Source: a virus
Taxonomy: Duplodnaviria; Heunggongvirae; Uroviricota; Caudoviricetes
Strand: one strand, 5' to 3'
Virus record (IMG/VR): IMGVR_UViG_3300008453_000586
DNA length: 17,907 nt
In this document: positions 1 through 17,907 of the stretch, piece after piece
How the letters are laid out: the number at the start of each line of letters is the position of its first letter
Position numbering within the stretch: position 1 is the stretch's first letter
The notes under the pieces: model-generated
Told to the model about the DNA's origin: nothing
The model's database searches: none
Seen by the model: only the letters and a program-made list of their open reading frames with translations
Translations under genes and position numbers: made by a program

Positions 1-5
1 AAAAT

Positions 6-28
6 GGGGAGCAATGCTCCCCTTTTTT
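6..28. terminator. Intrinsic terminator hairpin, probably bidirectional
   Basis: GGGGAGC-AAT-GCTCCCC stem followed by T6 on + and preceded by A4; sits at the stop of the minus-strand ORF ending at 27. Confidence 0.8.
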
Positions 29-317
29 ATTCTTCACTTACTTCATCAATGATATCTTTGACCACTTTTTTTGGTTTGTCGTCAGAGTTAGAATCACGTT
101 TACCCCAGATTTTATCTATACTGGCTAAACCTAAACAACCAAACGACAACATAGCCACAGCTTCTACCAAGATATCTGCTGGTTTTATATCACCGTGAGA
201 AAAACTATTAGCGTAAAGAGTTACACATAAAGTTAATCCAGCAATAATACCAACTAATCTTTTTGATGAAAAATTACCCGTTTCGTCTTGAAATACTTGA
301 CTGAAAAATTTTTTCAT
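27..317 (-). CDS. Small two-TM membrane protein (holin-like), 96 aa
   Basis: Start taken at internal ATG (MKKFFSQ...); the upstream part of the tracked ORF is non-coding-like and overlaps the next gene. Two hydrophobic segments after SSKRL and a charged C-terminus. Confidence 0.65.
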   Translation of the reverse strand: MKKFFSQVFQDETGNFSSKRLVGIIAGLTLCVTLYANSFSHGDIKPADILVEAVAMLSFGCLGLASIDKIWGKRDSNSDDKPKKVVKDIIDEVSEE

Positions 318-379
318 TTTGTTTTGTGTTATTGAAAATATTATGTTTGTGAAACTCTTAATAATAAATATCAAAAAAA

Positions 380-411
380 TTTGGTGGATTAGAATTATTT
401 TAGTATATTTG
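380..411 (+). promoter_or_regulatory. Bacteroidota sigma70-type promoter
   Basis: TTTG (380-383), 20 nt spacer, TATATTTG (404-411), 20 nt before ATG 432. Confidence 0.75.
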
Positions 412-431
412 CATTTTAAAAGTATAATATA

Positions 432-1655
432 ATGAGTAAACAAATTACACACGAATACCTTGTAGAGAAAGGTCTTATCCTGTTTGAAACCATCATTGGT
501 TCTCAAGCATACGGTACACAGACACCTACAAGTGACATAGACAAGAAATTTGTCTACATCCTACCTATGGATAACATTATGGGTACTGGTTACGTTGAAC
601 AAATTAACGTAAACAAGGATTACACTGGTTGGGAGATTAGACGTTTCCTTGAACTTATGGGTTCTAACAACCCAACTGTTCTGGAACTACTTAATAGCCC
701 AGAGGATTGTATTATCTATAAGCACCCGCTTTTTGATGACATTCTTGCACATAAAGAAGATTTTATTACAAAGATTTGTAAGGATTCTTTTGGTGGTTAT
801 GCAAGACAGCAAATCAAAAAAGCCAAAGGTCTTAACAAGAAACAAAATTGGGAAAAAGACAAAGTGGTTCGTAAAGACCTATTGGATTTCTGTTATGTTA
901 TTGAAGGTGAGAAATCAATCCCATGGAGAAAATGGAATAAAGGTAGATACGATGAAAAATTCATAGGTGCTGTAAACATACCAAACGCTAGAGATGTTTA
1001 CGCATTATTCTACGATAAAACTGCTTATATGCTCCATTCAACCGATATTCATGAGGATACTAGGGAAACATATAAAAAAGTCCTAAAAGATGCTGGTAAA
1101 CCAATGGGTTTAGGGTACAAAGGACTTGTCAATACTGGTCATGAAGATGAGGATGGTAAAATTAACTACGGTATTTCAAACCAACTACGTCTTTCTAGTA
1201 TTCCTAAAGGTGAGAAGTCAATCTGTACAATCGTTTATAACAAAGACGGTTATTCAGAACACTGCAAAGATTACAAAGAATACCAAGAATGGCTTGAAAA
1301 CCGTAATGAAGCTCGTTACGTTGAAACTCAAGAACACGGTCAAAAAATCGATGGTAAAAATATGATGCACTGTATGCGTCTTATTAGAATGGCTACGGAG
1401 ATTGGTGAAGGTAAAGGTATCATTGTAAGACGACCAGATGCTCAAGAACTTCTAGCAATCAGACGTGGTGAAGTTGATTTGGATTCGCTCATTGACATCG
1501 CTGACAAAGCCATTGAAAACATGGATGAAGTATTTCAAAATTCAAACCTACCAAACAATGTTAATAAAGGTTTGGTGAACGCTCTTTTGGTTAATATTAG
1601 AAGAGAATTCTATGGTCTACCGATAGCAGCTACAACACTTGAAAAAAGACTTTAA
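432..1655 (+). CDS. DNA polymerase beta-superfamily nucleotidyltransferase, RlaP/Nuc-transf-like
   Basis: GSQAYG...SDID motif near the N-terminus, WEIRRFLELMGSNNPTVLELL and KNMMHCMRLIRMA segments typical of this family. Confidence 0.8.
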   Translation: MSKQITHEYLVEKGLILFETIIGSQAYGTQTPTSDIDKKFVYILPMDNIMGTGYVEQINVNKDYTGWEIRRFLELMGSNNPTVLELLNSPEDCIIYKHPLFDDILAHKEDFITKICKDSFGGYARQQIKKAKGLNKKQNWEKDKVVRKDLLDFCYVIEGEKSIPWRKWNKGRYDEKFIGAVNIPNARDVYALFYDKTAYMLHSTDIHEDTRETYKKVLKDAGKPMGLGYKGLVNTGHEDEDGKINYGISNQLRLSSIPKGEKSICTIVYNKDGYSEHCKDYKEYQEWLENRNEARYVETQEHGQKIDGKNMMHCMRLIRMATEIGEGKGIIVRRPDAQELLAIRRGEVDLDSLIDIADKAIENMDEVFQNSNLPNNVNKGLVNALLVNIRREFYGLPIAATTLEKRL

Positions 1656-1656
1656 G

Positions 1657-2175
1657 ATGAATATATTTGACGCACCAAAAGATTGTATCAGAACCAACAG
1701 TGGTTTATATATGAATGTATTTGAACCAACACTGGAGATGATACAAATAGAAGACATAGCCCATGCGCTATCTTCGTTACCAAGATTCGGAGGACATTTG
1801 AATCAACACTATTCAGTTGCTCAACATAGCGTAATGTGCGCTATGAGAGCGACTAGTTTAGAAGATAAAAGAGCTGCTTTACTGCATGACGGTAGCGAAG
1901 CGTATATGTTAGATATCCCAACCCCTATAAAAGCCAAACTACCAGATTACAAAATGTATGAAAGTAATTTAATGGCTAAGATAGCTGAGAAATTCGAATT
2001 TGAGTTTCCATTGTCTGATAACGTTCATGCGATTGACCGTGAAATGCTTTTGCATGAATGGGAAAATTTAGTTGTGAATGAAAACGATGAGTTTGAATGT
2101 TGGGACCACGCAAGAGCCAAGAAAGAGTTCTTGGATATGTATAAAGTTTTATTCGAAGAAACTGTTGTTGTCTAA
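1657..2175 (+). CDS. HD-domain phosphohydrolase (YfbR/YfdR-like nucleotidase)
   Basis: IAHALS..PRFGGH...YSVAQHS...ALLHDGSEAY motifs; ATG 1 nt after the upstream stop codon (coupled). Confidence 0.85.
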   Translation: MNIFDAPKDCIRTNSGLYMNVFEPTLEMIQIEDIAHALSSLPRFGGHLNQHYSVAQHSVMCAMRATSLEDKRAALLHDGSEAYMLDIPTPIKAKLPDYKMYESNLMAKIAEKFEFEFPLSDNVHAIDREMLLHEWENLVVNENDEFECWDHARAKKEFLDMYKVLFEETVVV

Positions 2176-2472
2176 CAAAAATTGTATATTTTCATCGGCT
2201 GTTTTACAGTCATCTAGAAAGGAGAATACTTGCTCATTTGTAAGTGTTCTCCATTCATTTTTAGCTTCGGTTTTGATTTGATATTTTCTATGTAACCATT
2301 GCTCCACTTTTAAATGGTTTTTAGTTTCATATTTTCTATGTAGACTAATTTTATTTGGGTTACCAGTTTGCAGTTGTTTTACACGTTTATTTGGGTCATT
2401 TTTGGTAATACCAATCTTGTAGGATTCATTCCCATCAAAATCTATTTGTAACAAAAGGTATACGTATCCCAT
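2149..2472 (-). CDS. GIY-YIG nuclease, T5orf172/MUG113-like
   Basis: VYLL...YKIGIT..P.KR.KQLQTGNP...E..LH.....EW pattern; convergent 27-nt overlap with the HD gene. Confidence 0.8.
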   Translation of the reverse strand: MGYVYLLLQIDFDGNESYKIGITKNDPNKRVKQLQTGNPNKISLHRKYETKNHLKVEQWLHRKYQIKTEAKNEWRTLTNEQVFSFLDDCKTADENIQFLLDNNSFFE

Positions 2473-2528
2473 AATCATAAATATAAGAAAGTTTTTAGGT
2501 TTTGTCAATATTTATAGTAAAAAACACT

Positions 2529-3125
2529 ATGAAATCATTGATAAAATTTTTGGTTAGGGAAAGCATTGAAGAAGAAATTAGACAAAAGGGTGAACTAGGT
2601 ATGGGTAGAGACCATATCGTATACCCTTTTGAAAAAGACCCTTCTAAAGTAATCAAAATTGCGTATGTTGGTGAATGGGGTAAACCAGTTGGTAGCGGTG
2701 TTTTAAAAGCTAGTCATATCGAAAAAATGTTAGATTATCCAGACATATTCCCAAAAGTTTACAAACACAACGATAGATATGCCATTATAGAGAAATTAAA
2801 TACCGATGAAATTGAAAACGATGATGAAATCCTATATGATGTAGTTTCAAAATATGATTTAAGTTTATTTAACTCTTCTTCAACATTATCTGCAATTGAA
2901 GAAGTTTTTTGGAGAGGCGCAAAAAACCGTGAATTGTTACATAAATTACGTGAGTTAGTAATCAATGATAAAGATTTAGAACCATACGAAAGAACACTAA
3001 CAATAGATTATATTGATTTATTTCTTAAAATCATAGAACAAATACCAAATGCATCTGGTCTAGATATTCATTCTGGAAATATTGGTTATGATTTTAGTGG
3101 TAATTTGAAGTTATTGGATTTTTAA
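2529..3125 (+). CDS. Minimal protein-kinase-like protein
   Basis: Gly loop LGMGRDHIVY, VIKIA lysine, catalytic-loop-like DIHSGNIG, terminal KLLDF; N-terminal MKSLIKFLVRE motif. Confidence 0.65.
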   Translation: MKSLIKFLVRESIEEEIRQKGELGMGRDHIVYPFEKDPSKVIKIAYVGEWGKPVGSGVLKASHIEKMLDYPDIFPKVYKHNDRYAIIEKLNTDEIENDDEILYDVVSKYDLSLFNSSSTLSAIEEVFWRGAKNRELLHKLRELVINDKDLEPYERTLTIDYIDLFLKIIEQIPNASGLDIHSGNIGYDFSGNLKLLDF

Positions 3126-3147
3126 GATATTTATAATAAAAATATTG

Positions 3148-3729
3148 ATGAAAACGTTTATAAAACAAAAACTTAGAGAATCTTTATTGGGAGAAGAACA
3201 ATTAAACGAAGTTAATTGGAAAGGGTTAGCGGCTGGTGCTGCAATGACGCTTGGTACGTTGGGTGCGCAAGGTCAAACAACTCAACCAACAACGACTGAA
3301 CCAACAACTCAAACAACAACTCAAAAACCAATGTTTGGTACACCAGAACAAAGAGCTGCTGCCAAACAAAAAAGAGAAGCTCAACGTAGAAAGAATTATG
3401 AAAATTTTATAAAAGGTGCGTATATAAAAAATTTCGTTGAAGTTGTTGACGAAGAAGAGTTTAAATCAAGTTGTAATTCAACTATGTCTCAAGAAGCTGA
3501 TTATTTAGATGGAACATCTTTTGAAATGCCAGATATTATTTATAGAGAGTTAGAAGATGGTACTAAATTAAAAATAAGTTTAAAAAAATATCAAAAGTAT
3601 ATAAAAAATCAAGCCAAACAAGATGATGTTGCATTAGATGGTTTACAAGGTCCTAGCTTTAAAGCTACTAGTTGTGGTATATCAAAAGCCGCTGCAAAAC
3701 AAGATAAAAAAGATTGGTCAAAAAAATAA
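3148..3729 (+). CDS. Hypothetical protein with N-terminal MKxxIKxxLRE motif, hydrophobic segment and Thr/Gln-rich linker
   Basis: ATG at 3148; KGLAAGAAMTLGTLGAQG followed by QTTQPTTTEPTTQTTTQ low-complexity repeat. Confidence 0.65.
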   Translation: MKTFIKQKLRESLLGEEQLNEVNWKGLAAGAAMTLGTLGAQGQTTQPTTTEPTTQTTTQKPMFGTPEQRAAAKQKREAQRRKNYENFIKGAYIKNFVEVVDEEEFKSSCNSTMSQEADYLDGTSFEMPDIIYRELEDGTKLKISLKKYQKYIKNQAKQDDVALDGLQGPSFKATSCGISKAAAKQDKKDWSKK

Positions 3730-3759
3730 TAATAACAATAAACTAAAAAAACAAAAACA

Positions 3760-3978
3760 ATGGGATTAAACAAAGAACAAATTTTATCAATCATCAGACA
3801 AGTATTAACAGCTACTGGTGCGATTTTAATTACAGCTGGTGTTATGAAAGAAGGAATGACCACAGAAATTCTAGGTACAATTATGACTCTTATATCAGCA
3901 GTATGGTCTATAGTTGATAAAACAGACGCTAATATTGTCAAAAAATTTGATAATATTCAAGCAAAATTAAAAAAATAA
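3760..3978 (+). CDS. Small two-TM protein, putative holin
   Basis: 72 aa with two hydrophobic helices and a basic C-terminus. Confidence 0.6.
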   Translation: MGLNKEQILSIIRQVLTATGAILITAGVMKEGMTTEILGTIMTLISAVWSIVDKTDANIVKKFDNIQAKLKK

Positions 3979-3986
3979 AAAAATAA

Positions 3987-4029
3987 TTGCAAAAAAACTT
4001 GACTTGTATTAAAACTTTTAGTATATTTG
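3987..4029 (+). promoter_or_regulatory. Host-type promoter heading tRNA array 1
   Basis: CTTG (3998-4001), 20 nt, TATATTTG (4022-4029); 3987-4015 is identical to 8078-8106. Confidence 0.75.
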
Positions 4030-4075
4030 CACATATTTATTAATCAACGGGGTAAAACCCACAAAAAAACAAGAA

Positions 4076-4153
4076 ATGAAAAATTTATTTAACTTAGAAG
4101 TCCTTTTAGTCTTATGTCTACTTTTAGTGGATAGGGTGGGTTATATTTGTTAA
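4076..4153 (+). CDS. Putative attenuator leader peptide 1 (MKNLFNLEVLLVLCLLLVDRVGYIC)
   Basis: ATG...TAA, 25 aa, below the ORF-track cutoff; Leu x8, Val x4, Cys x2; lies between promoter and terminator. Confidence 0.7.
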   Translation: MKNLFNLEVLLVLCLLLVDRVGYIC

Positions 4154-4177
4154 TGATTTTTCATAATTATAATAATT

Positions 4178-4209
4178 AAAACCCATTTAAGAAATTAGAT
4201 GGGTTTTTT
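4178..4209 (+). terminator. Intrinsic terminator/attenuator before array 1
   Basis: ACCCATTTAA-GAAA-TTAGATGGGT stem plus T6; 5' arm can alternatively pair with 4134-4142. Confidence 0.8.
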
Positions 4210-4222
4210 GTTTAAACATAAT

Positions 4223-4303
4223 GCCGTGATTCCTGAGTGGTCAAAGGGAGCGGACTGCAAATCCGCTGCGAAAGCTTCGTGGGTTCGAATCCCTCTCACG
4301 GCT
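4223..4303 (+). tRNA. tRNA-Cys(GCA) with long variable arm
   Basis: GCCGTGA/TCACGGC acceptor, GCGGA-CTGCAAA-TCCGC anticodon arm, U73, GC-GAAA-GC variable hairpin. Confidence 0.85.
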
Positions 4304-4317
4304 CTATAAGAGAAAAA

Positions 4318-4623
4318 ATGATGATGGAAAAAAACGAAATTAAAAAAGACTTGTATAAGTCAAAAAATCTGGCTAAGTTTAGCCACTACGTCAGCGGAAA
4401 CTTATATTACAAAGTTGAGCTACAAGATGGGCTGTATCAGTTCCCAATAAAAACTGTTGAAAAGAAATATGTGATGGATACTCGTGAAGTTGAAAAGATT
4501 CCAACACTGGTGTTAGCCGAAGATTTAGGTACCACAACATTTGATGCCGAAATAAAAGGTTCAGAATTAATAAGATGGATTGAAAGAGCCATCGACAATG
4601 AAGACTTCATCAAGGTAGGTTAA
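4318..4623 (+). CDS. Hypothetical protein
   Basis: Start at the ATG run 4318/4321/4324; the tracked upstream extension overlaps tRNA-Cys. Confidence 0.7.
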   Translation: MMMEKNEIKKDLYKSKNLAKFSHYVSGNLYYKVELQDGLYQFPIKTVEKKYVMDTREVEKIPTLVLAEDLGTTTFDAEIKGSELIRWIERAIDNEDFIKVG

Positions 4624-4636
4624 TTCCTACCCAACC

Positions 4637-4711
4637 GCACCCATAGCTCAGTTGGTTGAGAGCGCTTGTTTTACACGCAAGAGGTCACTGGTTCGAATCC
4701 AGTTGGGTGCA
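4637..4711 (+). tRNA. tRNA-Val(TAC)
   Basis: GCACCCA/TGGGTGC acceptor; CTTGT-TTTACAC-GCAAG anticodon arm; GGTTCGAATCC T arm. Confidence 0.92.
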
Positions 4712-4720
4712 CAACCACTT

Positions 4721-4750
4721 GGCCGAGTGGTGGAATGGTAGACACGCGGG
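4721..4750 (+). pseudogene. 5' half of tRNA-Leu (direct repeat of 5214-5244)
   Basis: GGCCGAGTGGTGGAATGGTAGACACGCGGG matches the 5' end of tRNA-Leu(TAA) except a 1-nt indel; it stops in the anticodon stem. Confidence 0.8.
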
Positions 4751-4784
4751 ATGACTTTTCTATCATATCTACATATTTATTAGT

Positions 4785-5210
4785 ATGGAAGATATAGAAT
4801 TCATCAAAGTGTGTCAAGAATCTGACACCATGGCAAAGGCGGCTGCAACTCTAGGGTTGCATTTTAATACCTTTAAACGTAAAGCAGTTAAATTAGGTTG
4901 TTACGAACCAAATCAAGCTGGTAAAGGTATTACTAAAAAAGATAATGGTAATAAAATACCATTAAAAGAAATATTAGAGGGTAAACACCCTTATTACCAA
5001 ACTAATAAATTAAGAAAAAGATTAATTAGTGAAGGTTACAAAACTGGCGAATGTGAAATTTGTCATATTACTGAATGGAATGGTCAAGCAATTACAATTG
5101 AGCTAGACCACATAGACGGTAATAGAAACAACCATTATTTAGAAAACTTGAAAATGTTGTGTCCAAACTGTCACAGTCAGACACCAACGTTTAGAGGTAA
5201 AAAAAGATAG
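4785..5210 (+). CDS. HNH homing endonuclease
   Basis: CEIC...ELDHIDGNRNNHYLENLKMLCPNCHSQT zinc-binding HNH motif. Confidence 0.92.
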   Translation: MEDIEFIKVCQESDTMAKAAATLGLHFNTFKRKAVKLGCYEPNQAGKGITKKDNGNKIPLKEILEGKHPYYQTNKLRKRLISEGYKTGECEICHITEWNGQAITIELDHIDGNRNNHYLENLKMLCPNCHSQTPTFRGKKR

Positions 5211-5213
5211 AAT

Positions 5214-5299
5214 GGCCGAGTGGTGGAATTGGTAGACACGCGGGGTTTAAGCCCCCGTGCTCAGTAATGGGCGTGAGGGTTCGAGTCCCTCCTCGGCTA
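5214..5299 (+). tRNA. tRNA-Leu(TAA)
   Basis: CGGGG-TTTAAGC-CCCCG anticodon arm, long variable arm, A73. Confidence 0.92.
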
Positions 5300-5304
5300 C
5301 AAAT

Positions 5305-5388
5305 GGCCAGATGGCGAAACAGGTAGACGCGCAAGACTCAAAATCTTGTGTCCGCAAGGACGTGTGGGTTCGATTCCCACTCTGGCTA
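5305..5388 (+). tRNA. tRNA-Leu(CAA)
   Basis: CAAGA-CTCAAAA-TCTTG anticodon arm, GTCC-GCAA-GGAC variable arm. Confidence 0.92.
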
Positions 5389-5419
5389 CAATAACGTATT
5401 AATTAAAAATTATGAAAGT

Positions 5420-5557
5420 ATGAATTTTGTATGTTGTAAATGTGGAGAAATAATCCACGGACCTTCAATGGTAGTAAATAATAAAATATTACACTTAGAT
5501 TGTGTCAATAAAATAAAAAAAGAAAAAGAAGAAGACGTTAAATTGGAAGAAGTTTAA
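5420..5557 (+). CDS. Small putative zinc-binding protein, 45 aa
   Basis: CCKC...HLDC (CxxC/HxxC); ATG at 5420. Confidence 0.5.
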   Translation: MNFVCCKCGEIIHGPSMVVNNKILHLDCVNKIKKEKEEDVKLEEV

Positions 5558-5572
5558 CATAAAACAATAATA

Positions 5573-5764
5573 ATGAGAGTAACATTCAAATATATCAGCT
5601 TGAAATACTATCCTTTAAACAAGATAGGGTGGTGGATATGGTATTTCAAAAAATACAGTTCTATCAAAGGGTTCAACATTAGAATCTTTGGGTGTCATTT
5701 CAATGTGAGGGAAAACAATGCTACTGCCAAGATTATTAAACAAATCCAAGATAGGAAAAAATAA
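5573..5764 (+). CDS. Hypothetical protein, 63 aa
   Basis: ATG with A-rich leader; fills the gap between tRNAs. Confidence 0.5.
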   Translation: MRVTFKYISLKYYPLNKIGWWIWYFKKYSSIKGFNIRIFGCHFNVRENNATAKIIKQIQDRKK

Positions 5765-5768
5765 GATT

Positions 5769-5849
5769 GCCCGTGTGGTGGAATGGTAGACACGGCACGT
5801 TTAGAGCGTGTTCCCGAAAGGGGTGCGAGTTCGAGTCTCGCCATGGGTA
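5769..5849 (+). tRNA. tRNA-Leu(TAG)
   Basis: GCACG-TTTAGAG-CGTGT anticodon arm, CCC-GAAA-GGG variable arm. Confidence 0.92.
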
Positions 5850-5856
5850 CAAAAAT

Positions 5857-5931
5857 GGGTATGTAACTCAGTTGGTTCAGAGTGCTTTCCTTACAAGGAA
5901 GAAGTCGGGGGTTCGAATCCCTCCATACCTA
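5857..5931 (+). tRNA. tRNA-Val(TAC)
   Basis: GGGTATG/CATACCT acceptor; CTTTC-CTTACAA-GGAAG anticodon arm. Confidence 0.9.
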
Positions 5932-5935
5932 CTAA

Positions 5936-6015
5936 AAGATAGTTTCAGCAAACTAAACGGTTAAAATTTTGTCCTAAACACGAAACGAAGTGGTTCAATC
6001 CCACAAAACTATCTT
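5936..6015 (+). ncRNA. tRNA-fragment-like RNA closed by a stem carrying TTCAGCA
   Basis: AAGATAGTTT/AAACTATCTT closing stem; inner TTTTGT-CCTAAAC-ACGAAA hairpin and GTGG-TTCAATC-CCAC T-like arm; ends resemble 15275-15406. Confidence 0.55.
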
Positions 6016-6021
6016 GTACCT

Positions 6022-6104
6022 GCCGCTGTGGTGGAATGGTAGACACGCCAGACTAAGAATCTGGTGCCCGAAAGGGCGTGCTGGTTCGAGTCCAGTCAGC
6101 GGTA
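6022..6104 (+). tRNA. tRNA-Leu(AAG)
   Basis: CCAGA-CTAAGAA-TCTGG anticodon arm, Leu-type D arm and long variable arm. Confidence 0.9.
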
Positions 6105-6121
6105 CGAATTATTGGTAAAAT

Positions 6122-6150
6122 AAAAAGGGGTTATTAAAACCCCTTTTTTT
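6122..6150. terminator. Bidirectional terminator closing array 1 and the convergent gene
   Basis: AAAAAGGGGTT-ATTA-AAACCC-T8. Confidence 0.75.
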
Positions 6151-7648
6151 ATATTTTTATTTTTTTAGTGATAACACTATTGTTCTTCGTTTGTGCTACA
6201 ACAATGTACAGACCTTCCCTTAAAACAGATAAATCCAAATCTTCTGAAACTAACTGACCATACAAAGTGTATACCTTAACCTTAATAATTTCATCATCTT
6301 GTATATATATTCGCTTATTTACTATGTTTAAAGTTGCTACTGTATATGTTCGTAGTAAATCATTAAAACCTTCAGTGGTCCATGTATTCAAATTAGATGT
6401 TTGAATAGAATATAATCTATTGTTAAGCATAGGGTCTGGTAAATTAAGGTATAATTTATACGTACCCACTGGTAACCCTAAAGTTGTTAAGTTAGTAGTA
6501 ATGTTATAACTTGTTGACGTACATCTTTTAATATCGCTATCTATTTCAAAAGAATAATTTACATTTGTGCTAGTATTTTTACACACCAAAAATGCTTTTC
6601 TAGTTTTAAACAAATTAGCATACCCATAATTACCTATGTTAATTGTAAGAACACCATTGGTAATGTTTGAAGAATTTAACCTCAAATTATAACCTAAGTT
6701 TCTTTGCATGGTTGTAAAACAACCATTGGTTTGCCAGTTTGATATAACTGTTGGGAAATAATCTTTATTGATAAGACTCCAATTAAATCTATCCATTTCA
6801 ATCATAGCGTTTGAACAATCAGTTCTAGGGGCGTTGACCATATTACTTTCACCGCTTACTGGGTTATTAAAAGTGTTGGTTTGCCAATATGTTATGTCGC
6901 TAGAAGTAGGCTGTCCTTGTGAACTATTAACTACAAAGGTACCACTATCACCCCACGTTCCTAAAAATGAGTCATTGTAGAAACCTATTCTTCCGATAAA
7001 TGTGTTTCCATACATTTTTTGTTTAGCGAAAATATACCTAACTTGTAATGGAATTGAAGAATTAAAAGAACTAATCATTCTATCCATTACTTCTTTTCTG
7101 TTGCTCCACTGTGTGGTTGTCAATACTGTAAAATTACCATCGCCAAATTCAGAAGAACCTGTATAGTACCATTCACCATACTTACCTATAAACCCAGCTT
7201 GAATACTAACAATAACATCTCTGTTAGAGTTTATTACTGGTGCTAATTGCTGAATGTGAGCAAGTATTTGAGCTTTAGTTGGTTGGAAAACAGGTGTAGT
7301 ACTTGATGATGAATATGTAAATCTAACAATTACTTTAGCACCAGCATTCCTAATTCTATTAAAATCAGTTTGCATATTTGTTAAGTATGTTGATGTGATT
7401 GGTATACCTGTAATAAAATCTCTCAAAAAGAATTGTCTTTGTATTACGGTAATGTTTTCGTTGGTTCTATACCCACTCAATGTAGATTGAGATAATAGAT
7501 TATAACCACCAGACGAACCAGTAGAAGTGTAACGATAAAAACCTTTTTCTGGGTTAGAGATAACTACGTTGGATGAAGCGTAAGTTACATTTTGACTAGT
7601 TATCATTACTGAGAATGATAAAAATAATAGTAATAAAAATTTTTTCAT
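6149..7648 (-). CDS. Secreted DUF4874/DUF4832-like putative glycoside hydrolase with T9SS-type C-terminal domain
   Basis: Signal peptide; NPEKGFY, RFTY, QAGFIGKYGEW, GFYNDSFL motifs; C-terminal KVYTLYGQLV...GLYIV...TKKIKI. Confidence 0.7.
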   Translation of the reverse strand: MKKFLLLLFLSFSVMITSQNVTYASSNVVISNPEKGFYRYTSTGSSGGYNLLSQSTLSGYRTNENITVIQRQFFLRDFITGIPITSTYLTNMQTDFNRIRNAGAKVIVRFTYSSSSTTPVFQPTKAQILAHIQQLAPVINSNRDVIVSIQAGFIGKYGEWYYTGSSEFGDGNFTVLTTTQWSNRKEVMDRMISSFNSSIPLQVRYIFAKQKMYGNTFIGRIGFYNDSFLGTWGDSGTFVVNSSQGQPTSSDITYWQTNTFNNPVSGESNMVNAPRTDCSNAMIEMDRFNWSLINKDYFPTVISNWQTNGCFTTMQRNLGYNLRLNSSNITNGVLTINIGNYGYANLFKTRKAFLVCKNTSTNVNYSFEIDSDIKRCTSTSYNITTNLTTLGLPVGTYKLYLNLPDPMLNNRLYSIQTSNLNTWTTEGFNDLLRTYTVATLNIVNKRIYIQDDEIIKVKVYTLYGQLVSEDLDLSVLREGLYIVVAQTKNNSVITKKIKI

Positions 7649-7778
7649 GTTTATAATTTTAATATAACGTTATATAAGGTAAATATTAGATTTTACTTAA
7701 AAAACAAATTGTGAGTAATTTATTGGTTAACACACCAAGTCTGTTAGTATTTTAAATAAATTTTCAATATTTATTAGT

Positions 7779-8060
7779 ATGAAAACATTAATAAAACAAT
7801 TGTTAAGAGAAAACATACTTGAATTACCAGATTATGCTGTAATTGAAATCATGATACCAATAGCATATATGGACCCTAAGTATTATTTTCAAGCTATACC
7901 AGAACACCATTTGGAATCTGATAGAATATACATTTGGAAAGGTGCCGCTGGAGGTAAATCAATATCAACTAAGAGTGTAAGAGTCTTAAAAACATTCAAA
8001 TACACAGAAAAAGATGAGATGGAAGCTTATCTTAATCAGTTGAGAAACAATGAAATGTAA
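7779..8060 (+). CDS. Hypothetical protein with N-terminal MKTLIKQLLRE motif
   Basis: 93 aa; ATATTTAT ends 4 nt upstream of the ATG. Confidence 0.7.
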   Translation: MKTLIKQLLRENILELPDYAVIEIMIPIAYMDPKYYFQAIPEHHLESDRIYIWKGAAGGKSISTKSVRVLKTFKYTEKDEMEAYLNQLRNNEM

Positions 8061-8077
8061 AATATTTCAAAAAAAAG

Positions 8078-8120
8078 TTGCAAAAAAACTTGACTTGTAT
8101 TAAAACAGTTCGTATCTTTG
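8078..8120 (+). promoter_or_regulatory. Host-type promoter heading array 2
   Basis: CTTG (8089-8092), 20 nt, TATCTTTG (8113-8120); shares 29 identical nt with 3987-4015. Confidence 0.75.
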
Positions 8121-8180
8121 CAATGTAATTAAAAAAAGGCAACCTCCTTTCTAAGTTACAAACAACGTTAAAACAAAAAA

Positions 8181-8310
8181 GTCTAGGTCCGTAGGGCTGT
8201 GACGGTATGTGAGGAAAGTGACTACGGAGCAAACGTATAACTGTATGAAACAAAGCAGATGTCCTTCGCATTTAAATTGAAAGTGTAACATATTTCAGCC
8301 GTCACTACTT
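8181..8310 (+). ncRNA. Unassigned structured RNA
   Basis: GTAG..TGACGG/CCGTCACTAC, TGTGAGGA/TCCTTCGCA, alternative TCCGTAG/CTACGGA; GC-richer than flanks; no ORF. Confidence 0.4.
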
Positions 8311-8379
8311 TTAACGTAAAAAAAAAAAGAATTTTTAAAAAAAACAACATATTTATAAACAAACATAAAAAGAAATACT

Positions 8380-8469
8380 ATGAGAACTTTTGCTAACATA
8401 TTTGATTTTGCATTTTTTGCTGCCGAGGAGGATTGCTTCTCTGGAGGGTCGTGTGTTGCCAATAGTTAA
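8380..8469 (+). CDS. Putative attenuator leader peptide 2 (MRTFANIFDFAFFAAEEDCFSGGSCVANS)
   Basis: ATG...TAA, 29 aa; Phe x6, Ala x5, Glu x2, Asp x2; directly upstream of a terminator and array 2. Confidence 0.7.
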   Translation: MRTFANIFDFAFFAAEEDCFSGGSCVANS

Positions 8470-8497
8470 CAGTTAGAAATAACTCAACCATAGTAAC

Positions 8498-8528
8498 AAG
8501 CCTGACCCTAATAAGTCAGGCTTTTTTT
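8498..8528 (+). terminator. Intrinsic terminator/attenuator before array 2
   Basis: AAGCCTGAC-CCTAATAA-GTCAGGC-T7; 5' arm can alternatively pair with 8445-8454. Confidence 0.85.
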
Positions 8529-8541
8529 ATGTACAAAAATT

Positions 8542-8612
8542 GGAGCCATAGCTGAGGGGTTTAGCGCTGGCCTGAAGAGTCAGAGACACGGGGTCGACTC
8601 CCGTTGGTTCCA
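8542..8612 (+). tRNA. tRNA-Phe(GAA), G54 in T loop
   Basis: CTGGC-CTGAAGA-GTCAG anticodon arm; T arm ACGGG-GTCGACT-CCCGT. Confidence 0.82.
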
Positions 8613-8648
8613 CAAGAAAAAAAAAATTAAAAAAAAGTTCATTGAAAA

Positions 8649-8679
8649 TTTGGAGATTAAAAAATAAGTTGTATATTTG
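8649..8679 (+). promoter_or_regulatory. Internal host-type promoter in array 2
   Basis: TTTG (8649-8652), 19 nt, TATATTTG (8672-8679). Confidence 0.7.
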
Positions 8680-8693
8680 CAACGAAATTAAAA

Positions 8694-8766
8694 GGTACCT
8701 TAGCTCAGTTGGTAGAGCACTGCACTGAAGATGCAGGTGTCCCCAGTTCGAATCTGGGAGGTACCA
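8694..8766 (+). tRNA. tRNA-Phe(GAA)
   Basis: GGTACCT/AGGTACC acceptor; CTGCA-CTGAAGA-TGCAG anticodon arm. Confidence 0.93.
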
Positions 8767-8768
8767 CT

Positions 8769-8921
8769 AGGAATGTACGTTCAGCGGTCGAATTGGTCAT
8801 AAGAAATTATGGATGGTAAACAATTCGGGGGATGGGTTAAGTAATTAACTTGGGTAAAACATTTTCAGAACGACTCCCCTCATAAGGGAGAAGGTCACAG
8901 GTTCGAATCCTGTCATTCCTA
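8769..8921 (+). tRNA. tRNA(CAT) (elongator Met or Ile2) with an 85-nt D loop
   Basis: AGGAATG/CATTCCT acceptor, CGTTC/GAACG D stem, CTCCC-CTCATAA-GGGAG anticodon arm, canonical T arm. Confidence 0.75.
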
Positions 8922-8980
8922 CAAGGAGTAAGCCCCCGCGTAATCGCGATACGTGGGGAGTGCTGAAACGAAATAAGCAT

Positions 8981-9056
8981 GGCCCCGTCTTCTAAATTGG
9001 ACTAGGAAGCCACCCTTTCAAGGTGTGTAATGCGGGTTCGAATCCCGTCAGGGCTA
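8981..9056 (+). tRNA. tRNA-Glu(TTC)
   Basis: CACC-CTTTCAA-GGTG anticodon arm; canonical T arm; one acceptor mismatch. Confidence 0.85.
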
Positions 9057-9093
9057 CAATCTGGTTAAGATTCCAGTAATCAAAAATCTAAAT

Positions 9094-9166
9094 GGTCTAT
9101 TCGTCTAGTTGGTCAGGACGTGCCCCTTTCACGGGTAAAACACGGGTTCGAATCCCGTATAGACTA
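9094..9166 (+). tRNA. tRNA-Glu(TTC)
   Basis: GGTCTAT/ATAGACT acceptor; TGCCC-CTTTCAC-GGGTA anticodon arm. Confidence 0.92.
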
Positions 9167-9261
9167 CAATTAAGGAACGTGTGCAAATGCAATGGTCGGC
9201 ACAGTAACTAGGTGAAATAATAGACGTTGTTGACTTGAGAGTGGAACAGAAATTCTAATTT

Positions 9262-9341
9262 GGTCTATGGGGCTGCTTGGTGTGGCTACCTGACTGTCAC
9301 TCAGGAAAAACAGGTCGGTTCGAATCCGATATAGACCGCCA
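9262..9341 (+). tRNA. tRNA-Asp(GTC) with encoded CCA
   Basis: CCTGA-CTGTCAC-TCAGG anticodon arm, G73-CCA, 8-nt variable loop. Confidence 0.88.
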
Positions 9342-9350
9342 AATTAAATT

Positions 9351-9424
9351 CGAGGTAAGGTCCACTGGCGAAGGATGCACGCCTGTCACGCGTTGCGAAC
9401 TGGGTTCGAATCCCAGTATCTCGG
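9351..9424 (+). tRNA. tRNA-Asp(GTC)
   Basis: CGAGGTA/TATCTCG acceptor, ACGC-CTGTCAC-GCGT anticodon arm, G73. Confidence 0.85.
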
Positions 9425-9526
9425 CAAAAAAGGTGAGAGAAAAACTAAGTAAGTCTGCCAACCGAAAAGTGAAGTATTAAGGCCATTCTGCTCAATATAT
9501 GATGGCAGTTGTATTGAGAGTAGTTA

Positions 9527-9597
9527 AAGTGTATCGTCTAGGGGCTTAGGACGCTGGCGCGTAGCTGGAAACATTGGTTCGAAACCAATTGCACTTC
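9527..9597 (+). ncRNA. tRNA-Glu-like body lacking a 7-nt anticodon loop
   Basis: AAGTGTA/TGCACTT acceptor, Glu-type D arm GTCT..GGAC, CTGGC-GCGTA-GCTGG (5-nt loop), 4-nt variable loop, normal T arm. Confidence 0.65.
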
Positions 9598-9604
9598 TAA
9601 ATTT

Positions 9605-9678
9605 GGGGACTTAGCTCAGCTGGCTAGAGCGTCTGCCTTGCACGCAGAAGGTCGCGGGTTCGACTCCCGCAGTCTCCA
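9605..9678 (+). tRNA. tRNA-Ala(TGC)
   Basis: TCTGC-CTTGCAC-GCAGA anticodon arm; G3:U70. Confidence 0.93.
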
Positions 9679-9686
9679 CGATTGCT

Positions 9687-9810
9687 AACACGGTCGCTTC
9701 GTGTTGAAATTGTCAGATAACGTGCGGATAGAGGCAATCTCTGGAAAAAGAAGCACTGACTGGAAGGAAAGTCCGCAACTAAACCTGCTTACACTTTGGA
9801 ATGTAAAGTG
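9687..9810 (+). ncRNA. Unassigned structured RNA
   Basis: AACACG/CGTGTT, GTCA..GTGC/GCACTGAC, GCGGA/TCCGC and TTACA/TGTAA helices between two tRNAs. Confidence 0.35.
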
Positions 9811-9815
9811 ATTTT

Positions 9816-9937
9816 GGGCACGTGGTGTAATGGTAGCATGTTAAAAAACAAGTCATAACCTGACAAGGTTATCTTCAGCATTAAATGTTAATTTTCCTGT
9901 CACGAAAAAGATGTAGGTTCGAATCCTGCCGTGTCCG
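9816..9937 (+). tRNA. tRNA-Asp(GTC) with a 51-nt insertion at positions 26-29
   Basis: GGGCACG/CGTGTCC acceptor, G73, TTTTC-CTGTCAC-GAAAA anticodon arm; insert 9841-9891 carries ATAACCT-GACA-AGGTTAT-C-TTCAGCA. Confidence 0.75.
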
Positions 9938-9944
9938 CACAGAA

Positions 9945-10004
9945 ATGGTTAGTTGGTGTAACCGCTAATGGATTGACGAATCTATTAAGTTGCATCAACG
10001 CCAT
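9945..10004 (+). ncRNA. Long hairpin RNA between tRNAs
   Basis: GTTGGTGTAAC (9952-9962) pairs with GTTGCATCAAC (9989-9999); inner GATT-GACG-AATC hairpin. Confidence 0.35.
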
Positions 10005-10009
10005 AGGAA

Positions 10010-10082
10010 GGGGCCATAGTTTACTAGGCGAAAATAGTTGGCTTGCACCCAGCAGAACTCGGTTCGAATCCGAGTGGCTCCA
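10010..10082 (+). tRNA. tRNA-Ala(TGC)
   Basis: GTTGG-CTTGCAC-CCAGC anticodon arm; G3:U70. Confidence 0.88.
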
Positions 10083-10098
10083 CAAAAAAGAAAATAAA

Positions 10099-10129
10099 TT
10101 TGTTTAATTCAAATTAATGATTATCTTTG
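10099..10129 (+). promoter_or_regulatory. Host-type promoter
   Basis: TTTG, 19 nt, TATCTTTG. Confidence 0.65.
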
Positions 10130-10153
10130 TACCCTAATTTAAAAATATTAGAT

Positions 10154-10681
10154 ATGAAAATTAATAGAATTGAAGGTGTAAGTTATTCAGAACCAGGAGA
10201 AGGTGAATTTATTGTATGTGTTTTAGACCCATCAATAAATGGTGAGGAATATGTAAAGGATTTGAATGATAGTATTGAGGAATACAACAAAGATGTTGAA
10301 TTATTTGAAAGTAAGTTGCAAGAGTTTAAAGAATTGTACAAAACAAATCTTTCATTTGAAGCAATTACTGGTGTTGCGTTATTAAACGAACGTGAACCAA
10401 AATACCCATCAACGACACCGTTGGGTTTTAAAAATGTTCAAACAGCTTTTCCAGAAATTACGCTTGAAAGAGAAAGAAGAAAAACTGTTAACAAAGAAAA
10501 TAGGTTAGTTTATGATACGTTTATAAATGAAGCTAGAGAAAATGTTAAAAGAGAAATTGAACCATTCAAACAAGCTTTAATCGCTAAATGGCCTAAGTTT
10601 AAAAGATGGGCGGCTAGTGATTGGGGTAGAACAATTTGGTACAAATTTGAATTAACAACTTTTAAATATGTGTCAGAATAA
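10154..10681 (+). CDS. Hypothetical protein, partly coiled-coil
   Basis: ATG at 10154 downstream of the promoter; no recognisable motif. Confidence 0.7.
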   Translation: MKINRIEGVSYSEPGEGEFIVCVLDPSINGEEYVKDLNDSIEEYNKDVELFESKLQEFKELYKTNLSFEAITGVALLNEREPKYPSTTPLGFKNVQTAFPEITLERERRKTVNKENRLVYDTFINEARENVKREIEPFKQALIAKWPKFKRWAASDWGRTIWYKFELTTFKYVSE

Positions 10682-10684
10682 AAT

Positions 10685-10756
10685 GGGGTCATAGCTCAAC
10701 GGCTGAGCGCTTCCCTTGCACGGAAGAGGATGTGGGTTCGAATCTCATTGGCTCCA
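10685..10756 (+). tRNA. tRNA-Ala(TGC)
   Basis: CTTCC-CTTGCAC-GGAAG anticodon arm; G3:U70. Confidence 0.9.
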
Positions 10757-10777
10757 CTAAATTTAAAATTAAAAATC

Positions 10778-11545
10778 ATGAAAACTAGAATTGCCCCATC
10801 ACCAACGGGCAAATTTCATTTAGGGACATTACGTACTGCTTTATTTAACTATTTGTTAAGTAAATCAAACAATGGTGTTTTTATCCTAAGAATAGACGAT
10901 ACAGATTTGTCTAGGAACAACGATTCAGATATAGACTTCATTCATCAACAAATGAAACATTTTGGTTTAGACTATGATGTAACATTTAACCAAAGCAGCA
11001 GACTTGATAGATACAAACAAGTTGCAACTGCCATAGGGTTCAAAAAAGATGATGGAACGTTAAACGTAAACATGGGTGACTATGATATGGTTATTCTTAG
11101 AGATAACGGTTATCCAACCTATAACTTCGCATCAATATTAGATGACTATGATTATGACATTACTGACATTATTAGAGGTGTAGACCATATTACCAACTTA
11201 CCAAAGCAACAAACGTTGTGGGATATGATTTGCAATGTATATGGTCAAAAAAAATTTCCAAATGTACAACACGCTGGGTTATTGTTTTATAAAGGTGCCA
11301 AATTATCTAAAAGAACTGGTAACTGTACTACTGATGATTATAATGATTATGACGTTGATGCGTTACTAAATTGGTTATTCAAATTTGGTTGGTCACATCC
11401 TAACGCTAATTTTGACAAAGATTTTCCAATTTTAAAGATGGGTGATATGATAAAACACTTTATAGATGGTCATATTGTAAAGTCGAATTCAAGTATTGAC
11501 ATAAACAAATTAATATGGTTAAATAAAAAACATAAAACAAAATAA
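10778..11545 (+). CDS. Minimal glutamyl-tRNA synthetase-like protein (catalytic domain only; GluRS/GluQ family)
   Basis: RIAPSPTG..HLGT (HIGH), LRIDDTD, IIRGVDH, KLSKR (KMSKS), LLNWLFKFGWS; 255 aa with no anticodon-binding domain and no Cys/Zn insertion. Confidence 0.88.
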   Translation: MKTRIAPSPTGKFHLGTLRTALFNYLLSKSNNGVFILRIDDTDLSRNNDSDIDFIHQQMKHFGLDYDVTFNQSSRLDRYKQVATAIGFKKDDGTLNVNMGDYDMVILRDNGYPTYNFASILDDYDYDITDIIRGVDHITNLPKQQTLWDMICNVYGQKKFPNVQHAGLLFYKGAKLSKRTGNCTTDDYNDYDVDALLNWLFKFGWSHPNANFDKDFPILKMGDMIKHFIDGHIVKSNSSIDINKLIWLNKKHKTK

Positions 11546-11629
11546 TAGAATTATTTTGTTGTTAATTTTTTGATTATTGGTTACTAAAAGATATTTATTG
11601 TAATAACATATAAATCAATATTTTAACCC

Positions 11630-17907: not shown

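Follow-up and report, generated by a model that had tools for sequence, protein, structure and literature searches.

A probable ribosome-mediated leader-peptide attenuator in front of a Cys/Val/Leu tRNA operon of a large freshwater phage

Multivalent attenuators, in which one leader peptide carries the codons of several amino acids, are known from enterobacteria, where the ilvGMEDA leader contains Ile, Leu and Val codons and the thr leader Thr and Ile codons; further enterobacterial leaders are trpL, hisL, leuL and pheL. The pheST genes of Escherichia coli are controlled via the pheM leader. To our knowledge, all described leader-peptide attenuators control genes of amino-acid biosynthesis or aminoacyl-tRNA synthetase genes. 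The Bacteroid-trp motif is interpreted as a Trp peptide leader as well. As a candidate cis-regulatory leader (RF01692), it precedes trp genes in Bacteroidetes (PMC2864571), and if it is indeed a Trp peptide leader, it shows such control in the presumed host phylum of the phage described here, although it differs from the phage unit in sequence and controls biosynthetic genes. Among translation-supply genes, a His leader has been reported ahead of hisS paralogues in Bacillus (PMC2965389). Synthetase leader attenuation resembles the phage unit in placing such genes under codon-specific leader peptides, but each known target is a single synthetase gene of a bacterial genome and not a tRNA. T-box riboswitches likewise sense a specific tRNA state and choose between terminator and antiterminator before translation-supply genes, but unlike the phage unit they bind the tRNA directly and need no translation.

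Phage tRNAs have been described as a counter-defence against tRNA-targeting immunity (PMC10264068, PMC11555353, PMC11464382). These reports give a reason for replacement tRNAs on demand; they describe the tRNAs, not the sensing or control of their transcription. Our literature searches found no publication on leader-peptide attenuators controlling phage tRNA genes, in agreement with the sequence-only reading from which this analysis started, which knew of no such description for phage tRNA arrays.

In the 17,907 nucleotides of phage DNA analysed here (the window), the stretch 4076-4213, ahead of Cys, Val and Leu tRNA genes, very probably forms a leader-peptide transcription attenuator of the ribosome-mediated type, which controls entry into a phage tRNA operon. 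Since the leader is rich in Cys, Val and Leu codons and is combined with a switchable transcription stop, the tRNA block is probably transcribed only if these codons are read slowly, and the control logic would probably be that of the trp operon, applied to tRNA genes. The sequence itself shows the parts and how they are conserved, as well as the alternative pairings and a leader composition that matches the tRNA set (Table 1). Like enterobacterial attenuators, the unit comprises a promoter-proximal short ORF with the putatively sensed codons of several amino acids, an intrinsic terminator that precedes the first structural gene and a mutually exclusive antiterminator on the terminator 5' arm. 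Unlike them, it controls tRNA genes rather than biosynthetic enzymes, belongs to a phage with many such units per genome (one per tRNA block), shows no clear 1:2 anti-antiterminator, and has a promoter and start context of the Bacteroidota type. Because the controlled genes are tRNA genes, their product would directly relieve the sensed shortage, and the seven tRNAs and small ORFs as attenuator targets are the point of novelty. The Rfam leader families (Trp, Leu, His and Thr leaders, Bacteroid-trp) gave no match in the window at the gathering score or in 3980-4225 at E up to 5.

Table 1. Features of the leader unit, the tRNA operon and the sister unit (positions in the window)
Feature	Position	Strand	Details
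Upstream promoter element	3987-4015	+	29 nt, exact repeat at 8078-8106
Promoter	3999-4029	+	TTGACT 3999-4004, 17-nt spacer, TATATTTG 4022-4029
Small 5'-UTR hairpin	4049-4060	+	GGG/CCC; covarying stems, subset of relatives only
Leader ORF	4076-4153	+	25 codons, ATG...TAA; kept in 19 relatives
Putative regulatory codon run	4100-4129	+	V-L-L-V-L-C-L-L-L-V, codons 9-18; ortholog alignment
Conserved hairpin inside leader ORF	4116-4132	+	RNAalifold consensus, columns 44-63 of A1, compensatory pairs
Antiterminator strand (segment 2)	4134-4142	+	GGGUGGGUU, codons 20-23
Predicted attenuator terminator	4178-4213	+	13-bp stem 4178-4207, 4-nt loop, U-rich tract to about 4213
Terminator parts	4178-4207	+	4178-4190 5' arm (segment 3), 4191-4194 loop, 4195-4207 3' arm (segment 4)
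tRNA-Cys(GCA)	4223-4304	+	82 nt, long variable arm, U73
101-aa ORF	4318-4623	+	Function not assigned; weak phrog_20427 match only
tRNA-Val(UAC)	4637-4712	+	
Duplicated 5' fragment of tRNA-Leu	4721-4751	+	Adjoins HNH gene; read against 5214-5245
HNH homing-endonuclease-like ORF, predicted	4785-5210	+	141 aa; phrog_10822, E = 2e-31
tRNA-Leu(UAA)	5214-5300	+	
tRNA-Leu(CAA)	5305-5389	+	
Two small ORFs	5420-5764	+	5420-5557 and 5573-5764; function not assigned
tRNA-Leu(UAG)	5769-5850	+	
tRNA-Val(UAC), second copy	5857-5932	+	
tRNA-Leu(AAG)	6022-6105	+	
Closing terminator	6122-6148	.	Also faces convergent gene 6149-7648(-)
Sister unit	8380-8523	+	29-codon leader 8380-8469, core FDFAFFAAEED; terminator 8498-8523

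The order promoter, short ORF, terminator and tRNA genes, proposed in the sequence-only reading, was recovered with all its elements and small corrections. Its terminator at 4178-4209 is present, with the end of the stem now placed at 4207, and its leader makeup of eight Leu, four Val and two Cys agrees with our codon counts (Leu TTA x5, CTT x2, CTA x1; Val GTC x2, GTG x2; Cys TGT x2). Its description of an array with only Cys, two Val and four Leu tRNAs holds for the tRNA set, with seven tRNA genes in 4223-6105 (Cys(gca), Val(tac), Leu(taa), Leu(caa), Leu(tag), Val(tac) and Leu(aag), also matched by Rfam), but not for a block of tRNAs alone, as four small ORFs and a tRNA-Leu fragment are interspersed. 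A holin-family gene lies directly upstream of the leader unit, and tRNA-repair genes adjoin the tRNA arrays.

The promoter joins a sigma-70-like -35 element to a Bacteroidota -7 box of the form TAnnTTTG; the TATATT at 4022-4027 is part of this box, and transcription would start near 4035. The layout CTTGAC...GTAnnTTTG was found in all 19 orthologous units, and a -7 box lies at most 130 nt upstream of the leader in 47 of 57 leaders, as compared with 11% of random windows. The 29-nt upstream element recurs before the second leader unit of the window (two exact matches vs none expected). In the 5' UTR, a PreQ1-I riboswitch (RF00522) was considered at 4043-4078 and rejected, since its 16 bits fall short of the gathering score of 39 and the hairpin is missing in relatives or has a loop of 3-4 nt. 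The leader ORF lies downstream of the promoter and ahead of the first structural gene, and its start codon, in an A-rich context, has no Shine-Dalgarno sequence, as is typical of Bacteroidota.

Downstream of the leader ORF, the terminator stem precedes the structural genes and ends 16 nt ahead of tRNA-Cys. Segment 2 pairs with 4180-4188 over 9 bp (three G-U, -11.1 kcal/mol), and this pairing, which lies 10 nt upstream of the end of the leader stop codon and is mutually exclusive with termination, is present, as the sequence-only reading had proposed, and conserved. When the nascent transcript is folded up to 4194, 11 pairs of the antiterminator helix form; with a ribosome placed on the stop codon, the helix is excluded in the fold, although the masked-ribosome folds are not decisive. 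Since these folds are not decisive and the full transcript at equilibrium favours the terminator conformer, the switch would rest on kinetics. The hairpin inside the leader ORF also appears in the minimum free energy (MFE) folds, its 3' arm abuts the antiterminator strand, and it is possibly a pause or '1' element; because it leaves segment 2 out, with only weak extensions reaching it in the MFE folds, a classical 1:2 anti-antiterminator is not demonstrated.

Comparative evidence argues for both conformers. Across 19 distinct relatives, found via the neighbouring RlaP gene (91-66% identity), 89% of the alignment cells of the terminator are paired and six pairs show double changes, and none of 500 shuffles was as good. 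For the antiterminator, 88.9% of the alignment cells are paired vs 30-60% with the partner slid, and in seven sequences a UA pair is replaced by CG, at a synonymous third position of a Gly codon, with the terminator 3' arm changing to match; the covarying antiterminator pairs that the sequence-only reading had suggested looking for in relatives are thus represented by one compensatory position. The best upstream duplex with the terminator 5' arm has a mean z of -2.63 in 20 units vs -0.28 for 47 control terminators (Mann-Whitney P = 3.7e-7), and segment 2 invariably occupies the 3' end of the ORF in these 20 units. The closing terminator of the operon has no upstream antiterminator (z = +0.89).

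The geometry described so far would work with any codons, given the place of segment 2 in the last codons and an antiterminator that forms in the nascent fold. A general sensor of translation coupling or timing is therefore conceivable, in which slowed ribosomes or a loss of coupling late in infection cause read-through and the leader composition is incidental. At the codon level, leaders and anticodons agree only modestly (532 of 636 observed vs 499 expected), which would fit a general sensor, and for the two conserved GTC Val codons tRNA-Val(UAC) is not the best partner. Against this stands the composition of the leaders, which differs sharply between units of one genome and in each case fits the unit's own array. 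The sister unit of the window, with a leader core of F, D, A and E, stands before Phe, Glu, Asp, Thr and Ala tRNAs. In three huge phages (LR756502.1, LR756501.1 and LR745206.1), every leader precedes tRNAs for its own amino acids, including a run of seven Gln codons ahead of four Gln tRNAs. Further leaders pair an S/R run with Arg/Ser tRNAs, K-H-F(-W) with Phe/His/Lys(/Trp), E/Y with Glu/Tyr, I/G/A with Ile/Gly/Ala, N/L/T/V with Asn/Leu/Val/Thr/Ile, M/I/Q/E with Met/Gln/Ile/Glu, and T/P/A/V/R/G with Arg/Thr/Val/Ala/Gly/Pro.

In each of two genomes, no other of the 5040 permutations of leaders and arrays scores as well as the true pairing. For 57 distinct leaders, the residues that agree with the leader's own array number 644, vs 301 +/- 26 after shuffling (maximum 419 in 100,000), which corresponds to a z of about 13 (10-13 across the permutation analyses); orthologous units are not independent, and the independent evidence amounts to roughly twelve different leader classes. 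We consequently regard a sensor without amino-acid specificity as improbable. In relatives, the same layout of leader and terminator also precedes aminoacyl-tRNA synthetase genes, namely class I (I/L/M/V), class IIb (D/K/N) and HisRS-like genes. The window tRNAs at 8694 and 14413-15494 have no leader unit, and the arrays of some relatives contain sporadic extra tRNAs (His, Met, Pro and a UCA tRNA) without a counterpart in the leaders.

The leader itself evolves like a coding sequence. Its ATG, frame and stop are preserved in the 19 relatives, and within the ORF core (alignment columns 1-52) every gap is a multiple of three, unlike gaps in the spacer. The Cys and the Leu just before it are invariant and the neighbouring columns are mainly Leu or Val; Leu columns mix TTA/CTT, TTA/CTA/TTG and CTA/CTT, and Leu and Val swap within the sensed set. 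From the kept frame, the 3-nt indels and the synonymous switches between Leu codon boxes, we infer that the leader is translated. RNA contigs from relatives aligned with the region fell outside the leader. Pooled ortholog leaders contain 26% L, 17.5% V and 8.4% C vs a background of 8.0, 5.8 and 1.2%, or 52% vs 15% for the three together. The sequence-only reading had hinged on a leader that is conserved and whose composition follows the downstream tRNAs; the leader is kept with coding-type evolution, its composition tracks the tRNAs across about a dozen leader classes from several phage lineages, and together with the kept pairing these comparisons support the attenuator it proposed.

The same features bear on a T-box-like mechanism, in which the anticodons of uncharged tRNAs would be bound by codon-like triplets of the leader RNA, with stabilisation of the antiterminator and no need for translation. 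Such a mechanism would suit a locus whose controlled genes and codon runs are both tRNA-related, and T-boxes do use a terminator/antiterminator switch. It is nevertheless very unlikely here: direct codon-anticodon pairing would break because the Leu codons change between codon boxes, start, frame and stop are conserved with 3-nt core indels only, and the T-box riboswitch (RF00230) was rejected as a candidate, with neither a Stem I with specifier loop nor a T-box sequence. Searching the window at the gathering score, and 3980-4225 at E values up to 5, revealed neither a T-box nor another Rfam family.

Hardly more credible is a functional hydrophobic micropeptide, for instance a membrane peptide, with the hairpin as its own terminator or a processing site. 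The leader peptide is hydrophobic, helix-like and conserved in sequence, and its upstream neighbour is of the holin family; however, sister leaders in the equivalent position are acidic/aromatic, poly-Gln or Ser/Arg-rich, with matching tRNAs as their sole common property, the 3' codons covary with the terminator arm, and a terminator right between a promoter and tRNA genes is sensible only as a regulated stop. A chance ORF beside an ordinary terminator is effectively refuted: AT-rich DNA gives many Leu-rich small ORFs, but this one, with L, V and C at 14 of the 24 residues after Met vs 3.6 expected (binomial P = 1.3e-6 against the phage amino-acid background), is the most extreme of 1166 ATG-ORFs (18-40 codons, nine related loci) and the only one whose L+V+C fraction is at least 0.58, it is retained in the relatives, and neither the permutation scores nor the control terminators, which lack an antiterminator signal, fit an accident.

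Under the preferred reading, a ribosome-mediated attenuator, the switch would presumably work in the following direction. A host-type RNA polymerase would start at the promoter and transcribe the leader, with a ribosome trailing it. When Leu, Val and Cys codons are decoded fast, the ribosome would reach the last codons or the stop codon and cover segment 2, so that the terminator hairpin could form and transcription would stop in the U-tract before tRNA-Cys. When the charged tRNAs are scarce, the ribosome would lag in the codon run at 4100-4129 and leave segment 2 free to pair with the emerging terminator 5' arm; no terminator would form, and the polymerase would enter the seven tRNA genes. 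Because the new tRNAs decode the same leader, the loop would constitute a negative feedback, setting tRNA supply to demand with one amino-acid group per operon. Candidate causes of the depletion would be the AT-rich codon demand of the phage, the decay of host tRNAs during infection and host defences that cleave tRNAs; at the sequence level, the possible triggers would look alike, be it codon demand or feedback in general, the decay of host tRNAs or a defence by anticodon nucleases.

Tentatively, the units of a genome may form a distributed sensor of decoding speed, organised by amino-acid groups, which calls up each tRNA block on demand and, alongside the tRNA-repair genes, provides an inducible counter to tRNA-depleting defences. 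It is possible, though doubtful at present, that the aminoacyl-tRNA synthetase genes of relatives are likewise expressed on demand and that the defences concerned are anticodon nucleases, PARIS and retron effectors.

Transfer RNA genes are usually regarded as constitutive or growth-rate-controlled. In the wiring proposed here, which is that of a classical attenuator, a shortage of a decoding capacity would turn on the very genes that supply it, and thereby feed back directly on the tRNA pool. This would connect the phage tRNA arrays to recent studies of tRNA-destroying host defences. The leaders, compact and natural in origin, may further be used in Bacteroidota to sense how fast chosen codons are decoded, and they may aid annotation, as leader composition would predict the tRNAs of a transcription unit, unusual ones like the long-arm tRNA-Cys included, and their reading. 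Finally, why large phages hold many tRNAs is an old question, to which the finding offers a testable answer: these tRNAs may be a regulated reserve in amino-acid groups, and not a fixed supplement.

The strongest evidence for the predicted leader-peptide attenuators is the match between the amino acids encoded by each leader and the tRNAs of the array that it precedes (see the table of features). In unit 1, the Cys/Val/Leu unit of the window, the leader is the sole sizeable forward ORF from the promoter to the next gene, and its codons include five TTA, two CTT and one CTA for Leu, two GTC and two GTG for Val, and two TGT for Cys. Together, these amino acids account for 14/24 residues (P = 1.3e-6, compared with the amino-acid usage of these phages' long ORFs), and the unit 1 leader is alone in having an L+V+C share of at least 58% when nine related loci are scanned on both strands for ATG-ORFs of 18-40 codons (1166 in all). 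All parts that the sequence-only reading had assigned to this unit are present; its array is not made up of tRNAs only, as that reading had it, since four small ORFs, one of them encoding an HNH endonuclease, are interspersed among the tRNAs, together with a tRNA-Leu fragment.

Features of the predicted attenuator units in the window and in related huge phages (LR set: LR756502.1, LR756501.1 and LR745206.1)
Unit	Feature	Position	Strand	Description
Unit 1	Holin-family gene	Ends at 3978		Upstream of promoter
Unit 1	Promoter -35 box	3999-4004		TTGACT; 17-nt spacer to the -7 box region
Unit 1	Promoter -7 box	4022-4029		TATATTTG, including TATATT (4022-4027)
Unit 1	Leader ORF	4076-4153	forward	25 codons
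Unit 1	Terminator	4178-4207		13-bp hairpin and U-rich tail, 24 nt past leader stop codon
Unit 1	tRNA-Cys			First gene in array, starts 16 nt downstream of terminator
Unit 1	tRNA array	Ends before next terminator (6122-6148)		Cys, Val, Leu(UAA), Leu(CAA), Leu(UAG), Val, Leu(AAG)
Unit 2	Leader	8380-8469		Core FDFAFFAAEED
Unit 2	Terminator	8498-8523
Unit 2	tRNA array 2			Phe, Phe, UCA tRNA, Glu, Asp, Asp, Thr, Ala x3
LR set	Leader with seven Gln codons			tRNAs: four Gln
LR set	Leader with S/R run			tRNAs: Arg, Ser
LR set	K-H-F(-W) leader			tRNAs: Phe, His, Lys (and Trp)
LR set	E/Y leader			tRNAs: Glu, Tyr
LR set	I/G/A leader			tRNAs: Ile, Gly, Ala
LR set	N/L/T/V leader			tRNAs: Asn, Leu, Val, Thr, Ile
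LR set	M/I/Q/E leader			tRNAs: Met, Gln, Ile, Glu
LR set	T/P/A/V/R/G leader			tRNAs: Arg, Thr, Val, Ala, Gly, Pro
LR set	Leu-rich leader			tRNAs: five Leu
Synthetase units	Four leader units	L014:67-165, L013:4876-4979, L003:6215-6331, L011:5086-5180		Loci of LR745206.1 and LR756502.1
Synthetase units	Leu-rich 14-codon ORF			Before class I (I/L/M/V) synthetase gene
Synthetase units	Asn-rich ORF			Before class IIb (D/K/N) synthetase gene
Synthetase units	Further short ORF			Before second class IIb (D/K/N) synthetase gene
Synthetase units	Further short ORF			Before HisRS-like gene

An exact search of IMG/VR for the leader sequence gave no match, and its only blastn matches among GenBank phages are chance ones; relatives had to be reached via the neighbouring RlaP gene. 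With this RlaP-type nucleotidyltransferase (432-1655) as bait, 80 IMG/VR loci were collected, and a unit was called in any of them where the distance from a terminator to a following same-strand tRNA is under 400 nt and an ATG-ORF (10-50 codons) ends at most 70 nt before that terminator. The Cys/Val/Leu unit is found in 18 more distinct versions (19 with the window's own), all with tRNA-Cys(GCA) first and Val and Leu tRNAs after it. In the DNA alignment of the 19 units, the ATG and the stop codon are retained, and in columns 1-52, the ORF core, gaps occur only in multiples of three, whereas the spacer takes any length. At the peptide level, the central Cys and the preceding Leu are invariant, Leu <-> Val substitutions stay inside the sensed set, and Leu columns mix TTA/CTT, TTA/CTA/TTG or CTA/CTT, thus changing codon box while the amino acid is kept. 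The pooled leaders contain 26% L, 17.5% V and 8.4% C, compared with 8.0, 5.8 and 1.2% in long ORFs. This pattern bears signs of selection on a translated product or its codon classes.

The correspondence extends well beyond unit 1. Orthologs of unit 2 retain the F/D/A/E core and precede Phe/Glu/Asp/Ala arrays, and the same rule applied to the three huge phages finds leaders that each stand ahead of the tRNAs for their own amino acids. The leaders even track a regrouping of Phe, whose partners are Glu/Asp/Ala in the lineage of the window and His/Lys in the other lineage. In a permutation test that reassigns arrays to leaders, none of the other pairings among the 5040 reaches the score of the true one in either of two genomes, and overall the true pairing gives 242 matched residues vs 93 +/- 15 after permutation. 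With the IMG/VR units included, 57 distinct leaders give 644 matches vs 301 +/- 26 (shuffle maximum 419 in 100,000); among these, orthologous units are not independent of each other, unlike the dozen or so different leader classes. Of the 57 leaders, 47 have a Bacteroidota-type -7 box in the 130 nt upstream, compared with 11% of random windows. The excess in a codon-vs-anticodon test is modest (532/636 vs 499 expected), since in most cases an array already covers the majority of codons for its amino acids, and tRNA-Val(UAC) is a less than ideal partner for the conserved GTC Val codons. Occasional additional tRNAs in the arrays of some relatives have no counterpart in the leader, and the window also contains tRNAs that lack a leader unit. 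A gap in the Phe/His/Lys array of LR756502 was considered as a tRNA-Trp that would account for the leader Trp; this was rejected, as the extra gene is a second tRNA-His.

Several further features of the arrays deserve description. The tRNA-Cys(GCA) of unit 1 (4223-4304) is unusual for a tRNA-Cys in its 82 nt, its long class-II-like variable arm and its U73; a tRNA-Cys(GCA) begins the array of every relative. About 30 nt of a tRNA-Leu 5' end are duplicated at 4721-4751, immediately 5' of the HNH endonuclease ORF (4785-5210), and the intact tRNA-Leu(UAA) follows from 5214, an arrangement resembling a scar left where a homing endonuclease inserted next to a tRNA gene. In array 2, the UCA-anticodon tRNA (8981-9057), called SeC by ARAGORN and unrepresented in the leader, looks like an opal suppressor. 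A 29-nt element at 3987-4015 has an exact second copy at 8078-8106, and between this second promoter copy (8078-8120) and the second leader ATG lie about 255 nt (8125-8379) with no convincing ORF and no Rfam match, making the 5' region of unit 2 much longer than that of unit 1. A further promoter-like site at 8640-8693, with a TATATTTG -7 box near 8673, stands directly before the second tRNA-Phe and has no leader, so that transcription of part of array 2 may also bypass the attenuator. Tandem attenuators occur at L003:1959-3046 and L014:2204-3252 (loci of the huge phages), where a Pro/Asp leader, which also has several Gln codons, is followed by a poly-Gln leader whose terminator would gate the Gln tRNAs downstream of the Pro/Asp tRNAs.

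The RNA elements of the predicted switch are likewise conserved. In the terminator helix, 89% of alignment cells are paired and six pairs show double changes, with no shuffle equally good. The sequence-only reading had proposed a competing antiterminator between the last leader codons (4134-4142) and the terminator 5' arm (4180-4188), and this pairing is borne out in the relatives, with 88.9% of cells paired, a drop to 30-60% on sliding one side by 1-3 columns, and one compensatory position. There, U-A becomes C-G in seven sequences; on the leader side this alters a Gly codon at its third position, and the terminator 3' arm changes in step. Equilibrium folding of the full transcript favours the terminator. 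For nascent RNA that stops at 4194 and so still lacks the 3' arm, the computed fold contains 11 antiterminator pairs, and a ribosome footprint placed on the stop codon excludes the antiterminator. Across 20 units of four phages, the best duplex that the terminator 5' arm can form with the preceding 100 nt has a mean z of -2.63 relative to dinucleotide shuffles, compared with -0.28 for 47 control terminators of the same loci (P = 3.7e-7), and the partner strand lies in the last leader codons in every unit.

A conserved hairpin inside the leader (4116-4132), with compensatory changes, is a possible pause element; its arms do not take in the antiterminator strand, as those of a classical 1:2 element would. 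Equilibrium folds with masked ribosome footprints vary by stall position and include unrealistic pairing of the 5'-UTR with the antiterminator strand around the ribosome. This 5'-UTR partner, a copy of the terminator arm (AAAACCCA, 4054-4061), was rejected as a conserved anti-antiterminator, because its small hairpin occurs in only some relatives. Similarly, a PreQ1-I riboswitch match at 4043-4078, spanning the 5'-UTR hairpin and an A-rich tract (16 bits, E = 0.6), is judged to be chance, as the hairpin is missing or tiny-looped in relatives. RNA contigs on 3900-6200 came from four runs with small shares, three of them metatranscriptomes and the fourth of doubtful RNA origin, and are relatives' contigs over the HNH gene and tRNAs; none covers 4131-4207, and contigs cannot reveal transcript ends.

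The host is likely a member of the Bacteroidota. Two window proteins carry a C-terminal type IX secretion sorting domain, start codons lie in an A-rich context without Shine-Dalgarno sequences, and TATATTTG at 4022-4029 is the -7 box type usual for Bacteroidota promoters. The sequencing runs containing window DNA are freshwater metagenomes, and the closest GenBank DNA is LR756502.1, a 642-kb uncultured phage whose similarity to the window is confined to tRNAs.

Several of the control terminators with strong antiterminator scores belong to leader units ahead of aminoacyl-tRNA synthetase genes, and the Leu-rich and Asn-rich leaders fit their enzyme classes. Bacterial synthetase genes under leader control include pheST. 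Likewise, hisS paralogues in bacteria are under leader control (PMC2965389). In the phages, such leader units occur alongside the tRNA units.

The phage system would work like the multivalent leader-peptide attenuators ilv and thr, with whose structural criteria for leader ORF, terminator and antiterminator it agrees, but differs from them in controlling tRNA genes. It is not a T-box, and it has no Rfam match. To our knowledge, no described leader-peptide attenuator controls tRNA genes. Literature searches gave no report of tRNA genes or phage tRNA arrays being controlled by leader peptides or attenuation, in agreement with the initial impression that this was undescribed for such arrays.

The proposed switch would follow classical attenuator logic, with the availability of charged Leu/Val/Cys-tRNA as the signal sensed. 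Upon fast decoding, the ribosome would move over the antiterminator strand and the terminator would form; upon slow decoding of the Leu/Val/Cys run, this strand would stay free and capture the terminator 5' arm, allowing the polymerase to enter the tRNA genes. Such a loop would be self-limiting, because its products decode the leader. Charged tRNA might drop through the phage's AT-rich codon demand, through a loss of host tRNAs as infection proceeds or through tRNA-cleaving host defences (PMC10264068, PMC11555353, PMC11464382). The RlaP-type RNA-repair gene just upstream is consistent with, though not proof of, a conflict over tRNAs.

Follow-up and report, generated by a model that had tools for sequence, protein, structure and literature searches.

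The tRNA genes carried by phages are usually attributed to the matching of codon usage or to the escape from tRNA-targeting defences, and, to our knowledge, the control of their expression is largely undescribed. The locus analysed here raises the question of whether such genes can be controlled through the translation of a short leader. It lies in a stretch of 17,907 nucleotides from a virus of the Caudoviricetes (the window, from whose first letter all positions are counted), in which a small ORF rich in Phe, Ala, Glu and Asp codons precedes an array of tRNA genes. An intrinsic terminator is present between the two, as is required for attenuators.

Leader, terminator and tRNA array

The features on which the analysis is based are the following:

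8090–8120, + strand: putative promoter of the unit (TTGACT, 17 nt, −7 box TATCTTTG at 8113–8120)
8135–8330, + strand: structured non-coding RNA insert of about 200 nt, between promoter and leader
8348–8379, + strand: A-rich 5′ UTR with the motif CATATTTATAAAC, found before other leaders too
8380–8469, + strand: leader ORF, 29 codons plus a TAA stop
8389–8439, + strand: control codons 4–20 (six Phe, four Ala, two Glu and two Asp)
8443–8458, + strand: predicted antiterminator strand, codons 22–27; its partner, about 8493–8509, is the terminator 5′ arm plus the first loop bases
8498–8530, + strand: intrinsic terminator (hairpin 8498–8523, U-tract 8524–8530)
8542–8613, + strand: first tRNA-Phe(GAA), found by ARAGORN and Rfam, 12 nt past the U-tract
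8649–8679, + strand: putative internal host-type promoter (TTTG, 19 nt, TATATTTG)
8694–10083, + strand: rest of the array (Phe, a CAT tRNA with an insert, two Glu, two Asp, a doubtful element at 9527–9597, Ala, Asp with an insert, Ala)
10099–10129, + strand: further putative promoter (TTTG, 19 nt, TATCTTTG)

The promoter at 8090–8120 is of the same type as that of leader 1 of the window (4000–4029), and the same promoter precedes the leader in the close relative L034 and in the other cassettes. The insert at 8135–8330 is absent from L034 and, though located inside the 5′ UTR, probably plays no role in the switch. The region immediately upstream of the leader (8348–8379) holds no Shine-Dalgarno sequence.

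The translation of the ORF agrees with the peptide given in an earlier reading of this DNA (the sequence-only reading), and the layout claimed there is borne out, with control codons at about 4–20 and the antiterminator at codons 22–27. Phe, Ala, Glu and Asp account for 13 of the 18 residues over codons 2–19, a share exceeding that of all 1,349 control ORFs, which were the other ORFs of 20–40 codons in the same set of loci (mean 0.14, 99th percentile 0.39, maximum 0.61). The ORF status of this leader is kept across 18 distinct peptide variants. When relatives are compared, indels in the control part are multiples of three, third codon positions are the most variable (133 versus 78 and 95), and the stop codon stands at a fixed spacing of 23–34 nt from the terminator across units. 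Together with the start and stop codons, these features suggest that the ORF at 8380–8469 is translated.

The terminator hairpin consists of a 9-bp stem with five G-C pairs and an 8-nt loop, followed by a run of seven T, and its predicted folding energy is −13.5 kcal/mol. The pairing proposed for 8445–8454 (AGGGUCGUGU) with 8500–8509 (GCCUGACCCU) is indeed found at nine of ten positions, two of them being G-U. Considered alone, the antiterminator duplex of the window is not beyond what shuffled sequences give (z −1.35, p 0.09), so that its support has to come from the relatives. In the free RNA, the control-codon stretch (8389–8439) is predicted to pair partly with the antiterminator strand, which would confer on it an anti-antiterminator role.

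Regarding the array, ARAGORN and Rfam concur on the tRNAs starting at 8542 and 8694 (Phe), 9094 (Glu), 9262 and 9351 (Asp), and 9605, 10010 and 10685 (Ala). The element at 8981–9057, called SeC(tca) by ARAGORN, was reassigned to Glu, as its alignment to the tRNA model yields the loop CUUUCAA with the anticodon UUC. At 9816–9937 there is a tRNA with a 64-nt insert, whose anticodon we read as GTC (Asp), while the element at 8769–8924 exhibits a CAU anticodon loop and an insert and scores 26.8 bits, below the Rfam threshold. These calls and model alignments add up to the tally of the sequence-only reading, which is therefore right: two Phe, two Glu, three Asp, three Ala and one CAT tRNA. The doubtful tRNA-like element at 9527–9597 is a Thr(cgt) according to ARAGORN and lacks Rfam support. 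One sequencing run compared with 3900–10800 consisted of contigs, probably of DNA, whose matches were mostly cross-matches to the tRNAs of other organisms.

The cassette in related phages

The same cassette of promoter, mini-ORF, terminator and tRNA array is shared by related uncultured phages of the Bacteroidota type. Its leaders fall into four classes, namely Cys/Leu/Val, Phe/Ala/Glu/Asp, Gly/Lys/Pro/Gln/Thr/Tyr and His/Ile/Met/Asn/Arg/Ser/Trp, and all four matched cassettes occur together in one genome, that of the 92-kb relative G001, which is 80–92% identical to the window. A finder that used only the promoter, the short ORF and the terminator returned 36 units, every one of which belongs to the four classes. 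A search of viral contigs with a degenerate class-B pattern was discarded as too unspecific, since at least 115 matches included one real unit (L060). Neither leader region of the window has a match in a collection of cultured phages, and Rfam returned only tRNAs and small-RNA matches at chance level, with no known leader, T-box or riboswitch among them.

Leaders and arrays agree for all amino acids (20 of 20): the class in whose leaders a residue is most abundant also carries the tRNAs for that residue in its arrays. The sequence-only reading had pointed to a permutation of leader composition against tRNA identities as a check; across 29 distinct leaders of the four classes, none of 200,000 permutations reaches the observed match. 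The Phe/Ala/Glu/Asp class comprises 28 distinct units with the 18 peptide variants mentioned above; 107 of the 131 tRNAs within 1.6 kb of these units are Phe, Glu, Asp or Ala, and a Phe tRNA comes first in 23 of 27 cases. For a few array tRNAs (CAT, Pro, His), the leader offers no cognate codon. Residues replaced in the leaders tend to stay within the set of their own class (38 of 78 observed versus 20.5 expected, all leaders taken together); in the Phe/Ala/Glu/Asp class alone no such enrichment is seen (4 of 13). The tuning of synonymous codons to isoacceptors was dropped as additional evidence, because the leaders sample 63 of 73 anticodons, which is no higher than with redrawn synonymous codons, and no tuning beyond amino-acid identity was found.

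The antiterminator lies at codons 19–27, approximately, in 27 of 29 units of the four classes, and it co-varies with the terminator. In 29 of 29 units it pairs better with its own terminator arm than with foreign arms (−11.7 versus −8.2 kcal/mol), an advantage equalled in none of 100,000 permutations, and in 23 of 100,000 when the Phe/Ala/Glu/Asp class is taken alone. Matched indels are observed in the two strands: AGGGTC/GACCCT in the window, AGGTC/GACCT in L002 and AGGTCGAG/CTCGACCT in L005.

The first tRNA begins 3–16 nt past the U-tract in classes A–C, too close for a promoter of its own, so that read-through would be needed. This holds for the window, where tRNA-Phe 8542–8613, starting 12 nt past the U-tract, would be transcribed only by read-through; its acceptor stem exhibits a compensatory change in L034. 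Class-D terminators are followed by a conserved protein of 56–59 residues, for which no significant Pfam match was found.

Ribosome position, proposed mechanism and alternatives

When the complete terminator is folded at equilibrium, it is favoured in most units and the antiterminator is weaker, which implies that a switch would have to work kinetically. Ribosome masks applied to such equilibrium folds do not discriminate, as they mostly predict termination at any ribosome position. For this reason, co-transcriptional snapshots were used, in which the RNA is folded with a ribosome mask before the 3′ arm of the terminator has been made. In these snapshots, the terminator 5′ arm is about 60% paired with a ribosome on codons 1–15 and about 0% paired when the ribosome stands anywhere between codon 18 and the stop; in free RNA without a ribosome, the value is 35%. 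With the ribosome on codons 6–13, the antiterminated fold is only 0.3–2.2 kcal/mol costlier than the terminated one, and with the ribosome on codons 16–25 it is 8–14 kcal/mol costlier. In silico, the element would thus hold a mutually exclusive antiterminator dependent on ribosome position. In classes C and D, the snapshots place a ribosome at the stop codon where it no longer covers the antiterminator.

According to these data, the element at 8380–8530 can with good confidence be regarded as a ribosome-mediated (leader-peptide) transcription attenuator of a phage tRNA operon. This reading is based on the conservation of the cassette, with a leader composition that tracks the tRNA set in four classes; on the co-variation of antiterminator and terminator arm, also within the Phe/Ala/Glu/Asp class; on a first tRNA too close to the U-tract for its own promoter; and on the predicted sequestration of the terminator 5′ arm only with the ribosome on the control codons.

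Transcription would begin at 8090–8120, passing first, in the window phage, through the inserted small RNA, and a ribosome would then translate the leader of 29 codons. Fast decoding of its Phe, Ala, Glu and Asp codons would bring the ribosome to codons 18–29, where it would cover the antiterminator (8443–8458); the hairpin at 8498–8523 would form and the RNA polymerase would halt at the U-tract. If a cognate charged tRNA were scarce, the ribosome would linger on codons 4–16, leaving the antiterminator free to pair with the emerging terminator 5′ arm, and the polymerase would go on to transcribe tRNA-Phe and the genes that follow. If no ribosome were present, the control-codon stretch would pair with the antiterminator strand and termination would prevail. 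The supply of Phe, Ala, Glu and Asp tRNAs would thereby come under negative feedback, the direction and size of the response to charged tRNA supply being what we infer from this scheme.

An alternative is that the terminator acts in an unregulated way, as a leaky stop or an insulator, and ends a short transcript (a small RNA or the mRNA of a micro-protein), with the tRNAs arising from constitutive read-through and internal promoters and the peptide having a role of its own. The thermodynamic dominance of the terminator fits this explanation, as do the internal promoters of the window array and of L060, where one lies immediately past the terminator, and the leader region folds more stably than its shuffles (z −2.95), as a small RNA would. 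Nevertheless, it is unlikely, because it gives no reason for the match, over all 20 amino acids, between four unrelated peptide classes and their respective tRNA sets, for the swapping of residues within those sets or for the co-variation of the 3′ part of the ORF with the terminator arm.

Even less probable is a read-through controlled by a factor, in which the ORF would be incidental. An antitermination protein or RNA of phage or host origin (N/nut-like, Q-like, put-like or rrn boxA-type) would then be recruited to the conserved 5′ UTR with its small hairpin. Just past the promoter, many cassettes do hold a boxB-like hairpin (GGGG-loop-CCC) in addition to the motif CATATTTATTAA. However, this hairpin is absent from the window unit and from many others (for instance L003, L005, L006 and L014), no boxA word occurs between promoter and terminator (8120–8530), and the composition match would have no explanation. 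A T-box-like direct sensing, in which untranslated leader codons, exposed in A/U-rich RNA, would be recognised by the anticodons of uncharged tRNAs, fits the logic of a tRNA status controlling an antiterminator but is highly improbable, given the signs of translation described above and the lack of any match to the T-box (RF00230; Stem I with specifier loop, T-box sequence) or to another such Rfam family, with E values of up to 5 admitted.

Relation to known attenuators, and reach along the array

Leader-peptide attenuators control amino-acid operons in enterobacteria, as in the case of trpL, hisL, leuL, thrL and pheL, and the leaders of ilvGMEDA and thr are multivalent. The pheL attenuator is treated in PMC3082878. 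The window element resembles these systems in its short ORF of regulatory codons, its intrinsic terminator, a predicted antiterminator overlapping the terminator 5′ arm and a control-codon stretch that would serve as anti-antiterminator, and it would share with the ilv leader the sensing of several amino acids by one leader. Unlike them, it would control tRNAs instead of biosynthetic enzymes and sense four amino acids at once; it belongs to a phage of a phylum mostly devoid of Shine-Dalgarno sequences, has no sequence or Rfam relation to the enterobacterial attenuators, and is one of four phage leaders that jointly cover all 20 amino acids. In E. coli, the Phe codons of the pheM leader sense the supply of Phe-tRNA and control pheST, a target in the translation apparatus, by attenuation. 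The window leader would share these traits, but pheM responds to one amino acid and controls a synthetase, whereas the window leader would respond to four and control tRNA genes. T-boxes, too, use tRNA status to choose between a terminator and an antiterminator ahead of genes related to translation. They bind the tRNA directly, without translation, and none of their hallmarks (Stem I, specifier loop, T-box sequence) is present in the window.

In a literature search with limited coverage of subscription journals, tRNA genes were not found described as targets of leader-peptide attenuation, a mechanism that is known for amino-acid genes. If the attenuator reading is true, decoding speed feeds back directly on tRNA supply, a textbook mechanism reaches a new kind of target gene as well as phages of the Bacteroidota type, and the leaders provide a simple read-out of which tRNAs the phage expects to run short. 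More tentatively, the four multivalent leaders might act together as a four-channel sensor of decoding capacity, each gating its own tRNA block, so that a cell whose tRNAs have been depleted, be it through host shut-off, through starvation or through defence nucleases that cleave tRNA, would switch on just the missing phage tRNAs; the window unit would be one channel. With their 20 amino acids, the four leaders constitute a ready-made system for reporter and Term-seq work.

How far along the array this control would extend depends on the internal promoters. No promoter intervenes between the leader and tRNA-Phe 8542–8613, and the remaining array lies behind the promoter-like sequence at 8649–8679, which matches the host-type pattern TTTG-N19-TAnnTTTG and is kept in L034. 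The two caveats of the sequence-only reading stand: TTT/TTA codons are common in AT-rich DNA, and the promoter at 8649–8679 may bypass the attenuator for everything downstream, limiting tight control to the first tRNA-Phe. The span to 10756 claimed for the array includes a further putative host-type promoter at 10099–10129, which is conserved in L002. It precedes an ORF (10145–10681), tRNA-Ala 10685–10757 and a GluRS-like gene, so that this last tRNA-Ala probably belongs to a separate transcription unit.

Leader, terminator and tRNA genes of the window

The element ahead of the Phe/Glu/Asp/Ala tRNA array is predicted, from its sequence and modelled folds, to be a regulator of a known kind, a leader-peptide attenuator. 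Its placement on tRNA genes is regarded here as a new variant, no description of leader-peptide attenuation of tRNA genes having been found in the literature searched.

Features of the second leader region in the window
8135-8330, structured RNA
8380-8469, leader ORF of 29 codons
8443-8458, putative antiterminator strand (codons 22-27)
8498-8523, terminator, a 9-bp stem with seven T behind it
8542-8613, tRNA-Phe
8649-8679, promoter-like site
8769-8924, tRNA with a CAU loop and an insert (Infernal)
8981-9057, tRNA-Glu, anticodon loop CUUUCAA (Infernal)
9816-9937, tRNA with a 64-nt insert (Infernal)

The translation of the leader is exactly that given in the sequence-only reading, and the pairing proposed there between 8445-8454 and 8500-8509 can be read from the sequence at 9 of 10 positions, including two G-U. 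Its tally of two Phe, two Glu, three Asp, three Ala and one CAT tRNA was also right, as judged by ARAGORN, Rfam and the placement of anticodon loops by Infernal. The SeC identity that ARAGORN assigned to gene 8981-9057 is overruled by its Glu loop, and a Thr(cgt) call at 9527-9597 (ARAGORN) is without Rfam support. The inserts of ~64-75 nt in tRNAs 8769-8924 (CAT anticodon) and 9816-9937 (GTC anticodon) separate the D arm from the anticodon stem, a site different from the usual intron position, and both are conserved in the relatives L034 and L174.

Phe, Ala, Glu and Asp make up 13 of the 18 residues at leader codons 2-19, a share that none of 1,349 control ORFs (20-40 codons, taken from the same loci; maximum 0.61) reaches.

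Relative to L034, which is near-identical, the window holds ~200 nt extra (8135-8330) between promoter and leader. This structured RNA is not in Rfam; Flavobacterium phage FpV4 carries it too, as do 16 viral contigs (L001:1501-1611 and L154-L169 among its occurrences). Its helices show compensatory changes (in relatives, CCGTAG/CTACGG gives way to CCATTC/GAATGG or GCAATC/GGTTGC), and its conserved loops include GAGGAAAGTGA and ACTGTATGAAA..AGCAGATGTCC. The core (8175-8312, ~140 nt) often adjoins tRNAs.

Leader classes and their tRNA arrays

Relatives were collected by several routes. The locus L002, reached via a neighbouring protein, carries both window leaders in diverged form; a query with the promoter and the 5' UTR word that the leaders share gave 28 viral loci, the terminator pattern further ones (including L034), and a class-specific pattern 29 metagenome loci. 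A finder requiring a TAnnTTTGC box, an ATG ORF of 18-45 codons and a hairpin with a T-run, and nothing else, returned 36 units, all 36 within four peptide classes.

Leader classes, cores and tRNAs of the arrays behind them
Class A: core like ILVLCLCVLVL; Cys, Val, Leu
Class B (the window's leader): core like NIFDFAFFAAEED; Phe, Glu, Asp, Ala
Class C: core like TYTYYQPKTQGGKTP; Pro, Gln, Tyr, Thr, Gly, Lys
Class D: core like NINNMINSINWRHNSRS; Trp, Ser, His, Ile, Met, Asn, Arg

For 20 of 20 amino acids, the cognate tRNAs sit in the arrays of the very class in which the residue peaks in the leader. The match between leader composition and array, suggested earlier from the window, was put to permutation of the amino-acid labels, and the observed value was reached in 0 of 200,000 trials. 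A 92-kb relative (G001, 80-92% identity to the window) holds all four cassettes with matching arrays. In class B, 28 distinct units were found, among which the peptide occurs in 18 variants; Phe, Glu, Asp and Ala account for 107 of the 131 ARAGORN tRNAs within 1.6 kb, and Phe comes first in 23 of 27 units. A few array tRNAs (e.g., CAT, Pro, His) are without leader codons, and synonymous-codon choice in the leaders adds no signal. A fixed leaky terminator accompanied by an unrelated micro-peptide, a rival reading, leaves this composition match unexplained.

In a variant leader (L186:1139-3305), the start MRTLTNI is unchanged and the control residues are rich in Leu, Cys, Glu and Tyr; the array behind it reads Glu, Met, Tyr, Leu, Cys, Leu, possibly a natural re-targeting of the sensor. 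Every class A array opens with a tRNA of GCA (Cys) anticodon (window 4223-4304), whose 82 nt and long variable arm give it a class II shape, so its charging identity is uncertain. Between terminator and first tRNA, class D cassettes carry a conserved gene whose 56-59-residue product belongs to no assigned family (L022:7663-7836, minus strand; also L015, L016, L019, L021, L026 and L029), which the class D leader would control too.

Putative antiterminator pairing and signs of leader translation

The best partner of the terminator 5' arm falls at codons about 19-27 in 27 of 29 units, and 23-34 nt separate stop codon and terminator. Each antiterminator window pairs better with its own arm than with foreign ones (-11.7 vs -8.2 kcal/mol; 29 of 29 units), a preference reached in 0 of 100,000 permutations with 13 representative arms and in 23 of 100,000 within class B (11 distinct arms). 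Indels are matched on both sides: AGGGTC/GACCCT in the window, AGGTC/GACCT in L002 and AGGTCGAG/CTCGACCT in L005. The window's duplex is not significant on its own. This co-variation is likewise unexplained by a leaky terminator; factor-dependent antitermination is weakened by a hairpin missing in the window unit and many others and by the failure to find a boxA in the window unit.

Under the attenuation model, folding was computed for a transcript ending at the terminator loop, with the ribosomal A site varied. The window's 5' arm was ~60% paired when the A site was on codons 1-15 and ~0% paired when it lay anywhere between codon 18 and the stop; in free RNA, where the antiterminator strand pairs with the control-codon stretch, the figure was 35%. 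The antiterminated fold lay 0.3-2.2 kcal/mol above the terminated one with the ribosome on codons 6-13, against 8-14 kcal/mol on codons 16-25 and 6.5 kcal/mol without a ribosome. These predicted folds would follow the same three-state logic as the trp attenuator. When the whole terminator is included, termination is preferred at equilibrium in most units, which would require a kinetic switch. The ORF of classes C and D extends ~9 codons beyond the antiterminator, so that a ribosome at the stop leaves the latter uncovered; we infer that this tail tunes timing.

Several signs point to translation of the leader. Start and stop codons are retained throughout the relatives, indels in the control part are multiples of three, and extra states concentrate at third codon positions (133 vs 78 and 95 at the others). 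Control codons show frequent synonymous changes (e.g., TTT/TTC, GCA/GCG/GCT, GAG/GAA), and replaced control residues stay within the set in 38 of 78 cases vs 20.5 expected (class B alone, 4 of 13, not significant). These coding signs, together with the lack of a T-box match in Rfam at E up to 5, exclude a T-box-like RNA.

Predicted read-through, internal promoters and phage setting

The first tRNA lies 3-16 nt after the T-run in classes A-C (12 nt in the window) and would therefore need read-through; many arrays lack any further -7 box. In the window, the site at 8649-8679, kept in L034, fits TTTG-N19-TAnnTTTG, and tight control may therefore, as far as sequence indicates, reach only tRNA-Phe 8542-8613. 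A further promoter (10099-10129) precedes ORF 10145-10681, tRNA-Ala 10685 and a GluRS-like gene.

The source of the window is a phage that is large, uncultured and of a Bacteroidota-type host; promoters in the window are of the TTG/TAnnTTTG form, and two of its proteins bear type-IX secretion sorting tails. It also encodes an RlaP-type nucleotidyltransferase, an HNH endonuclease and the GluRS-like protein. The latter (10778-11545), whose gene closes the Glu/Asp tRNA block, is a 255-residue GluRS catalytic core without the anticodon-binding domain, resembling GluQRS in architecture; its top score is to bacterial GluRS, yet below cut-off. The HNH gene (4785-5210, within 4717-5300) follows a duplicated 5' tRNA-Leu fragment (~4721-4752) and precedes a complete tRNA-Leu at 5214, an arrangement also seen in L002. 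A weak YrlA (Y RNA-like) match lies at 15294-15414 (37.8 bits vs a gathering score of 69).

The window holds three tRNA arrays (ARAGORN, Rfam), the third of which (14413-15494) has a promoter and neither leader nor terminator. In this region (14210-15494) the promoter is strong and the first tRNA (14413-14490) is odd, its L002 counterpart bearing a UUA (ochre suppressor) anticodon.

What the first reader, a model, noticed from the sequence alone, without database searches (positions are those of the whole stretch)
9816..9937. tRNA-Asp carries the same stem+TTCAGCA module at the same site, in non-permuted form
Seen: a 51-nt insert between the D arm and anticodon arm reads A-rich 12 nt, 7-bp stem (ATAACCT/AGGTTAT), 1 nt, TTCAGCA, 13 nt, then tRNA nt 29. 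The permuted Lys RNA reads A-rich 11 nt, 7-bp stem, 1 nt, TTCAGCA, 13 nt, then nt 29. The difference is that here the stem is capped by a GACA loop, whereas in the Lys RNA it holds the transcript ends. The insert is far too short for a group I/II intron and I see no bulge-helix-bulge. Inference: a protein-binding or processing module grafted onto tRNAs, i.e. an undescribed mini-intron or RNP handle. The insert boundary can slide 2 nt because of a T run.
Basis: seen in the sequence. Interest (0 to 1): 0.8.

Follow-up and report, generated by a model that had tools for sequence, protein, structure and literature searches.

The report
tRNA-Asp look-alike carrying a protein handle
A giant freshwater phage encodes a complete aspartate-tRNA shape with a conserved 51-base "handle" built into its anticodon stem, and this handle most likely is not an intron but the docking site of a Ro60-like ring protein, which makes the RNA a new, non-rearranged form of the tRNA-mimicking Y RNAs.

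Summary
Window 9816-9937 is a tRNA-Asp(GTC) fold (Rfam tRNA, 42 bits). A 51-nt insert (9843-9893) lies between nt 28 and 29. It reads: A-rich 12 nt, 7-bp hairpin with a GACA loop, C, TTCAGCA, 13 nt.

The insert is not decaying. In five homologs the hairpin never varies and the motif changes once. The tRNA stems change by compensation and the flanks diverge freely.

The same module closes two other RNAs in the window, a permuted tRNA-Lys and a mini element. All three recur in two related contigs.

The architecture matches a large family that I re-derived here. A helix plus CAGCA(A) "handle" lies on the gene strand beside DUF2828/DUF7788 genes in phages. The modelled protein has the Ro60 fold. 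That family includes non-permuted tRNAs with the handle at nt 28/29 and a permuted tRNA-Asp(GTC).

Best reading: a permanent RNP handle on a Y-RNA-like tRNA mimic, not a mini-intron. No BHB motif, ribozyme or spliced form was found.

Caveats:
- The motif here is Y-CAGCA-K, not A-CAGCA-A.
- A covariance model of the family does not detect it.
- The partner gene in this phage could not be verified.

The scan has noted this RNA family before on other DNA. I found no publication on it.

The parts
9816..9842 (+). tRNA-Asp body, nt 1-28: acceptor 5' strand GGGCACG, D arm, G26, first two nt (TT) of the anticodon stem
   Evidence: Rfam tRNA 42 bits over 9816-9937. Compensatory changes in the acceptor and D stems among five homologs.
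9843..9854 (+). 5' spacer of the insert, A-rich 12 nt (AAAAAACAAGTC). AAG can pair with CUU at 9873-9875 across a UC bulge.
   Evidence: 1 of 12 columns varies in homologs.
9855..9872 (+). Handle hairpin ATAACCT-GACA-AGGTTAT (7 bp, GACA loop). It is the covalently closed equivalent of the closing stem of the permuted forms.
   Evidence: 0 of 18 columns vary in window, L001 and L020, which were not selected on the hairpin.
9873..9880 (+). C + TTCAGCA, read as CUU + CAGCA core motif
   Evidence: CAGCA is invariant in five homologs. L001 has TCCAGCA.
9881..9893 (+). 3' spacer, 13 nt (TTAAATGTTAATT). The first half is variable and the last 7 nt are constant.
   Evidence: 6 of 14 columns vary.
9894..9937 (+). 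tRNA-Asp body, nt 29-73: anticodon arm TTC-CTGTCAC-GAA-AA (GTC), variable loop, T arm, acceptor 3' strand, discriminator G
   Evidence: The anticodon arm is invariant. The T and acceptor stems change by compensation. This half is 36 of 37 identical to the permuted Asp of L023.
15275..15406 (+). Sibling RNA: circularly permuted tRNA-Lys(CTT) closed by AAGATTA/TAATCTT, followed by T-TTCAGCA-A. Its ends lie at the same tRNA position (28/29).
   Evidence: Sub-threshold YrlA match RF02553, 37.8 bits, E 3e-7.
5936..6015 (+). Sibling RNA: mini element with a 10-bp closing stem AAGATAGTTT/AAACTATCTT, CAGCAA, and only an anticodon-like and a T-like hairpin
   Evidence: Conserved in G001 and G006.

Best explanation
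The gene encodes a tRNA-Asp(GUC)-shaped RNA that keeps a 51-nt module for good. The module is a protein-binding handle: a 7-bp helix (extendable by 3 bp over a bulge) followed by single-stranded CAGCA. It branches from the 5' strand of the anticodon stem between nt 28 and 29.

It is the hairpin-closed version of the 'closing stem + CAGCA' handle that holds the ends of the permuted tRNA-Lys and of the mini element in the same window. The handle is most likely bound by a Ro60-fold ring protein of the DUF2828/DUF7788 family. The molecule would then be a Y-RNA-like adaptor that displays a whole tRNA-Asp body.

Because its ends lie in the acceptor stem inside a tRNA array, RNase P and RNase Z should release it like a tRNA with a free 3' end. 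Permuted relatives reach that state only after cleavage in the acceptor loop.

Shown here:
- The anatomy.
- Conservation of the module.
- The same architecture next to DUF2828 genes.
- The Ro60 fold of that protein.

Inferred:
- Binding.
- Processing.
- That this phage encodes the protein.
- The downstream role. My guess is that the RNA tethers the ring protein to tRNA-recognising enzymes, or acts as bait for anticodon nucleases, within the phage's tRNA repair and maintenance programme.
For: (1) Conservation. In five homologs the hairpin varies at 0 of 18 columns, the 5' spacer at 1 of 12 and the motif at 1 of 8. The other tRNA parts vary at 15 of 56 columns, with compensatory stem changes. 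The flanks vary at 14 of 19.

(2) The same trio of handle RNAs recurs in contigs G001 and G006.

(3) Around 80 DUF2828 genes, closing-form helix+CAGCA sites number 974 on the gene strand, 386 on the other strand and 215/129 in reversed-sequence controls. They peak in the 2 kb upstream of the gene. Hairpin forms number 140 against 47.

(4) The family signature is a start [AG]AG[AG][TC] plus a G after the 3' strand. It is found in 68 of 212 distinct candidates beside the gene, 3 of 147 far from it and 2 of 220 on the other strand. Both closing-form RNAs of the window have it.

(5) Non-permuted tRNAs next to DUF2828 genes have the same build as here: nt 1-28, 6-11 nt, a 7-9-bp hairpin, 1-3 nt, CAGCAA, 10-12 nt, nt 29-76. 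Examples are L096 and L050 (Asn) and L103 and L072 (Thr).

(6) L023 carries a permuted tRNA-Asp(GTC) in an ATA-CAGCAA handle. Its anticodon and T arms are nearly identical to those of this gene, and it lies 3.3 kb from a DUF2828+DUF7788 gene.

(7) The AlphaFold model of that protein matches only Ro60/TROVE structures over its full length. The top 13 PDB hits have TM 0.39-0.58 by the query and probability 1.00.

(8) Most handle RNAs hold no complete tRNA, and the window's mini element cannot give a tRNA. The handle is therefore an autonomous unit.

(9) ARAGORN calls three uninterrupted tRNA-Asp(GTC) genes in the same window.

(10) The sibling permuted Lys scores as YrlA-like at E 3e-7.
Against: - The motif deviates from the family: U or C before CAGCA and U or G after it. 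Beside DUF2828 genes the counts are A 57, G 10, T 1 before and A 66, T 1, G 1 after.
- Covariance model R1, built from 27 DUF2828-linked hairpin handles, does not report the insert at E up to 10.
- No DUF2828 or TROVE gene lies in the window or in the held fragments of its relatives. Those fragments do not reach the place where a first-reader note puts a vWA/DUF2828-like gene. That note could not be checked.
- The complete 634-kb relative LR745206.1 has a canonical TROVE Ro60 and no CAGCA-handle tRNAs.
- No binding, expression or processing data exist.
Confidence: 0.58

Rival explanations
1. A new kind of small tRNA intron. The module is recognised by a phage or host endonuclease, cut out at 28/29, and the halves are joined by one of the phage's RNA ligases. 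The product is a decoding tRNA-Asp. Permuted forms would mature through the same cut-and-join chemistry.
For: - Removing 9843-9893 restores a standard cloverleaf with a 5-bp anticodon stem.
- The window holds an RlaP-type nucleotidyltransferase.
- Earlier notes, which I did not check, report RNA ligases and end-healing enzymes in this genome.
- A relaxed helix-bulge arrangement (AAAA/TTTT with TTA and TAA bulges) can be drawn at the junction.
Against: - No strict BHB motif at the junction, and the relaxed one is trivial in AT-rich sequence.
- No intron or ribozyme family matches at E up to 10.
- The same handle sits on many RNAs that hold no complete tRNA.
- ARAGORN calls three intact tRNA-Asp(GTC) genes nearby.
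- The anticodon stem is unusually weak: four A-U pairs and one G-C pair.
- The hairpin sequence is invariant, which a mere excision signal does not require.
Confidence: 0.12
2. The handle is real but is read by something other than a Ro60-fold protein. Candidates are a processing or stability signal for an RNase, a different RNA-binding protein, or an RNA-RNA contact. Its link with DUF2828 genes elsewhere would not apply to this lineage.
For: - The motif variant Y-CAGCA-K is rare beside DUF2828 genes.
- R1 misses the insert.
- No partner gene is seen in 17.9 kb or in the relatives' fragments.
- The complete relative LR745206.1 uses a TROVE protein with CGAA-type RNAs.
Against: - Both closing-form siblings carry the full family signature, which is almost absent away from DUF2828 genes.
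- Architecture and spacings are the same as in the DUF2828-linked tRNAs.
- L023 joins the same Asp body to a canonical ACAGCAA handle and a DUF2828 gene.
Confidence: 0.15
3. A working tRNA-Asp that keeps the insert as an extra arm. It would be charged and used on the ribosome.
For: - The acceptor, D, anticodon and T arms are intact, and the discriminator G fits Asp identity (identity rule from my own knowledge).
- The anticodon loop is invariant.
- The gene sits in a tRNA array.
Against: - A 51-nt branch at the D-stem/anticodon-stem junction lies where ribosomal helix H69 contacts tRNA (established knowledge, not tested).
- ARAGORN calls three ordinary Asp tRNAs in the window.
- The same handle sits on RNAs without an acceptor stem.
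Confidence: 0.08
4. A decaying tRNA pseudogene with a chance or selfish insertion.
For: ARAGORN does not call it. Phage tRNA arrays do hold pseudogenes.
Against: - The insert is more conserved than the tRNA body and far more than the flanks.
- The stems change by compensation.
- The module recurs in three RNAs and in three related contigs.
Confidence: 0.03

Closest known systems
YrlA-type Y RNAs with Ro60/Rsr (Rfam RF02553; Chen et al. 2014, PMC4201824), including those of mycobacteriophages
   Same: - A small RNA joins a protein-binding stem to a tRNA-like domain, and its partner is a Ro60-fold ring protein.
- M. smegmatis YrlA is cut by RNase P and receives CCA (PMC4201824). That gives the same end state as this non-permuted RNA.
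- The sibling permuted Lys matches RF02553 at 37.8 bits.
   Different: - Here the ends are in the acceptor stem, not in the handle, so the RNA is not permuted.
- A full anticodon arm with GUC is kept.
- The handle motif is CAGCA, not the CGAA/GGUCCGA-type motif.
- The presumed partner is DUF2828/DUF7788, not TROVE.
- No RF02553 match for this RNA.
Thermus phage phiLo Ro60 with Yrl1 and Yrl2 (PMC12135203; PDB 9KOP, 9L5Y)
   Same: A phage-encoded Ro60-fold protein with phage-encoded partner RNAs. 9KOP is the best structural match of the DUF2828 model.
   Different: Those RNAs are stem-bulge-stem hairpins with a CGAA motif and no tRNA body. The protein is TROVE-type.
Disrupted tRNA genes of archaea and algae: non-canonical BHB introns, split and permuted tRNAs (Soma et al. 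2007; reviewed in PMC3400036)
   Same: An insert at a non-canonical tRNA position, and a permuted tRNA in the same genome with its break at the same position.
   Different: - No BHB motif, and no splicing endonuclease is known in bacteria or phages.
- The shared module is a conserved helix+CAGCA unit that also occurs without any tRNA.
Group I introns in bacterial and phage tRNA genes
   Same: An interruption of a bacterial-type tRNA gene.
   Different: The insert is 51 nt, against 200 nt or more. It is not in the anticodon loop, and no Rfam intron match is found.

Membership tests
CAGCA-handle RNAs beside DUF2828/DUF7788 (Ro60-fold) genes (unnamed family, re-derived here) | A 7-10-bp helix whose 5'-side strand is followed after 1-3 nt by single-stranded CAGCA | tested here: met
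   AGGTTAT-CTT-CAGCA at 9866-9880, paired with ATAACCT at 9855-9861.
CAGCA-handle RNAs beside DUF2828/DUF7788 (Ro60-fold) genes (unnamed family, re-derived here) | Extended motif A-CAGCA-A | tested here: not met
   Here T-CAGCA-T, and C-CAGCA-G in L001. Beside DUF2828 genes the base before is A 57, G 10, T 1 and the base after is A 66, T 1, G 1.
CAGCA-handle RNAs beside DUF2828/DUF7788 (Ro60-fold) genes (unnamed family, re-derived here) | In tRNA-bearing members the handle branches at nt 28/29, with a 6-14-nt 5' spacer and a 10-13-nt 3' spacer | tested here: met
   Here the spacers are 12 nt and 12-13 nt. L096, L103, L050 and L072 have the same layout.
CAGCA-handle RNAs beside DUF2828/DUF7788 (Ro60-fold) genes (unnamed family, re-derived here) | Match to a covariance model built from family members of other phages | tested here: not met
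   R1 (27 hairpin handles, 54 positions, 0.6 bit per position) gives no match at 9843-9893 at E up to 10. The model is weak: the best match in this four-source search, a tail-to-head junction of two closing-form RNAs in L023, reaches only 18 bits.
CAGCA-handle RNAs beside DUF2828/DUF7788 (Ro60-fold) genes (unnamed family, re-derived here) | A DUF2828-family gene in the same genome, usually within a few kb | tested here: inconclusive
   None in the window or in G001, G006 and the other fragments. Those fragments cover only 18.8-32.7 kb upstream. The whole genome is not held, and note e1-1838440 could not be checked.
YrlA (Rfam RF02553) | Match to the Rfam model at or above the gathering score | tested here: not met
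   No RF02553 match for 9700-10010 at E up to 10, and none at gathering score in the window. The sibling Lys reaches 37.8 bits against a gathering score of 69.
YrlA (Rfam RF02553) | 5' and 3' ends pair to form the protein-binding stem (permuted tRNA-like topology) | tested here: not met
   The ends are in the acceptor stem and the handle is a capped hairpin.
Archaeal-type BHB tRNA intron | Helix, 3-nt bulge, 4-bp helix, 3-nt bulge, helix, placing both splice sites at the insert boundaries | tested here: not met
   The strict motifs found would cut inside the D arm or elsewhere. Only a relaxed AAAA/TTTT arrangement lies at the junction.
Group I or group II intron, or a self-cleaving ribozyme | Match to an Rfam intron or ribozyme model, and a sufficient size | tested here: not met
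   tRNA is the only match at E up to 10 in 9700-10010. The insert is 51 nt.
tRNA (RF00005) | Cloverleaf with acceptor, D, anticodon and T arms | tested here: met
   42 bits against a gathering score of 29, model positions 1-71, with the insert skipped.

The most novel reading that the evidence does not exclude
The handle lets a Ro60-like ring protein carry a processed, possibly chargeable tRNA-Asp body with a free CCA end. The particle would act as bait or sensor for host anticodon nucleases or other tRNA-directed defences, or as a platform that brings damaged tRNAs to the phage's repair enzymes. Permuted and non-permuted genes would be two routes to the same two-domain RNP. This would be a new class of viral tRNA-display particle, distinct from the Ro60/Y-RNA/PNPase machine.
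Probability: 0.2. Interest if true: 0.85.

Novelty: new variant of a known kind. Interest (0 to 1): 0.62.

Why it matters
Y RNAs that mimic tRNA are known, but only as permuted, anticodon-less modules bound by canonical Ro60. This RNA is a complete, unpermuted tRNA-Asp with its anticodon. It carries the handle of a second, unstudied Ro60-like protein family, which is present in 696 of the 50,697 phage records searched, Felix O1-like and Listeria phages among them.

If the pairing holds, three things follow:
- tRNA gene finders and phage annotations miss or mislabel a whole class of genes.
- 'Interrupted' and 'permuted' phage tRNAs need not imply splicing.
- A widespread phage RNP that handles tRNA-shaped RNA becomes testable in cultured phages.

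Tried and rejected
- Own genome. No whole genome is held. An exact 33-mer was not found in IMG/VR. Contigs carrying the window's RlaP protein are 6.8 kb or shorter. I could therefore not reach the vWA/DUF2828-like gene that a first-reader note places about 40.7 kb before the window.
- Earlier-notes look-ups by sequence. The TROVE protein of LR745206.1 and the DUF2828 protein of L023 returned nothing from this genome.
- Expression and splicing. Four RNA libraries with small word shares were laid on 9500-10700. None covers 9816-9937 and no joints were seen, so this says nothing either way.
- Related contigs found through the GluRS-like gene (L002-L010). Most have no tRNA array there. L009 has one without CAGCA modules.
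- LR745206.1, the 634-kb relative. It has a TROVE Ro60 with CGAA-type upstream RNAs. CAGCA candidates are at chance level on both strands. It is not informative for this lineage.
- Profile search of the PDB with the DUF2828 alignment: no sequence-level match. The fold search was needed.
- Covariation count on A2. It supports the hairpin, but the rows were chosen for having a hairpin, so I do not count it as evidence.
- Literature. 'DUF2828' gives five unrelated papers. 'Permuted tRNA' with 'phage' gives nothing on phage genes of this kind.

Full report
**Context.** The window comes from a large uncultivated phage.
- It holds more than 20 tRNA genes in arrays, an RlaP-type nucleotidyltransferase, proteins with type IX secretion tails and a truncated GluRS.
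- Word matches place it in freshwater metagenomes.
- Related IMG/VR contigs are estimated at 14-30% complete at 49-180 kb, so the genome is probably several hundred kb.

**Observation.**
- Rfam's tRNA model covers 9816-9937 at 42 bits and treats the middle as an insertion. ARAGORN does not call the gene.
- By tRNA numbering, nt 1-28 occupy 9816-9842, the insert 9843-9893 (51 nt) and nt 29-73 occupy 9894-9937.
- The insert is A-rich 12 nt, hairpin ATAACCT-GACA-AGGTTAT, C, TTCAGCA, 13 nt.
- Folding adds one refinement. CUU (9873-9875) can pair with AAG of the 5' spacer across a UC bulge. In the mini element at 5936-6015 the equivalent UUU simply extends the closing stem to 10 bp. The constant single-stranded core is therefore CAGCA, not TTCAGCA.
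- The two other + strand copies are real. One is a permuted tRNA-Lys(CTT) closed by AAGATTA/TAATCTT (15275-15406). The other is a mini element closed by AAGATAG(TTT)/(AAA)CTATCTT.

**Is the insert conserved or decaying?** Pattern scans found four homologs: L001/L021, L020, L108 and L109. Variable columns by region:

| Region | Variable columns |
|---|---|
| Hairpin | 0 of 18 |
| 5' spacer | 1 of 12 |
| C+TTCAGCA | 1 of 8 (TCC in L001) |
| 3' spacer | 6 of 14 |
| Anticodon arm | 0 of 15 |
| Other tRNA parts | 15 of 56 |
| Flanks | 14 of 19 |

- L001 and L020 were found without using the hairpin, so its invariance there is not a selection effect.
- The tRNA stems change by compensation. The acceptor reads GGGCACG/CGTGTCC, GGACGTA/TGCGTCC or GGGCGTA/TGCGCCC. 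The T stem reads GTAGG/CCTGC, GTGGG/CCCAC or GCGGG/CCCGC.
It fails: the module is under stronger constraint than the tRNA body.
- The same three handle RNAs recur in contigs G001 and G006.

**What is the module?** Notes from earlier agents of this scan suggested that a 'stem plus ACAGCA' handle marks partner RNAs of a Ro60-like DUF2828 protein. I treated this as a lead and tested it.

- A scan for CAGCA followed by the Asp anticodon arm found L023. This is a 14-kb phage contig with a circularly permuted tRNA-Asp(GTC) at about 5040-5176. It is closed by GAGATAC/GTATCTC and followed by ATA-CAGCAA. Its anticodon and T arms match those of my gene at 36 of 37 positions.
- The same contig has several more closing-form handle RNAs in its tRNA array. 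It also has a 491-aa DUF2828+DUF7788 gene 3.3 kb away.
- That protein has more than 5,000 relatives at E up to 1e-10.
- An AlphaFold model (pLDDT 77.7) matches only Ro60/TROVE structures over its full length. The top 13 PDB hits have TM 0.39-0.58 by the query and probability 1.00. vWA domains alone come next. A sequence profile finds nothing in the PDB.

I then fetched 80 viral loci around DUF2828 genes.
- Closing-form helix+CAGCA sites number 974 on the gene strand and 386 on the other strand. Reversed-sequence controls give 215 and 129. There is a sharp peak in the 2 kb upstream of the gene.
- Hairpin forms number 140 against 47.
- The closing helices share a signature: they start [AG]AG[AG][TC] and a G follows the 3' strand. 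It occurs in 68 of 212 distinct candidates beside the gene, 3 of 147 far from it and 2 of 220 on the other strand.
- Both closing-form RNAs of my window carry it (AAGAT...ATCTT-G), as do their copies in G001 and G006.
- The hairpin form reads like the closing form with its ends joined. Family examples are GTCTT-G...AAGAC. Here the sequence is ACCT-GACA-AGGT, with one compensatory pair.

**The decisive comparison for this finding.** Many hairpin-form handles upstream of DUF2828 genes sit inside complete, non-permuted tRNAs.
- Examples are L096 and L050 (Asn GTT) and L103 and L072 (Thr TGT).
- Their layout is nt 1-28, 6-11 nt, a 7-9-bp hairpin, 1-3 nt, CAGCAA, 10-12 nt, nt 29-76.
- My gene has 12 nt, 7 bp, 3 nt, CAGCA, 12-13 nt, at the same 28/29 break.
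- I estimate about 3e-5 for a random 51-nt insert to hold a perfect 7-bp hairpin followed within 3 nt by CAGCA.

**What does not fit.**
- The flanking bases differ from the family: T or C before CAGCA and T or G after it, against A 57, G 10, T 1 and A 66, T 1, G 1.
- Covariance model R1, built from 27 family hairpins, does not report the insert at E up to 10. The model is short and weak. The best match in that four-source search, a tail-to-head junction of two closing-form RNAs in L023, reaches 18 bits.
- I could not show that this phage has the protein. The genome is not held. The related fragments stop 18.8 and 32.7 kb upstream of the gene. The first-reader note of a vWA/DUF2828-like gene about 40.7 kb before the window stayed unverified.
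- The complete 634-kb relative LR745206.1 instead has a canonical TROVE Ro60. Repeated GAGATACTTCGA motifs lie upstream, which is the CGAA-type Y RNA signature described for phage phiLo (PMC12135203). It has no CAGCA-handle tRNAs.
- The two handle types look alike: a helix strand ...AGAUAC followed by UUCGAA or by (A/U)CAGCAA. The window's UUCAGCA may be a lineage-specific variant.

**Intron or handle?** Against an intron:
- No strict BHB motif at the junction.
- No intron or ribozyme family at E up to 10.
- Most handle RNAs beside DUF2828 genes are 50-70 nt and hold no complete tRNA.
- The window's mini element has no acceptor or D arm, so splicing could yield nothing.
- ARAGORN calls three uninterrupted tRNA-Asp(GTC) genes in the window.
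- The sibling permuted Lys scores as YrlA-like: RF02553, 37.8 bits, E 3e-7 in a 191-nt search, below the gathering score of 69.

M. smegmatis YrlA is cut by RNase P and receives CCA in vivo (PMC4201824). Permuted handle tRNAs with a 7-bp acceptor stem would thus become two-piece molecules with a free 3' end. The non-permuted Asp reaches the same state directly, through ordinary processing in the array. That step is inference. Splicing is not excluded, because public RNA libraries do not cover the gene.

**Comparison with what is known.**
- Published: Ro60/Y RNA particles, tRNA-like YrlA, and TROVE proteins 'with a tRNA-like partner' in some jumbo phages (PMC4201824, PMC7824862, PMC12135203).
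- Not found in print in my searches: the CAGCA handle, its link with DUF2828, and whole tRNAs, permuted or not, mounted on it.
- The scan has met this family before on other DNA. I re-derived the association independently here.
- The protein family occurs in 696 of the 50,697 phage records searched. In Salmonella phage Mushroom (Felixounavirus), gp127 is followed on its own strand by three closing-form (A)CAGCAA RNAs. They lie in gaps of the opposite-strand tRNA array. This gives a laboratory system.

**Verdict.** I rate it a new variant of a known kind (Ro60-type RNP with a tRNA-mimicking RNA), with moderate to high interest. Confidence is limited by the deviant motif and by the unverified partner gene in this phage.

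Noticed in passing
window 10730-11545 (+): A 271-aa GluRS catalytic domain without an anticodon-binding domain, which is the architecture of GluQRS/YadB. It scores 215 bits on gltX_bact and 120 bits on GluQRS, both below cut-off. It lies 0.8 kb downstream of the handle-Asp, in the Glu/Asp/Ala tRNA array. E. coli YadB glutamylates Q34 of tRNA-Asp (my own knowledge). Any link to the handle-Asp is speculation.
   Followed up: partly
window 9680-9815 (+): The 135-nt spacer between tRNA-Ala and the handle-Asp is about 95% identical in L001 (9635-9771), although other tRNA flanks diverge. Contigs of one RNA library cover 9625-9808. It may be a further small RNA. G006 lacks it at this place.
   Followed up: no
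window 8769-8921 (+): A tRNA(CAT)-like gene with an insert of about 85 nt in the D loop. It has no CAGCA handle, so this is a different kind of interrupted tRNA in the same array.
   Followed up: no
L023 2000-7600 (IMGVR_UViG_3300031993_003631): The tRNA array holds about nine closing-form handle RNAs of 90-134 nt. They include permuted tRNA-Asp(GTC), Thr(TGT) and Tyr(GTA), and lie upstream of a DUF2828+DUF7788 gene at 8422-9897.
   Followed up: partly
L145 about 5710-5790, 6335-6400, 6420-6545 (Salmonella phage Mushroom, NC_041923.1): Three closing-form RNAs (AGACC...(A)CAGCAA...GGTCT-G) lie on the strand of gp127 (DUF2828, annotated 'RNA-binding protein'). They sit in gaps of the tRNA array that runs on the opposite strand. 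This is a cultured system for binding tests.
   Followed up: partly
L111 860-1000 and 1327-2778 (LR745206.1, 634-kb uncultured phage): A canonical TROVE+vWA Ro60 gene (483 aa) follows a roughly 550-nt non-coding stretch with two GAGATACTTCGA motifs. These are candidate CGAA-type Y RNAs.
   Followed up: partly
LR745206.1 342-345 kb, 365-369 kb, 388-390 kb, 407-408 kb: ARAGORN tRNA genes, and most of them sit in arrays. Each array is dominated by a few amino acids, for example His/Phe/Lys, Glu/Tyr/Gly and Asp/Pro/Gln. The arrays of the window look the same.
   Followed up: no
L009 1-3700: The tRNA array of a related phage has tRNAs for Asn, Cys, Pro, Asp and Gln of 84-94 nt, which seem to carry long variable arms.
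   Followed up: no

Follow-up and report, generated by a model that had tools for sequence, protein, structure and literature searches.

A glutamate-free, minimal GluRS-like protein encoded at the end of a phage tRNA array

The window considered here, by which we mean the whole stretch of 17,907 nucleotides that was analyzed, is AT-rich phage DNA (35% GC) with 20 tRNA genes. Ten of these form an array on the plus strand (8542..10757) that comprises two tRNA-Phe, two tRNA-Glu(UUC), two tRNA-Asp, one tRNA-Thr, and three tRNA-Ala genes. Directly downstream on the same strand lies the gene for a small glutamyl-tRNA synthetase-like protein (10778..11545), here termed mini-GluRS. The tRNA-Glu(UUC) genes are found at 8981-9057 and 9094-9167; ARAGORN called the former tRNA-SeC(tca), and we assign it as the second tRNA-Glu because it is nearly identical to a tRNA-Glu(UUC) of a closely related locus (L001). 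A third tRNA-Asp gene is located at 14413-14490, so that the window holds three tRNA-Asp(GUC) genes in total, two of them within the array. A preliminary description of this DNA had placed the gene at the end of a Glu/Asp tRNA array with three tRNA-Asp(GTC) genes nearby, and both statements are accurate. The same array order ending with mini-GluRS is common to the closest relatives of the locus (L001, L004, and L005), and no tRNA array lies near family members that are 60-66% identical. Other genes in the window encode a holin, an HNH endonuclease, an RlaP-type nucleotidyltransferase, and an HD phosphohydrolase, and two of the window's proteins carry a type-IX-secretion sorting tail typical of Bacteroidota.

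Upstream of the array, a 29-codon leader ORF (8380..8469, plus strand) specifies five Phe, five Ala, two Glu, and two Asp residues. It is separated from the first tRNA gene by a terminator-like element (8498..8530, plus strand), in which a hairpin of nine pairs (8498-8523) is followed by a T-run. It is possible that the leader ORF acts as a charged-tRNA sensor for the whole unit. With the exception of this hairpin, a scan for sigma-70 promoters and terminators around the gene returned no more sites than were found in shuffled sequence, and no Glu-rich leader peptides were found directly 5' of mini-GluRS in the other loci.

Mini-GluRS starts with the ATG at 10778, 20 nt downstream of a tRNA-Ala gene (10685-10757). 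An alternative upstream ATG at 10730 would give a longer ORF; since it falls within this tRNA-Ala gene and the homologs begin at MKTR..., we take 10778 to be the start. The 255 codons and stop encode a Rossmann catalytic fold and a stem-contact fold, with neither a connective-peptide (CP)/Zn module nor an anticodon-binding domain. The HIGH-type motif HLGT (residues 14-17; 10817..10828, plus strand) is well conserved, with H14 shared by 113 of 121 relatives and G16 by all 121, and the KMSKS-type motif KLSKR (residues 175-179; 11300..11314, plus strand) retains K175, S177, and K178 throughout the same set. Profile, alignment, and structural model agree on a stem-contact fold with a short basic C-terminal tail (GWSHP...KLIWLNKKH; 11345..11542, plus strand), in which FGWS corresponds to residues 203-206 and KLIWLNKKH to residues 244-252. 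At the position of the CP/acceptor-binding/Zn module, alignment gaps and the model indicate a beta-hairpin linker of only 16 residues (residues 86-101; 11033..11080, plus strand).

Comparison with profiles and structures supports this domain make-up. The Pfam model of the GluRS/GlnRS catalytic domain (PF00749) matches mini-GluRS in two stretches with E=2.5e-45, and the Pfam model of the anticodon-binding domain (PF19269) gives no match. The best profile match is bacterial GltX (TIGR00464) with 215.7 bits, below its equivalog cut-off of 289.95. Coverage of this profile extends over positions 3-86 and 172-315 of 470, and positions 87-171 are absent. When aligned with E. coli GluRS (8i9i), residues 1-83 of mini-GluRS correspond to 3-86 and residues 102-250 to 168-308. 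Approximately 81 residues of the CP/Zn region are thus missing and nothing is kept beyond about residue 310, from which we conclude that a short hairpin has replaced the CP/Zn residues and that the protein stops at the boundary of the anticodon domain. The whole protein contains only two Cys residues. An AlphaFold2 model, for which 15 relatives served as input, reached a pLDDT of 93.5 and a pTM of 0.91, with beta strands at residues 95-98 and 103-107 at the site of CP replacement. It superimposes on bacterial GluRS structures with a TMq of 0.82-0.87, compared with 0.68-0.72 for GluQRS. The preliminary description had recognized, from the letters alone, a 255-aa ORF with both signature motifs and the stem-contact segment, without an anticodon-binding domain and without most of the CP/Zn region. 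All of these features are borne out, and the structure prediction that it recommended yields a confident GluRS-like fold.

The catalytic pocket has been spared from this reduction. In Thermus thermophilus GluRS, glutamate is held by a network of Arg5, Tyr187, Asp195, and Arg205 (PMC2978374). By motif alignment, the counterparts in mini-GluRS are R4, Y115, D123, and R133; neither these four residues nor K175, S177, and K178 vary in any of the 121 relatives. Since the residues for substrate binding and transition-state stabilization are fully invariant, we argue for real catalysis with glutamate. Mini-GluRS keeps its ATP site and glutamate pocket along with the stem-contact fold, and its catalytic center looks intact. 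Selection on the gene is strongly purifying: compared with the 93% identical copy in L004, dN is 0.043 and dS is 0.80 (dN/dS ~0.05).

Mini-GluRS belongs to a sizeable family of short proteins. A search for homologs of near length produced 3414 matches, and the best 120 of these are all 243-284 aa long with 59-97% identity, some of them on contigs of 348 and 376 kb. Scores within the family range from 333 to 572 bits, while the nearest true full-length GluRS reaches only 166 bits at 30-41% identity. In total, more than 120 relatives occur on phage contigs of up to 634 kb; IMG/VR contributes 32 loci, the longest of their viral contigs measuring 483 kb, and the 634-kb phage LR745206.1 carries a copy that is 64% identical. 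The preliminary description had raised the concern that the homologs might be full-length and the ORF a recent truncation. All close homologs are short, the only longer close relative being P0122 (468 aa), whose extra N- and C-terminal stretches have no Pfam match and gave no hint of function. A recent truncation or pseudogene is ruled out by the more than 120 short homologs, the low dN/dS, and the absence of close full-length relatives.

An exhaustive search of cluster representatives revealed a series of architectures into which the present gene can be placed. The full GltX form has a CP of ~70 aa (65-80), an anticodon domain, and the usual full length. A short-CP form of 410-445 aa combines a CP of ~33 aa with an anticodon domain, and a short-CP domain-less form of 280-330 aa has a CP of the same size without that domain. 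The mini form, to which the present gene belongs with its 16 residues, has a CP of 6-21 aa, no anticodon domain, and a length of 250-285 aa. Across the mini-GluRS family, the CP measures 15-21 aa. The contigs of three short-CP domain-less relatives resemble phage DNA. In an IQ-TREE phylogeny of 50 sequences, the mini clade (SH-aLRT 100) lies inside a domain-less viral clade (84-90), whose basal member retains an anticodon domain. Another pair with minimal CP is placed elsewhere in this viral clade, so the CP module has been reduced more than once. Full-length GluRS genes of related phages form a branch separate from the mini form.

The most unusual property of mini-GluRS is its composition. 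Its 255 residues include 31 Asp (12.2%) and not a single Glu. In the 15 other ORFs of the window, Glu makes up 6.8% and Asp 5.9% of residues on average, from which ~17 Glu residues would be expected (P(0)=1.7e-8), and the Asp share is doubled relative to these neighbors. At the level of codons, in-frame GAA/GAG occurs 0 times against 15.7 expected, and out-of-frame GAA/GAG occurs 4, 4, 2, and 0 times against 3.0, 4.1, 2.2, and 1.0 expected. These normal out-of-frame counts rule out an avoidance of GAA/GAG as DNA motifs. Because only the in-frame triplets are missing, selection acts on translation or decoding and not on a DNA motif. Glu counts in the 121 closest relatives have a bimodal distribution, with at most two Glu in 28 proteins (none at all in seven) and a second mode at 12-20; roughly two in three family members have a normal Glu content. 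On the tree, the Glu-poor proteins are spread over no fewer than five distinct clades, with 10 state changes, and Glu loss has therefore arisen at least five times within the mini-GluRS family. In the wider domain-less phage clade, 6 of 33 representatives contain no Glu, and a Glu content below 2% occurs in none of 84 other full-length GltX representatives.

A comparable avoidance of the cognate amino acid is seen in other synthetases of the 634-kb phage LR745206.1. Its IleRS (735 aa; 674 bits, above the TIGR00392 cut-off) contains no Ile, its GlnRS (532 aa) a single Gln, and its full-length GluRS (492 aa) six Glu next to 58 Asp, the latter two proteins each scoring above their own cut-offs. 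The same phage encodes a reduced ValRS-like protein (443 aa) without Val and a reduced MetRS-like protein (457 aa) with the initiator Met only. We searched four whole phage records, namely LR745206.1 (W01), G001, G002, and G003, and found that the Glu content of the mini form varies with its company. Beside a Glu-poor full-length GluRS, the Glu content of the mini form is normal, with 21 residues in LR745206.1 and 20 in G002 (483 kb). Full-length GluRS is absent from G001 (464 kb, 98% complete) and G003 (368 kb, 100% complete), whose mini forms contain 12 and 3 Glu, respectively. Since the mini form is Glu-poor in G003, which has no full enzyme, and Glu-normal beside one, it may replace full-length GluRS. 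This complementarity involves four genomes, with G001 fitting weakly, and is no more than a hint at such a replacement. PF19269 has no match in G001 or G003, which rules out, for these two genomes, that mini-GluRS is one half of a split enzyme with its anticodon domain encoded elsewhere.

Taken at its simplest, a protein whose translation has to proceed without Glu-tRNA(Glu) would be a maker of Glu-tRNA(Glu). We propose, with roughly even confidence, that mini-GluRS serves as an emergency GluRS, blind to the anticodon, which replenishes Glu-tRNA(Glu) in times of shortage and is probably co-transcribed with phage tRNA-Glu genes. The enzyme would activate glutamate and transfer it to the tRNA-Glu of the phage and probably also of the host, and recognition would proceed through the acceptor end and the D-arm rather than the anticodon. 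It probably shares a transcript with the two tRNA-Glu genes of the array, behind the leader peptide and the terminator. Glu-tRNA(Glu) could be exhausted by a host defense, by stringent conditions, or by the phage's own demand. Ribosomes can make mini-GluRS without Glu-tRNA(Glu) because the protein contains no glutamate; it would thus remain translatable during such exhaustion, allowing charging to restart and the catch-22 to be escaped. The Glu-free composition makes sense only for an enzyme needed during a shortage of Glu-tRNA(Glu), and we therefore favor charging over other activities. Three options had been offered in the preliminary description, which were charging of tRNAs without reading the anticodon, GluQ-like modification of a wobble base, and glutamylation of another substrate. 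The first is favored by a cognate avoidance like that of the true IleRS, GlnRS, and GluRS, and the second is disfavored.

Biochemical background bears on this proposal in both directions. Major determinants of tRNA-Glu are located in the acceptor stem and the augmented D-helix, and GluRS also depends strongly on U34, U35, C36, and A37 as identity elements (PMC9976931). Because of the latter, an enzyme without the anticodon domain would be expected to lose much of its activity and specificity. A C-truncated E. coli GluRS that lacks the anticodon-binding domains reportedly keeps its specificity for tRNA-Glu, judging from the title of Dubois et al. 2009 (cited in PMC4393105). The proposal is weakened by the fact that about two thirds of the family are Glu-normal and that adjacency to tRNA genes is confined to the closest subclade. 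In LR745206.1 and G002, where the mini form stands beside a full-length GluRS and is not Glu-depleted, this coexistence hints at a non-redundant second function. We know of no class I synthetase that functions without its CP/acceptor-binding insertion.

A rival reading is a glutamate ligase with a non-tRNA acceptor, which would hand Glu-AMP to a protein, carrier, small molecule, or nucleotide in the manner of MshC and further ligases derived from synthetases. Loss of the acceptor-binding module leaves the active site open, both tRNA-recognition modules have disappeared, the gene is not beside tRNA genes in most subclades, and the coexistence with full-length GluRS in two genomes would be readily accommodated. 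We nevertheless consider a ligase of this kind unlikely. The stem-contact fold, which is a tRNA-binding element of class I synthetases, is conserved together with the basic C-terminal tail, and no consistently adjacent gene or partner was found across 35 loci. Furthermore, the Glu-free trait mirrors that of true synthetases and points to a shortage of Glu-tRNA rather than to a metabolic role.

The GluQ-like activity raised in the preliminary description concerns GluQRS (YadB; TIGR03838; PDB 1nzj, 4a91), which has been described in the literature (PMC9437257). A modifier of this type would need no tRNA to activate glutamate and would attach it as an ester to the queuosine of tRNA-Asp or to another hypermodified wobble nucleoside, which could, for example, shield phage or host tRNAs from anticodon nucleases. 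GluQRS and mini-GluRS share the logic of a GluRS-derived core that ends at the same boundary, before an anticodon-binding domain, and GluQRS too is a paralog found alongside a normal GluRS in some genomes, as is the mini form in two. The three tRNA-Asp(GUC) genes of the window would offer a substrate. The phylogeny against GltX and GluQ that had been recommended gave a divided answer: in unconstrained trees, the GluQRS sequences of Salmonella and Acinetobacter stand apart on a long branch of their own, and a topology uniting GluQRS with the phage domain-less proteins in one clade was not rejected by an AU test (p=0.579), so a deep kinship between them is possible. Several observations nonetheless make both such a modifier and a shielding role for it quite improbable. 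Mini-GluRS stays below the cut-offs of all GluQRS models, with at most 120 bits, the value obtained for TIGR03838 against a cut-off of 276.7 and against 215.7 bits to GltX, and by NCBI's definition it is not a GluQRS family member. Its model fits GluQRS less well than GluRS (TMq 0.72 versus 0.87). GluQRS retains a CP module of ~58 residues with a Zn site (57-58 residues in the Salmonella and Acinetobacter proteins), whereas mini-GluRS has 16 residues and no Zn/CP module. G001, which is 98% complete and has only seven tRNAs, carries the gene and tRNA-Glu but not tRNA-Asp, and neither TGT nor QueC was found in the four related genomes. A Glu-free composition has no obvious rationale in a modifier of tRNA-Asp. 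The mini-GluRS family sits within a large, separate viral clade, and the position of the GluQRS gene after dksA, seen in two proteobacterial records, is not a feature of mini-GluRS.

There is only a slim chance that mini-GluRS has an accessory or regulatory role, working in trans with host GluRS or its anticodon domain, titrating tRNA-Glu or glutamate, or making a signaling nucleotide such as Ap4A: catalysis by the mini form on its own may be poor, and the title of Dubois et al. 2009 (cited in PMC4393105) reports stimulation of truncated E. coli GluRS by the free distal domain, yet no separate PF19269 domain is encoded in G001 or G003 and the substrate-binding and transition-state residues are fully invariant.

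Our preferred reading of mini-GluRS as an emergency GluRS can be set against several known systems. With bacterial GltX (TIGR00464; PDB 7k86, 8i9i, 6b1p) it shares the Rossmann fold, the HIGH and KMSKS motifs, the Arg/Asp/Arg/Tyr pocket, and the stem-contact fold, but not the CP/Zn insertion of ~80 residues, the anticodon-binding domain of ~150 residues, or any Glu. The E. coli GluRS engineered by C-terminal truncation was cut at the same domain boundary. This laboratory construct reportedly comprises residues 1-314 with the CP/Zn module still present, whereas mini-GluRS is natural, conserved, and devoid of the CP module as well. A functional parallel is provided by low cognate bias, in which amino-acid biosynthetic enzymes are poor in their own product and thereby avoid a starvation catch-22 (Alves and Savageau 2005; Fasani and Savageau 2014, PMC4209129). 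In both cases an enzyme that restores supply is depleted in its amino acid. In mini-GluRS, by contrast, the effect is total, with 0 residues, the enzyme is viral and would charge tRNA, and the limiting compound would be the charged tRNA and not the free amino acid. Huge phages, including phages of Bacteroidota, encode up to 15 synthetases and many tRNAs, and these synthetases have been proposed to charge the phage tRNAs (Al-Shayeb et al. 2020, PMC7162821); we found no mention of domain-less mini forms or of cognate avoidance in that study. Our literature search found no description of phage mini-GluRS or of self-avoiding phage synthetases, and none in which low cognate bias was applied to synthetases or phages.

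If mini-GluRS does charge tRNA-Glu, it would lower the known minimum of what is required of a class I synthetase, with bearing on the origin of these enzymes from small catalytic cores, and it would provide a compact, anticodon-blind part for genetic-code engineering. We put it at somewhat less than an even chance that this 255-residue class I core, charging tRNA-Glu without CP and anticodon domains, is the smallest natural aminoacyl-tRNA synthetase and belongs to a general phage strategy in which cognate-purged synthetases reboot translation after a specific charged tRNA has been depleted, be it by a host defense or by infection as such. The removal of cognate residues from mini-GluRS and from the LR745206.1 synthetases suggests that the synthetases of huge phages are restart devices for periods in which one charged tRNA is lost, and not merely boosters of translation. 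Self-avoidance offers a testable reason for phages to encode synthetases, and it points to charged-tRNA depletion as a common battleground between phage and host.

The phage tRNA-Glu genes themselves carry a sign of their host. All nine that we examined have a G1:U72 first pair and A73. An adaptation of this pair to the missing CP module is ruled out, since 24 of the 28 distinct tRNA-Glu sequences found on the chromosomes of 41 Bacteroidota genomes have the same G1:U72 pair. Because the tRNA-Glu of Bacteroidota carry it too, we interpret the pair in the phage genes as host mimicry, which supports a Bacteroidota host and is in keeping with a source phage that is probably a huge phage of this phylum. 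As a separate observation, a reduced LeuRS-like gene of 417-422 aa lies 6-10 kb upstream of mini-GluRS in 11 of the 35 loci.

The 634-kb phage LR745206.1, which carries a 64% identical copy of the domain-less GluRS-like protein (mini-GluRS), encodes further synthetases from which their own amino acid is missing or nearly so. These genes lie in loci L117 (1048-3255), L118 (396-1769 and 2579-3910, minus strand), L065 and L063. Its IleRS (735 aa) contains no Ile and its ValRS-like protein (443 aa) no Val, the MetRS-like protein (457 aa) has the initiator Met only, GlnRS (532 aa) has a single Gln, and GluRS (492 aa) has six Glu alongside 58 Asp.

In 11 loci, the mini-GluRS gene is preceded, at a distance of 6-10 kb, by a reduced LeuRS-like gene. 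The encoded cores of 417-422 aa (L001:3828-5096, L011:2155-3414, L119:832-2100 and L120:819-2087) score 390-400 bits against TIGR00396, lack the editing domain and the C-terminal part, and are only mildly lowered in Leu (18-29 residues). The sole longer close relative of mini-GluRS is a 468-aa metagenomic protein, P0122, in which the mini-GluRS core occupies residues 81-333 with 62% identity. The additional N- and C-terminal stretches matched no Pfam family, and P0122 may represent either a fusion protein or an error in gene calling.

ARAGORN assigns the gene at 8981-9057 of the window as tRNA-SeC(tca). It nevertheless closely matches, with near-identity, the tRNA-Glu(UUC) gene at 8165-8240 of L001, a close relative with the same tRNA array order, and has the anticodon loop CUUUCAA. 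Judged from its sequence, the gene is thus a second tRNA-Glu rather than an opal suppressor. The same program gives a two-base ‘anticodon’ (tc) for a tRNA-like gene at 15418-15494, and for a tRNA-Asp at 14413-14490 it places the anticodon at an unusual position (32). Comparable odd tRNA-like genes also occur in L001 and in two further close relatives, L004 and L005. All of these could be either pseudo-tRNAs or tRNAs whose loops are unusual. In a Chloroflexota MAG contig (L076, PBMB01000001.1), ten tandem genes for tRNA-Glu(UUC), whose acceptor stems differ, are packed into 900 bp (3901-4804).

Window positions 8380-8530, immediately before tRNA-Phe, contain a 29-codon ORF in which Phe and Ala are frequent and Glu and Asp occur twice each; a 9-bp hairpin and then a T-run come after it. 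Two large proteins encoded at 6149-7648 (minus strand) and 11630-13309 (plus strand) end in a type IX secretion sorting domain (Por_Secre_tail); DUF4874 and DUF4832 are also present in the former. Combined with the host-like tRNA-Glu genes, which share the G1:U72 pair of most Bacteroidota tRNA-Glu examined, these predicted proteins point to a Bacteroidota host. Finally, the first tRNA array harbors an HNH endonuclease gene (4785-5210), flanked by tRNA-Val and tRNA-Leu, that may be a homing element.
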